Source: Eubacteriales bacterium (GTDB taxonomy: Bacteria > Bacillota > Clostridia > Oscillospirales > CAG-272). From it: 51,443 nucleotides of DNA. A model generated the notes under the pieces. That model saw only the letters and a list, made by a program, of their open reading frames with translations. It was not told the origin of the DNA and did not search any database. Below, piece by piece: positions 1 through 51,443 of this stretch (position 1 is its first letter; each line of letters begins with the position of its first letter). The position numbers and the translations under genes are program-made. The stretch spans positions 1 through 51,443 of the forward strand of contig JAZSGQ010000073.1 in NCBI GenBank assembly GCA_045532805.1, in the 5' to 3' direction.

Positions 1-22
1 TCCGAGGGGATATCCCCTCGGA
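1..22 (-). terminator. Hairpin just downstream of the GH20 gene (possible terminator, cut by window edge)
   Basis: Perfect inverted repeat TCCGAGGGGATATCCCCTCGGA 14 nt past the stop codon. Confidence 0.5.
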
Positions 23-36
23 CGGGTGTGCTTTTG

Positions 37-1917
37 TCAGATCTTTTCGTTGGGGGTGACGATGTTGCTGTAATGCACGAAGCCGCTGAGTTTCTTATAA
101 AGGCGGGGCTCCTCCAGCTCGGTGAGCACCGTGTCAACACCTGCAAGATAGCGCTCCAGCTGCATCTTGACCGTGTCGCAGCGCGATGCCATACCGCCGT
201 AGCGTACGTCCATATTCGCCCAGCCCATCATATTGCGGCCTGCCATCCAGATGGCCTTGTGCACCTCGTGCACGGCAACCGTCTTTTGCTTCAGCTCGGG
301 GAGTTTGTCGCTTGCGATCAGGGCGAGCATATCGCGGTCGTTCTCGCGGTATGCGGGCACCAGGCGCTCCGCGATCCAGGTCTTGGTGGCGAGATAATCG
401 AATACGCGGTAGGCGTACTCGTACAGGTAGGCCCAACGGCCGTCGCGATCCGCATCAAGATACTGCTTCATCGTGTCGGCGCTGGCGGCGTAGTGACCGC
501 TCATCGGCTGCTCAAACAGGTGCGTGTCGTACAGACCGTCCATAATGTCCTGCCAGAACAGCGGCTTGCCAAGGAAGCGGTTGGGGTAGTTCTTCTTGCC
601 CTCAAAGCGCTCCTCGTTCTCGAAGTTGTTGTGGTAGTTGCTCATCGTGAGGAACGCGTCCCACTCGCCGCCAGTACAAGCGGCAAAGCGCTCCCTCAGT
701 TCCGCCTCGGTCACGTCCTTGTTGTAGCAGTTCTCTGCGAAGAAGGACAGCGACAGCAGACTGCCGAACAGATCGTTCTCGGCGTTATCGTTGGTCCAGA
801 GCGTGAGCATCGCCTCCTTCACGCCTGCCTTGCGGCAGCCCTCAAGCGCAAAGCGCGTGGTCAGCATGGCGTAATGGTTCTCGGGGAAATGGCCGATCCA
901 GCCCCAGTTGCCGCCCGCGTAGATGACGTTGTGGCCCGTGGCCTTGTGTGCCTGAAGCATATAGTGATCCGAGTAGGGCTGCTCGCCGTAGTGCCAGTAC
1001 ACAAGCTCGACCTCGGGCGGGATCTTCGCCACGATCTCGTCGGGGAGCATACAGCGATCGGGGTCGCCACCGTAGGAGGCGACGTTGCGCCAGTACATAT
1101 CACTCCACATCATGGGGCGCAGGCCGTACTTGTTGGTGATGCCGATGAGGCGCTCCATGTACTCGGCAAAGATCTGCTCGGGCGGCACGTAGCCGTGCTT
1201 ATCGAGGAACGCGCCGCGTCCCATATCCCACGCCTCGTCCATACCGATATGGATCCGCTTGGAACGGAAGCAGGAGGAGATCGAACGGATCATCTGATCG
1301 AGGAACTCAAAGGTCTGCTCCTCACGGGCAAGCAGAATGATCTTGGTGTCCTTGATCGGCTTGGCCTCGGGCCAGATGAGGTAACGGTTCATGTGACCGT
1401 AGCACTCGATGCACGGGATCGCCTCAATGCCGAAGGAATAGGCGTAGTCGTCCATCTCGCGCAGCTCCTCAGGGGTATAGCGGGCGCGCATATAGCCAAA
1501 GTAGGGGCGACCCTCGATATGGAAGGTGTCCTCGGTGTACAGCATCATCATGCTGTAGCCCATCACGGCAAGGACCTCGATCATACGCTTGACGTTATCG
1601 ACTTTTTCCACACCGTTACGGGAGGTATCGATCATCACCGAGAGTTCCTCAAAGTAGGCATCTTCAAAGATCTCGAACGCGACGCACTTGCGCGCGTTCT
1701 CGCACAGTACGCCGAGTTCGCGGTAAAACACGTGGGGTTTCGTGTAGTGAATGACGGCCTTGCCGTCCTTCAGTACCACGCCGTTTTTGGAGTCCTGCAC
1801 GGCCGTGACGGTGATACCGTCACCCTCGCAAAACGCGAGCAGGTCGGCAAGTTTTCTTGCGTTGTCGGCAAGGTGCTGTTCCACGGCAAGCGTGAGCGTG
1901 ACTGTCTTTCTTTTCAT
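37..1917 (-). CDS. Beta-N-acetylhexosaminidase, glycoside hydrolase family 20
   Basis: 626 aa; MIDTSRN, LYTEDTF, IPCIECYGH and catalytic HIGMDEA motifs; AAGGAG RBS. Confidence 0.88.
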   Translation of the reverse strand: MKRKTVTLTLAVEQHLADNARKLADLLAFCEGDGITVTAVQDSKNGVVLKDGKAVIHYTKPHVFYRELGVLCENARKCVAFEIFEDAYFEELSVMIDTSRNGVEKVDNVKRMIEVLAVMGYSMMMLYTEDTFHIEGRPYFGYMRARYTPEELREMDDYAYSFGIEAIPCIECYGHMNRYLIWPEAKPIKDTKIILLAREEQTFEFLDQMIRSISSCFRSKRIHIGMDEAWDMGRGAFLDKHGYVPPEQIFAEYMERLIGITNKYGLRPMMWSDMYWRNVASYGGDPDRCMLPDEIVAKIPPEVELVYWHYGEQPYSDHYMLQAHKATGHNVIYAGGNWGWIGHFPENHYAMLTTRFALEGCRKAGVKEAMLTLWTNDNAENDLFGSLLSLSFFAENCYNKDVTEAELRERFAACTGGEWDAFLTMSNYHNNFENEERFEGKKNYPNRFLGKPLFWQDIMDGLYDTHLFEQPMSGHYAASADTMKQYLDADRDGRWAYLYEYAYRVFDYLATKTWIAERLVPAYRENDRDMLALIASDKLPELKQKTVAVHEVHKAIWMAGRNMMGWANMDVRYGGMASRCDTVKMQLERYLAGVDTVLTELEEPRLYKKLSGFVHYSNIVTPNEKI

Positions 1918-2017
1918 ATTGTTTCTCCTTTTGTCATCGGGGCGGCCGCGCGTGGGCGCAACCGATCCGTTATTGCCACCATTTTAGCACAATATTATTC
2001 CAAAAGATATAAATATA

Positions 2018-2082
2018 TTGACAATATGACATCAACCTTGTATTATCTTGCCATTGACAAAAACGTGCGTATGTGCTATACT
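2018..2082 (+). promoter_or_regulatory. Two tandem sigma-A-like promoters upstream of pnuC
   Basis: TTGACA(2018)-17nt-TATTAT(2041) and TTGACA(2054)-17nt-TATACT(2077), the second with an extended TG. Confidence 0.7.
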
Positions 2083-2113
2083 CTACAAGGATTTTGAAAC
2101 GGACGGAGGCACT

Positions 2114-2809
2114 ATGAAGCATCACAATCCCTTTGCCACCCTCACACGGTTTGAATGGGGGCTCTGGCTCACGTCACTTGTCGCCATCACAGCGTCCTCG
2201 CTTGCCACGGGCGGCGAGGATCTGCTCTCCACTGCGGCCTCGCTTGTGGGGGTCACGGCACTGATCTTCGTGGCCAAAGGCGCGTGGCTGGGGCAACTGC
2301 TTTGCATTGTGTTTGCCGCCATTTACGGCATCATCTCCTTCCACTTCCGCTATTACGGCGAACTGATCACCTACGTGGGTATGTCTCTGCCCATGGCCGC
2401 GGTGTCCCTTGTCTCCTGGCTCCGACACCCTTACGAGGATTCGGGCGAGGTGGAGGTCAGCCGTCTGCGCCGATCGCAGATCCTTGTTCTGATCTTTGGC
2501 GATCTTGCCGTCAGCGTGGCCTTCTACTTCATTCTGGGGGCACTGGGGAACGCGAATCTCGCGGTGAGCACGGTATCGGTCACCACCAGTTTTGCCGCCG
2601 CGTATCTGGTGTTTTGCCGCAGTCCCTACTATGCGCTCGCCTATGCCGCAAACGATCTGGTGTTGATCGTCCTGTGGGCACTGGCGGCCCTTACGGACGT
2701 GTCTTGCCTGCCGATGCTGGTTTGCTTTGTGATGTTCTTTGCGAACGACTTGTACGGCTTTTTCAACTGGCGGCGAATGCAAACAAAACAGGCGAAACTG
2801 TCACAGTAA
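2114..2809 (+). CDS. pnuC: Nicotinamide riboside/mononucleotide transporter, PnuC family
   Basis: Multi-TM protein with FVAKG, YYGELITY, YAANDLVLIVLW, NDLYGFFNW motifs; GGAGG RBS before ATG 2114. Confidence 0.82.
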   Translation: MKHHNPFATLTRFEWGLWLTSLVAITASSLATGGEDLLSTAASLVGVTALIFVAKGAWLGQLLCIVFAAIYGIISFHFRYYGELITYVGMSLPMAAVSLVSWLRHPYEDSGEVEVSRLRRSQILVLIFGDLAVSVAFYFILGALGNANLAVSTVSVTTSFAAAYLVFCRSPYYALAYAANDLVLIVLWALAALTDVSCLPMLVCFVMFFANDLYGFFNWRRMQTKQAKLSQ

Positions 2810-2819
2810 TATTCATTTG

Positions 2820-2848
2820 TTGATTTTTGTAACGTTTTGTGGTATAAT
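2820..2848 (+). promoter_or_regulatory. Sigma-A-like promoter of acyltransferase
   Basis: TTGATT-17nt-TATAAT with TG extension. Confidence 0.65.
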
Positions 2849-2897
2849 AAGAAAAAGGCGCGCGTGCGCGCCGTGACAATTTGAGTGAGGTGATGAT

Positions 2898-4124
2898 ATG
2901 CAGCTGGCAAAGCCGAGCCGTTTTTGGTACCGCGTGACGCAGTTTGCCGCAGGCACCGTTTCCAAATACCTCTTCCGCCCCAAGATCTTGCGCAATGAGA
3001 TCAAGGGCAAAAAAGGCCCCTTTGTTGTAATCGCCAACCATCAGGCGGCACTGGACTTTATCAATCTCATCGGCGCCACGTGCGAGCCGATGCACTTTGT
3101 GATCAGCGACTGCTTTTTCAATACCTTGCCGTTGCGCTCGCCGATGAAGAAGATCGGCGTGATCCCCAAGCAACAGTTCCAGACCACGCTCACGGATATG
3201 AAACTGATGCGTGCGGTGCTGGACGCGGGACGCCCCCTGGTCATCTATCCTGCGGGCCTTATGTGCGAGGACGGACTCTCCACCCCGTTGCCGCGTGCCA
3301 CCTTCCAGTTCCTCAAATGGACGCGCGCGGATATCTACGTAGCCAGAACGCAGGGCACCTATTTTGCCAAGCCCAAGTGGGCAAAAAAGGCGCGCCCCGG
3401 CAGAACCTATCTGGACATTTACCTCCTGTTCACCAAGGAGGAGTTGCACGATGCAGACCTTGACACCGTGCGGGAGCGTACCGAGGAGGCACTGCTCTTT
3501 GACGCCTACCGCGAGCAAGAGCAGTTGAAGGTCCGCTACCGCCACGGCGACAACGTGGAGGGCCTGGAACACGTGGTGTATCAGTGCCCGCACTGCAAGA
3601 CAGAGTTCAGCATGCAGGTAAAGGACAAGACCACGCTTTACTGCACGGCGTGCGGCTTCCGGCAAACGAGTGACGCTTACGGCTTTTTGCACAACGAAAA
3701 GGGCGTGGGCGAGGAGATACGTTACGTGTCCGACTGGAGCCGCATGATCTACGAGGATCTCAGGCAAAAGGTGCTGGACGGTGTGGAAACAGGCATTTCC
3801 TGTCACGCCACGATCCGTATGATCGACTACGAAAATTGCAAGTTCCGCGACGCGGGCGAGGCAAACATCTCGCTCACCGAAGAGGGCTTCGAGATCGAGG
3901 GCGTAGTCAAGGGCGAGGTGCTCTCGTTGCACGTGCCCATCACCACCTTTGCGTCTCTCCCCTTCGGCCCCGGGCGCCACTTTGACATTCAGCACGGCAA
4001 GGACATCTACCGTTGCTATCCCGACGACGGGCGCATGGTGATGAAACTGATCAACCTCGTCAAGATCTTCTACGAGAAGAACATTCACGAGCACGAACAC
4101 CACGAAACCGCGCATCTTTCCTGA
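2898..4124 (+). CDS. Lysophospholipid/1-acyl-sn-glycerol-3-phosphate acyltransferase with C-terminal extension
   Basis: NHQAALD (HX4D) and YPAG motifs; CPHC...CTAC zinc ribbon. Confidence 0.8.
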   Translation: MQLAKPSRFWYRVTQFAAGTVSKYLFRPKILRNEIKGKKGPFVVIANHQAALDFINLIGATCEPMHFVISDCFFNTLPLRSPMKKIGVIPKQQFQTTLTDMKLMRAVLDAGRPLVIYPAGLMCEDGLSTPLPRATFQFLKWTRADIYVARTQGTYFAKPKWAKKARPGRTYLDIYLLFTKEELHDADLDTVRERTEEALLFDAYREQEQLKVRYRHGDNVEGLEHVVYQCPHCKTEFSMQVKDKTTLYCTACGFRQTSDAYGFLHNEKGVGEEIRYVSDWSRMIYEDLRQKVLDGVETGISCHATIRMIDYENCKFRDAGEANISLTEEGFEIEGVVKGEVLSLHVPITTFASLPFGPGRHFDIQHGKDIYRCYPDDGRMVMKLINLVKIFYEKNIHEHEHHETAHLS

Positions 4125-4133
4125 CACGATAAC

Positions 4134-4169
4134 AAAAGGGCACACCGCCGTCGGCGGTGTCCCCTTTTT
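4134..4169. terminator. Bidirectional intrinsic terminator
   Basis: AAAAGGG-CACACCGCCG-T-CGGCGGTGT-CCCCTTTTT between convergent genes. Confidence 0.8.
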
Positions 4170-4174
4170 GCGTT

Positions 4175-5104
4175 TTATATGCGCGTGATTTGGATCTGAG
4201 GGAGCAGTGCCGCGAGGTCCGCCGACGACGGCGGGTCGGTGCCCTCGGTCATACACGCGGCGCTACCGTAGCAAACGGCGGTCTTCAGCAGTTCGGCCTG
4301 CGAAGCGCCGCTCTGCAGGGCGGCCAAAAAGCCGCCGATGGCGCTGTCGCCCGCGCCTATGGTGGAGCGCACCTTGACCGTGGGTGCGGTGGCAACAAAG
4401 CAACCCTCGGGACCACACAGGACCGCGCCCTTTGCGCCAAGACTGATCATCACGTTCTCGATCCCTTGTGCGCCCAAGGCGTTTGCCGCAGTCGCCGCCG
4501 TTTCAAGGTCGTCCACCCTGCCGCCCACGTACAGCGCGATCTCCTCCTCGTTGGGCTTGATCAAAAACGGGCGGCACGCGACAAGATCCTCCAGGGTGAA
4601 GGATTTTGAGTCGATCACAAGTTTTGCGCCCTTTGCCCGCAGGTCAAGGAGCATACGCCTGACCGCCGCGAGCGAAATTCCCTCGGGAACTCTACCCGTG
4701 AAGGTCACCACCGTGTCCGCGCCGACAAGATCTCCCAGGGCTTCCTGTACCTTTTCGAGCAGCGCATCATCGGCGGCACCCCCCGAAAAACTGATCCTTG
4801 TTTCGGGCGCGTCCTTTGTATGGAGCGTGATATTCTCCCGAATACGGCCCTTTACGCGGATCTCCTTGGTGCAAAGTCCCCCGCGGGAAAGGCAACGGCT
4901 GAAATCCTCGGCGTTTTCCTCGCCCAGCACGACAAGTGCCGTATTCGCCACGCCGTTTGCCGTGAGCGCGCGCGATATGTTGACGCCCTTGCCGCCTGCG
5001 TCCCGTTTCGTGATCTCTACAAGATTTTCGTGAAAGGGCGCAAAGCGCTCGGTAAAGCAATGGATATCAAACGCGGGATTCAAGGTGATCGTGACGATGT
5101 TCAT
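4175..5104 (-). CDS. 1-phosphofructokinase-family hexose kinase (PfkB)
   Basis: TITLNPAFD, GGKGVNIS, IKPNEEE, STIGAGDS motifs; AAGGAG RBS. Confidence 0.88.
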   Translation of the reverse strand: MNIVTITLNPAFDIHCFTERFAPFHENLVEITKRDAGGKGVNISRALTANGVANTALVVLGEENAEDFSRCLSRGGLCTKEIRVKGRIRENITLHTKDAPETRISFSGGAADDALLEKVQEALGDLVGADTVVTFTGRVPEGISLAAVRRMLLDLRAKGAKLVIDSKSFTLEDLVACRPFLIKPNEEEIALYVGGRVDDLETAATAANALGAQGIENVMISLGAKGAVLCGPEGCFVATAPTVKVRSTIGAGDSAIGGFLAALQSGASQAELLKTAVCYGSAACMTEGTDPPSSADLAALLPQIQITRI

Positions 5105-5172
5105 AGTACACTCCTTGCGGAACTTTTCTTGAAACACTTATATTATACTACCAAATGCCAAAAAAGTAAAGA

Positions 5173-5198
5173 GGACGGCTTGTTATAACAAGCCGTCC
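5173..5198 (-). terminator. Terminator-like hairpin after cotJC
   Basis: GGACGGCTTGTTATAACAAGCCGTCC inverted repeat. Confidence 0.6.
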
Positions 5199-5208
5199 CG
5201 TGTGTTTG

Positions 5209-5832
5209 TTATTTGCTCTTACGGAATACGCCGTTTACCTTGTCAAAAGAGGGGTTATAGGCATAGAAATTCTTGCCGTCCAGGCGATCCTGCGCGATGC
5301 GAATGGCGTCGCCAAAGCGCTGAAAGTGCACCAGTTCGCGCTGGCGCAGGAACTTGATGGGCTCCTTGACGTCTGGATCGTCGGCAAGCCGCAGGATATT
5401 GTCATAGGTCGTGCGCGCCTTCTGCTCGGCGGCGAGATCCTCGTGCAGATCGGTGAGGATATCGCCCTTCACGCCCACGTACTTCATATCAAAGGGCGTG
5501 CCCGATGCCGCCACGGGGTACAGGCCCGTGGTATGGTCCACGAAATACGTGGCGAAGGGGCTGTTTTTGATCTCCTCCTCGGAGAGGTTGCGCGTGAGTT
5601 GGTACAGGATCGCGGCCACCATCTCCAGATGGGCCAGTTCCTCCGTCCCTACGTCGGTGAGAATGCCCGTGACCTCGTCGTAAGGGCTGGAATAGCGCTG
5701 ATGCAGGTAGCGCATCGAAGCGGCGAGCTCCCCATCGGGGCCGCCGAGTTGGGAAATGATCACCTGCGCGAGCTTGGGGTTGGGATTTTTGATCTTGACG
5801 GGATACTGCAGTTTTTTCTCATAACTCCACAT
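5209..5832 (-). CDS. cotJC: Spore coat protein CotJC, manganese catalase family
   Basis: MWSYEKKLQYPV, GGPDGELAASMRY, EELAHLEM, EDLAAEQKAR, RELVHFQRF. Confidence 0.93.
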   Translation of the reverse strand: MWSYEKKLQYPVKIKNPNPKLAQVIISQLGGPDGELAASMRYLHQRYSSPYDEVTGILTDVGTEELAHLEMVAAILYQLTRNLSEEEIKNSPFATYFVDHTTGLYPVAASGTPFDMKYVGVKGDILTDLHEDLAAEQKARTTYDNILRLADDPDVKEPIKFLRQRELVHFQRFGDAIRIAQDRLDGKNFYAYNPSFDKVNGVFRKSK

Positions 5833-5845
5833 ACACTTGCCCTCC

Positions 5846-6130
5846 TTAATTTGCTTCGGGTTGCCAAGGCCAGGGGCTCTTGATCCAATCCCACTCGGTC
5901 GTGCTCTTGTTGTCTCTTGCGGTGGTGGGACCGCAGTTTTTGTGGATCGCCTCGGCGAGCATCTCGCGCTCGGCCATCAGTTTGTGATAGTAGGCAAGGG
6001 CTTTTTCCGAGGTGGGGTATGCGTCAAGATAGAGCACGGTCTCCACCAGCGCGAAATCCACTGCCTGCAAGCGGTTTTTGAGTTGTGCACAGTTGGCACT
6101 GCCCTGACCGCGACAGCATCTGCCCGTCAT
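5846..6130 (-). CDS. cotJB: Spore coat protein CotJB
   Basis: VDFALVETVLYLDAYP...GP...WDWIKSPWPWQ; operon position. Confidence 0.9.
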   Translation of the reverse strand: MTGRCCRGQGSANCAQLKNRLQAVDFALVETVLYLDAYPTSEKALAYYHKLMAEREMLAEAIHKNCGPTTARDNKSTTEWDWIKSPWPWQPEAN

Positions 6131-6372
6131 CGCGTCACCTCCCGCCCCAAAAAGGGCTTATCCAACTCACGAAACAGCGTGCCGCGCGAGAGCGCCTGTT
6201 CCTCATCGTAGGCATCGCGCCACTCCTGCAGCGGCGCGTACACACTGGCGAGCGGCCAGTCACCCTTAAGGCCCCAGGTGCTGTGCGTATGCTCGCCGCC
6301 TGTCCCCTGTTCGGCCACGGGCGCGGGCACAAGCCCTGCCAGTTGCAAAATCAAATTCTCATCGGAATACAT
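6127..6372 (-). CDS. cotJA: Spore coat-associated protein CotJA
   Basis: PLASVYAPLQEW...ALSRGTLFRELDKPF; overlaps cotJB start. Confidence 0.85.
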   Translation of the reverse strand: MYSDENLILQLAGLVPAPVAEQGTGGEHTHSTWGLKGDWPLASVYAPLQEWRDAYDEEQALSRGTLFRELDKPFLGREVTR

Positions 6373-6424
6373 GGTATCTGCCTTTCTCTTTGATTGAGGT
6401 CCGCCCCGAGGCAGACCTCAATAC

Positions 6425-6451
6425 AGTATATGCACCGTGTCGAATTTTGTC
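6425..6451 (-). promoter_or_regulatory. Mother-cell sporulation sigma (sigmaE/sigmaK-like) promoter of cotJABC
   Basis: Minus strand reads GACA-15nt-CATATACT upstream of cotJA. Confidence 0.5.
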
Positions 6452-6459
6452 TTGAGGGG

Positions 6460-6488
6460 TTGACTTTGGCACGCCCTTGGGCTACAAT
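6460..6488 (+). promoter_or_regulatory. Sigma-A-like promoter
   Basis: TTGACT-17nt-TACAAT. Confidence 0.6.
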
Positions 6489-6516
6489 AAAGAAAACGAA
6501 GAAAAGGGGACTTGTT

Positions 6517-8460
6517 ATGTATATCCGCATTACAAGAGACACCGAAACCATGCGCTACGCCGCCGAGGAACTGCAAAAGTACCTCCTGCGAATGGACGAC
6601 GTGTGCGCCACCGTTACCACCGATCAGGGAACAGACGGTATTACCTTGGGGCTGCTTTGCGACCTCTCGCTTGACGAGAGCGACGTACAGGATGCCATCA
6701 TTGACGACGTGATCGACGCACGCGTGGAGGCACTTTCGGGCTATATCGCGGGCAGCAACGAGCGCAGTGTGCTGATGGGTGTTTACAACTACCTCAAATC
6801 CGCGGGCTGTATGTGGGTGCGCCCCGGGGACGAGGGCGCGTATATCCCCCGTCACGGTATGAGAAATCACACTTACACCTCCCGTCAAAAGGCGGACTAC
6901 CCCTTCCGCGGTGAGTGCATCGAGGGTGCGGTGAGTTTTGAGCACGTGCGCGACATGATCCTGTGGATGCCCAAGGTCGGCATGAATATGTTTATGATGG
7001 AGCAGGTCATTCCCTACAACTATATGAGCCGCTGGTACAAGCACGCGCACAGCACGGTGAAGACCGACGACGGCACCACCTTTGAGCAGGTGGGCGAGTA
7101 CGTGGCGTGCCTTGAAAAAACGATCAAGAAATGCGGTCTGCAACTCCACGCGCTCGGTCACGGCTATCAGTTGGAGCCCTACGGCATTCACTACAAGACG
7201 TATGCGGACGTTTACGAGTTAAGTGAGCAAGCGAGGGAGGCCACGGCGCTGGTGAAGGGCGAGCGAGGGCTGTTCAAGAACTCCCCCAACTTCACGCAGA
7301 TCTGCCTCTCGAACGATCGCGCGCGCGCCGATCAGGTGAATTGGCTCGTGAGTTATCTGGAGCGCAAGCCCTACATCGACTTCCTGCACGTCTGGCTGGC
7401 AGATGCCGTCGGCAACCAATGCGAGTGCGAAAACTGCCGCAAGCGGCGCCCCACCGACTTCTACGTGCAGATGCTCAACGAGCTGGACGCGGCGCTCACG
7501 GCGCGCGGCATTGACACGCGCATCGTGTTCATTATGTACACCGACACCTTCTGGGCGCCCGAACACGAGAAATTCAACAACCCCGCGCGCTTCGTGATGA
7601 CAACGGCACCCACGGGGCGCAATTACAACGAGACCTATTCCCCCGCCCGTCACGAAGGCGAACTCTACCCCTACGAGCGCAACAACCTCAACCTCAATCT
7701 GAACTTCGCCATGGCGCTTTCCTTCATGGACAAGTGGAAGCCCGTGTTTGACGGCCCGCGCTTCACCTACGAATACTATCTCTACACCGATCACTTTATG
7801 GACCCCGGGCACATGAGCATCTCGGAGCACATCTTCCGCGATATCGGCAACCTTGCCTTTGTGGAGTTTGACGGCATCATGAGCGATCAGACTCAGCGTT
7901 CCTTCTTCCCCACGGGCCTGCCGATGGCGATCGTCGGCGAGGCGCAGTTCAATAAGCACATGGACTACAACGCCTTTGTGGACGCCTACTTTGCCGCCGC
8001 CTACGGCAAGGACGCCGACGTGGCGCGCGCCTACTGCGAAGGCGTCACTGCGCTCTTTGATCCCGAGGCGACGCGTGCGCGTGACAATATCGTGATGCAG
8101 GACACGGGGACGGGTGCAGGTGAGCGCGTGGTCGGTATCCGCAATAACCGCCGCGCAGGTGAGCGGCTTCTCGGCACCGATGCCTTTCTGGATCAGTTCC
8201 GCGCGGCGATCGAGCAGAATGCCGCCACGTGCGAGGATCCCTGTCACCGCCGCTCCTGGGAGCTGCTTGTCTACCACATGGAGCACGTGCGCCGCATGGC
8301 AAAGTTCTATATCGCGCTCTCGCGCGATGATGATGACACGGCAAACGCCGTGCTGGAGGATATGATCGACTGGCACTCGCACACCGAGGATGTGCTGCAC
8401 CCCTACTTCGACATGCTGCTCTACCGCCAGCGTATGAAGCAACTCATCAAGAGGAAATGA
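6517..8460 (+). CDS. DUF4838-type protein (GH20/GH67-like N-terminal domain plus putative TIM-barrel hydrolase)
   Basis: YAAEELQKYL, IAGSNERSVLMGVYNYL, WVRPG, HALGHG, QICLSN, LADAVGNQCECENC. Confidence 0.7.
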   Translation: MYIRITRDTETMRYAAEELQKYLLRMDDVCATVTTDQGTDGITLGLLCDLSLDESDVQDAIIDDVIDARVEALSGYIAGSNERSVLMGVYNYLKSAGCMWVRPGDEGAYIPRHGMRNHTYTSRQKADYPFRGECIEGAVSFEHVRDMILWMPKVGMNMFMMEQVIPYNYMSRWYKHAHSTVKTDDGTTFEQVGEYVACLEKTIKKCGLQLHALGHGYQLEPYGIHYKTYADVYELSEQAREATALVKGERGLFKNSPNFTQICLSNDRARADQVNWLVSYLERKPYIDFLHVWLADAVGNQCECENCRKRRPTDFYVQMLNELDAALTARGIDTRIVFIMYTDTFWAPEHEKFNNPARFVMTTAPTGRNYNETYSPARHEGELYPYERNNLNLNLNFAMALSFMDKWKPVFDGPRFTYEYYLYTDHFMDPGHMSISEHIFRDIGNLAFVEFDGIMSDQTQRSFFPTGLPMAIVGEAQFNKHMDYNAFVDAYFAAAYGKDADVARAYCEGVTALFDPEATRARDNIVMQDTGTGAGERVVGIRNNRRAGERLLGTDAFLDQFRAAIEQNAATCEDPCHRRSWELLVYHMEHVRRMAKFYIALSRDDDDTANAVLEDMIDWHSHTEDVLHPYFDMLLYRQRMKQLIKRK

Positions 8461-8463
8461 AAG

Positions 8464-8502
8464 AAAGAAAAAAAGGAGAACCGAGGTTCTCCTTTTTTCT
8501 TT
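8464..8502. terminator. Bidirectional intrinsic terminator
   Basis: AAAGAAAAAAAGGAGAACC-GA-GGTTCTCCTTTTTTCTTT between convergent genes. Confidence 0.8.
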
Positions 8503-9550
8503 ATTGCGGATAGCGTACGGGCTCGGGGTTGCCCGTTTCGGCAGAGCGAATGAGCGCCTCGCAAACGGCGACCGTGGCGGCACCCTCTCTTGCGGGGAGC
8601 GTATTCTCGGCGCCGTGCAGCAGCACGTCGCAAAAATGCTTCAACTCGCCCTTGATATTGTGATGCGCGATCTCCACGGGGAGTTTCATCTCCACGCTCT
8701 TCATTTCGGTACCGAGGATCGACTCGGTATCGCCGAGTTTTTCAAGGAAAAGCGACATGGTGCTACTCTTGTTATCCACGATGACCGTGCCCTTGGTGCC
8801 GTATAGCACCGTACGCATCGTGTAATTGCGCTTACAGCCCGTGGAGACGAAGACCTTGCCGAGCACGCCGTTCGGAAACTTCAGCACACCGATATTGGTA
8901 TCGTCGCAGGGCCAGGCGGTCAGCACCTTCTTGTTGCCGTAGCCAAAGGCCTCGGTGGGGTTGCCCGCGATCCAGCGGAGCAGGTCAACGGCGTGACAGC
9001 CGCCGCCCGTGACACCGTGGCGCCCCACGGCGGGATCCGCGCGCCAGCAATCGTTGCCCATATAGGAGTAATCGTGCGCGTATTCGGATTCCACGAACGT
9101 GAGTTCTCCGATCATGCCCTCGTCCACGATCTTCTTTGCCTTGACAAAGGCGGGGGTGAAGCGGCAGATCTGACCGATCATAAATACAAGCCCCGTGCGC
9201 TCGGCCTCGCAGAGCATTGCCTCACACTCGTCGGAGCGGAGCGCCAACGGCTTTTCGCAGAACACGTGCTTGCCCGCGCGAAAGGCGTCCGTGACCATGG
9301 CAAGGTGCATATGGTCGGGCGTGCAGACACAGACGGCGTCCACGTCGGGGCGCGCGAGCATCTCGCGGTAGTCCGTGCAGGTGTGCGCCACGCCAAACTC
9401 GGCGGCGACCTTGTCCACGCGCTCGGTATCCACGTCGCACACGGACGTGACCTCGACCTCGGCAAGGTCACGTGCCGCCGTCAGGTAGCCGCGTCCGTGA
9501 CGCAGACCGATGACGCCGATGCGCAACGTCCTTTTCTCGTTCTCTTCCAT
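8501..9550 (-). CDS. Gfo/Idh/MocA family NAD(P)-dependent oxidoreductase
   Basis: IGVIGL Rossmann strand, CTPDHMH, HVFCEKP, CHAVDL. Confidence 0.9.
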   Translation of the reverse strand: MEENEKRTLRIGVIGLRHGRGYLTAARDLAEVEVTSVCDVDTERVDKVAAEFGVAHTCTDYREMLARPDVDAVCVCTPDHMHLAMVTDAFRAGKHVFCEKPLALRSDECEAMLCEAERTGLVFMIGQICRFTPAFVKAKKIVDEGMIGELTFVESEYAHDYSYMGNDCWRADPAVGRHGVTGGGCHAVDLLRWIAGNPTEAFGYGNKKVLTAWPCDDTNIGVLKFPNGVLGKVFVSTGCKRNYTMRTVLYGTKGTVIVDNKSSTMSLFLEKLGDTESILGTEMKSVEMKLPVEIAHHNIKGELKHFCDVLLHGAENTLPAREGAATVAVCEALIRSAETGNPEPVRYPQ

Positions 9551-9562
9551 CACGCGTCTCCT

Positions 9563-10609
9563 TTATTTCATGTACTTCTTGCGGTTCTCGGCAAGAATGC
9601 GGTCGCGCTCCTCGGCGCGGATGCGCTTCATCGCCTCAACGGTCATCGCCCAGGTGCGAAGCGGATTCTCCGCGCCGTAGTCGTTGGACTCGCTGCCCAT
9701 ATAGCCCCAGGCAAGGATGGTGCGTGCACCTGCATCGTATGCGGCCTCGGTGGCCTCGATGATCTCCTCCTCGCGGCCGCGCGGCACCTTGTAGGTCTGG
9801 ATCCAGATGTTGTGATCCTTCTCAAAGTGGTCGCTGTTCTCGATCGAGCGCTTGGTGCTGTCGTAAACGAACTGATAGGGGCTTTCCAGATCCTTCTTGC
9901 CGTACCAGTAGGGGTCGCAGCCGAGGTTGTCCAGATGAGGCAGACTGCAAAGGCGGTTGATCGAGTCCAGATTGATGCCGTGCTGTGCGCCCAGCATCAC
10001 GCAGGCGGCGTTCTTCATGCCGAGCTTTGCGCTGTACTCGGTCACGTCGGCAAAGTAGTCCACGATGCTGTCGGTGCGGAACTGCTCGACCTCCTCGCAC
10101 AGCTCCATGGGCATCGGATGGCCGAATTTTTCCTCGAATTTTTCGCGGCAGGTGGGACAGGTGCAGCAGAAGCGGAAGGGCTCCTTCTTATCGCGGGGGA
10201 TATTGGGCTCGTCCCAGAAGATGGTCTTGCCGCCGATCTCGGCAACGGCGTCCAGCCACTCGCGCGTGAACTGACGGTAGGCCGGGTGGTTGACGCAGAC
10301 CTGATAGGGGTGCAACTCGCCCGTGTTGTAGACCATATGCGCCTCGGGGTGGTAGGCAAGGAAGTGAGAACGGTCACCGGGCGCACCGCCGATGCCCCAG
10401 TTGTCCACCCAGACGTCCATACCGTACTCCTCGGTGATACGGAAATTTTCCTTCATGATCTTCTTGTGGCGCTCCCAGTCAGTATGAGAGAACATGTGCA
10501 CCACGATATCCATATCGGCGCGGGCAATTTCCTCCATATCGGTACGCACGTGCGAGGGCATACGGTTGCCGTGATAGGCAACGCCTGTAAGCAGAGATCT
10601 TCTTTTCAT
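9563..10609 (-). CDS. Uncharacterised protein, probable TIM-barrel glycoside hydrolase
   Basis: 348 aa; GVAYHG, IFWDEP, CCTCPTCREKFEEKFG (GH42-like Cys cluster), DPYW; GGAGG RBS. Confidence 0.55.
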   Translation of the reverse strand: MKRRSLLTGVAYHGNRMPSHVRTDMEEIARADMDIVVHMFSHTDWERHKKIMKENFRITEEYGMDVWVDNWGIGGAPGDRSHFLAYHPEAHMVYNTGELHPYQVCVNHPAYRQFTREWLDAVAEIGGKTIFWDEPNIPRDKKEPFRFCCTCPTCREKFEEKFGHPMPMELCEEVEQFRTDSIVDYFADVTEYSAKLGMKNAACVMLGAQHGINLDSINRLCSLPHLDNLGCDPYWYGKKDLESPYQFVYDSTKRSIENSDHFEKDHNIWIQTYKVPRGREEEIIEATEAAYDAGARTILAWGYMGSESNDYGAENPLRTWAMTVEAMKRIRAEERDRILAENRKKYMK

Positions 10610-10774
10610 GGTTCAATACCTCCGTATAGTTTTACAAGCCCATTGTATCACACCTTGTAGAAAAACGCCATAGGAAATTGAATGGTTTGTTTAAGAAATC
10701 GACTGTTTTCCTCCAAAAAAGCGCATAACGCGCGCGAGAGGCGGCCTTTTCTTTGCATATTTTTAAGAAACACA

Positions 10775-10803
10775 TTGACAAACGGGGGTGCGTGCCGTAT
10801 AAT
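10775..10803 (+). promoter_or_regulatory. Consensus sigma-A promoter of AraC regulator
   Basis: TTGACA-17nt-TATAAT, exact consensus. Confidence 0.8.
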
Positions 10804-10826
10804 GGACGCAGAAAGGAGGGATGCCG

Positions 10827-11669
10827 ATGGGACTCACGATCAACCGACTGTTGCAGGACCTTCACGCCGCAACGGGGCTTGCCGTGCATCTGTACGATGC
10901 GCAGGGGCGCATGCTGTTCCACACGGCGGGTGCACAGCCGTTTTGCAGTCTGTTGCACACGGCGCCGGGAACCAGGGAGCGCTGTCTTGCCTTTGACCAC
11001 GAGCTTTTCCGCGAGGCCGAGCGCCACGGCGACGTGCTGGCAAGAGAGTGCCCCTTTGGCATTTTTGCCGCGATCTGCCCGATCTTTGACACCGACAAAC
11101 TCAACGGCTTTCTGATGATGAGCAACGTGATGGACGAGGCCCCTGAGCACGTGGAGAGCGTGCGTGCACGTGCCCTGTCCGTCCTGCCGCAGGACGCGGC
11201 ACGCATTCACGACCGACTCACGTCCTTCCCCAAACTGCCCCGCGCGACGCTGAACGCCGTTCCCTCGATTTTGCGCACCGTTTGCGCCTATATTGAAATG
11301 CAATCCCTGTTTCCTGCGGGCGACATCACCCTGGGGCTTCTCATCAAGCGTTACATCAAGCACAACCTGCAGGGCAAACTGACGCTCTCGGATATCGGCG
11401 CGAATCTGCACTGTAGCAAGGCCACGCTGACCGAGACCTTCCGCCGCGAATTCGGCATCACCATCGTGCAATATATCAACACGTTACGTCTGCAAAAAGC
11501 GGAACACCTGCTGTGCAACACGGAGATGCCCGTGCGCACCGTGGCGGAGGAATGCGGTTTCTCGGGCGCGGAATATTTTTCCTCTCTGTTCAAAAAGGAA
11601 TGCGGGTGCTCGCCCCTCGCGTACCGTCACGCGCACGCCGCGAAAAAGGAGGTTGCCTATGCCGAGTAA
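10827..11669 (+). CDS. AraC-family regulator with PocR-type sensor domain
   Basis: N-terminal FC...RC...CPFG cysteines; C-terminal AraC HTH (VAEECGFSGAEYFSSLFKK). Confidence 0.85.
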   Translation: MGLTINRLLQDLHAATGLAVHLYDAQGRMLFHTAGAQPFCSLLHTAPGTRERCLAFDHELFREAERHGDVLARECPFGIFAAICPIFDTDKLNGFLMMSNVMDEAPEHVESVRARALSVLPQDAARIHDRLTSFPKLPRATLNAVPSILRTVCAYIEMQSLFPAGDITLGLLIKRYIKHNLQGKLTLSDIGANLHCSKATLTETFRREFGITIVQYINTLRLQKAEHLLCNTEMPVRTVAEECGFSGAEYFSSLFKKECGCSPLAYRHAHAAKKEVAYAE

Positions 11670-12138
11670 GGAACGCGTAAGAGCGCGCATGCACGAGTTG
11701 GCGGCGCGACTGGACTACGACTATCACGATCTTTCGCACCTTTCGCGCGCCCTTTACTGCAAAAAGGAGCGCGGACACGCCAACTACCAGAACGACCAAA
11801 TGGCCACGCTGGGGGACGCGGTACTGGGGCTTATCTTTACCGAGCAGTTCTTCCTTGCGGGTCTTGACAAGGACGAGATCACCGCGCAAAAATCCGCGCG
11901 GGTGAACAACGCTCTGCTCAAGTCGATCTGCGACCGCTTGGAGATCCACCGCTACGCCTTCAACGATCGCTATTTTGCCGAGGACGCGCCCCCGCACAGT
12001 CGCCTGCCCCACAAGGAGCACGATTTTTACGTGGAGGCCATCATTGCCGCCGTCTATCTGGATCGCGGTCTTGACTACACAAGAGAGTGGCTCTTGCGTT
12101 TTTACAAGGCGCACGCGCCACTCATAGCCAACACGTAA
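11659..12138 (+). CDS. Stand-alone RNase III-domain protein (no dsRBD)
   Basis: NDQMATLGDAVL and VEAIIAAVYLD resemble the RNase III signatures; 159 aa; AGGAGG RBS. Confidence 0.7.
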   Translation: MPSKERVRARMHELAARLDYDYHDLSHLSRALYCKKERGHANYQNDQMATLGDAVLGLIFTEQFFLAGLDKDEITAQKSARVNNALLKSICDRLEIHRYAFNDRYFAEDAPPHSRLPHKEHDFYVEAIIAAVYLDRGLDYTREWLLRFYKAHAPLIANT

Positions 12139-12191
12139 GCCCTGCGACTAATCTAAAAAAGCCCCCTGACGGGGCGGAAAAGAGGTCTGTT

Positions 12192-12464
12192 ATGTACTTT
12201 TTGATCGCACTTGTCATTTTCACTGTCGGCTCCTTCGCGGCCTTTATGTTATACGGCGCGGACAAGAAGCGCGCCAAGGGAGGCGCGTGGCGCATTTCGG
12301 AAAAGGTGCTGTTGCTCACGGGATTTTTGTGCGGTGCACCGGGTGCGCTCCTTGCGATGCGCGCGTTCCGACACAAAACCAAGCATATCTACTTCTACCT
12401 CATCAATCTCACGGGTCTTGTCTGGCAGATCACGGTACTGGTGTATCTGTTTTTGATGGCGTAA
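12192..12464 (+). CDS. DUF1294 family small membrane protein
   Basis: YGADKKRA...WRISEKVL...FRHKTKH motif. Confidence 0.85.
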   Translation: MYFLIALVIFTVGSFAAFMLYGADKKRAKGGAWRISEKVLLLTGFLCGAPGALLAMRAFRHKTKHIYFYLINLTGLVWQITVLVYLFLMA

Positions 12465-12488
12465 ACGCCTGCACTACCCGTACACACC

Positions 12489-12524
12489 AAGAAAACCACG
12501 CGGTCGCCGCGTGGTTTTCTTTTT
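12489..12524 (+). terminator. Intrinsic terminator
   Basis: AAGAAAACCACGCGG-TCG-CCGCGTGGTTTTCTTTTT. Confidence 0.8.
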
Positions 12525-12534
12525 ATAGCCGCTT

Positions 12535-12587
12535 TAACAAAACACAAACAAAACGCAAATCTTTCGACAACACCCCTTTGCTATCCT
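12535..12587 (+). promoter_or_regulatory. 11-bp direct-repeat box plus -10 upstream of cls
   Basis: TAACAAAACAC AAACAAAACGC AAAT; TG-C-TATCCT begins 47 nt after the box start. Confidence 0.55.
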
Positions 12588-12618
12588 TACGTTATATAAC
12601 GTTTTTGGGGGCAGAGCT

Positions 12619-14181
12619 ATGAAGAAAACGTACAAGATAAGCACCGGCAAAGAGACGATCGAGCGGGAATACAACTATATCCCCGTCCGTTATATCATGG
12701 CCGTTCTCATTACGCTATTTGAAATACTGGCCATTATCGGCACCGTGATCGCGTGCTGTTACTTTATTCCCTATTTTTATATCGCGGCATTCCTCACCGA
12801 GATCTTCTGCGTGATCAAGATCATCGCCTCGGACGACAATCCCGATTACAAAGTGCCGTGGCTGCTGTTTGTGCTGATATTGCCGATCGCGGGGTTTATG
12901 CTGTACTTCCTCTTTTACTCCCGCAAACTTCAAAAGAAGTTCCTTCGCCGTTTGGACGAGTTAAAGAAGTATCGCTACAAAACGGGGGGCGAGGCCCTTG
13001 CCGCGTTGGAGCGCGAGGACGCGCACGCCGCGGCACAGGCAAAAATGATCTGCTCTATCGCAGAGGCAAGCGTATTTCAGAACACCGAGCAGACCTATTA
13101 TCCCTTGGGCGAGGAGATGTGGCAGGCGATGCTTGTCGATCTGGAAAAGGCCGAACACTTCATTTTTATGGAATACTTCATCATCGAGGAAGGCATCTTC
13201 TGGAACTCGATCCTGGAGATCCTGAAGCGCAAGGCCGCCGCAGGTGTCACGGTGCGCGTGCTTTACGATGACATCGGCTGTATGAGCACGCTCCCCGGAA
13301 ATTATCACAAGCAACTCGCGGCCCTCGGCATAGAGGCCACGCCGTTCTCGCGCTTGCGCGGACAGGCCGACGGCGAATTCAATAACCGAAGCCACCGCAA
13401 GATCTGTGTGATCGACGGCAGGGTGGGCTACACGGGCGGCGTGAACATTGCCGATGAATATATCAACAAGGTAGTTCGCTTCGGGCACTGGAAGGATACC
13501 GCCATTCGCCTGGAGGGCGAAGCCGTCTTTGAACTGACAAGACTGTTCCTTGCCGATTACGGCATTCACGCAAAGCAACTCCCCGACACGAGCCCCGCAC
13601 TTTACCCCGCGCAAAGCGACAAACGCGCCGCCGGATACGTGATCCCGTTCGGCGACGGTCCGCGTCCGCTGTACGAGCGCAGGGTCGCCAAGAACGTGAT
13701 CCAGGCGATACTCGGCAACGCAACGCGGTACGTTTATATGACAACGCCCTACCTCATCATTGACAACGAACTGTGTCAGTGCATTGAGAACGCGGCCTTG
13801 CGCGGCGTGGACGTGCGCATCATCGTGCCGCATATCCCCGACAAGAAACTCGTGTTCGGCATGACGAGAAGTTTTTATCACCGTCTGATGAAGGCGGGCG
13901 TGAGGATATACGAATACGAGCCGGGCTTCATTCACGCCAAAAGTTACGTGGCCGATGATGCGTATGCGATGATCGGCACGATCAACCTTGACTATCGCAG
14001 TCTGGTACACCACTTTGAAAACGGCGTATGGCTGTACCGCTGTGATGCCATTCGGGATATCAAAAAGGACATCGACGATACGCTGGCAAAGTCCATTGAG
14101 GTCACCCCCGATATGCTGAAAACGGGGCCCCTGACCCGCTTCATCCGCTCGGTGGTCAGAATTTTCGCACCGATGCTGTGA
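12619..14181 (+). CDS. cls: Cardiolipin synthase
   Basis: Two PLD HKD motifs (HRKICVID, HAKSYVAD); N-terminal TM segments. Confidence 0.92.
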   Translation: MKKTYKISTGKETIEREYNYIPVRYIMAVLITLFEILAIIGTVIACCYFIPYFYIAAFLTEIFCVIKIIASDDNPDYKVPWLLFVLILPIAGFMLYFLFYSRKLQKKFLRRLDELKKYRYKTGGEALAALEREDAHAAAQAKMICSIAEASVFQNTEQTYYPLGEEMWQAMLVDLEKAEHFIFMEYFIIEEGIFWNSILEILKRKAAAGVTVRVLYDDIGCMSTLPGNYHKQLAALGIEATPFSRLRGQADGEFNNRSHRKICVIDGRVGYTGGVNIADEYINKVVRFGHWKDTAIRLEGEAVFELTRLFLADYGIHAKQLPDTSPALYPAQSDKRAAGYVIPFGDGPRPLYERRVAKNVIQAILGNATRYVYMTTPYLIIDNELCQCIENAALRGVDVRIIVPHIPDKKLVFGMTRSFYHRLMKAGVRIYEYEPGFIHAKSYVADDAYAMIGTINLDYRSLVHHFENGVWLYRCDAIRDIKKDIDDTLAKSIEVTPDMLKTGPLTRFIRSVVRIFAPML

Positions 14182-14205
14182 AATAGTTTGGAACAGCGTT
14201 TTTTC

Positions 14206-14258
14206 TAACAAAACGCAAACATTTCGCAAAAAAATCAAAAACACCCACACCGTATACT
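14206..14258 (+). promoter_or_regulatory. 11-bp direct-repeat box plus -10 upstream of the 14291 operon
   Basis: TAACAAAACGC AAACATTTCGC AAAA; TATACT begins 47 nt after the box start. Confidence 0.55.
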
Positions 14259-14290
14259 GTACTTGTCAATCAGAAAGAGAGGGTTTGAAC

Positions 14291-14656
14291 ATGAACAAAA
14301 ACGACCAGCAGTTTATTGCGCAGAGAATCCGTGCGCAGTACGTAGAAAAGGAATCCACCGACCTTCACGCGCTTCGTGCGCTTGACGCCAAGGTGCGCCG
14401 CCCCGTCAACGTATTTTCTTACGTATTCGGTAGCATCGGTGCCATCGTGATGGGAGCAGGCATGAGTTTGGTGATGACAGAGATCGGCGCCGTGTTGGGG
14501 CTTGCCAACGCGATGCTCCCCGGTATTGTAATCGGCGTGATCGGTCTTGCCATGACGCTTGTGAACTATCCGATCCACAAGAAATTCCTTGGGCGCCGCA
14601 AAGAAACATACAGCGCGGAGATCCTCGCGCTCAGCGACAAAATGATAAACGATTGA
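14291..14656 (+). CDS. Conserved small two-TM membrane protein (paralog of 17734-18147)
   Basis: LRALDAKV...FGSIGAIVMGAGMSLVM...NYPI...EILALSD. Confidence 0.75.
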   Translation: MNKNDQQFIAQRIRAQYVEKESTDLHALRALDAKVRRPVNVFSYVFGSIGAIVMGAGMSLVMTEIGAVLGLANAMLPGIVIGVIGLAMTLVNYPIHKKFLGRRKETYSAEILALSDKMIND

Positions 14657-14669
14657 AAGGAGTGGAACA

Positions 14670-14975
14670 ATGAGTATCAAGAATTTTTTTAAGCAGGCAT
14701 TCGGTGATATGAAGAAGAGTGCCAAGGCACAGCACGAGGTGGATAAGGCAGAATTTCAGGCAGTGAAGGCCGAGTCCAGAGCCAACTTCGAGGAAAACAG
14801 AGGCCACAACACCTTCAAGAAGGCGAAGGCCGATGCCAAGAAGTCCTGGGACGACGCACACATGAGCCCCGCCGAGAGAGCCGCAAAGGATCAGGAGGCA
14901 CGTGACGCGAGAATTGCCGGCGCAAAGGAAAGAACCGAGGCGGCAAACGCACGCTTTGAGGCGGCAAAAAAGTAA
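14670..14975 (+). CDS. Hypothetical charged Ala/Lys/Glu-rich helical protein
   Basis: 101 aa ORF with AAGGAG RBS, followed by a terminator. Confidence 0.7.
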   Translation: MSIKNFFKQAFGDMKKSAKAQHEVDKAEFQAVKAESRANFEENRGHNTFKKAKADAKKSWDDAHMSPAERAAKDQEARDARIAGAKERTEAANARFEAAKK

Positions 14976-14985
14976 GGAAAACGGC

Positions 14986-15017
14986 AAGAGCGAGCCGCGA
15001 TGCGGCTCGCTTTTTTT
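14986..15017 (+). terminator. Intrinsic terminator
   Basis: AGCGAGCCGC-GAT-GCGGCTCGCT followed by a T run. Confidence 0.8.
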
Positions 15018-15023
15018 GCGAAA

Positions 15024-15065
15024 CGCGAAAACGCAAACAAAACTTTAACATTTCCGTGCTATAAT
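15024..15065 (+). promoter_or_regulatory. Response-regulator promoter overlapped by the same 11-bp repeats
   Basis: CGCGAAAACGC AAACAAAACTT TAACATTTCCG then TG-C-TATAAT. Confidence 0.55.
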
Positions 15066-15107
15066 AGCATTGTACCATCAAAAATTGCGCTCTTGGAGGA
15101 TATGGAT

Positions 15108-15779
15108 ATGTTCAAGATTCTGATCGTAGAAGATGACAGAGACCTAAACCGTAGCGTGTGCTCTTTTTTGAATAACAGCGGCTATGAGGCGGTGGGGTGT
15201 CTTGACGCGGCGAGCGCGTACGACGAACTGTATAAGACCACCTTCGACTGTATCGTATCCGACATTATGATGCCCGAAATCGACGGCTTTGAGTTTGTCA
15301 AAACGGTTCGCTCGCTGAACAACGATATTCCGATCCTGTTCATGACCGCGCGCGACGATTTCGCCTCCAAGCAACGGGGCTTTCGCATCGGCATCGACGA
15401 TTATATGACCAAGCCCATTGACCTGGACGAACTTTTCCTGCGCATCGGCGCACTGCTTCGCCGTTCCAAGATCGCCTCGAGCCGTCGTCTTGAGGTCGGC
15501 CCGTTTGTGATGGACGCCGACGAGAGAAGCGCGACCCTTGCGGGCGAGGAGATCTCGCTCACGGCAAGAGAATTCGATCTGCTTTACAAGTTGTTGTCCT
15601 ATCCGAAAAAGACCTTTACGCGCACACAACTGATGGACGAATTCTGGGACGTGGATACACAGACGGGCACGAGAACGGTGGACGTGTATATGACCAAACT
15701 GCGCGCCAAACTCGCGGCGTGCGACTCCTTTGAGATCCAGACCGTACACGGTCTTGGCTACAAGGCGGTGATCAAATGA
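15108..15779 (+). CDS. OmpR/PhoB-family response regulator
   Basis: ILIVEDD, DIMMP, DDYMTKP; winged helix RTVDVYMTKLRAKL...HGLGYK. Confidence 0.92.
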   Translation: MFKILIVEDDRDLNRSVCSFLNNSGYEAVGCLDAASAYDELYKTTFDCIVSDIMMPEIDGFEFVKTVRSLNNDIPILFMTARDDFASKQRGFRIGIDDYMTKPIDLDELFLRIGALLRRSKIASSRRLEVGPFVMDADERSATLAGEEISLTAREFDLLYKLLSYPKKTFTRTQLMDEFWDVDTQTGTRTVDVYMTKLRAKLAACDSFEIQTVHGLGYKAVIK

Positions 15780-16873
15780 AGCAGCGCTCTTTTGAAAGAA
15801 AGGTATTGCAGGGTCTGTATAATTACTTCGTCTTTTTCCTGATGTCCGCCTTTCTTGTGTCCTGCACGACGATGCTGTTCGTGAACGTATTGGCAAGTAC
15901 GTTGGACCTCAGGCTCACCAACGAGAATATCCAGACGGCGGCGAAACTGACCTTTCTCAACGTGATCCTCCTCAGCGTACTGTATACCGCGATCGACACG
16001 GTGCGCCGAAAACTGACGACACAAAAGGTCACAAAGAAAATTTCAGATGCCGCGCAGGAGATCGTCAAGGGCGATTTTAGCGTTCGCATTCCCGAGATCA
16101 GTTCCTTTTCTGCCGACGATAACTACAATATCATCATCGATTGCTTCAACACCATGGCGTCCGAACTTGCCAGTGTAGAGACGTTGCGCACCGACTTTAT
16201 CGCCAACGTGTCCCACGAGATGAAAACGCCCCTTGCGGTGATGCAGAACTACGCGCGCCTGATGCAATCCCCTGATCTGCCCGAGGAAAAGCGCGTGGAG
16301 TATGCCACGGCGATCGCGGACGCCTCGCGCCGCCTTGCCGATATGATGACGAACATTCTCAAACTGAACCGTCTGGAAAATCAGCAGATCTATCCCAATC
16401 TCACCACCTTTGATCTCGGCGAACAACTCTGCGAGTGCCTGTTGCAGTACGAGAGCACGTGGGAAAGAAAGCAGATCGAGATCGAAACCGATCTCGCGGA
16501 CGGCGTGCTGGTTTCTTCCGACGCGGAACTGCTCTTGCTCGTATGGAACAACTTGTTCTCCAACGCCTTCAAGTTCACCGAAGAGGGCGGCCGAGTGAGG
16601 GTCTCGCTCACGGCGGACGAAACCTGGGCGACCGTGAAGATCTCCGACACGGGGTGCGGCATGAGCGCCGAGGTCGGCGCGCACATCTTTGAAAAATTCT
16701 ATCAGGGCGACACCTCGCACCAAACCCAGGGCAATGGCCTCGGGCTTGCGCTCGTCAGGCGCGTGGTTGACATCATGCAGGGCGAGATCGGCGTGGAAAG
16801 TGCCGTTGGTGTGGGAAGCACCTTTACGGTAAAGATCAGGAGGGCGGAGCATGAAGTGGAAGACGCTCGGTAA
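15776..16873 (+). CDS. HAMP-domain sensor histidine kinase (two TMs, short extracellular loop)
   Basis: NVSHEMKTPL H-box, NLFSNAFKFT, DTGCG, GNGLGL. Confidence 0.92.
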   Translation: MKQRSFERKVLQGLYNYFVFFLMSAFLVSCTTMLFVNVLASTLDLRLTNENIQTAAKLTFLNVILLSVLYTAIDTVRRKLTTQKVTKKISDAAQEIVKGDFSVRIPEISSFSADDNYNIIIDCFNTMASELASVETLRTDFIANVSHEMKTPLAVMQNYARLMQSPDLPEEKRVEYATAIADASRRLADMMTNILKLNRLENQQIYPNLTTFDLGEQLCECLLQYESTWERKQIEIETDLADGVLVSSDAELLLLVWNNLFSNAFKFTEEGGRVRVSLTADETWATVKISDTGCGMSAEVGAHIFEKFYQGDTSHQTQGNGLGLALVRRVVDIMQGEIGVESAVGVGSTFTVKIRRAEHEVEDAR

Positions 16874-17744
16874 CCACCTCTTGTTTCCGCATATCGCCGT
16901 GATGATCCTGCTCGTTCCCGTATCCGCCGTGTGGCTTGTCCTTTCCATGGTGTTCATCGGGACCGAGTCGGTCATGGCCTTGACGTCCTACGTGCTTGCC
17001 GCCTACACCCTCACCGTCTGGTGCTTTCGAATCCCGCGACTTTTCAAGAGATTCCGCACCTTCAGGGAGCAGAACAAATATGTGAGAAGATGGCAAAACG
17101 ATGCCCGTTTGCGCATGAACGTGACGCTTTGGGGGGCACTGGCGTGGAACGCCCTGTACGGCATCTTCCAGTTGTGTCTTGGGTGCTATCACCGCACCTT
17201 CTGGTACTGCTCGCTCGGCATATACTACATCTGCCTTGGCGTGATGCGCTTCTTCCTGCTCCGTCATACGAGGAAATATGCGCCGGGTGAGAAGATGCGA
17301 ACCGAGCTTCTCAAATACCGCGCGTGCGGTGCGATCTTCCTTGTGATGAATCTGGCACTGACGTTGATCATCTTCTTTATGATCTACTGGAACAGAACCT
17401 TCCGCCATCACATGATCACGGCCATTGCTATGGCGGCCTACACCTTCACCACGTTCACGGTGGCGATCGTCAACGTGGTCAAATACAAAAAATACAACAG
17501 CCCCGTATTTTCTGCGGCAAAGGCCATCAGTTTTGCCGCCGCCTGCGTATCGATGCTCACGCTGACGTCCACGATGCTGACCACCTTCAATGACGGCACG
17601 ATGAAGGCGCTGTCGCACAAACTGATGCTTGGCGGCGTGGGGGTTGCCGTTTCGGCGGTCGTGCTCACCATGGCGCTTTCTATGCTCCTTGTGGGCGCAA
17701 AAAAACTGAAATCATACAATGCAGAGGTAGAACATGGACAATAA
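16851..17744 (+). CDS. Conserved multi-pass membrane protein
   Basis: 297 aa with about 7-8 hydrophobic segments; overlaps both neighbours. Confidence 0.75.
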   Translation: MKWKTLGNHLLFPHIAVMILLVPVSAVWLVLSMVFIGTESVMALTSYVLAAYTLTVWCFRIPRLFKRFRTFREQNKYVRRWQNDARLRMNVTLWGALAWNALYGIFQLCLGCYHRTFWYCSLGIYYICLGVMRFFLLRHTRKYAPGEKMRTELLKYRACGAIFLVMNLALTLIIFFMIYWNRTFRHHMITAIAMAAYTFTTFTVAIVNVVKYKKYNSPVFSAAKAISFAAACVSMLTLTSTMLTTFNDGTMKALSHKLMLGGVGVAVSAVVLTMALSMLLVGAKKLKSYNAEVEHGQ

Positions 17745-18147
17745 CAATCAGGAACAAAACGGATTTTCCTATACCTATTCCGCGGCGAAACAGGCAGAGT
17801 TGAAGCGTATCCGCGATAAATACACGCCCCCGACCAAGGTCGAGGACAAGATGACCCGCCTGCGCCGTCTGGACGCAAGCGTCACCGAGACTGCACAGAT
17901 CGTGGCGCTCGTGTTCGGCGTCATAGGCGCCCTTGTACTGGGGCTCGGTATGAGTTTGTGCATGACGGATCTCGGCGAGATGCTGGGTGCATACCGTGAT
18001 CTTTCTATGGTGATCGGTATCGTGATCGGCGTAGTCGGCGGCGTGCTGGTAGGTCTTGCCTATCCCATCTATCACGCCATCGTCAGGGCCAAGCGCAAAA
18101 AACTCGCGCCCGAGATCATACGCCTGACCGACGAGTTGATGAAATGA
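17734..18147 (+). CDS. Conserved small two-TM membrane protein (paralog of 14291-14656)
   Basis: LRRLDASV...FGVIGALVLGLGMSLCM...AYPI...EIIRLTDE. Confidence 0.75.
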   Translation: MDNNNQEQNGFSYTYSAAKQAELKRIRDKYTPPTKVEDKMTRLRRLDASVTETAQIVALVFGVIGALVLGLGMSLCMTDLGEMLGAYRDLSMVIGIVIGVVGGVLVGLAYPIYHAIVRAKRKKLAPEIIRLTDELMK

Positions 18148-18151
18148 TAAA

Positions 18152-18192
18152 AAAGAAAACGGCATACCTCTTGCGAGGTGTGCCGTTTTCTT
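18152..18192. terminator. Bidirectional intrinsic terminator
   Basis: AAGAAAACGGCATACCTC-TTGC-GAGGTGTGCCGTTTTCTT. Confidence 0.8.
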
Positions 18193-18227
18193 CAGTTCGG
18201 GGCGGCGCGCGACGGGCGCGGGCGCCT

Positions 18228-18530
18228 TTATTGTGCGCTCTTCTTCAGGCGCAACTCCAGCCACGTCATACCAAGATCGAACGCATCGTGCAGACCGTTC
18301 TTCTTGCCCTGCTGGAGAATGTTGTTGGGGTCCTTGGAGTCCAGGATCTGAATGAGCACCGTATCGGGCGTTTTCTCGTCGCCCTCGCCCTTATAGGACA
18401 TCACCTCAAGCACCAGCACGCAGGGATCGTTGTTGAGATCGCCGTAGATGATGGTGTTCTCCTCACGAACAAGCGGCTTGCCCTGATACATCAGGTACTT
18501 ACCCTGTACCAATTTCTTATCGTCAGCCAT
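18228..18530 (-). CDS. Conserved hypothetical protein
   Basis: 100 aa; AAGGAG RBS; YLMYQGKPLVR...IIYGD pattern; host-like codon use. Confidence 0.7.
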   Translation of the reverse strand: MADDKKLVQGKYLMYQGKPLVREENTIIYGDLNNDPCVLVLEVMSYKGEGDEKTPDTVLIQILDSKDPNNILQQGKKNGLHDAFDLGMTWLELRLKKSAQ

Positions 18531-18604
18531 AATCGTCTCCTTATCACAATTTCACTACAAAATAGTATACCACGCCGCGCGTGAAAAGTCAATGCCTTTT
18601 TGCA

Positions 18605-19747
18605 TCAGGTAAAAAGGGGCGGCCACGTGGTAAGCCGTGCGGGCGTGAGCGTGCCGTCAAGGCAAAGCGCATACAGTCCGTCGCACACGGCCGAAAGCGC
18701 GCGGGCGCGGGAGGCGGCGTCGCCCAGCGCCACGATCTCGGATTGCTTGGTTACCACGGGAACGGTGCGAGTTTTGCGCGTTTTCGCCAGGTATTCCCTA
18801 CCGCGTGCGTTGGCGGCAAGCAAGCGCAGATACGCGGGGGGTGCCGTGAGATCCTCGCGCTTGACGCCTGCAAGCAGACAGAGCAGCGCGCGGCGAATGC
18901 GCCCGTCGGTATAGCGCTTGGTGGCGGCGGCGCGGCAGAGCGAGGCGTAGTCGGTGGCGTCGCCCGCGGCGTTCACAAGATGTGCGGCAAGGCCGACGCC
19001 GCACTCGGCGGAATCCTTTGCAAAGCGCCCCGCGCGTAGAGCCGCAAGCATCGCGCTCCCCAAGCGCGCCGTATCGGCAAGGCCGTATTCCGCCACGGCT
19101 TTTCTGAAAATTTCCACCCCGTCAGGGGGGATATGCGCTACAATATCCTCGCCGCGTGCAAGCGACGACCGCAGAGCCGTGGCCGAGGGGTAGGAACACT
19201 CGACGTCCGTGTCGCGGTAGGCGGCGCCCACGCGCTTCACGGGCAGAAGGTCCATCGTGTGCCCTTCGGCAAGCACCGCGCGGGCGTATTCGAGGGCTAA
19301 AATATCGTTGGAGGCGGGGCACTCCCCAAGGGTGGCAAAGTGCGCGGCGGCATCGCCCGTGTCGGGGGTGTATGCGTTCCGCTTCGCTTCAAAATCGGGG
19401 TCCAGGAGACGCTTGGCACCCGCAAGAAGTGCCGACGCGTCGGCACTCTCACTGCCGAAGGTGAGCGTATCGCAACCGAGCGCCGCGAGTGCGCGCACGC
19501 CTGCGGTGGCGAAATAGCGCGCGCTGGCGGCGGCATACGGGAACGGGAGTTCCAGCACAAGATCCGCACCCGCCGCCACAGCCATAGCCGCGCGGGGCAC
19601 AGGGGGCAGGATCGCCGCCTCGCCGCGCTGGGTGAAGTTGCCGCTCATCAGGCAGACAACAAGTCCCCTCTCCCCGGCACTCGCGAGATGGTAGGCGTGT
19701 CCCTTGTGCAACGGGTTGTATTCACAAATAATGCCGAGCGTGTGCAT
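18605..19747 (-). CDS. tmcAL: tRNA(Met) cytidine acetate ligase TmcAL (HIGH nucleotidyltransferase)
   Basis: GIICEYNPLHKGH, MSGNFTQRGE, GADLVLELP, NDILALEY, SATALR; true start at 19747 inside the longer track ORF. Confidence 0.85.
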   Translation of the reverse strand: MHTLGIICEYNPLHKGHAYHLASAGERGLVVCLMSGNFTQRGEAAILPPVPRAAMAVAAGADLVLELPFPYAAASARYFATAGVRALAALGCDTLTFGSESADASALLAGAKRLLDPDFEAKRNAYTPDTGDAAAHFATLGECPASNDILALEYARAVLAEGHTMDLLPVKRVGAAYRDTDVECSYPSATALRSSLARGEDIVAHIPPDGVEIFRKAVAEYGLADTARLGSAMLAALRAGRFAKDSAECGVGLAAHLVNAAGDATDYASLCRAAATKRYTDGRIRRALLCLLAGVKREDLTAPPAYLRLLAANARGREYLAKTRKTRTVPVVTKQSEIVALGDAASRARALSAVCDGLYALCLDGTLTPARLTTWPPLFT

Positions 19748-19784
19748 AGACGTTCCTTTCTTTATGAAAAATATGATAAATATC

Positions 19785-19813
19785 TTGAAATTATATGGCA
19801 AATGTGCTATACT
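19785..19813 (+). promoter_or_regulatory. Sigma-A-like promoter of ackA
   Basis: TTGAAA-17nt-TATACT with TG extension. Confidence 0.65.
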
Positions 19814-19843
19814 ATTAGACGATAAAATTTTTGGAGGATTATT

Positions 19844-21067
19844 ATGAACGTTCTGATTGTAAATGCAGGCTCCAGTTCCCTCAAGTATCAGTTGATCGAC
19901 ACCGCAAGCGAGACCGTATTCGCAAAGGGTATTTGCGAGCGTATCGGTGCCGAGGGCTCCAAGATCGAGCACAAGCACCTTGGCAAGGGCCTCAAGGTTG
20001 AGGAAGAGATCGCCATGAAGGATCACGCCGACGCCATGCGCGCCGTGGTCGCCAAACTCACCGACACCGAGTGCGGCTGTATCGCCAGCATGGACGAGAT
20101 CGAGGCAGTCGGTCACCGCGTGGTGCACGGCGGTGCTTTCTTCTCCGCTTCCACCCTGCTCACCGACGAGGTGCTGGACAAACTGCGTCAGTGCCACGAC
20201 TTCGCACCTCTTCACACGCCCGCGCACATCACGGGTATCGAGGGTTGCCTTGCCGTTATGCCCGACAAGCCCCAGGTACTGGTGTTCGACACCGCATTCC
20301 ATCAGACGATGGCTCCTTCTGCGTACATGTACGCACTCCCCTATGAGATCTACGAGAAGTACGGCGTGCGCCGCTACGGTATGCACGGCACCTCTCACCG
20401 CTTTGTTTCGGGCGAGATGTGCCGTATTCTCGGCAAGACTGAGGGCACCAAGATCGTGACCTGCCACATCGGCAACGGTTCCTCCATTTCCGCCGTGAAG
20501 GACGGCAAGGTGATGGATACCTCGATGGGTTTCACCCCTCTTGCAGGCGTGGAGATGGGCACGCGTTGCGGCGATATCGACCCCGCGATCGTTCCCTACC
20601 TCATGGAGAAAATGAACCTCTCCACCTCCGAGGTCAATGACCTGATGAACAAGAAGTCGGGCTTCCTTGGCATTTCGGGCTTCTCTTCCGACTCCCGCGA
20701 CCTGGAGTCTGCCATCGCCGACGGCGAGAGCAATCCTCGCTACACGCGCTCCAAACTCGCCGTGGATATGCTCGCTTACCAGATCAAGAAGTACATCGGT
20801 GCATACGCCTCCGCGATGAACGGTGTGGACGCCATCGTCTTCACCGCAGGTCTTGGTGAGAACAATCCTCACCTGCGCGAACTCGTTTGCGAGGATATGG
20901 AGTACCTTGGCATCAAGCTGAACAAAGAAGTCAACGACAAGGCACTGCGTCAGCCCAATATCGTCAAACTCTCCGCCGATGACTCCCGCGTGGCCGTATA
21001 CCTCATTCCCACCAACGAGGAACTGGTGATCGCACGCGACACCGAGGCACTGGTATCGGGCAAGTAA
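19844..21067 (+). CDS. ackA: Acetate kinase
   Basis: NAGSSSLK, GHRVVHGG, FDTAFHQT, DTSMGFTPL, PTNEE. Confidence 0.96.
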   Translation: MNVLIVNAGSSSLKYQLIDTASETVFAKGICERIGAEGSKIEHKHLGKGLKVEEEIAMKDHADAMRAVVAKLTDTECGCIASMDEIEAVGHRVVHGGAFFSASTLLTDEVLDKLRQCHDFAPLHTPAHITGIEGCLAVMPDKPQVLVFDTAFHQTMAPSAYMYALPYEIYEKYGVRRYGMHGTSHRFVSGEMCRILGKTEGTKIVTCHIGNGSSISAVKDGKVMDTSMGFTPLAGVEMGTRCGDIDPAIVPYLMEKMNLSTSEVNDLMNKKSGFLGISGFSSDSRDLESAIADGESNPRYTRSKLAVDMLAYQIKKYIGAYASAMNGVDAIVFTAGLGENNPHLRELVCEDMEYLGIKLNKEVNDKALRQPNIVKLSADDSRVAVYLIPTNEELVIARDTEALVSGK

Positions 21068-21123
21068 TACTGTAATCAGTATAGCATAGCGCATCTGTTT
21101 TCGCAAGTGAAAAAGGAGAATTT

Positions 21124-22785
21124 ATGAGCAATAAAGTTTTGAATAAGCTGTCCTCGTTCGACGGCGTAAAGGGCCCTGTGCTGACCATTGTGATGGACGG
21201 CGTGGGTCTGGCACCCGACACGGCGGGCAACGCGGTGAAGTCCGCTTACACCCCCGTCCTTGACCGTCTGCTTGCCGAGCGCCCCATGGTGGCACTGCGC
21301 GCACACGGCACGGCTGTGGGTCTGCCCTCCGACGACGATATGGGCAACTCCGAGGTGGGTCACAACGCCCTGGGTGCAGGTCAGGTCTTTGCACAGGGTG
21401 CAAAACTCGTGTCGAACTCCATCGAGTCGGGCAAGATGTTTGCAAACGCCACCTGGCAGGAACTGATCGGCAACGTGAAGTCCACAGGCGGCACGCTCCA
21501 CTTCCTGGGTCTGTTCTCTGACGGCAACGTACACTCGCACATCGACCACCTGAAAGCCATGCTCGCAGAGGCAAAAAAAGAGGGCGTAGCGTGCGTGCGC
21601 GTGCATATTCTCATCGACGGACGCGACGTGGGCGAGACCTCGGCGCTGGAATATATCGAGCCGTTTGAGGCCTTCCTTGCCTCGCTGAACGGCGACGGCT
21701 TTGATGCCGCTATCGCCAGTGGCGGCGGCCGTATGTGCATCACGATGGACCGTTACGAGGCGAACTGGGGCATGGTGGAACTCGGCTGGCGCACGCACGT
21801 GCTGGGCGAGGGACGCCGCTTTGCCAGTGCCGCCGAGGCCGTGACCGCCTACCGCAACGAATTGCACGTGATTGACCAGGATCTGCCTCCCTTCGTCATT
21901 GAGAAGGACGGCAAGCCCGCGGGCACGATCGAGAACGGCGACAGCGTGATCTTCTTCAACTTCCGCGGCGACCGCTCCATTGAGATTTCCAAGGCCTTTG
22001 ACGGCGGCGCAGAGTTTGACAAGTTCGACCGTGTGCGTGTGCCCGAGGTCGTTTACGCGGGTATGCTGGAGTATGACGGCGACCTGCACATTCCGAAAAA
22101 GTATCTGGTATCGCCCCCCGAGATCACCAACACGATGGGTGAATATCTGGCAAACACGGGCGTTTCCCAACTTGCCATTTCCGAGACGCAGAAGTACGGC
22201 CACGTGACCTACTTCTGGAACGGCAACAAGTCGGGCAAGTTTGACGAGGCACTGGAGACCTACATTGAGGTTCCCTCCGACGTGGTGCCCTTTGAACAGC
22301 GCCCCTGGATGAAGTGTGCCGAGATCACCGACAAACTCATCGAGTGCCTGGAGTCTGGCAAGTACCGCTATCTGCGCGTCAACTTCCCCAACGGCGACAT
22401 GGTGGGCCACACGGGCAGTCTTGCCGCCACCCGTTGCTCGATGGAGGCGCTTGACCTGCAACTGGGTCGCATTCTCCCCGTGCTTGACCGTCTTGGCGGC
22501 GTGGCACTCATCACCGCCGACCACGGCAATGCCGATGAGATGTACGAGACCGACAAGAAGGGCGAGCCCAAGGCAGACAAGAACGGCTGCTACAAGGCAA
22601 AGACCAGCCATACCCTGAACCGCGTTCCCTGCATCATTTACGACAACACCGATGCCGCAAAATCCTATACCGTTAAGGCAGATAACGGCCGATTTGGCCT
22701 TTCCAACGTGGCCGCCACGATGGTGAACCTGATGGGCTTTGAGGCACCCGAGATGTGGGACGAAAGCATCATTGAGGTAAAATAA
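21124..22785 (+). CDS. gpmI: 2,3-bisphosphoglycerate-independent phosphoglycerate mutase
   Basis: MDGVG, MGNSEVGH, SDGNVHSH, DGRD, NGDMVGHTG, TADHGN. Confidence 0.95.
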   Translation: MSNKVLNKLSSFDGVKGPVLTIVMDGVGLAPDTAGNAVKSAYTPVLDRLLAERPMVALRAHGTAVGLPSDDDMGNSEVGHNALGAGQVFAQGAKLVSNSIESGKMFANATWQELIGNVKSTGGTLHFLGLFSDGNVHSHIDHLKAMLAEAKKEGVACVRVHILIDGRDVGETSALEYIEPFEAFLASLNGDGFDAAIASGGGRMCITMDRYEANWGMVELGWRTHVLGEGRRFASAAEAVTAYRNELHVIDQDLPPFVIEKDGKPAGTIENGDSVIFFNFRGDRSIEISKAFDGGAEFDKFDRVRVPEVVYAGMLEYDGDLHIPKKYLVSPPEITNTMGEYLANTGVSQLAISETQKYGHVTYFWNGNKSGKFDEALETYIEVPSDVVPFEQRPWMKCAEITDKLIECLESGKYRYLRVNFPNGDMVGHTGSLAATRCSMEALDLQLGRILPVLDRLGGVALITADHGNADEMYETDKKGEPKADKNGCYKAKTSHTLNRVPCIIYDNTDAAKSYTVKADNGRFGLSNVAATMVNLMGFEAPEMWDESIIEVK

Positions 22786-22792
22786 AACCACG

Positions 22793-22820
22793 GGTGGGTG
22801 GCGTTGCCACCCACCCTTTT
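22793..22820 (+). terminator. Intrinsic terminator after gpmI
   Basis: GGGTGGGTGGC-GTT-GCCACCCACCC-TTTT. Confidence 0.75.
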
Positions 22821-22839
22821 CACGCGAAAGGACGTCGCC

Positions 22840-23547
22840 ATGAAATTCAAGACCGAACTCCACGCACACACCGCACCCGTGAGCGTGTGCGCCGATATCA
22901 CCATTGAGGAAACAATCGAAAAGTACGTGCAGGAGGGCTATACCACGCTGGTGCTGACCGACCACCTCAACGTACAGACCTTTGACCACCCAACGATCCA
23001 CCGTTATACGGGTAGCGAGGATTGGGACGAGCGCGTCGATTACTATATGACCGCCATCGCACGCGCACGCGAGGTGGCGGCAGGGCGCATTCACGTGCTC
23101 CAGGCCAGCGAGATCGCGCCAAACCGTCTCTATACCGACTATCTCGTGTACGGTCTCGGTGAGGATTTTTATCGCGCGCACCCCAACATTATGGGCTACA
23201 AGACAAAGGAACTCTGCGAGGCGGTGCACGAATGGGGCGGCCTTATCTATCAGGCGCACCCCTTCCGCAACACGATGATGATAACCGATCCGCGCCTTTT
23301 GGACGGCGTGGAGGTGTGGAATGCGCACCCCCATCACGATTCGCGCAACGATTTTGCGCGGTTGTGGGCGGAGCGCTACGGCCTTCGTATGATCTCGGGC
23401 AGTGATATGCACCACCCCTGGCAGACCGCGGGCGGCGGCATTCTCACCGATCACCCCATCACCACGATGGACGAACTGACAGAAGTGCTCCGCAGTGGCG
23501 AATACGAGTTGATCTGCGAGGGACGCCCCGGCGAAAAGGCGAAATAA
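22840..23547 (+). CDS. PHP-domain metal-dependent phosphoesterase
   Basis: ELHAHT, LTDH, AHPFR, GSDMHH. Confidence 0.85.
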   Translation: MKFKTELHAHTAPVSVCADITIEETIEKYVQEGYTTLVLTDHLNVQTFDHPTIHRYTGSEDWDERVDYYMTAIARAREVAAGRIHVLQASEIAPNRLYTDYLVYGLGEDFYRAHPNIMGYKTKELCEAVHEWGGLIYQAHPFRNTMMITDPRLLDGVEVWNAHPHHDSRNDFARLWAERYGLRMISGSDMHHPWQTAGGGILTDHPITTMDELTEVLRSGEYELICEGRPGEKAK

Positions 23548-23555
23548 TGGTGTGA

Positions 23556-23596
23556 AAAAGCACGCACCGAGCGATTGCTCGGTGCGTGCTTTTTTC
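23556..23596. terminator. Bidirectional intrinsic terminator
   Basis: AAAAGCACGCACCGAGC-GATT-GCTCGGTGCGTGCTTTTTT. Confidence 0.85.
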
Positions 23597-23611
23597 TACC
23601 CGTTATAAGGG

Positions 23612-24973
23612 TTATTGCAGTTTGTACTGATATTCCTCATACGTGCCGCGGTAGTTGATGGCGACCACGCAAGTGAGCGTGGAGGTGGCGGCGTCAAAGC
23701 CGTTGAAGCCGAAGATCATACGCGCGCCGATCTCACCCGAAAGGTCTGCGATCTGGCGGGTAAGCCCCGTGGCGGGATCGTAGGTGCACAGTGTGGTGGC
23801 GGTGTTGAACACGATCACGTCACCAAAGGAGCAAAGCCCCACCCAAGCGGCACGGTACAGCCCCGTGGGTGCCTCCCAACGCACACCGTTCAGCACCTTG
23901 ACGATCTCCATCGTCTCGGCGGTGCCGCTACACAGCACAGTGCCCTGCTCCTCATCATAGAAGGCGCAGTAATACTTGTCGCCGTGCGATATCATCGGGG
24001 TGTTGGCGTTGTGCCAGAGTGCCGCGTCAAAGCGCGTGTCCTCGGCCACCTCGGTGGCCTTCCACTCGACCTCACGGCCAAGCGACCAAAGCGCCTCGCC
24101 ACTCACAAGGAAGTATTTATAACTGATATAAGAGGGGTAAACGGGTGCGGTTTCGCCGCCCGCATCGTCCCAGGTGATATCCACGTGGTACCACGCGCCG
24201 TCCACCTTCACCAGGTTCCAGGCGTGATCCATTTCGGTACTGGTGACGGGCAGGCACTCGATATGGGCCTCCTCGCACAGTGCGATAAACGCGAGCATAT
24301 ACGCCTGACATACGCCCGTGCCGTCCTTGAAAAAGCGATATGCATCACGAATGCGATCCTCTTCGGACACCTGGCGGTAGTCGTAGGAATAGTGCTGTAC
24401 GAGGTAATCGTGCAGATACAAAACGGTATCAAATTCCGTACCGTCCTCGGGGATCGTGTCAACGATCGCCTGCACGGCATTCTCGTACTCCGCGATCATC
24501 GCGGGGATCTCGGCCTTGTCATACAGGTAGCGCAAGCGCACCTGCGAGATCACGTCACTGCCCACAACCGTTTGGATCTGATACCCCGTGCTGACGTAGA
24601 AGAACTGCGGGTGCGTGAAGAAGAAGTGCTCCATTTGCTCCCTGATCTCGGCATCGGTCAGACCAAACTGCGTGACGTTCACGTCCTCCTCAAGAGCGAG
24701 GATCGCGTCTGCCAGCACCTCTTCCAGTGCCGCGTCCCCGGGGGCCACGGGATTCGAGGGATCATAGGGCGAACCACCGCCGCCGCTTGGCGGATTCTTT
24801 TGCTGCTTCCAGTACTCAAACAGTGCCGAGAAGGGGCTATCCTCGCTCGTCACCATATCGTAGAACGCGGAAAACTCCTCGAAAAAGCCGTTCTGGTGGA
24901 GGAACAGCACACAAGCCGCCAGCAATGCCAGCGTGACGATCAACGGAATGATCACACGGAACAACAGTTTCAC
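23612..24973 (-). CDS. Membrane-anchored transglutaminase-like (Cys-His-Asp) protein
   Basis: N-terminal TM; GVCQAY, HAWNLV, HVDITWDD triad. Confidence 0.8.
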   Translation of the reverse strand: MKLLFRVIIPLIVTLALLAACVLFLHQNGFFEEFSAFYDMVTSEDSPFSALFEYWKQQKNPPSGGGGSPYDPSNPVAPGDAALEEVLADAILALEEDVNVTQFGLTDAEIREQMEHFFFTHPQFFYVSTGYQIQTVVGSDVISQVRLRYLYDKAEIPAMIAEYENAVQAIVDTIPEDGTEFDTVLYLHDYLVQHYSYDYRQVSEEDRIRDAYRFFKDGTGVCQAYMLAFIALCEEAHIECLPVTSTEMDHAWNLVKVDGAWYHVDITWDDAGGETAPVYPSYISYKYFLVSGEALWSLGREVEWKATEVAEDTRFDAALWHNANTPMISHGDKYYCAFYDEEQGTVLCSGTAETMEIVKVLNGVRWEAPTGLYRAAWVGLCSFGDVIVFNTATTLCTYDPATGLTRQIADLSGEIGARMIFGFNGFDAATSTLTCVVAINYRGTYEEYQYKLQ

Positions 24974-25000
24974 GGCGTACTCCCCCTTTCTTTTTTGATC

Positions 25001-26107
25001 TTACTTGGCGTTCATCTTGAGATAAGCGTTGATGAAACCGTCGATATCGCCGTCCATAACGGCACCGATATTGCCGTTTTCAAAACCCGTTCTGGTGTCT
25101 TTTGCCAGTGTGTAGGGCATAAAGACGTAGGAACGGATCTGCGAGCCCCACTCGATGTTGACCTTGTTGCCCTGGATCTCCTCGATGGTGTCCAGTCGCT
25201 CGCGGAGTTTGATCTCCATGAGTTTGGCTTTGAGCATCTTCATCGCGGTCTCTTTGTTCTGTAACTGGCTACGCTCGGTCTGGCAACCGACCACGATGCC
25301 CGTGGGCTTGTGCAGAATACGGATCGCGGAGTCGGTCTTGTTGATGTGCTGACCGCCCGCGCCGCTGGAACGGTGCGCTGTGACCTCGATATCCTCGTCA
25401 CGGATCTCGACCTTATCCACGTCGGCAAACTCGGGCATGACCTCAATGGAAGCAAAGGACGTCTGACGGCGGCCTGCCGCATCGAAGGGGGACACGCGCA
25501 CCAGGCGGTGCACGCCGTTCTCGCTTTTCAGATAGCCGTAGGCGTTGTTGCCCTCGACCATAATGGTGGCGCTCTTCAGACCTGCCATATCGCCGTCCAA
25601 CCAGTCCACAAGTTTATACTTGAAGTTGTGGCGCTCTGCCCAACGCGTGATCATACGGTAGAGCATCTGTGCCCAGTCCTGCGCCTCCGTGCCGCCCGCA
25701 CCCGGGTGGAAGGAGACGATGGCGTTGCTGTGATCGTATTCACCGCACAAAAGGATCTCCATACGCTGGGTCTCTTCTGCCGCACGAATGGCGGCAAGTT
25801 CACCCTCAACTTCCTCAAGGCAGGATTCGTCCTCGGCCTCAATGGCGATTTCGGCCAAGGCGATCGCGTCCTCCAGACGCGCACCGAGTGCCTCGTATTC
25901 TTCAATGGTGTCCTTGCTCTGCTTTAACTCCTGCAGTACCTTGGAGGAGTTCTCCTGATCTCCCCAGAAAGCAGGGTCGGAGGTCTTTTGCTCCAACTCC
26001 GCAACACGACCCTTCAGGTCCTCGATGCGCAGTGCACTGCCGAGATCCTCCACTTTTTCACGCATATCCACAAGTTCACGCTTGGCGTTTTCCAATGCAA
26101 TAATCAA
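25001..26107 (-). CDS. prfB: Peptide chain release factor 2
   Basis: GAGGTEAQDWA, SPF motif (RVSPFD), GGQ, WGSQIRSY; TTG start after GGGAGG; continuous ORF. Confidence 0.95.
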   Translation of the reverse strand: MIIALENAKRELVDMREKVEDLGSALRIEDLKGRVAELEQKTSDPAFWGDQENSSKVLQELKQSKDTIEEYEALGARLEDAIALAEIAIEAEDESCLEEVEGELAAIRAAEETQRMEILLCGEYDHSNAIVSFHPGAGGTEAQDWAQMLYRMITRWAERHNFKYKLVDWLDGDMAGLKSATIMVEGNNAYGYLKSENGVHRLVRVSPFDAAGRRQTSFASIEVMPEFADVDKVEIRDEDIEVTAHRSSGAGGQHINKTDSAIRILHKPTGIVVGCQTERSQLQNKETAMKMLKAKLMEIKLRERLDTIEEIQGNKVNIEWGSQIRSYVFMPYTLAKDTRTGFENGNIGAVMDGDIDGFINAYLKMNAK

Positions 26108-26201
26108 TGCTTCCTCCCGCCGCAACGTACGCGGCATTTCTAAACATATCGATACAGTATATAGTATACCATATTTTCGCAGTTTTGGCAAGGGGCGGCG
26201 C

Positions 26202-26249
26202 AAAAAAAGCACACCCGACCGTGATCGGTCGGGTGTGCACCGTTTTTTT
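26202..26249 (-). terminator. Intrinsic terminator after serA
   Basis: A-run, GCACACCCGACCG-TGAT-CGGTCGGGTGTGC. Confidence 0.75.
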
Positions 26250-26250
26250 G

Positions 26251-27399
26251 TCAGATCACTCTTGCGCGGCGGACACCGTCAAGAGCGGCGAGTTCCGAGA
26301 GTTTCGCCTCGTCGGGGGCGGTGGCCACGTCCACGATGGTATAGGCGTTGTTGCCGCGCGTGCCCGTGGTCATATTGACGACCGTAAGGGACGCCACGGC
26401 GGCGGTAAGGCCTGCCAGTGCCTCGGGGGTGTGGAGCACGCAAACGCGCGCGGCGCCTGCGACGGGCGCGTTGACGGCGGGATAGTTGACGCTGTTGCGG
26501 ATATTGCCACAGCGCAGATATTCGTCCAGTTCCTCGGCGGCCATCACGGCACAGTTATCCTCGGACTCCTCGGTGGAGGCGCCCAGGTGAGGAATGGTAA
26601 TGGCACCTGCCATTTCCACGGTCTCCTCGGTGGGGAAATCGGTCACGTAAGCGGCGGCCTTGCCACTTGCAAGCGCGGCGGCCATATCGGCGGCATTCAC
26701 CAGTTCCGCGCGGGCAAGATTGATGATCTTGACGCCGTCTTTCATCACGGCAAGCGTCTTCTCGCAGATCATACCCTTGGTGTCCGCCGTGGCAGGCACG
26801 TGCAAGGTGATGTAATCGGCCTTGGCAAACACCTCGTCAAAACTTGCGGCGCACACCACGCGGCTATCCAGGCGAAGCGCGCCCGGAACCGAGAGGAACG
26901 GGTCACAGCCGATGACGTTCATACCAAGCGCGAGAGCCGCGTTGGCCACCAGAGCGCCGATGGCACCAAGACCGATCACACCAAGCGTTTTGCCTTGGAT
27001 CTCACAACCGCCAAACTGCGATTTGCCCGCCTCGACCTGCTTGGCAACGTCGGCCGTGCCCGCAAGCGAGCGCGACCAGTTGATGCCCTCCACCACTTTA
27101 CGGGAGGCAAGCAACAGTGCGCAAATGGCCAGTTCCTTGACGCCGTTCGCGTTGGCGCCCGGGGTGTTGAATACCACGATGCCCTCTTCGGCACAGCGGT
27201 CCACGGGAATGTTATTGACGCCCGCGCCCGCGCGCGCAATGGCGAGCAGTTCTTTGTTGAAGGTCATCTCGTGCATCTTTGCCGAGCGCACCATAATGCC
27301 CTCGGGGGCGGCAACGTCGGTGCCGACGTTGTACAGAGTCGCGTCAAGACGGTCAGTGCCGACCTTGGCGATCTTATTGAGCAGTTGAATGTTTTTCAT
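26251..27399 (-). CDS. serA: D-3-phosphoglycerate dehydrogenase
   Basis: RAGAGVNNIP, GVIGLGAIG, PHLGASTEE; directly downstream of serC. Confidence 0.85.
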   Translation of the reverse strand: MKNIQLLNKIAKVGTDRLDATLYNVGTDVAAPEGIMVRSAKMHEMTFNKELLAIARAGAGVNNIPVDRCAEEGIVVFNTPGANANGVKELAICALLLASRKVVEGINWSRSLAGTADVAKQVEAGKSQFGGCEIQGKTLGVIGLGAIGALVANAALALGMNVIGCDPFLSVPGALRLDSRVVCAASFDEVFAKADYITLHVPATADTKGMICEKTLAVMKDGVKIINLARAELVNAADMAAALASGKAAAYVTDFPTEETVEMAGAITIPHLGASTEESEDNCAVMAAEELDEYLRCGNIRNSVNYPAVNAPVAGAARVCVLHTPEALAGLTAAVASLTVVNMTTGTRGNNAYTIVDVATAPDEAKLSELAALDGVRRARVI

Positions 27400-27410
27400 G
27401 TTTGTTCCTC

Positions 27411-28502
27411 TTATGCCTTGGGATTCTCGGCGGCAAACTTCTTCATAAATGCCACCAGTGCCTCGACGCCCTCATAAGGCATCGCGTTGTAGATCGAAGC
27501 GCGCATACCGCCAACCGAGCGGTGGCCCTTGAGGTTCTTGAGTCCTGCGGCAGAACTCTCCTTGGCAAACTTCTTGTCAAGGTCTGCGTCGCCCGTGACG
27601 AAGGTGACGTTCATCATCGAACGGCTGTCCTTCTTGACGGGAGCCACGTAGTAGTCCTGGGAATCCAGGTAATCGTAGAGCAGTGCGGCCTTCTTCTTGT
27701 TGCGCTTCTGCATCTCCTCAAGACCGCCGATGGAAACCAGCCAGTCATAGACGAGTTTGGCGATATAGATGGAGTAGCAGGGGGGCGTGTTGTACATCGA
27801 GCCGTTCTCTGCCATGATCTTCCACTCCAGCATCGTGGGCATCTGCGCCTGGGCATAATCCAGCAGATCCTCGCGCACGATCACCACGGTGACGCCTGCG
27901 GGTGCCATATTCTTCTGCGCGCCTGCGTAGATCACGCCGAAGCGGCTGACGTCAACGGGCTCGGAAAGAATACAGGAGGACATATCCGCCACCAGCGGAA
28001 TGTCGCCCGTGTCGGGAATGTCGGCATACTTGGTGCCGTAGATGGTGTTGTTGTAGCAGATGTGCACGTAAGCCGCGTCGGGACGGAACGCATCCTTGGT
28101 GAGCGCGGGAATGTGATCGAAGTTATCGGGCTTGCTGGTTGCGGCGCAAACCACGTCATAGCCCAGTTTCTGTGCCTCCTGGAACGCTTTGCCCGAGAAC
28201 TGACCCGAAACCACGTAATCTGCCTTGCCCGTGCGACCGATGAGGTTCATCGGAATGGCGGCGAACTGCGTGGAGGCACCGCCCTGCAGGAACAGCACCT
28301 TGTAGTTGTCGGGGATCTGCATCAGATCGCGGAGCAGTCTCTCGGCATCGGCGATGATGGCTTCATAATCAGGGGAACGGTGGGACATCTCCATCACGGA
28401 CATGCCCGACGTGCCGTAGCACAGCATCTCGGCGGCGGCTCTTTCCAACACGGGAACGGGCAGCATGGAAGGGCCGGCAGAAAAGTTATATACTCTGTTC
28501 AT
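27411..28502 (-). CDS. serC: Phosphoserine aminotransferase
   Basis: NFSAGP, EMSHRS, QGGAS, AGAQKN, GHRSVGGMRASIYN. Confidence 0.96.
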   Translation of the reverse strand: MNRVYNFSAGPSMLPVPVLERAAAEMLCYGTSGMSVMEMSHRSPDYEAIIADAERLLRDLMQIPDNYKVLFLQGGASTQFAAIPMNLIGRTGKADYVVSGQFSGKAFQEAQKLGYDVVCAATSKPDNFDHIPALTKDAFRPDAAYVHICYNNTIYGTKYADIPDTGDIPLVADMSSCILSEPVDVSRFGVIYAGAQKNMAPAGVTVVIVREDLLDYAQAQMPTMLEWKIMAENGSMYNTPPCYSIYIAKLVYDWLVSIGGLEEMQKRNKKKAALLYDYLDSQDYYVAPVKKDSRSMMNVTFVTGDADLDKKFAKESSAAGLKNLKGHRSVGGMRASIYNAMPYEGVEALVAFMKKFAAENPKA

Positions 28503-28674
28503 TTTTATATCCTCCTTGCGGGATTGTGATTACCTTTCATTATAACAGTTCTCGTTGACAGTGTCAAGCACTTCGTTAATATTTTAGCAAGTTAAAGCAA
28601 AAAAGTTTCGGCTTGTGGGGTTTGCTTGACACAATACACAAAAAATGATAGAATGGGGGTAGGAGGTGATCGGA

Positions 28675-30162
28675 ATGAAGGGTTACCGTATGGCACTGGA
28701 TCAGGGCACAACAAGCTCGCGGTGCGTGATTTTTGACTATGAGGGGAACGTGGTGGCCTCGGCCGCCTGTGAATTTCCGCAGTATTTTCCAAGCGCGGGT
28801 TTTGTGGAGCACGATGCGACCGAGATCCTCGGGAGTCAACTGACCTCGGCACGCGGGGCACTGGCGCGCTCTGGGCTTGACGCGCGGGATATTGCCTGCA
28901 TCGGCATTACGAATCAGCGCGAGACCACGATCCTCTGGGACAAGCACAGCGGTACGCCGATCTGCCCCGCGATCGTGTGGCAGTGCCGCCGTACCGCCGC
29001 CGAATGTGAACGGCTCCGTGCCGAGGGACTTGAGGATATGATCCGCGAGAAAACGGGTCTGCCCATTGATCCCTATTTCTCCGCCACCAAACTCGCATGG
29101 ATGCTGGACAATATCCCGGGCGCCAGGGCGCGCGCCGAGCGCGGCGAATTGCTCTTCGGCACGGTGGACAGTTTCCTCTTGTTCCACCTCACGGGCGGTC
29201 GCGTGCACGCCACTGACCCCTCCAACGCGGCGCGGACGCTCCTTTTTAACATTCACACGCTCACCTGGGACGAGGATCTGTTGCGTCTGTTCCGCATCCC
29301 CGCGTGCATTCTGCCCGAGGTGCGCCCCTCTGCTTGCATCTTCGGCTACACCGACGCTTCGCTCTTTGGCGCGCCGATTCCCATCGCGGGTATGGCGGGC
29401 GATCAGCAGGCGGCACTCTTCGGACAGTGCTGCTTTGAGGCGGGTATGGCGAAAAATACCTACGGAACGGGTGGATTTTTGCTGATGAATACAGGCCATA
29501 CGCCCGTGCGCTCGGCACACGGCCTGCTCACCACCGTGGGCTGGCAGATCGGGAACGAGGTCTCCTACGTGCTGGAGGGCTCGGTCTTTGTGTGCGGCGC
29601 GGCGATCCAGTGGTTGCGCGACGGCCTCGGTATCCTCGCGCGTGCGGGCGACAGCGAGGCGCTGGCCGCCTCGGTGCCCGATACGGGCGGCGTGTACTTT
29701 GTGCCCGCCCTCACGGGTCTTGGCACGCCCTACTGGGATCCTTACGCGCGCGGCACAATCGTGGGACTCACGCGCGGCACCACACGCGCGCACCTCGTGC
29801 GCGCCACGCTGGAGGCCATGGCCTTTCAGACCGTGGACGTCCTTGACGCCATGCGCTCGGACGCAGACGCTACCATCTCGGCGCTCCGCGTGGACGGCGG
29901 CGCGACCGCCAACGCACTGCTGTTGCAACTGCAAAGTGACCTCTCTGGGCTTGTCATTCACCGCCCAGCCTGCATCGAAACCACCGCCCTTGGCGCCGCA
30001 AATCTCGCGGGCCTTGCCGCAGGCGTTTATAGCGATCTCACCGAGATCGCCGCGCACAGCCGCATCGCCGCCAGTTTCTCCCCCGCCATCGACGCCCCCG
30101 CGCGCGAGAAACGCCTCGCCCGCTGGCACCGCGCTGTCGATTCTGCACGTGTTTTTGTGTGA
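28675..30162 (+). CDS. glpK: Glycerol kinase
   Basis: [49 protein letters not shown]. Confidence 0.93.
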
Positions 30163-30176
30163 GGCGGATTATAAAA

Positions 30177-30213
30177 AAGAGGAGCCCCCTTTTGTAAAAG
30201 GGGGCTCCTCTTT
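30177..30213 (+). terminator. Intrinsic terminator after glpK
   Basis: AAGAGGAGCCCCCTTTT-GT-AAAAGGGGGCTCCTCTTT. Confidence 0.75.
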
Positions 30214-30306
30214 CTCATTTTCGCCCACGCGAAAATGATTCAATCTCCTCACCCGAAAACTTTAAGAAAAAGGAAGTGTTTGGTAGCCGCATCGCAAACG
30301 CAAAAG

Positions 30307-30634
30307 AAGCAAGTAGCCCGAGGCTGCCCGAGATGGGCGGACGACGGTGTAGTTGCCTACTCCGAGGTCGCCCATCGAGAGCACACGAAGGGATACGCCG
30401 CTTATTTGCTGACACAGAAAAAAACGAGTAGACCAAGGCTGCCCGAGGCGGGCGGACGACGGCGTATATACATACGCCAAAGTAAAAAGAAAAAGCCCCG
30501 TGACGGGGCTTTTTCTATATAATGGTTGGCGATAAAAAAGCAAGTATGCCTGGGCGCGACCGCGCCCCCGGACGACGGCGTATATACATACGCCGAGGTC
30601 GTGGACAAGGAAGCAACGACGGCAGACGCCGCTT
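30307..30634. repeat. Three copies (two of 97 nt, one truncated) of an ERIC/REP-like long imperfect hairpin
   Basis: 30307-30403, 30423-30478, 30538-30634 share AAGCAAGTA...GGACGACGG-GTA..TAC-CCGAGGTC...ACGCCGCTT. Confidence 0.75.
30488..30516 (-). terminator. Bidirectional terminator, probably of the ABC operon
   Basis: AGAAAAAGCCCCG-TGA-CGGGGCTTTTTCT. Confidence 0.8.
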
Positions 30635-30641
30635 TTTTTCG

Positions 30642-31730
30642 TCAACCGACGATGCCCGAACGCTCGATACCTTGCACCAGGTATTTCTGGCAGAACAGGT
30701 ACAGGATCGCAAGGGGCGTACAAACCATCAAGCCGCACGCATACATCATCGCCGTTTTTGCAGTACTGGGATACTGGGAAGTAAGAGACGGCAAAGGCAA
30801 CGTGTAGGTCATGTAGGTCATGAAAGCCGGACGCTTGGTTGCGAAGAAGAGCGGAATGTAGAAGTCATCGGTCCACTGCCAGCAGAATGCGAACAGGAAC
30901 ACCGTGATCATCATCGGGATCGAGATGGGCAGGATCACCTGCAGGAAGGTGCGGAACGTGTTGGCACCGTCCAGGTAAGCCGACTCCTCCAACTCATCGG
31001 GCACACCGCGGAAGAACTGGCGCAGCATGAAGATATACAGGCCGTTCTTGAGTGCGAGACCGCACACGGAGAGCACGAGCAGGGGGACCACCGTCTCCAC
31101 GAGGGAAATACCCTCGGCAAAGGGCAGGATCTTGATCTTGGACAGAATGTTGTCGATCCAGTCGATGCCAACCGAGGCACCGCCCGAGAAGAACTTGAGA
31201 ATGCCCAGAATATCGAAGTAACGGAAGCGGTAGTAGATTGCGGACTGCAACGTACCGTGAGGAATAACCATCGTCAGCACAACGCAGGCGAACACGAGTT
31301 TGACGCCGCGGAACTTGAACTTTGCAAGACCGTAACCGACAAGACAGCAGGTAAAGGTCTGCAGAAGTGCCGCTCCCAGCGAAAGTGCCAGCGTCTGGAA
31401 GAACACCTTGATGTAGGACAGATCCTTGAAGATCGCCTTATAGATGTCCAGAGAGAAGTGACGGGGCACGTTCACAACGGTGGAGTCCATAAAGTCCTCG
31501 GGAGCCATGACGGACTGCACGATCATCGTGATGAAGGGCTGAATGACCACGAAGGCGATGCCGATAAGGAGCAGAAGGCGGAAAATGTACCAAACGACGT
31601 TCTTGAGGAAGTAGGTCGAGAGGAACTTAGCCTTAAGGCGCTCCTTGAGGTCGGTGCGCTCAAAATCCACGCGGATCTTGTTCTTGCTCTCCTTCAGGAC
31701 GGCGGGTCTATTATCAACTTGATTTGTCAT
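30642..31730 (-). CDS. Carbohydrate ABC transporter permease (MalG-like)
   Basis: GYGLAKFKFRG, ELEESAYLDGA EAA loop. Confidence 0.9.
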   Translation of the reverse strand: MTNQVDNRPAVLKESKNKIRVDFERTDLKERLKAKFLSTYFLKNVVWYIFRLLLLIGIAFVVIQPFITMIVQSVMAPEDFMDSTVVNVPRHFSLDIYKAIFKDLSYIKVFFQTLALSLGAALLQTFTCCLVGYGLAKFKFRGVKLVFACVVLTMVIPHGTLQSAIYYRFRYFDILGILKFFSGGASVGIDWIDNILSKIKILPFAEGISLVETVVPLLVLSVCGLALKNGLYIFMLRQFFRGVPDELEESAYLDGANTFRTFLQVILPISIPMMITVFLFAFCWQWTDDFYIPLFFATKRPAFMTYMTYTLPLPSLTSQYPSTAKTAMMYACGLMVCTPLAILYLFCQKYLVQGIERSGIVG

Positions 31731-31748
31731 TGTATATTCCCTCCTTCC

Positions 31749-32714
31749 TTAATCTCTTCTCTGATAGAAGACGTATGCGGAGCAAAGCGCCGCGACGATG
31801 GCGACGATCAGCAGAATGAGCAGGAAGTACATCCAACCCATTGCCGAACTGACGTGCTTACCGTTACCGGGCGATACGAAGGTGTTATTGATAACGTTCA
31901 TAACGGAGTTGGAATCGGTCGTGAAGTTATCAATGATCGTATACACACCGTTCACGAGGATCATCGGGCTCACCATCGGGAAGGTGATCTTCCAGAAGGT
32001 CTCCCAAGAGGTCGCACCGTCGATCTGACAGGACTCGTAGATGGCAGGCGAGATCGACTGCAATGCCGCGAGGAAGATCAGGATCTGTACGCCCGAACGG
32101 TTGATGATGTCGGCAATATTGGCAACGGCGCCCACGATGTAGGTGACCAGACCCTCGCCAAAGCCAAGGCCTGCGAACACGTTGGTGAGCATCATTTCCA
32201 GCGCCATATTGGACTCCATCTGGTCGGCGGCGGTTTCACCCGCGCCAAGATCCATACCCTCACCCGCCATACTGTGAGAACTGGTGAGAATGGACTCCAT
32301 GATACCCGTAGACACCACAACGGGCAGGAAGAAGATCACGCGGAATGCGGCACGGCCCGCCATCTTCTGATTCAGGATCACTGCAATGAAGAGCGAGAAG
32401 ATCAGAATAGCGGGAATGTCGAACGCGATCTCCTGCAGACCCGTGAGAAGGGTCTGCAGGAAGTTGGCCTCCTCAAAGAGTGCGGCTTGGTAGTGCTCCA
32501 GACCGACAAACTCCTTGAGCATACCGTCCTCCACGAGGCGGTAGGTGTAGAGACTGTACTTGATGGATTCGAAAATGATCGGAATGTAGATGAGAAGGAA
32601 GCCCAGTACAAAGGGCAGTGCGAACAACCAACCTGCGCGCGCCTTACGGCGATCCAGGGAGGGGATCTTCTTTTTCTTGACGGGCTTTGCCGCAAGAGTG
32701 ACTTGTTGCGTCAT
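31749..32714 (-). CDS. Carbohydrate ABC transporter permease (MalF-like)
   Basis: FRVIFFLP, IYESCQIDGATSWETFWKITFP. Confidence 0.9.
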   Translation of the reverse strand: MTQQVTLAAKPVKKKKIPSLDRRKARAGWLFALPFVLGFLLIYIPIIFESIKYSLYTYRLVEDGMLKEFVGLEHYQAALFEEANFLQTLLTGLQEIAFDIPAILIFSLFIAVILNQKMAGRAAFRVIFFLPVVVSTGIMESILTSSHSMAGEGMDLGAGETAADQMESNMALEMMLTNVFAGLGFGEGLVTYIVGAVANIADIINRSGVQILIFLAALQSISPAIYESCQIDGATSWETFWKITFPMVSPMILVNGVYTIIDNFTTDSNSVMNVINNTFVSPGNGKHVSSAMGWMYFLLILLIVAIVAALCSAYVFYQRRD

Positions 32715-32733
32715 ATATCGTTACCTCCCTTTC

Positions 32734-35700
32734 TTAGTAAGTGATCACCACGTAGCCATAGGCCTCGATGGTGTAGTTGACGCCGTTGTAGGTCGTCTTG
32801 ATCGCGTAGTCGTTGAAGTTGAGCAGCAACGTCTTGTAGGCGGTGCCCATCTCGGAACCGTAGGTCACGGCCACCACGTTGTTATCCACTGCGTACTTGT
32901 CCTTGGGTGCGTCGGGCACGACGATATCCTCTTCGGTGAGTTCGCCGTCACCCTCGCCCTCGCCCTCATCGGGAGTGGGCTCTTCGGGAGCGGGTACTTC
33001 GGGCTCGGGGGTCTTGCTGGCGTTTGCGATCAGCGTGTCTACGTCGATCGCGGTGTAAAGGCCGTCGGCCTTCAACAACTCACAAAGAGCGGCGAAGATG
33101 GCCTCGGCGCCGAGCGTCTTGTACTTGGAAGCGGTCATACCGCCGTCAAATACGAAGCCCTCAAGGTCCTCGGCAGCAACGGACGTAGCCTTACCCTCAT
33201 AGGACACGGTCAGTGCAGAAATATCTGCCACGGTGCCGTCCACGTAAGCGTCGATCGCGCTGTCGCTGATGGCGGCAACACGGTCGTCGGCCGCGTCAAG
33301 CAGTGCCTCGTAAGCGCGAAGTGCGTTGATCAGGTTGACACGCGCCACGTCCAGGATCTGCTTCTTGGCGCCCTTGTCCTCGGCAGATGCATTCTCATAG
33401 TCCTCGCGGAGCAGATCGTATGCATTCTTGGCGTTGACAACAAGGGTCTCGGCGTCCTTCAGTTCGGTACGGAAGGCAACCACGTTGTTCACGGCGTAGG
33501 TACGGAACCAGTTACGCAACGTATTGGTGAGAGCCACAAGCTGTTCTTCGCCCAGGTCCTCGCCTGCATTGCGGCGTGCGTTCCACGCCTTGACAAGATC
33601 GGTGTTGGTAGCGACAAGCTGGCTCATCATCGCATCCGCGATCTGACCCATACGCGTCTTGCCGCCATCGATCTCGGCCTGTGCCTTTGCCAGAAGGTTC
33701 ACGGCGTCGCGGAGCTTGGTGAGTTTTGCAACGTGATCGGTCTCGATCTGCTGGCGGATGGCCTCTGCCTGCTCGGCGGCGGCCTCCTCGATATCGCGCA
33801 GAAGTTCGTCAGCATCGGGGACACGGCTGCTCGTGGCATTGAGCGACTCGTGATCGATGATGATCTTATCCTGCACGTCATGCAGTACGCTGTTGAGTTC
33901 CAGGTAGACCTCAACCAGTTTCTTCTGCCAGATGTCGTAGCGGACCGAGTAGTTCTGAGACAGGAGTTCATCCTCCTTGAGCAACTCGGTGTTGGTGTAG
34001 GACAGCACGAAGTAAGCACTGGCACCGTTCTCCATTGCCTTGAGCATCGCGTAGGTCAGGTTGCCCTCCATGTTGAAAGCAGAACCCGTAAACTGCACGT
34101 AGCCGTGGAGCACCACGCCCATAAAGGGAACGGAACTCTTTTCTGCGATGTAGCGGCTGGAGTCAAGCGGAACGTTGAGAATGTGGTCTGCGAACTGCCA
34201 GGTGTAAGCGTTGCCGCCCTCCACCATCACGTCGTAGCCCTCGTTCTTGAAGTATGCCAGGGCCTCGGTTACGTAACCCTTGGCCTCCTCGCGCAATGCG
34301 GTCTTCTCCTCATCGTAATCGGAGTTGAGCGAATTGCCCAGCGTGCCGAGCGAAATGCCCTCGGCATCGTAGTTATCGTAGCGCGATTCCAGTTTCTCGT
34401 AGAAGTGGCTGTACATCACGGGCGACATGACCATCTGGAAATAACTGACCAGCGTCTGGTAGGTCGCGGAGTACACGCGCTTGGTGGTATAACGGTTGTC
34501 AATGGTACGTGCGGCGTGCTTCTTCATATTCACCTTGCTACCGCCATCGGCGTTCTTGGTGTATACGAAGTCGAAATCGGGGTAAACGCCGAAGCCCTCA
34601 TCAGCGGCCTTCTTCAACAGTTCCTTGAAGTCGGACTTACCGCCAACGGCCTTTTCCCACTTGAGCTTATAGGGCACGGCGGAGTACATACCGCCGTTTG
34701 CGTAGCCCGTCAATTTGAAGTTGACGTTCTCCACGCCGTTGTCGGAGAGGTAATCGTACATCGTGCCGATATCATCGAAGGAGGTCAGTGCCACGGACAC
34801 GGTCACGGGCATCGACAGGACCTTCTTCACGGTATCCACACAACCGAAGGTCTCGATGTAAAGTGGGATATTCTCGCCCGTCTGCTCGGCAGTCAGACGG
34901 TTATAGCCCTCCTTCGTTGCCTCAAGATAATCGCGGTAAGCGCAGGCCATACCCATCCAGGAGCACTCATAGTAACTCGTGAGGCCTGCCTCCTTGGCAA
35001 GCGTATCGTCGCTGAGCATCATATAGCGGATACTGTAGTTGTCCGCATATCTGCTGTCGGCATATACGCTCCATCCTGACTGAGACACGTCGCCCTGTCG
35101 GATGGTGAGAGTGGGGATCACGGTGGTGTATTTCAGGTAGGAAACGTGGTTCGGCGCGATCTTGGCGAGCGATTCGCCCTCCTCCATCACGGCGAGATAA
35201 CCGCGGCTCACACCCGTTGTGGCATCGGTCTCGACCTGGCCGTACACGGGCATACGCACCGTTTCACTGTGGTAGTTGTATACCTTATCAGAGAGCGAAT
35301 AGTCGTCACCGTACACACGGGAATCCGTGGTGGTCACGGTATCAAGAGCATACAGCGTGCCCGAGCCGTCGGGAATGAAGCTGTAACCCTCGTTGTCCTT
35401 ATGGGAAGCACCCATATAGGGCAGATACTGGAAGTTGCTGATGCGGTAAGTAGACTCGTCAAAGCGCAGACCGTTGGCAGACATGCTCACGAGCATACCC
35501 ATATCCTCCAGCGTGTACTCCAGCGCCATCTTGAACACGGGAGGCGACATCACCTCGTCTACGTAGTTGACGTAGGCGTGATCGTTGTCCAGTTCCTCGA
35601 AGTTGTACGCGGGGCAGTAGGCCATGATGGTGGCCTCCAGCTGACGAAGCTGCTTGGTGGAGGCATTGATATCACACACGTAGATATCGATGTTCTTCTC

Positions 35701-36414
35701 CTTGGTGACGGGGTACTTCATCGCGATGGATTCCTTCTTGGTATTGGACAGCGTGGAATCCGTGTAGAACATATCGTTGAAGTAACTGGCGAACACCATG
35801 TACTCACGGGAGGTCTTACCCAGCGCCTCGGCGATGGGCTGAAGGATCTTCTCCTCGAAGGACGTACGCTCGATCATCATGGGCACGAGGATTCTCGCGG
35901 AGCGGTCACCGATCGCGTATTCCACGCGCACGCCGTTCTTGATGGTCTTGAGCGTTACCTGACCCTTCTGTACCGCATCGGTGTAACTGGTGAGCGTTTT
36001 GGTGGTACCGCCGCCCGAGTAGGTCAGAACGATCTGGGACAGCAATTCGCTACGCACTTCGCTGTCGTTGTTGGTCTCCTTGGTCATATCCCAAGGGTTG
36101 GTGAACAGGATCTCGCCCGTTGCTTTCTTGACGTAGGCGACGATACCCGTGGACTCGATGGCGGCCGTGTTGGGGTCGTCTGCCTTCTCCACGTACAGGG
36201 CGTACTCGCTGTTCTCGTAGTACAGCGTCATAGCGGCAAGGCGCTCCTCGTCACTCTCATAGTAGACCGAGGTAAAGTCCTGCTGGTAGGGCTTTTTCTT
36301 CTCTTCCTCCTCCTCTGCGGCAAACGCCGTGAGCGTGAAGGCGGGGAGCAGAGCCACCACCGTCAGCACAGTCAGGAGCGCACAAAGCATACGCGTGAAT
36401 ATTTTGTTTTTCAT
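32734..36414 (-). CDS. Secreted DUF5696-like protein of the large sugar-uptake cluster, with insertions
   Basis: Signal peptide; EGYSFIPDGSG, RVYGDD, RMPVYG, GYANGG, VPFMGVVLHGYVQF; operon context. Confidence 0.75.
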   Translation of the reverse strand: MKNKIFTRMLCALLTVLTVVALLPAFTLTAFAAEEEEEKKKPYQQDFTSVYYESDEERLAAMTLYYENSEYALYVEKADDPNTAAIESTGIVAYVKKATGEILFTNPWDMTKETNNDSEVRSELLSQIVLTYSGGGTTKTLTSYTDAVQKGQVTLKTIKNGVRVEYAIGDRSARILVPMMIERTSFEEKILQPIAEALGKTSREYMVFASYFNDMFYTDSTLSNTKKESIAMKYPVTKEKNIDIYVCDINASTKQLRQLEATIMAYCPAYNFEELDNDHAYVNYVDEVMSPPVFKMALEYTLEDMGMLVSMSANGLRFDESTYRISNFQYLPYMGASHKDNEGYSFIPDGSGTLYALDTVTTTDSRVYGDDYSLSDKVYNYHSETVRMPVYGQVETDATTGVSRGYLAVMEEGESLAKIAPNHVSYLKYTTVIPTLTIRQGDVSQSGWSVYADSRYADNYSIRYMMLSDDTLAKEAGLTSYYECSWMGMACAYRDYLEATKEGYNRLTAEQTGENIPLYIETFGCVDTVKKVLSMPVTVSVALTSFDDIGTMYDYLSDNGVENVNFKLTGYANGGMYSAVPYKLKWEKAVGGKSDFKELLKKAADEGFGVYPDFDFVYTKNADGGSKVNMKKHAARTIDNRYTTKRVYSATYQTLVSYFQMVMSPVMYSHFYEKLESRYDNYDAEGISLGTLGNSLNSDYDEEKTALREEAKGYVTEALAYFKNEGYDVMVEGGNAYTWQFADHILNVPLDSSRYIAEKSSVPFMGVVLHGYVQFTGSAFNMEGNLTYAMLKAMENGASAYFVLSYTNTELLKEDELLSQNYSVRYDIWQKKLVEVYLELNSVLHDVQDKIIIDHESLNATSSRVPDADELLRDIEEAAAEQAEAIRQQIETDHVAKLTKLRDAVNLLAKAQAEIDGGKTRMGQIADAMMSQLVATNTDLVKAWNARRNAGEDLGEEQLVALTNTLRNWFRTYAVNNVVAFRTELKDAETLVVNAKNAYDLLREDYENASAEDKGAKKQILDVARVNLINALRAYEALLDAADDRVAAISDSAIDAYVDGTVADISALTVSYEGKATSVAAEDLEGFVFDGGMTASKYKTLGAEAIFAALCELLKADGLYTAIDVDTLIANASKTPEPEVPAPEEPTPDEGEGEGDGELTEEDIVVPDAPKDKYAVDNNVVAVTYGSEMGTAYKTLLLNFNDYAIKTTYNGVNYTIEAYGYVVITY

Positions 36415-36436
36415 TTCACTTCTCTCCTTTCTGTGC

Positions 36437-38638
36437 TTACAATCGGTACGTAATCTCGGTTACGTAGTTGGTAACAAAGGTGACGATGTCCATAATGAGC
36501 GAGGTGAACAGGATCGCCAGGAACATAATGAACGCCATACCGACGATGGTGCCGAGCACCGTCACGATATTCTTGAGCATGGGGTAGTCGTGCGTGACCA
36601 TGGTTCCGAAGAAAATGAGGAACCCTGCCCAGACGAAGCCGAGAGTGATCACGAGATTGAGGATCGTGATCTCGGAGTTCACGATGTAGTTGGAAATGAG
36701 GGTCGCAGGGATCATCGTGAGCGGCAGAGGCAACAAGCTGTAGCCGATGGCGATGAGGATATCCTTGAAACTGCCTTCGCCCTCAAACAGGGTGGTCAGA
36801 CACCAGTTGGCGATCGCAAAGAGTGCCACAGGAATGAACACCACGAGGAACTGCATGAAGATGGTGGAGTAGTTGCCCTGCGGATTCATCACGTAGCCCG
36901 TACCGACACTGCGGTAGAACAGAGCGATGACCGTGAGCAGCATAAACACCAACGAGGCGCGAAGCGAGCCGCGCTTCTCGTGCTTGAGGTCCCAGAAACC
37001 GTCGAAGGGGTGGAACATGACGTGGAAGACGTACAACAGTTCCTCCTTGAAGGTGCGCTTGCCACCTGCGGTGGAGGCGCGCTTGTTGATCTTACCGATG
37101 CGGCCGAGCACCTTGACCACGAGCACGCAAACGGCGACCAGTACAACGGGAATCAGGAGGAAGAACTTGGACATCCACTCCTTACGCAACTCCTTATAAG
37201 CCACGGAGTAGTTTTCGGTATCGTAGGCGGCCTTGTAGTATTCCAGTGCCTCCTCGTACGCACCGCTACGGAACATCGAGTTACCGATGCCGATGTAGGC
37301 GGCGTCGTAGTTGGAGTTACGCATCAGGATCTCCTTCCATGCCTCGATCGCCTCCTCATAGCGGCGCTCGTTCTGGCACTGCAGTGCGCTCACGAGAACG
37401 TCACCGTACTCGGTGCGGTTGAAGACGGTGATCTGCTGGTTCTTGCCCGAGCCGTCCAGCACGAGCATCTTATCGCCCTGGTAGGCAACTGCCTTGATGC
37501 TGGACAGGTTGCCGAGCTGTGTACCCGAGTCGCCGAAGGCGAACAGCAGGTTGCCGTCGTAGTCGTAGGTGTAGATCTTGCTACGCTTTTCGTCGATGAT
37601 CGTCCAGGTCTCTTCGGGACCGCACGCAACGTCGGTCACCTTGGAGACGCCTGCCTTGGTCTCATCGTACATGTTCTTGAAGTCGATCTCGCCTGCGGGC
37701 GGCCAGAAGCCGTTGCGGCGCATGATCTCGTCACCTGCGGGGTTGAGCAACTTACAGGGTGCATACGTACCGCTGGAGGTACCCGAGGTGGCAGAGGCGG
37801 TGATGGCGTTGCCCATCTGGGTGGCGAGCTCGTTTGCGTAGATCGTCACGTAGATGAAGCCGCGCTTATTGATATCAATATTATTATAAGGGTAGGAAAT
37901 GACGGTAGCCGACTGCTCGCGCTGTTCCTTGGTCTGGAAACGGCGCCAGATCTGATCCCACACGGAGGTGACAGACTGCTGTGCACCGATGAAGCCCGTG
38001 AAAACACCGTCATCGGTCATGACGATGACACCCTCGTTGGTCTCGGAGGAGACCACGAACATACGGTCGTATGCGTCCACGGCAACGGCAACGGGCCAGA
38101 AGATGGCGTCGCTGTCAAACAACTGGGACTGGGGTGCCTCGATGATCGAGTCGAACTCACCCTCAAGCGTGAAGGTCACGATACGGCTTGCCTGCGTGTC
38201 GCACACGAAGATGCGGCCGGGGATCACCGTGTCACCCTCGTAGCGGGAGGGCGACACGAAGATGCCCTCGGGCTTGGAGAAGTGGTCTGCGATCTTCTGA
38301 TCGTTGAGGAAGGTCTCGATGATCATATCCGAGCCGTCGGCAAACTTGCGCACACGGTAGTAGCGGTCAAGGCAGATGACACGGCTACGGTCGGTATCGA
38401 CCACGTAGACGTTCTGCTCCTCGTCCACTGCGATATCGCTTGCATTGGAGAGCGACAACTCAAGGCCCATGGCGGCGGCGTCAATGCTCTTCTGTGCCGT
38501 GTAGGCATCGGGAGAGTAGAGTGCCTTGCCGTCGATGGAGTAGGTATAGGTCTGATAGACGCGGGAGGCCTCCACGGGAATGGAAACGACCATCAGAAGG
38601 ACGAATAGCAGACAGAATACGGATATAAACTTTTTCAC
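36437..38638 (-). CDS. NHL-repeat/TPR/YIP1 fusion membrane protein
   Basis: Signal peptide, YQTYTYS, NHL-like repeats (DIAVD, PEGIFV, PVAVAVD), TPR-like region, C-terminal HPFDGFWDLKHEKRG multi-TM domain. Confidence 0.8.
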   Translation of the reverse strand: MKKFISVFCLLFVLLMVVSIPVEASRVYQTYTYSIDGKALYSPDAYTAQKSIDAAAMGLELSLSNASDIAVDEEQNVYVVDTDRSRVICLDRYYRVRKFADGSDMIIETFLNDQKIADHFSKPEGIFVSPSRYEGDTVIPGRIFVCDTQASRIVTFTLEGEFDSIIEAPQSQLFDSDAIFWPVAVAVDAYDRMFVVSSETNEGVIVMTDDGVFTGFIGAQQSVTSVWDQIWRRFQTKEQREQSATVISYPYNNIDINKRGFIYVTIYANELATQMGNAITASATSGTSSGTYAPCKLLNPAGDEIMRRNGFWPPAGEIDFKNMYDETKAGVSKVTDVACGPEETWTIIDEKRSKIYTYDYDGNLLFAFGDSGTQLGNLSSIKAVAYQGDKMLVLDGSGKNQQITVFNRTEYGDVLVSALQCQNERRYEEAIEAWKEILMRNSNYDAAYIGIGNSMFRSGAYEEALEYYKAAYDTENYSVAYKELRKEWMSKFFLLIPVVLVAVCVLVVKVLGRIGKINKRASTAGGKRTFKEELLYVFHVMFHPFDGFWDLKHEKRGSLRASLVFMLLTVIALFYRSVGTGYVMNPQGNYSTIFMQFLVVFIPVALFAIANWCLTTLFEGEGSFKDILIAIGYSLLPLPLTMIPATLISNYIVNSEITILNLVITLGFVWAGFLIFFGTMVTHDYPMLKNIVTVLGTIVGMAFIMFLAILFTSLIMDIVTFVTNYVTEITYRL

Positions 38639-38655
38639 TGTTATTCTCCTTTCTG

Positions 38656-39531
38656 TTAGTCTTTCATACCGGAGGAGCCCATCGTCTCAATGATGTTGGA
38701 CTGCGAGATCACGAAGACCGCGATCGGCACCATCATCATGATCACCATCGAAGCGGCGGAAGCGCCTGCGCGCTTGATACCGCCTGCCATGATCTGGCCG
38801 ATGGCGTAGTTGAAGGATTTGAGCTGCTCGGAGTGGATATAAATGGAGGAACCTGCGTTCCAAAGACCCTGGAACGAGTAGATGATCAGCGTCAGCCACG
38901 CGGGCTTAACCATGGGCATCGCGATCGTCCAGAAGGTATGAAGCTCGGTCGCGCCGTCCAGACGTGCGGATTCCAGCACGGCATCGGTCACGTTGGTCTC
39001 CATGAACTGCTTCATCAGGTAAAGGCCGAGAGACGACGCCCACGCGGGAATGATGATGGCCCAGTAGGTGTCCACCAGACGGAAACTACTCATAATAATG
39101 AAGGAAGTGATCGCCGTGACCGTGGAGTGGAACATCAGCGAGGTACGGACGGTACGGAACATCAGTTTGCCGCCCGGGAACTTGATCTTTGCCATGGCGT
39201 AAGCCGCAAGGGAGGAACAGAACAAGTTGCCGAAGGTACCCGCCACGGAGGTGAAGATCGTATTGAAGATGTAACGGGAGAAGGGCACCCAGGACGTGTT
39301 CATCAGCATGAACAGGTCACGGTAGTTCTTGAACGTGGGTCTGCGCACGAAGAAGCGAGGCGGGAACATCCACAATTCGTCCAGGGGCTTGAAGGACTGC
39401 ATCCATACGTAAAGCATCGGGAGGAACATGAATGCGCCAAGCAGCGCAAGGACCACGGTAATGCCCGCGTCACCGCCGGCGGAACGGTTCAATACGACTT
39501 TATGTTTTCTTGTACGAAGTTTCTTTGCCAT
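38656..39531 (-). CDS. Carbohydrate ABC transporter permease (MalG-like)
   Basis: SFKPLDEL, AAYAMAK, ESARLDGA. Confidence 0.9.
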   Translation of the reverse strand: MAKKLRTRKHKVVLNRSAGGDAGITVVLALLGAFMFLPMLYVWMQSFKPLDELWMFPPRFFVRRPTFKNYRDLFMLMNTSWVPFSRYIFNTIFTSVAGTFGNLFCSSLAAYAMAKIKFPGGKLMFRTVRTSLMFHSTVTAITSFIIMSSFRLVDTYWAIIIPAWASSLGLYLMKQFMETNVTDAVLESARLDGATELHTFWTIAMPMVKPAWLTLIIYSFQGLWNAGSSIYIHSEQLKSFNYAIGQIMAGGIKRAGASAASMVIMMMVPIAVFVISQSNIIETMGSSGMKD

Positions 39532-39532
39532 A

Positions 39533-40468
39533 TTACTGTCCCACCTTTGAAAGCATTTTCTTGACCAGCATATTGGAGCCGATCATAATGGCGAACAGCA
39601 CGACCGCGATAGCGGAGGAATAACCCACCTCAAAACGCGATCCGCCGTAGTCGTCCAGGTGGTGCATGATGGTATGCGCGGCGTAGTCCACCGAGGGGAA
39701 GCCGCACAACGCGGTAACGACGCCACCAAAGCCGAAGGCCGAGGTGATCGCCATGATCGCACCGAACATCAACTGCGGACGCATCGAGGGCAGTGTGATG
39801 TACCAAAGTTCTTGCCAACGGTTGCGGACACCGTCCACGGCGCCTGCCTCGTACATCGAGCGGTCGATACCCTGCAGACCTGCAATGAAGGACAGGAACG
39901 AGGTACCAAGCGACGTCCAGAGCGCGACCACGATACAAAGAGGCATAACGTAGTCGGCATCCTGGAACCACGCGATCGGCTCGGTGATCAGACCGAAGTC
40001 AAGCAAAATACCGTTGACCCAACCGTAGGAGTCCGCGGAGAACAGCGTACCCCAGATCATGTATACGTGACCCGAAATGGAGGGCGCGTAGAAGATCAGA
40101 GTGACCACGGCGCGGATCTTGGGAGGAAGCTCGTTGATGAACCATGCAACGAGCAGCGACATCAGGTAGGAGCAAGGTCCTACGATGACGGCAAATACCA
40201 TAGTGTTCTGAACGGCGATGATGAAGATATCGTCGTCAAGGAAAAGCCGAATATAGTTGTCGAGGAACACAAAATTCGGGATCTGTAACAGGTTAAAGTC
40301 CGTAAAACTGATCACTATGGACAACAGCACGGGAACGACGGTAAAGAGCGTGAAGATCAGCATATAGGGTGCGACCATCAGGTACGCGACCTTATGCTTC
40401 TTCATCTCATTCCACGTCCACTGTGCACGTGTCATATCAGAACGGATAACCGCTTTCTTTTTCGACAT
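39533..40468 (-). CDS. Carbohydrate ABC transporter permease (MalF-like)
   Basis: FYAPSISG, YEAGAVDG, ELWYITLP; alternative start at 40474. Confidence 0.9.
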   Translation of the reverse strand: MSKKKAVIRSDMTRAQWTWNEMKKHKVAYLMVAPYMLIFTLFTVVPVLLSIVISFTDFNLLQIPNFVFLDNYIRLFLDDDIFIIAVQNTMVFAVIVGPCSYLMSLLVAWFINELPPKIRAVVTLIFYAPSISGHVYMIWGTLFSADSYGWVNGILLDFGLITEPIAWFQDADYVMPLCIVVALWTSLGTSFLSFIAGLQGIDRSMYEAGAVDGVRNRWQELWYITLPSMRPQLMFGAIMAITSAFGFGGVVTALCGFPSVDYAAHTIMHHLDDYGGSRFEVGYSSAIAVVLFAIMIGSNMLVKKMLSKVGQ

Positions 40469-40498
40469 GTGCATGATCTCCTTCTAAAGTTTCGCTTC

Positions 40499-43400
40499 TT
40501 ACTGACTCTGCTTATCAAGCACCAACACAGCGGCGTTCAGTGCCTTGATGGTGTCTTCAAAGGCCTTTGCGTCCACGGCGGCAAATGCGGCGGCCGCGGC
40601 CTCAAGGTCGGGTGCGTTCTCACGCTTGATACCGTTGTTCATCAGTGCGATGGCACCGGCGGCGGCGTTCAGCGTGGAGTCGCTTACGTCCTCGGATTCC
40701 TCCTCAAACGCACTCTGAATCTGACCCAGGCGCTTCTGAAGGAGCGTCTGACCGAGTTCCAGCGTCTCCAGACCAAACTCGGCACGCTTACGCGTGATCT
40801 CCTTGTTGATCGTGGTGATGTAACTTCTCAACTCGTCGATGGGGTTCGCATTGTCGTTATAAGCGGCAAGGAATGCAAAGTTGGTGTAACGGCCGATGAT
40901 ATAGCTGCCGGGATAGTTGGGAATGGAAGCGAGGTTATTGAACTGCTTCTTGAGCTGTGCGTACTCGGCGCGCGTCCAGGGCATCTCCTCCAGTGCGTGG
41001 AGGTTGGCCGTGGAGTGCTTTGCGGAGGGACCGATGATGGCCACCATCTCGTTGGAGTACTTCACCTGGCAATCCTTACCGGAGTGCCACTTCATGAACG
41101 TCCAGGAGTCCTCCTCGTTCTCACAACCGTTCATCATAACGATTGCGGAAACGGCGGAAACCGCCACGTTGTTGATGTTACCCTCTTCATCCATGATACC
41201 GGGCAGGGGGTAGAACTCCCACAGGCCCTTGATCTCGGTAGCAAATACCGTCAGATGGTTATACGTGCCGGTGTAGCTGGCGAAGCCGATGGGCATCTCA
41301 CCGGTACGGAAGCGGTTTGCAAAATCGTAGGAGTAGGGGAAGGAATACATGGTAAAGTAACTGCACATCGTATCGAATGCCTCAAGACCCATATCCGAGT
41401 CGAGGTTGATTCTCATACCGTCGTCGGCGAAGAGTTCGCCGCCCATCTGGTACAGGAAGATCTTGTAGTCGGTGTGCATACCGATCTGCATGTTGTTTGC
41501 CTGAAGCACAGGCACGGCGGCAAGCACGTCGTCCCAGGTCTTGGGGATCTCGATGTCCAGGTCAGCCAGCACGTCGGTGCGGACGAACATCATATTGAAG
41601 CCCTGGGTCTCGGGCAAGCCATAGTAGTGGAAGACGCCGTCGGCATCCTCGATACCAAGCACGATCATGGCCGCTTCATTGAAGTTGGAATTCTCATTCT
41701 TAATGTAGTTGCCATTTGCGTCCTTGATCTTCTGGAAGTTTTCGTCAACCTTATATTCCAGCGCGAAGTCCGCAAAGCCTTCCTGGTCCTCAACGGGAAG
41801 GAGCGCGCCGCGGATCGCGTAGTTGATCACCGTGTCCTCACCGACACCGATGTAAACGTCGGGACCCATGCCCGAAAGCACGGAGGGCAGCAACGTGCCG
41901 CCTGCGACGAGCTGAAGGTTGACACCCACACCATACTGGGGCGTGAAGTCATTGTTGATCAGGTTACGGAGCACCTGGGCCTGGTCACGGCCCGTGGCGA
42001 TCCACACGTCGATGACGTGCTCGCCCTCTTCGTCCTCACCCGTTGCGCCCATACGGTCGTAGTTACGGAAGAAGGACATGAAGAAGCTCTTGATCTCGTG
42101 CCAAACGGAGGCGAAGAAGCCCGCCGTTGCCTGCGGTGCCTCGGTGCCTACGGGCTGTACGGTGATGCAGTCGAGCTGCAAGGGCTGGGTCTTGGCGTCA
42201 CCAAGCCAGGTGCCGAGCGAGCCGATGTAGGACTTGAGCTGATCCAGATACTTGGCGATCTCGTCCTCGTTGGAGCCCATACGCTCCAGCAACCAGCCGA
42301 CCTGCTCCAGCGTTGCCACGTTCGAGCTCTTTTCGCCCGTGATGGCGGCAAGTTCGGCGGCGATGGCGTACATCTCGCGGGACTGAATGATCATATCGAC
42401 CATCGTATCGGGCATGATACGGGAGAAGCCGTAGTCACGGTACTCGTCGGGAGAAGCGCCCGTCAACTTCAGGATCGCGAGGTAGTCGTCGTTGATCGCG
42501 TCAAGGGACGCCTGCACGCGGCGCACGATGTCACCCATCGAACCCACGGTCACTTCCATCTCGATGGTGTAATCCACACCTGCCTCGAAATAGAAGGAGT
42601 AGTAGATCAGATTGCCGTTCTCGTCCGTTTCGCCGTTGTTCATCATCGTGGACTGCCACTTGGAATCGTAGTTGAAGCGCAGTTCGGTCGCCTCGCTGAA
42701 GGGCACGCCGTCATAGTAACCCTTATCGCCCTCGTTCAGGCCGTCACTGTAAATGTACAGTGCGCGGTTGACGTACATACCGTCCAGCACGTTCTGGCGG
42801 TAGCGCGCACCGATGTTATACATACCCGAAGTGCCCACACGGAAGGTGTAGCGCACCCACTGGCCTGCGGTCTGCCACTTCTCACCGCCGATGGTGTTGA
42901 GCACCGTGCGGCTGGTATCGGCGGGCTGGGTAGCCGCATCGGTACGGTCCTCGATGGGGTACACGGTGTTGGTGGAAGTTGCACCCGTGAACTCAGCCTG
43001 AATGGTCAGGGAGTCCTTACCGGGCTCGATGCCCTCGAATGCCTTGAGGTAGTCGTCGTAACTCACGTAACTCTCGTGAGGAATGAGCGCGATGGACTTG
43101 ACAGTCATGGGCTCATTCACGGCCTCCAGAGAAATGCGAACCTCGCCGTTCTCATCGGGCTCGACGGCAAACAGGAAGGATTCCGAGTAGAAGCCGTCGA
43201 TGTCACGCACCTCGTAGGAGCGCCATTCGGGCGCCTGCACCGTGGTGGGACGGAGTTCGTTGTTGTCGATATCGCTGGTGAGGAAGCGCACCGCATAGGT
43301 GTTGACGAAGGCGGTCTTGCCTGCCGTCCATACCTCGGGGATCGCCACCTCCACGCAGTCGTCCTTCTTTACGGCCTCGGTCTCGGTGAAGCCCGCGGCA

Positions 43401-43939
43401 AGGGCGGCGGCGTAGATCTCGTCAACACTCGCATCATCGTCGCTGACCTTGGCGACGGTGTACGTGTTCTTCCAGATCTTGGGAAGCGTGACGTAGCGCG
43501 CTTCTGCGAACGGAATTTTGCCGTTGATCTTCAGAATACGCTCGACCGCGGCGGCTTTCGCCTGGTCGGGATAGTATTCGATCACGATGCTGTACTTGGC
43601 GGCGCTCTTCACGTCCGTAGTGACCCAGGTAACCGTACCCAGATCGGGAGCGTAGACGGAGCCGTCCTCCAGCACCTTCACCTCGGCAGTGGTCGCCTCG
43701 GCGTCGACCTGACTGCCGGGAATGATCACTGCGCTCGTGGCGTCGGGCAGCTCGGCGTGTTCTTCGATGTACACCTCGTAGCTGTCGGCGTTGAGCTGTT
43801 CCTTGATGTCGGCCAGGTTCTTGTCCGTTACGGAACTGTTGTCATCTTCCGCACCGACGCTCAAAACGGTTGAGCCGCCGATGAGAAAACACAGCGCCAT
43901 AAAGAACGCGAGTAACCGTTGGAACTTGGTTTTCTTCAT
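40499..43939 (-). CDS. Very large extracellular solute-binding protein with N-terminal CBM-like domains
   Basis: Signal peptide; INGKIPFAEA, LNTIGG..W, GRDQAQV, YGLPETQ, FRTGEMPI, PGSYIIGR; GGAGGG RBS. Confidence 0.85.
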   Translation of the reverse strand: MKKTKFQRLLAFFMALCFLIGGSTVLSVGAEDDNSSVTDKNLADIKEQLNADSYEVYIEEHAELPDATSAVIIPGSQVDAEATTAEVKVLEDGSVYAPDLGTVTWVTTDVKSAAKYSIVIEYYPDQAKAAAVERILKINGKIPFAEARYVTLPKIWKNTYTVAKVSDDDASVDEIYAAALAAGFTETEAVKKDDCVEVAIPEVWTAGKTAFVNTYAVRFLTSDIDNNELRPTTVQAPEWRSYEVRDIDGFYSESFLFAVEPDENGEVRISLEAVNEPMTVKSIALIPHESYVSYDDYLKAFEGIEPGKDSLTIQAEFTGATSTNTVYPIEDRTDAATQPADTSRTVLNTIGGEKWQTAGQWVRYTFRVGTSGMYNIGARYRQNVLDGMYVNRALYIYSDGLNEGDKGYYDGVPFSEATELRFNYDSKWQSTMMNNGETDENGNLIYYSFYFEAGVDYTIEMEVTVGSMGDIVRRVQASLDAINDDYLAILKLTGASPDEYRDYGFSRIMPDTMVDMIIQSREMYAIAAELAAITGEKSSNVATLEQVGWLLERMGSNEDEIAKYLDQLKSYIGSLGTWLGDAKTQPLQLDCITVQPVGTEAPQATAGFFASVWHEIKSFFMSFFRNYDRMGATGEDEEGEHVIDVWIATGRDQAQVLRNLINNDFTPQYGVGVNLQLVAGGTLLPSVLSGMGPDVYIGVGEDTVINYAIRGALLPVEDQEGFADFALEYKVDENFQKIKDANGNYIKNENSNFNEAAMIVLGIEDADGVFHYYGLPETQGFNMMFVRTDVLADLDIEIPKTWDDVLAAVPVLQANNMQIGMHTDYKIFLYQMGGELFADDGMRINLDSDMGLEAFDTMCSYFTMYSFPYSYDFANRFRTGEMPIGFASYTGTYNHLTVFATEIKGLWEFYPLPGIMDEEGNINNVAVSAVSAIVMMNGCENEEDSWTFMKWHSGKDCQVKYSNEMVAIIGPSAKHSTANLHALEEMPWTRAEYAQLKKQFNNLASIPNYPGSYIIGRYTNFAFLAAYNDNANPIDELRSYITTINKEITRKRAEFGLETLELGQTLLQKRLGQIQSAFEEESEDVSDSTLNAAAGAIALMNNGIKRENAPDLEAAAAAFAAVDAKAFEDTIKALNAAVLVLDKQSQ

Positions 43940-44062
43940 GTTTCCCTCCTGTGTTCCGATTGCAACACGCAATCTTTGGTTTGCACGTTACGTACGCGCT
44001 ACGCATGCACGCGTCGCGCGAACGCTGACGGCTCGCACAGAGCGAGCCCCACGTATGGAAAT

Positions 44063-44092
44063 ATTTTATCATATAAGGAGGCGAAAAGTCAA
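44063..44092 (-). promoter_or_regulatory. Sigma-A-like promoter of the sugar-uptake operon
   Basis: Minus strand TTGACT-18nt-TAAAAT with TG extension. Confidence 0.6.
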
Positions 44093-44556
44093 GGAGAATT
44101 TGCCCCTGCCGAAGTTGTGAACAAAGTCTTGGCCCCCCTTTTGGGCCGTATGAAAGAAAATGGCGTCAAGGGGAGCGTTTTGCGCTTTTTTGCAATTTTG
44201 GCGGTTTTACCACCTCGTTTTCGCTCAATGGTAAATTATATTTACGGCATTTTGCGCAAAAGTCGGTTGGCTCTTTGCTCTGTGCCGAAAATTTCGTCAC
44301 TTTTCGTATAGATTTTTTTCAAGATTCCGGAATGGTAAATATTATTTACCTCTAGGGCGGGATTTGTGCGTTTTGGGGGGTTGTGGATTTTCTGCAACGG
44401 GAGGCGACAAGATTGTGCAAAGCACACAAAAACGCGCTCGTTTTTTCTACACCTATACAACATGCACAAAACACGCAATCTTAACAAAAACTTCACTTTT
44501 AGTCGCCTGCTCGACGCTTTACGCGCGCCCGCGAGTGTCGCGCGTTCCGCGCCAAC

Positions 44557-44632
44557 CCTGCGAAGCAGGATTTCATCGCGCAGCGATTTCATCCACCACA
44601 GGTGGCCTTCATCCGTCGAAGACGGATCTCAT
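44557..44632 (+). repeat. Array of four mini-hairpins separated by an ATTTCAT linker
   Basis: CCTGC-GAA-GCAGG, CGC-GCA-GCG, CCACC-ACA-GGTGG, CCGTC-GAA-GACGG. Confidence 0.8.
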
Positions 44633-44681
44633 TTCGTGCGATCTGTTCAGGATAGGCGCGCGGCGCGAGGTGACAGGAAAA

Positions 44682-44913
44682 GGCCCTCCTTGCGAGTTTT
44701 CCTCGGCTGCGCCGAGCGCGTCAGCACTCGCTTCGCTCGGTTACGGGAAGGAGGACTACCTCTGGTGGTGGGAGGGTAGTCTATTGTTTACTCCCCCACC
44801 ACCGCTGACGCGGTCCCCCGGTCTCGCTGCGGCTCGGTCACGCCACGGCTCTGACATCACACCGTGATGTCATTCACTACCGTGTCGCCGCTTCGCTACC
44901 TCACAAGGGGCGG
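44682..44913. repeat. Inverted pair of REP-like palindromic units, each interrupted by another hairpin element
   Basis: GGTGGTGGGAGGG...CTCCCCCACCACC inverted core; internal TGACATCAC-ACC-GTGATGTCA and TCGGC-TGC-GCCGA hairpins. Confidence 0.6.
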
Positions 44914-45252
44914 ACATGGAGTAACGCGAAGCGAGCGGGCGCGAAACCGCTTCCCTGCCGTCAGATCCTGACGCAAGGTGGCAGATCGGGGCGAAACAAG
45001 TCCGCGCACGGCAAATCGGGGCAATTTCCCTTCCAGAAAGGCAAAAAATCCCGTAACGGGGCGAGTTTTGGCAGTATTCGGCGGCAAAAGGGGGAGACAG
45101 TCGCGGGGCATATTTCCCGTGTCGTTCCCTATCTCATCTTGCGCTTTTTTACGTTCCCCACACGGTGGATATCTCGCACCGTCAGGCGGTGTATGGCGCA
45201 AAAAAGGACGAAACGGCTTAGCGTGTTATCCTTAACGGAGAATACGCTAAAA

Positions 45253-45463
45253 CTAAGTTTGCCCTTTGGGCAAGTGAAGTCATCTTCGATAGTGAAGTTC
45301 ACTTCGTGAGCGAAGTTTCGCCTGCGGCGAAGATAGGGGTTCCCCGAAACGAGCAAAGCGAGTTTTGGGGGTTCCCGAAGTGGGGCAAACTTAACTTCAC
45401 TTGGGTGTAAGCTCAAACTTCACTGCGCAGCAACTTCACTTTTGCGTCAGCAAAAACTTTACA
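45253..45463. repeat. Two inverted arrays of mini-hairpins separated by the 9-nt linker AACTTCACT
   Basis: Left arm AGTGAAGTT-type linkers (45273, 45291, 45309); right arm AACTTCACT (45393, 45416, 45432) and AACTTTACA (45455). Confidence 0.8.
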
Positions 45464-45508
45464 GAGCAAAAAAGAGCTTCACGGAAAGTTTATTAAAAAA
45501 ACAGCAAA

Positions 45509-45539
45509 CACCCCGAGAAACCGTTGATTTCTCGGGGTG
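45509..45539 (-). terminator. Hairpin downstream of pepO
   Basis: CACCCCGAGAAA-CCGTTGA-TTTCTCGGGGTG. Confidence 0.6.
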
Positions 45540-45613
45540 ATAATGTTTTTTAGGGGTGATGTTTTTCGGGGTCCCCGCAAAAGCGTTTTTTCGTGATATG
45601 TTTCGTCCGTTGT

Positions 45614-45637
45614 GGGCGTTTCGTGAAACGCCCCTAC
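45614..45637 (-). repeat. GTAG-type REP palindrome
   Basis: Minus strand GTAG-GGGCGTTTC-AC-GAAACGCCC. Confidence 0.65.
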
Positions 45638-45666
45638 CTGCCAAAAAACCTTTTGTGGGGTGATTT

Positions 45667-47565
45667 TTACCAAATTACAATACGCTTTTCGGGAGCGAGG
45701 TACATTCCGTCGGCTTCCTTTACGTCAAAGGTTTTGTACCATTCCTCAAAGTTTCTGGGAGGCATATTCGCACGGAGCACGCAAGGACCGTGAACGTCCA
45801 CGGAAAGGAGCATCTGCAGGTATTCGGGACGCGCCTTCTGGCACCATACTCTTGCCCAGTTGCGGAAATATTCTTCGTAGGAAGCGCCCTCGGTGTTTGC
45901 CATAATATCAAGCGTTACGGACATACCGCCGTTATCCGCCATATTCTCACTTACGATAAACGCGCCGTTGACCTTACCCTGAGGAAGCTCAATACCGTCG
46001 AACTGCTCGATCATCTGCTGAACCTTTGCTCCAAATCTCTTGAAATCTTCTTCGGTCCACCAGTCGTTTATATTACCGTTTTCATCGCACTTTGCACCGT
46101 TGGAGTCAAACGCGTGGGAGATCTCGTGGCCGATAACACCGCCGATACCGCCCAGATTTTCGCTTCTGGTCTGCTTAAGGGAGTAGAAGGGAGCCTGCAG
46201 AATAGCCGCAGGGAAGGTGATATCGTTTACAAAAGGATCGTAGCAAGCGTTTACCATATGGCCGGGCATTGCCCAGTTTTCGGGCTCGGTGGGCATATCC
46301 AGCTTGCTCAAGGAATCCTCTTCACGGATAGCCTTCAGAGTAAGCATTATATCAAAGAGGGAATCTTCGGGGTTGAATACAAGCTTTTCGTAAACTGCAC
46401 GTGACTTGTCGGGATAACCCATCTTAACACCCATTGTGGAAAGCTTGAGTATTGCTTTTTCTCTGGTTTCTTCGCCCAGAATTTCGTTTGTCTTGATACG
46501 GGTCTTGTAGGTATCGATAATCTGACGAACTATCTCGGTAATATCCTTCTTCGCCTCTTCGCCGAAGTATTTTACACCGTAGTAAATTCCCACGGGCTCG
46601 GAATACATACTTGAAGCGAGGTTGTATGCAAACTTCTCTATAGACTGCATCTTTGCCACGCCCATAAGCGCACGGCTGTATGCACCGCCCAATTCGCGCA
46701 GCTCTTCGGAAAGGAAGTTGCAGGCTTTCATAAGTCCCGTTACGTATGCCCAGTGCTTGTATTTTTCAAGGCTTTCGCCGTTGAACAGGGTTGCAAATCC
46801 GCCGAAATATCTGGGCTCGGTAACAACCACCGTTTCGGGTACGTGACCGAAAAGACCGGTCAGAATTACGTCAAAGTCAACGGTGGAGAGCATTTCGGAA
46901 ACCTTGGCGGTATCCATAGGATTATACATTTCAACGTATCTTGACCATTCCTCGCTGGTCTTGGCAAGAGAACCGATCACCTCGTCAAACGCCAAAGCGT
47001 CGTTAACATACTGTTCTTGCTGTTCGGGGGTAAGGTCGGTCTGCGCCATAACAGCCTTGGCAACGTTTGTCCATATGCCGATTATTTGCGCCTTCTGCGC
47101 CGCCATCTCGGGCTTATAGTAAGATGCATCGGGCAAAATTACGCTTGCGCCCTGAAGGTATACCAGGCGGCGCTTGGTATTCTTCATATCCGTATCAACG
47201 CCTATATTCATAGGGGTGGGGATTCCCTTTAAGGACAAAGTCTTGTAAAGACGGCTGAAATCCTCGGTGGTTTTAACCTCATCAAGTACGGCGAGGTTGT
47301 TGAGTGCGGGTGTAATACCGTGCGCCGCTTTTCTGTCTGCGTCCTTTGCAATAGCGTACAATTCGCAAGCTCTTTTAAGATGTTCGTCGGGGTACTCACC
47401 GCTTGCGGACATAGCTTCAAATTCACCCATCATTATCTTCTCAACACCGTCTGCCAGCTCGGTAAAGCCGCCTGCCGTAGGTTTGTCATCGGGGATAACC
47501 AGCTTATCCAGGGTTTCTTGGTTTACAAATCCGTAAAGATCGTCTTGTATTCTGATGTTTTCCAT
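45667..47565 (-). CDS. pepO: M13 family metalloendopeptidase (PepO-like)
   Basis: QDDLYGFVN, VNACY, FPAAILQ, HEISH zinc motif, ENMADNGG. Confidence 0.92.
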   Translation of the reverse strand: MENIRIQDDLYGFVNQETLDKLVIPDDKPTAGGFTELADGVEKIMMGEFEAMSASGEYPDEHLKRACELYAIAKDADRKAAHGITPALNNLAVLDEVKTTEDFSRLYKTLSLKGIPTPMNIGVDTDMKNTKRRLVYLQGASVILPDASYYKPEMAAQKAQIIGIWTNVAKAVMAQTDLTPEQQEQYVNDALAFDEVIGSLAKTSEEWSRYVEMYNPMDTAKVSEMLSTVDFDVILTGLFGHVPETVVVTEPRYFGGFATLFNGESLEKYKHWAYVTGLMKACNFLSEELRELGGAYSRALMGVAKMQSIEKFAYNLASSMYSEPVGIYYGVKYFGEEAKKDITEIVRQIIDTYKTRIKTNEILGEETREKAILKLSTMGVKMGYPDKSRAVYEKLVFNPEDSLFDIMLTLKAIREEDSLSKLDMPTEPENWAMPGHMVNACYDPFVNDITFPAAILQAPFYSLKQTRSENLGGIGGVIGHEISHAFDSNGAKCDENGNINDWWTEEDFKRFGAKVQQMIEQFDGIELPQGKVNGAFIVSENMADNGGMSVTLDIMANTEGASYEEYFRNWARVWCQKARPEYLQMLLSVDVHGPCVLRANMPPRNFEEWYKTFDVKEADGMYLAPEKRIVIW

Positions 47566-47599
47566 TTTTCTTCTCCTGTAATCGTATTTCTTTTTCCAT

Positions 47600-47628
47600 A
47601 TTGTACCACGGAAAGTTCAAAAAGACAA
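47600..47628 (-). promoter_or_regulatory. Sigma-A-like promoter of pepO
   Basis: Minus strand TTGTCT-17nt-TACAAT with TG extension. Confidence 0.6.
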
Positions 47629-47666
47629 TATGAAATAGGATAAAAATCAAGTGAAACTCCTATATC

Positions 47667-47707
47667 AAAAAACGGCATCACCCTAAAAGGGCGATGCTGT
47701 TTTTTTG
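47667..47707. terminator. Bidirectional terminator downstream of the nuclease gene
   Basis: AAAAAACGGCATCACCCT-AAA-AGGGCGATGCTGTTTTTTTT. Confidence 0.7.
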
Positions 47708-47777
47708 GCTATGGGCTACGAAAAAGATATTTTTCTGAAATTGCTGTATAATTTTGAACTTTCACAAAATAACAAAA

Positions 47778-48896
47778 TTATTGTGCACCTTTCTTTAAGT
47801 TGCAGTCGCGGCAGAGCATTTGGCAATTTTCAGGGGTAGTATGTCCACCTTTCGACCACGCTTTTATGTGGTCGGCGTGCATATCTTCGAACTCAAATTC
47901 TTCGCCACAGATTGCACACTTATGATTTTGCTTTTCATAAGCCGCAAGGGCATCACGGCGGTCAAAGGCGCGAATAGAAAGTTTCTTTTCTTCTCCGGTC
48001 AGCAGATACTCGTAAATGCCGGATTTCTTCGTTACATCTTCGTCGCCCATAAGTCGCTGAATCTCAAGCTCAAGCTTTTTGGGATCAAGATCTGTGCGCT
48101 TGCCGTGTTCGTTATAATACAAGCCCCAAGGTAAGCCCTTCATTTCTTTGCGCTTCTTCGGGAAGATGGCTTGTACCCAATCAATAACCGAACGGAAATA
48201 ATTCCAAAGTGATACGGCGCTGGGGTCATGCTGATGCTCGGACATATAACCTTCGATGGTTTTACCCTCGGCACTTGCCGCCCACAGTATGGCCGTTTCA
48301 AGATACTCCTGACGAATGCTCGAACCCTTCAAATAATCGCCGGCGAGCGCATCTGCCGCACATCCTGTTTTGGAAAAGTATCTCTTGGCATCGGAAGTCC
48401 ACGAGCCTGCATACACCGCATTCCGCAATTCTTGATCAGTAAGTTCTTCACCTGCTATATTTATGATTTTAAACCATTCCAATTTTTCTGACTCGGTTCC
48501 GTTGCAAACATAGATAAATAGTTCATAATCCAGAATCGCATCACGTTTATCTTTGGGCAGATTTGCAAACAGCATATCATCTACAGAGAAATTACCATCT
48601 ATGTATTCGCAAAGAGAAATCGTGCGCTGCTGACCATCTAAAACTTCGTATCGGGGAGTATCGGGATCGTCCTCATATTCCTCACCACGGTCTACCCAAT
48701 ACATAACATTTAAAGGGAGTCCCTTCATAACAGTACGAATTACTTCGTTGCGCTGTTCATCCTTATATACAAACTCACGCTGATATTTCGGGCGAATATC
48801 TAGTTGTTCATCGTATCCAACAACACCTTCTTCGGCATCATTGAAATAATTGTCTGTGATATCTCGTATAGTTATTTTTCGTTCCTCTATATGCAT
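47778..48896 (-). CDS. DUF262 (GmrS/ParB-like) plus HNH endonuclease
   Basis: RPKYQREFVY, VLDGQQR, FKIIN...QELRNA; C-terminal CAIC...DHIKAWSKGG...NCQMLCRDCN. Confidence 0.88.
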   Translation of the reverse strand: MHIEERKITIRDITDNYFNDAEEGVVGYDEQLDIRPKYQREFVYKDEQRNEVIRTVMKGLPLNVMYWVDRGEEYEDDPDTPRYEVLDGQQRTISLCEYIDGNFSVDDMLFANLPKDKRDAILDYELFIYVCNGTESEKLEWFKIINIAGEELTDQELRNAVYAGSWTSDAKRYFSKTGCAADALAGDYLKGSSIRQEYLETAILWAASAEGKTIEGYMSEHQHDPSAVSLWNYFRSVIDWVQAIFPKKRKEMKGLPWGLYYNEHGKRTDLDPKKLELEIQRLMGDEDVTKKSGIYEYLLTGEEKKLSIRAFDRRDALAAYEKQNHKCAICGEEFEFEDMHADHIKAWSKGGHTTPENCQMLCRDCNLKKGAQ

Positions 48897-50047
48897 TATT
48901 GTTTACCTCCTTTGGGTGGTTCGGGATTTTTGTTGCGAATAAAAATTCTTTTGTAGATCATCGTGGCAACACCATTTTTATAGACGCCAGCAGTGGGGTT
49001 CCCTTCTTTATAAGAGCCTTTCCCACCGGAACTATAATAATCGTCAACAAACTTCTGTGTCAGACCAGGTGTCGTTTTATATTCATCAGGTACTATACCA
49101 TTGTCACTAGTTCCAAGTATTTCGAATTGGTCAGGATTATATTTATCCATGAAAGTTATCGGAACTCCCATAACACCTGCGTAATCAAAAGGAATATCGG
49201 AAACCTTATCAATATTTATTGCATCATAATTGACATATTTGAGATGAAGATACGGATCATATCGTCTAACTAGAATTAATTCTTCGTGTCTCTTTTTAAT
49301 ATCTAGGTTAGTAAACCAACAAATATTGCCAAGAGACCGCCATTTTTGCCCAGCCTCATCCTCCCAATATCGAGTTTCTCGTGCTTCATAATACTCGGGC
49401 ACCATAAATGCCATATCGCCGGACTTGTCTCCGAGCCAAATTTTGTTATCTCGTAATAATGGGAAGATCTCTTTATAGGTAATAGCGTTTTGGTTACCGA
49501 TAACGATGAAACTTTTATTATTATCTTGTAATACTGCTATATATTCACGGAACAAGGAAAAAGGCGGATTTGTAACAATAATGTCAGATTCCTTAAGAAG
49601 ACATAAACATTCTTCAGACCTAAAATCTCCATCACCTTCAAGTTCGGAAAGCTCATTTTCTCCAGTTTTAAAGAGCTCGGCAACATCGAACATATCAATG
49701 CCGCCATCACCTGTTTTATCGTATACTTTCGTCACGATAGCTTTGTATGCCTTGTTGTGTTTGCTTTCTTCTATTCCAGTAACATCAAACAATGAAAGCT
49801 GAGTGTTTGCAACAGGTGATGAGGCATAACAAGTAGCAATTAGTTTCTTTAACCCTAAACGGTTAAAGTTTAAAACGAAGTATTTAAAAAAGTTGCTTTC
49901 AAATGGATCATCACAATTACAAAAGACGGTCTTATCCTTGAAATGTTTTCTATAATGTCGCATTTCTTTTTCCACATCTGTAAGTTGTGTATAAAACTCA
50001 TCTTCTTTAGCAAGTCTGGCTGCCCCTAAGCTTTTATTTCCTGCCAT
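48896..50047 (-). CDS. EcoRI-family adenine-specific DNA methyltransferase
   Basis: DEFYT, CNCDDP, GDGDFRS, DIIVTNPPFS, GVMGVPITF. Confidence 0.9.
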   Translation of the reverse strand: MAGNKSLGAARLAKEDEFYTQLTDVEKEMRHYRKHFKDKTVFCNCDDPFESNFFKYFVLNFNRLGLKKLIATCYASSPVANTQLSLFDVTGIEESKHNKAYKAIVTKVYDKTGDGGIDMFDVAELFKTGENELSELEGDGDFRSEECLCLLKESDIIVTNPPFSLFREYIAVLQDNNKSFIVIGNQNAITYKEIFPLLRDNKIWLGDKSGDMAFMVPEYYEARETRYWEDEAGQKWRSLGNICWFTNLDIKKRHEELILVRRYDPYLHLKYVNYDAINIDKVSDIPFDYAGVMGVPITFMDKYNPDQFEILGTSDNGIVPDEYKTTPGLTQKFVDDYYSSGGKGSYKEGNPTAGVYKNGVATMIYKRIFIRNKNPEPPKGGKQ

Positions 50048-50053
50048 CTCAAA

Positions 50054-50641
50054 TCACCCCACAATTCCGCAGTCTGTTTTTAGTGCTTCAATTTTTTCAA
50101 AAAACTCATATTTATCTTTTGAGCCACGCACTAATGCCAGTATATCGTCCACTTTCCTGTCATATTGGTTTGTTGTGAAGAAGTAGTACAAAATATTATT
50201 TAGATCGGCACTTAAGTCATTCAATTCGTAATAATTGATGTAAAATGCCTTTTTAGCATAATTCGTTATTCTTCTGACATCAGAGATATATGGCTTGGTA
50301 ATAGCGTTATGTTTGTTTCTTGCAATCCCACCAATTTTAGAAAACACCTTGTCTACAGATTCTTCTGTGTATTTCCCATCGTCATCTTTAACTAAATACT
50401 GTGACAAAGCAGCCTCAATGCTTTCGCATAATATATCAAAGCCGAATTCTCGTATCCATTTTTTACAATTAAGAATGCCAGTTTCGCTAAATGAATATCC
50501 AGTTATAGAAATTAAGTCTTGAATTTTTTCAAGCATTTCATCTAAAGTCATTTTATATGATGTTACTGTTTGCTTTGAACCACAAAAGTTGCAGAACACA
50601 GATCCATCAGCAATGTCTTTTTTACAAGCAATACATTCCAT
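50054..50641 (-). CDS. Zinc-ribbon-containing hypothetical protein
   Basis: CIAC-X10-CNFC at the N-terminus; AAGGAG RBS. Confidence 0.75.
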   Translation of the reverse strand: MECIACKKDIADGSVFCNFCGSKQTVTSYKMTLDEMLEKIQDLISITGYSFSETGILNCKKWIREFGFDILCESIEAALSQYLVKDDDGKYTEESVDKVFSKIGGIARNKHNAITKPYISDVRRITNYAKKAFYINYYELNDLSADLNNILYYFFTTNQYDRKVDDILALVRGSKDKYEFFEKIEALKTDCGIVG

Positions 50642-50659
50642 AATAACTCCTTCTATCTT

Positions 50660-51265
50660 TCACAATTCCTCCGTCTTAAAAGTCGTATAACCCTCATAGT
50701 AGTAGCTGTGGTCGATGCCTTTCATATAGACCTCGCGGCTATGGATATTGTCGGTCAGGGCGTTTTTCAGGATATGCTTGATCTCGATATCCTTAATGGG
50801 ACTGCGTTCCATTGCAAGCAGATAGTCCTCTTTATCCACCTTGCTCCAATCGACAACCCTGCCGATCTCCTTCTTAAAGATGCAATCCAGCCAGGTGCGT
50901 GTGCTTCTGCCGTTGCCCTCACGGAAGGGGTGGGCGATATTCATTTCCACGTACTTCTCCACGATCTCGTCAAAAGTGGACTGGGGCATTTTGTCAATAT
51001 TAGCAAGAGCCGCTTCAAGGTACATCAAGGGAGCGAAACGGAAGTTGCCTTTAGAAATATTTACGGTTCTGAGTTTTCCAGCAAAGTCGTAGATCTCATC
51101 AAAGAGAAACTTGTGAATTGCCTTGAGAGCAGAGAATTTTCCTGCTTCCAGTTTATCAAGCATACCGTTTTCAAAAAGTTCAAGAGCCTTTTTCTTGCTG
51201 ATGCGTTCTTCCTCACGGGCAAGGTCTGCGGAACTTGTAAGCCCCAATTTATTTTCAAGTGCCAT
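50660..51265 (-). CDS. fic: Fic-domain AMP transferase, class III (C-terminal auto-inhibitory helix)
   Basis: HPFREGNGRSTR catalytic motif; SYYYEG inhibitory motif at the C-terminus. Confidence 0.9.
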   Translation of the reverse strand: MALENKLGLTSSADLAREEERISKKKALELFENGMLDKLEAGKFSALKAIHKFLFDEIYDFAGKLRTVNISKGNFRFAPLMYLEAALANIDKMPQSTFDEIVEKYVEMNIAHPFREGNGRSTRTWLDCIFKKEIGRVVDWSKVDKEDYLLAMERSPIKDIEIKHILKNALTDNIHSREVYMKGIDHSYYYEGYTTFKTEEL

Positions 51266-51285
51266 ATTGCGCCTCCAAATTCTAA

Positions 51286-51443
51286 TTACTTATCAGCCGC
51301 AACGCCGGATTTCATCCAAGCATCAACTTCGCTGATTTTAAATTTCCACAGTCTGCCGATCTTTGCGGCGGGCATATTGCGACGTTCAATCCAGTCGAGA
51401 ACAGTATCACGGCTAACGCCCAAATATTCCATTATTTCTTTCA
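51286..51443 (-). CDS. Excisionase-like helix-turn-helix DNA-binding protein (5' end outside window; absent from ORF track)
   Basis: Hand translation: KEIMEYLGVSRDTVLDWIERRNMPAAKIGRLWKFKISEVDAWMKSGVAADK*. Confidence 0.8.
   Translation of the reverse strand, partial: KEIMEYLGVSRDTVLDWIERRNMPAAKIGRLWKFKISEVDAWMKSGVAADK

Follow-up and report, generated by a model that had tools for sequence, protein, structure and literature searches.

A Gut-1-type hairpin array at an accessory-region edge, with a candidate protein reader and a candidate serine recombinase mover

What is the short series of hairpins at 45252–45462 of the window (the term that we use for the whole 51,443-nucleotide stretch of DNA that was analysed), what might read it, and how did it come to lie there? 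An earlier note on this DNA described two inverted arrays of constant linkers and variable hairpins, and proposed an undescribed, strand-specific element family, REPIN- or BIME-like, mobilised in trans and sitting at a core/accessory junction. Our answer retains part of that proposal: on balance, sequence comparison leads us to believe that this locus (array B) is a gene-less copy of a Gut-1-type repeat, that its constant words are likely binding sites for a PF05635 protein, and that it likely arrived on a shell moved in trans by a DUF4368 recombinase.

Architecture and identity of the array

All of the hairpins, linkers and loops that the earlier note described are present. The left arm (45252–45331, plus strand) has four GTGAAGT-type words (45252–45258, degenerate; 45274–45280; 45292–45298; 45310–45316, with one change), each followed by a different hairpin (45259–45273, 45281–45291, 45299–45309 and 45317–45331). 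The right arm (45381–45462, plus strand) has ACTTCAC words at 45394–45400, 45417–45423, 45433–45439 and, in degenerate form, 45456–45462; between them stand hairpins with the loops GTA, GCA and GTCA, and the first hairpin of this arm is imperfect. Loop polarity tracks linker polarity, again as described. One correction applies to the linker itself: among 330 distinct spacers of the family, 307 have the terminal bases of the 9-mer, T and A, paired across the hairpin, so these two bases close it and the unpaired linker is the 7-mer ACTTCAC/GTGAAGT. The pattern is not due to chance, given that array B contains three strict linker-hairpin-linker units against a maximum of one in 200 dinucleotide shuffles, and that the folding of both strands (z about −4.7) was equalled in stability by 0 of 200 shuffles. 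Folding also indicates that the two arms are able to pair word to word.

Between the arms, a palindrome of 43 bp that belongs to a second repeat type has been inserted (45333–45375, to which no strand applies), with CGAAG flanks at 45328–45332 and 45376–45380. It is missing from eight other aligned copies of the element and present in close relatives of the window locus; the genome has a single full copy of it, and its core word occurs at 10 sites. Contigs from other gut samples cover the locus, which is therefore no assembly artefact: X1 and X2 span 45294–45557 with six differences, and X1 carries the M13 gene at ~98%. Another contig, X3, has a near-identical left arm, but different sequence before it. 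More generally, at least four repeat types are crowded into the 1.7-kb intergenic region, for which promoter and terminator scans gave results at chance level. Array A (44565–44634, minus strand) is built in the same way but consists of one arm only, whose word is ATGAAAT; it has no end motif (see below) and a Gut-1 score of 40.4 bits; a dispersed palindromic repeat family with several genome copies lies at 44684–44820, and another palindromic repeat of 114 bp (44790–44903) is 97% identical to C66:14317–14430 and occurs in several relatives too.

The family is not undescribed, as had been proposed: the left arm is the Rfam Gut-1 motif (RF01706), which it matches at 45250–45321, over model positions 1–77, with 42.7 bits (E 1e-6), a score below the 50-bit gathering cut-off of Gut-1. 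Variable hairpins and a constant purine-rich word run across the whole model in this arm. The genome contains 17 Gut-1 matches at E ≤ 1; five exceed the cut-off, three with array B's word. What does stand is the description of a dispersed, strand-polar, non-coding family, with 33 of the genome's 41 exact 9-mers falling into seven clusters, and with at least 127 loci, mostly in gut Clostridia and many of them inverted pairs, returned by a three-word pattern search of GTDB. No Pfam match was obtained for ORFs that overlap array B, and no CRISPR family appears among the Rfam matches of the window. Among 60 GTDB array loci scanned, 6 contain tRNA genes, 3 of which adjoin the array; orphan arrays are thus mostly not tRNA-linked. 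Hairpin spacers accompanied 7 of 114 two-word matches on viral contigs; true hairpin-spaced arrays of array B's word occur on a few such contigs (L300, L326, L327, L386, L399).

The mobile shell and its candidate mover

In a nine-copy alignment, the array proves to be part of an element ~350 bp long that is bounded by 22-bp inverted ends and that we name the shell; the element starts further left than the array of the earlier note. In the window, the left end of the shell occupies 45218–45250 (plus strand), with its 22-bp end motif at 45221–45242 within a hairpin, and is a putative att half-site of a DUF4368 large serine recombinase. It adjoins an A-tract and what is presumed to be an arm of a host terminator hairpin (45200–45219, plus strand); the last two bases of this stretch are TT, the dinucleotide next to most shells and a putative crossover core. 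Shell similarity ends near 45476, and the window contains no right shell end after array B. We considered a right end situated beyond the M13 and restriction genes, an arrangement that is unsupported: such an end is absent from the window, and no matching terminator arm was found in the genome at up to two mismatches. For the window copy, the best interpretation is a shell that broke or was rearranged, on the edge of an accessory region: it is itself a truncated passenger that, in the absence of a right end, is probably immobile now.

That this edge is a core/accessory junction, as the earlier note proposed, is borne out by its flanking genes. On the core side, the gene for a 1157-aa protein that heads an ABC-transporter gene cluster (40499–43972, minus strand) is found in 31 of 39 genus genomes; on the accessory side, the M13 (PepO-like) peptidase (45667–47565, minus strand) is found in 0 of 39 at E ≤ 1e-100, and accompanies the array in other gut samples. 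A terminator-like hairpin (45509–45539, minus strand) lies downstream of the peptidase gene, and GC drops rightwards from ~56% to below 40%. An array within ~1.5 kb was seen in 0 of 11 orthologous loci, which is a weak test for a restored empty site. The 1157-aa protein has no Pfam or NCBIfam match; the low-GC accessory block (47778–51265) contains genes for a GmrSD-HNH nuclease, an EcoRI-type adenine methylase and a Fic-domain protein, and a 195-aa gene without an assigned family.

Elsewhere, the end motif, which gave zero matches in controls, is present in 21 of 40 genomes of the genus and 26 of 401 of the order. We examined 47 end-motif loci, 26 of which have both ends: 24 measure 284–392 bp, with at least eight different words, and two are longer and carry genes. 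These shells sit in terminator loops between 2-bp direct repeats. In 31 of 36 rows the repeat is found one base outside the shell ends, whereas 2000 shuffles gave a mean of 16.5 and a maximum of 26 (two elements are counted twice among the rows, and this offset is the best of 27 tried), and flanks form inverted arms of at least 8 bp in 20 of 36 rows, against 1.2 when shuffled. One shell, of 1231 bp, contains an array, a promoter, a PF05635 gene and a cargo gene; its genome also has the recombinase element (L481, L524). Plasmids that we searched gave no shell match, and the viral contigs searched gave no shell end and no confirmed recombinase relative.

Some larger shells (L434, L427, L425, L419) have other passengers: a DUF559-like nuclease, accompanied by palindromic repeats of its own; a broken RAYT-like frame with an acetyltransferase-like gene; an HTH_3 gene; and a 127-aa gene of no assigned family. 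These are often separated by a recurring hairpin motif, and the names DUF559-like, RAYT-like and acetyltransferase-like are our own reading of the translations. At C42:15313 of this genome, the left-end hairpin stands alone (~30 bp) inside a terminator loop; it is possibly a minimal element or an excision scar.

Another observation to emerge from the end motif is its association with a recombinase. In five loci that were found via the motif, it lies 53–55 bp after the stop codon of a protein with Resolvase, Recombinase, zinc ribbon and DUF4368 domains. A diverged end motif also follows a 68% relative, found by protein search in the genus, and the motif follows 0 of 10 relatives at 31–43%; five of the six recombinase loci with an end motif were found through the motif itself, and only L515 independently. 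In four genomes the other end of the element lies on another contig, with a matching terminator arm. Direct repeats of 2 bp are left by TnpX-type enzymes (PMC3158075), and the clade that DUF4368 characterises is multi-targeting, with a TT core in one example (bioRxiv 2021.11.05.467528). None of the shells that we examined encodes a recombinase; larger elements bounded by the same ends do. This genome, which is 92% complete, yielded no close recombinase, and neither did the shell-rich genus members G002, G010 and G023; genome G038 has the recombinase and showed no shell motif. The shell ends with their 2-bp repeats, and the same ends on recombinase-encoding elements, suggest that the earlier proposal of mobilisation in trans was probably correct, the likely mover being the DUF4368 serine recombinase. 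At L500:18877–19581 we noted a recombinase with an internal deletion (RHH_1 plus DUF4368, 234 aa), with a shell-type end still after it.

The shell does not explain all of the spread: most arrays that lie 3' of tRNA, tmRNA, rlmD or guaA ends have no shell end, which points to a second route of spread. At C99:14500–18675 and C64:1–700 of this genome (G000), cassettes of an array plus a four-helix-bundle gene are stacked behind repeated rlmD-like 3' ends (the rlmD name is read from the translation), which suggests repeated integration there by another system.

A four-helix-bundle partner and the words that it may read

The genome encodes two PF05635 (Avd-like) proteins, both on contig C99, each gene directly behind its own array; one of these arrays has array B's word, and the other has TCGATAT. 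Seven of the 127 GTDB array loci contain a PF05635 gene (47 of the loci have short flanks only); six of the genes are directly beside the array, and all six read away from the ACTTCAC arm. A family search found PF05635 genes in 66 of 121 genomes. Among the best 110 of 164 non-self matches, 62 genes have at least two hairpin-spaced 7-mer units upstream, and a further 20 have at least three tandem heptamers; the remaining 28 satisfy neither rule, though many show degenerate arrays by eye. Control genes gave 0 of 250 for hairpin-spaced arrays and 0 of 250 for tandem heptamers. One deep clade (L168–L172, L196, L198, L217) has inverted tandem heptamers on both sides of the gene, without hairpins.

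The partner protein scores above both the PF05635 and the TIGR02436 cut-offs, has the four-helix fold, and matches 2RLD by sequence (E 4.8e-21); its fold gives TM 0.88 against 2RLD and TM 0.83 against Avd (4DWL). Its predicted oligomeric state is that of a pentamer, as in 2RLD, 2GSC and Avd. The likeness of PF05635 to Avd has been noted (PMC10053308); Avd forms a pentameric barrel with positive charge (PMC6182149) and binds RNA, carried over its barrel (bioRxiv 2023.10.23.563531). Our literature searches did not find sequence-specific reading of heptamers by PF05635- or Avd-type proteins in print.

We labelled 85 arrays by hand and compared the 80 that have an R-T-G/T-A word with their neighbouring proteins (the tree omits two broken proteins). 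Linker base 1 tracks residues 4 and 7 in 79 of 80: of the 40 arrays with G at base 1, 39 go with Arg7 and one with His, all 40 with A at base 1 go with proteins that lack Arg7, and residue 4 is Ser (once Thr) when base 1 is G, and Asn or Asp when it is A. Linker base 5 tracks residue 65 in 76 of 78, being A with Gln or His65 in 39 of 41 and T with Glu65 in 37 of 37. Contacts of Arg with guanine, and of Asn or Gln with adenine, are classic in base recognition. Among the five excluded rows, two have G at base 1 without Arg7 (GCTAAAT type) and two have Arg7 with T (TCGATAT type). The residue-4 rule was also applied to 31 unlabelled tandem-heptamer loci, and fits 17 of the 18 that have a clear first base; 7 of the 31 rows are mixed, 6 are uncalled, and some calls are on the wrong strand.

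Is this covariation a reading code, or linkage? It might be that the protein does not read the word at all: array and gene are passed on and recombine as one block, their covariation is that of linked sequence, and the array serves another enzyme or none. Codons 4 and 7 are close to the array, and joint recombination could inflate the match; some N-termini also appear to have been swapped between clades (L201, L265), and only 7 of the 127 array loci have the gene. On a tree built without the N-terminal columns, base 1 and the residue trait each change 13 times, but few contrasts are independent on supported branches: three for base 1 (p 0.25) and one for base 5 and residue 65, which change four to five times. 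Bearing on the other side, both base-1 states occur inside five different linker families, in which base 1 alone changes, in all copies, together with residues 4 and 7; this is not expected from block exchange between clades. The closest disjoint pairs agree on the base-1 rule in 21 of 21 cases, and the rule extends to the tandem-heptamer clades and to residue 65, whose codon is deep in the gene (~200 bp). Gene-less copies, for their part, are expected if the shell spreads arrays. We consider linkage an improbable explanation, and regard the covariation, phylogenetically underpowered though it is, as likely to be a reading code.

A mechanism consistent with that code can be sketched from these comparisons. 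When the DNA is unwound or extruded, cGNAg mini-hairpins would fold out and bring the 7-mers together, and the two arms could pair word to word; hairpin-spaced 7-mers would thereby resemble the plain tandem heptamers that stand beside other family members. The pentamer would read base 1 with residues 4 and 7 (Ser4 and Arg7 for G; Asn4 or Asp4 for A) and base 5 with residue 65 (Gln or His for A; Glu for T). For array B, the cognate protein would be the C99 product (C99:15085–15438, minus strand; Ser4, Arg7, His65), the same word being present upstream of its gene. Binding beside the promoter of the gene might dampen its own expression, and orphan arrays would be passenger binding sites; this is the step that we hold to be weakest. 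The recombinase would excise the shell as a circle and insert it into terminator loops through a 2-bp core.

DNA or RNA, and the relation to known systems

The same arrays could instead act as RNA, produced by read-through from tRNA, rlmD or other genes, with an Avd-like pentamer that binds the words and controls translation or stability. In the structural relative Avd, RNA lies over the barrel; 38 of 85 arrays follow a tRNA or tmRNA within 480 bp; and no −10-like box separates the last word from the start codon in 37 of 85, the cognate C99 gene among them. This gene starts only 23 nt after its array, without a −10 box, so that the array is probably transcribed at C99. Weinberg et al. described Gut-1 in 2010 as RNA from human gut metagenomes and rated it certainly RNA, but the evidence listed with that rating is covariation and variable stems, not transcription or tetraloops (PMC2864571). 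The loops themselves argue against an RNA. Among 503 spacers, 405 are perfect small-loop hairpins, and 285 of these are triloops; UUCG is absent and there are 16 GNRA tetraloops. GNA triloops number 170 on the ACTTCAC strand versus 10 on the other (66 versus 6 distinct spacers), and a C-G pair closes 362 of the 405 hairpins. DNA-type cGNAg loops are thus favoured, and cGNAg-type mini-hairpins are far more stable as DNA than as RNA (PMC13037366). Many arrays, moreover, sit behind a terminator and ahead of a promoter, and 48 of 85 have a −10-like box in the interval from the last word to the start codon, versus 17 in in-gene controls. RNAalifold gave 0 compensatory changes in 19 pairs of nine close left arms, copies that are too alike to inform. 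Among the sequencing runs, all in the form of contigs, none contained half of the words, and the one RNA run gave only pieces from related repeats and genes, which favours neither reading. We judge an RNA role for the array to be unlikely, if worth serious thought, and clearly favour the DNA form.

We also weighed a single-stranded DNA element of the REP/REPIN kind, moved by RAYT or another HUH enzyme, or else a MITE of a DDE transposase. The DNA-type loops and the inverted ends with a short direct repeat would suit such an element; there is, too, the broken RAYT-like frame (in our own reading of the translation) inside the larger shell L427, and the shell-free arrays have no assigned mover. 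Against this, the end motif is common to serine recombinase elements instead. No array or end motif lies within ~1.5 kb of 27 Y1_Tnp loci from the genus (none is flanked by the repeats) or beside the one Y1_Tnp gene of this genome, which is IS200-like. As candidate DDE or DEDD partners of a MITE, IS110 (1 of 40 genomes, one locus) and DUF772 (2 of 40, two loci) have no array or end motif nearby, IS1595 transposase is found in 0 of 40, and none of the three shares ends with the shell. We hold a RAYT- or transposase-driven element to be very improbable, and the REPIN/BIME-like label of the earlier note is unsupported.

The preferred reading, of a PF05635 binding array carried by a recombinase-moved shell, has a wider form that we advance tentatively, and with more doubt than confidence: PF05635 proteins may be a large, overlooked class of reprogrammable nucleic-acid readers, whose pentamers would read 7-base words between extruded DNA mini-hairpins by a residue-to-base code, while a DUF4368 shuttle would seed arrays of at least eight specificities into terminators of gut Clostridia, and Gut-1 would be a protein-binding element of DNA and not an RNA. 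The parts are known families; we did not find Gut-1, PF05635 and the recombinase connected in the open-access literature (most subscription papers lay outside the scope of this search). It would join three orphans: Gut-1, which has had no function since 2010; the widespread PF05635 proteins, which have solved structures and no function; and a multi-targeting clade of serine recombinases. If the code holds, it would provide a new small programmable binder, and, if the mover is as proposed, the recombinase and its natural minimal substrate would make a terminator-targeting integration tool for gut Clostridia.

How does this family compare with known systems? With the Gut-1 motif it shares at least three variable hairpins linked by a constant GUGAAAU-type word. 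The Gut-1 model describes one arm, as a free-standing RNA of unassigned role, whereas array B has two inverted arms, and the family as a whole has many word types, a protein gene beside complete copies, a mobile shell and DNA-type loops. CRISPR arrays consist of repeats of ~23–47 bp and unique, non-palindromic spacers; here, in contrast, a 7-bp word alternates with mostly palindromic spacers of 7–29 bp. REP, BIME and REPIN elements, with their RAYT, are dispersed intergenic hairpins that form inverted pairs, and their gene-less copies outnumber the gene-linked ones; the present family is alike in all of these respects. It differs from REP and REPIN in that its hairpins vary and its linker is constant: there is no conserved palindrome (330 of the 503 spacers are distinct), and no link to RAYT was found.

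The partner protein shares its family score and fold with the PF05635/TIGR02436 structures (2RLD, 2GSC) and with the Avd of DGRs; a DGR would have a reverse transcriptase and template/variable repeats beside its Avd-like gene, and no such neighbour recurs among the loci that we clustered. The candidate mover, finally, has the Resolvase, Recombinase, zinc ribbon and DUF4368 architecture of the TnpX, TndX and DUF4368 enzymes, and the shell has the 2-bp direct repeat and the many target sites of TnpX/TndX-type elements (Tn4451, Tn6104) and of multi-targeting DUF4368 recombinases. Unlike TnpX/TndX elements, the shell has no recombinase gene and is ~350 bp long; its targets are terminator loops, and its contents are repeat arrays or small genes that are interchangeable.

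Follow-up and report, generated by a model that had tools for sequence, protein, structure and literature searches.

The window, the whole stretch of 51,443 nucleotides that was analyzed, carries near one end a methylase and a nuclease gene that together form an allele of new specificity within the BanLI family of restriction-modification (R-M) systems, a known but barely studied family. The methylase is likely the specificity subunit of the pair, and we give a probability of roughly 0.6 to the reading that it serves as such for a generic nucleotide-gated nuclease, in a type III-like arrangement without a helicase. Methylase-guided reading of the target is favored by the linkage of the two genes, the shuffling of two methylase blocks, a control in which these blocks are frozen beside EcoRI-family nucleases, the occurrence of broken methylases, one gene fusion and, weakly, a complex prediction.

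Gene organization and genomic context

The methylase and nuclease genes have one base in common in a TAATG overlap at 48896, as described in an earlier sequence-only reading of this DNA. The features of the region are:

47675..47697, minus strand: terminator-like hairpin with a T tail, 80 nt past the nuclease stop, recognized by consensus match only
47778..48896, minus strand: nuclease gene, 372 aa; DUF262 (ParB/Srx-fold) domain, helical middle and zinc HNH domain
48894..48898, minus strand: TAATG stop-start overlap; base 48896 is common to the methylase TAA and the nuclease ATG
48896..50047, minus strand: gene of an EcoRI-family N6-adenine DNA methyltransferase, 383 aa; PF13651, PADLOC MTase_II
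48950..49114, minus strand: variable block B, methylase aa 312-366; type B8
49319..49429, minus strand: variable block A, methylase aa 207-243; type A2
50054..50641, minus strand: gene for a protein of 195 aa, with a double zinc ribbon at the N-terminus (weak PF12773, below cut-off); optional passenger
50660..51265, minus strand: NmFic-type adenylyltransferase (PADLOC PDC-S04); optional passenger
51286..51443, minus strand: HTH_17 gene of excisionase type, incomplete at the contig end (PF12728, E 5.8e-14)

The overlap suggests that the two genes may be translationally coupled. The hairpin likely marks the end of the operon, in a region with two terminator-like hairpins against 2.9 expected in shuffles, and a promoter scan of the region gave 10 matches against 10.9 expected, which is chance level. 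Both the zinc-ribbon gene and the Fic gene were considered as parts of the system and rejected, being present at two and six (one of them partial), respectively, of the best 80 genome loci.

Contigs from two other DNA runs belonging to different studies (X1 and X4) bridge the junction of both genes with the same single-methylase layout, and the gene arrangement is therefore not an assembly artefact. RNA contigs of run X6 cover both genes as well; such contigs cannot show transcription. The G+C content is 36-45% over 47-51 kb, compared to 50-65% over the first 45 kb. A search of 60 related genomes (of which many are incomplete) gave no full-length copy of the cassette, and PF13651 was detected in three of 401 genomes of the phylum, this genome included. 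Based on the low local G+C and the rarity among relatives and in the phylum, the cassette is patchy and most likely horizontally acquired. One methylase copy was found in this genome (G000), which is 92% complete and in which the contig ends 1.4 kb upstream.

Methylase and nuclease

Pfam searches assigned the methylase to PF13651 (EcoRI_methylase, E 5.5e-143) and the nuclease to GmrSD_N (DUF262; E 4.1e-19, aa 33-162) and HNH (E 8e-15, aa 327-371), in agreement with the proposed pairing of an EcoRI-family methylase with a DUF262-HNH nuclease. The methylase also matches the PADLOC profile MTase_II (PDLC03297) and carries the motifs DEFYT16, NCDD44, GDGDF138, and NPPF160. The nearest folds of its structural model (pLDDT 88.2) include class I SAM methylases, with no match at E ≤ 0.001, and PDB sequence searches gave no solved relative. 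Among relatives the first 200 residues are largely conserved and the variation sits in blocks A and B, the former being the tip of a long beta-hairpin predicted in the model. The window methylase combines A2 with B8, M.BanLI combines A2 with a different B block, and M.EcoRI is A4+B52; block B8 is unrelated to the B blocks of the two others.

All motifs of the nuclease that had been read as intact (QR, DGQQR, FxxxN, and a Cys4 HNH domain) are present, as Y38-Q39-R40, D87GQQR91, F142xxxN146, C327xxC330, D342H343, N357, C362xxC365, and N366. Invariant in 38 aligned relatives are Q39, R40, DGQQR, F142, N146, C327, C330, D342, H343, N357, C362, and N366; Y38 and the fourth zinc cysteine, C365, are present here and not invariant among them. 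The C-terminus matches PF01844 HNH, and no match to GmrSD_C (DUF1524, PF07510) was found in the nuclease at E ≤ 0.01; as a positive control, the same Pfam library detects PF07510 in the true GmrSD of locus L003. The structural model (pLDDT 88.0) has a ParB/Srx-type N-terminal domain, and its best structural match is BrxU (7p9k; Z 8.1, rmsd 3.6, 120 aligned), limited to this domain. The N-terminal domain of SspE aligns with Z 6.6, rmsd 3.7, and 134 aligned, and Foldseek also listed the ParB and Noc CTPases with weak E-values. The middle of the protein is helical and without clear structural match, while the HNH domain is McrA/IscB-like (Z 7.5, rmsd 2.1-2.4, 57-61 aligned). PDB sequence searches with the nuclease returned HNH-domain matches only, plus BrxU at E 0.031 with a profile. 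Judged by fold and motif, the nuclease may be regulated by NTP.

BanLI, the closest known system

The pair had been put forward as an uncharacterised defence system, a description that has to be given up on two counts. The PADLOC lookup returns type II R-M, with a full-length match of the nuclease to the REase_II profile (PDLC03418, E 3.6e-153, aa 1-370), and a close homolog of both proteins, BanLI, is partly characterised. The link to BanLI was made through locus L196, whose genome belongs to the same genus as that of the Bifidobacterium locus L057. L196 holds three of four tested banLI primer sites exactly, the fourth being absent from the stretch fetched. Its nuclease computes to 43.55 kDa, and a mass of 43.5 kDa is given for the BanLI nuclease (PMC3990576, available text). 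The window methylase and nuclease are each 60% identical to their counterparts at L196. Since the REase_II profile has 372 positions and fits the L196 nuclease at 905 bits over 1-372, the profile looks as if it had been built on the BanLI-locus protein.

According to the available text of its description, BanLI is an R-M system of Bifidobacterium animalis subsp. lactis (O'Connell Motherway et al. 2014; PMC3990576), where M.BanLI places m6A on one strand of RTC(m6A)GG at 1576 of 1576 sites. With the cloned pair, plating of P1vir drops about 10-fold, which is a weak restriction, pre-methylation by M.BanLI increases transformation 1.8-fold, and the authors' verdict was an incomplete type IIS system. 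The nuclease is presented there as similar to type II restriction subunits, and the term HNH occurs 0 times in that text. The BanLI homolog thereby lends weak backing to the earlier proposal of an atypical R-M pair in which methylation is most likely protective, the reverse of GmrSD logic.

The window locus consists of a PF13651 methylase directly upstream of a full-length R.BanLI homolog, and shares with BanLI the gene order, the protein families and block A type A2, whereas its block B is unrelated. The recognition site therefore probably differs from RTCAGG, and because block A2 is common to both methylases, the predicted target shares part of RTCAGG.

A near-constant nuclease beside exchanged methylase blocks

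The family is widespread, as all 8000 of 8000 scored candidates matched, as did 358 of 410 pattern hits in genomes and 506 of 594 in metagenomes, in addition to 50 plasmid records and viral contigs. The analysis covered the 80 best loci per scan together with 16 viral loci and a few from plasmids and phages. At 151 of 160 nuclease loci (best 80 per scan) a methylase is found immediately upstream, six of the others having too little flank and three being different, and at 16 of 16 viral methylase loci a nuclease match follows downstream, two of them broken. The two genes overlap or are separated by at most 15 nt in 123 of the 129 relatives with a measurable junction, so their coupling is not due to chance.

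The conservation of the two proteins differs in its distribution. Blocks of 20 residues score 0.80-0.96 along the nuclease, except for one short indel loop (0.59); the methylase falls to 0.43 at aa 221-240 and to 0.22-0.26 at aa 321-360. It is thus the methylase, not the nuclease, that carries the variable recognition parts, a point missed by the sequence-only reading. Both blocks could be extracted from 162 of 172 methylases, which at a threshold of 60% identity contain 27 A types, 54 B types (an approximate count, as the extraction pattern clipped a few blocks short), and 71 combinations. Among pairs of loci whose nucleases are at least 98% identical, drawn from 94 non-redundant single-methylase loci, 47 of 80 differ in a block and 19 in both, these locus pairs being kin rather than independent. 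One cluster of 13 near-identical nucleases carries eight block combinations and another cluster of 11 carries seven, and at loci L107 and L108 the nucleases differ in three N-terminal residues (2, 4, and 8) while both methylase blocks differ. When mapped on a quick tree of the nucleases, the A types require 39 changes, with a minimum of 18 and a shuffled mean of 46.1; block types still cluster on this tree, 0 of 200 shuffles being as low. The A types are heavily reshuffled, yet somewhat clustered by kinship.

Methylases beside EcoRI-family nucleases served as a control. Here block A is 74-95% identical to that of M.EcoRI in six of six loci, block B is 80-90% identical in five of five, and the whole unsplit methylases are 66-83% identical. 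The control omits L210, from which no blocks were extracted, and L211 and L212, which hold other methylase types; the nuclease identities computed in it for L209 and L213 are artefactual, owing to the choice of start and to a split gene. M.EcoRI recognizes the palindrome GAATTC and M.BanLI recognizes RTCAGG, so that the two known members differ in blocks as well as in site. As blocks A and B are swapped beside a near-constant nuclease and frozen beside EcoRI-family nucleases, they appear to set the specificity, a proposal based on the two known sites and the small control of six loci. The DUF262-HNH nuclease, in turn, would have no matching specificity of its own, because the blocks vary under near-identical nucleases.

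The same variation bears on an SspE-like mode of action, already suggested from the sequence, in which the nuclease itself reads host m6A, has its NTPase stimulated, and then, with no contact to the methylase, nicks DNA that lacks the mark. The sensing residues of SspE are Y30, Q31, and R32 (PMC9646914, available text). They appear, by motif, to correspond to Y38-Q39-R40 of the nuclease, and the structural match to the SspE N-terminal domain fits this as well. The QR pair is a general DUF262 motif, though, and no sign of sensing (PMC4619093, available text), and SspE senses one fixed sequence context whereas the methylated site here apparently changes under a near-identical nuclease. A sensor of m6A free of context would, on the other hand, give no reason for the rapid diversification of the blocks. 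We therefore rank this possibility low, despite the presence of the YQR residues, and consider it unlikely.

Defective methylases, tandem arrays and possible repeat switches

At the 140 loci whose upstream flank exceeds 1300 bases, both genes are intact in 127, only the nuclease is intact in nine, and only the methylase in two, a count in which broken nucleases are under-sampled because loci were ranked by nuclease match; the remaining two were set aside, as the methylase of L048 is cut by the contig end and the nuclease start of L172 is disrupted. The methylases at the nine loci are stopped, frameshifted, interrupted or truncated, and some lie in low-coverage contigs (L148, L157) where assembly error is possible. 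An intact nuclease beside a broken methylase is hard to square with an orthodox type II system.

These loci fit equally well an independent type IV enzyme, that is, a constant nuclease which tolerates the loss of the methylase, cleaves modified phage DNA as GmrSD or BrxU do, and is simply carried along with the methylase. BrxU is the nearest structure, and the nuclease neither tracks the methylase blocks nor disappears where the methylase is broken. Such an enzyme is nevertheless difficult to reconcile with the near-obligate overlapping linkage, and it would leave a fast-diversifying methylase without a partner. It also has to contend with a nuclease C-terminus of PF01844 type that gives no GmrSD_C match at E ≤ 0.01, with the fusion and the weak complex pass described below, and with the transformation aided by M.BanLI methylation, though by 1.8-fold only (PMC3990576, available text). 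We regard it as improbable.

The defective methylases also weigh on a guard or toxin-antitoxin arrangement, where the methylase would hold a non-specific nuclease inactive until inhibition of the methylase by a phage frees the nuclease and kills the cell. With an intact nuclease, the broken or truncated methylases at nine of 140 loci should then be lethal, and so should the frame switches found inside methylase genes, at an AG run in L136 and a GACA run in L061. Translational coupling of the genes, the weak complex support and the weak classical restriction by BanLI would all agree with a guard, which we nonetheless find quite improbable.

A single methylase is present at 120 and two methylases at 18 of the 160 best-ranked nuclease loci. 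Tandem pairs are (A/B types) 2/8+1/2, 2/15+1/2, 2/8+1/1, 3/5+1/2, and 2/15+4/30, and 2/8, 2/15, 3/5, and 1/1 also occur alone at loci with ample flank. As the partners vary and several occur alone, the tandem methylases are not fixed top- and bottom-strand pairs. The closest relatives of the window locus mostly have an A2+B8 or A2+B15 gene followed by a second methylase; the window methylase resembles the first tandem copy throughout, and its resemblance to the second is confined to the last codons. A contig of run X6, 99% identical to the window methylase, continues into a second methylase, and together with the tandem relatives it indicates that arrays gain and lose methylases under one nuclease.

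The two-methylase loci, prevalent among the closest relatives, and the PADLOC labels are what speaks for an orthodox type II system, or for the incomplete type IIS system of the BanLI authors, where the nuclease has its own matching site and a second methylase serves the other strand. That reading is already largely contradicted by nucleases three to four residues apart that pair with unrelated blocks, by the changing and dispensable tandem partners, and by the majority of single-methylase loci among those best ranked, and we judge it very improbable.

Inside block B of L061 lies a (GACA)13 tract followed by three different endings in three frames, with one nuclease downstream. Loci L059 and L053 show the same tetranucleotide-repeat design, their contigs starting inside the tract. 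Read from sequence only, a repeat of the L061 type may switch B endings.

One clean in-frame fusion of methylase and nuclease (P0123) was identified among 4606 longer candidates; P0122 was rejected as a fusion since its methylase tail looks frameshifted. The predicted methylase-nuclease complex reached a score of 0.47 and the best of three controls one of 0.00, which the tool rates as weak support. The runs agree in at least 81% of contacts, with partner pLDDT of at least 83. The mark for a complex is reached by 116 of 157 solved complexes and two of 215 mismatches, but scores of 0.60 or under include 18 of the 157 solved complexes and both passing mismatches, and according to the tool a pass this weak is wrong in most cases, unless the complex was already probable on other grounds.

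Proposed mechanism

In the reading we prefer, the methylase would read the target for both enzymes. Blocks A and B would set the recognition site, and the methylase would recognize an asymmetric site and mark one strand with m6A, as M.BanLI does. Bound at an unmethylated site, it would dock or recruit the nuclease, which would have no target specificity of its own, and nucleotide binding or hydrolysis at DGQQR would gate the HNH domain by analogy with BrxU and SspE. Because only one strand would be marked, a two-site rule like that of type III may apply: newly replicated host DNA would probably be spared by a need for two unmethylated sites in opposite orientation. Type III systems solve the replication problem in this way, through two inverted unmarked sites (PMC12707154, available text). 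The ParB-fold domain would be the only candidate for communication between the sites.

A more far-reaching version, which we hold to be doubtful when its parts are taken jointly, is that of an unrecognised, helicase-less, type III-like class of R-M systems. In it, a methylase with two swappable recognition blocks would load a nuclease clamp, ParB-like and nucleotide-gated, which slides along the DNA and cleaves once it encounters a partner that comes from an unmethylated site in inverted orientation. Exchanging two segments of 20-70 residues would reprogram the specificity, a single slippery repeat would let some strains alternate among three specificities, and M.EcoRI would represent one member of this allele pool that a stand-alone nuclease has captured and frozen.

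The pair in the window is just another copy of a common cassette, and the interest lies in the family, which was filed as plain type II apparently on the basis of one member, regarded as broken by the authors who described it. Under the proposed mechanism, BanLI would be complete and not crippled. A methylase that steers the nuclease would constitute a distinct single-recognition R-M design in which a ParB-fold switch takes over from the helicase, and the 71 block combinations would represent a natural library of modular m6A specificities, with M.EcoRI as one allele.

Comparison with known systems

A literature search with most subscription journals and REBASE outside its scope gave no account of this nuclease family or mechanism, and no biochemistry of the nuclease of any family member was found in the searchable literature. 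The pair is not described in the available text of PMC4619093, PMC10952713, PMC12707154, PMC10305163, PMC4978471, PMC12839542, PMC4738411, PMC12915315, and PMC4752239, nor in that of a bioRxiv methylase classification (10.1101/2023.12.13.571470). RTCAGG and four genera from the analyzed loci and matches are absent from the supplements of Blow et al. (PMC4752239).

As in type II systems, methylase and nuclease are encoded by separate genes, both matching PADLOC type II profiles, but the nuclease does not co-vary with the recognition parts of the methylase in the comparative test. Type IIS systems have two methylases, one per strand, whereas a single copy was found here. The EcoRI system shares the methylase family, the window methylase being 48% identical to M.EcoRI over aa 2-311, and block A4 of M.EcoRI also occurs beside DUF262-HNH nucleases (L046, L084). 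In contrast, the window nuclease is unrelated to R.EcoRI and matches another PADLOC profile, and the methylase blocks are frozen beside R.EcoRI, which reads DNA itself.

With GmrSD, BrxU, and SspE (DUF262-DUF1524) the nuclease has in common an N-terminal DUF262 containing QR, DGQQR, and FxxxN, and a C-terminal His-Me nuclease. It differs from them in its size (372 aa against 587 for BrxU), in having a zinc-binding McrA-type HNH domain and not the C-terminal DUF1524 (no PF07510 at E ≤ 0.01), and in its near-obligate cognate methylase; no phosphorothioation genes were found among the flanking genes scanned.

The logic of a single recognition module located in the methylase would be the same as in type III systems (EcoP15I) and in split systems resembling type IIG (Blow et al. 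2016; PMC4752239, available text), as would one-strand methylation of an asymmetric site and phase-variable methylase genes (PMC4752239 and PMC12707154, available text). The pair differs from both in its Pfam content (GmrSD_N + HNH-type, PF13651), which comprises neither a ResIII/SF2 helicase (Res) nor a methylase of the MmeI or Mod family; the nuclease is of HNH type, and the sole candidate for NTP binding is the ParB/Srx domain. While the pair thus falls outside types II, IIS, and III and outside GmrSD by these comparisons, the proposed mechanism would work most like that of type III or split IIG systems.

Putative phase-variable methylases

Repeat tracts were found within methylase genes of four related loci, in three of them inside block B, one of the two variable segments inferred to set specificity.

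L061:5500-5551, L059:1-76 and L053:1-24, GACA tetranucleotide tract within methylase block B
L136:3345-3360, AG run at the position of a methylase frameshift

In each of the three GACA loci, the tract is followed by three alternative endings, one per reading frame, and a single nuclease gene lies downstream. The length of the L061 methylase depends on the repeat number, 11, 12 and 13 repeats giving 415, 543 and 481 aa, respectively. Judged from the sequence, this design is likely a three-way phase-variable specificity switch. The L136 nuclease is intact despite the methylase frameshift, and the AG run is a possible on/off phase switch of the methylase that would leave the nuclease unaffected.

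Genomic context of the cassette

The genes and loci considered are as follows.

Window 50054-50641, minus strand, protein of 195 aa, double zinc ribbon at the N-terminus, encoded 6 nt upstream of the methylase gene
Window 40499-43972, minus strand, 1157-aa extracellular solute-binding-like protein, read from translation
L001:2791-3392, 5'-truncated Fic gene, replaced by a 23S_rRNA_IVP (PF05635) four-helix-bundle gene
L003:900-2747, fused GmrSD (PF03235 + PF07510) of the true type
L024:6200-7998, AAA_21 ATPase and 215-aa partner, downstream of the nuclease
L084:1-6355, cassette with an EcoRI-like A4 block, Enterococcus faecium plasmid
L082:2989-4217, PF13651-family methylase with an A1-like block and a nuclease stub, Mycobacterium phage Marchy

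The zinc-ribbon gene accompanies the cassette in only two of 80 genome loci, and apart from the double zinc ribbon its product matched no family in the profile scan. The 1157-aa protein appears, from its translation, to head an ABC sugar transporter operon.

L001 shares 96% DNA identity and a neighbouring peptidase with the window locus. In L003, the fused GmrSD lies immediately upstream of a BanLI-type cassette with two methylases, the two together constituting a stacked defence island. The L024 ATPase and its partner are a possible defence-type pair. The distance from the plasmid cassette is ~1.5 kb for erm(A) and ~3.7 kb for optrA. In phage Marchy, the nuclease following the methylase is reduced to a 47-residue stub; phages Hami1 and Norz carry similar methylases, and that of Marchy may have been retained as anti-restriction protection.

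Comparison with EcoRI-family systems

In L211 and L212, from the EcoRI-family nuclease control set, the nuclease partners are methylases annotated as other types, and the EcoRI-family nuclease and the PF13651 methylase are thus also found separately.
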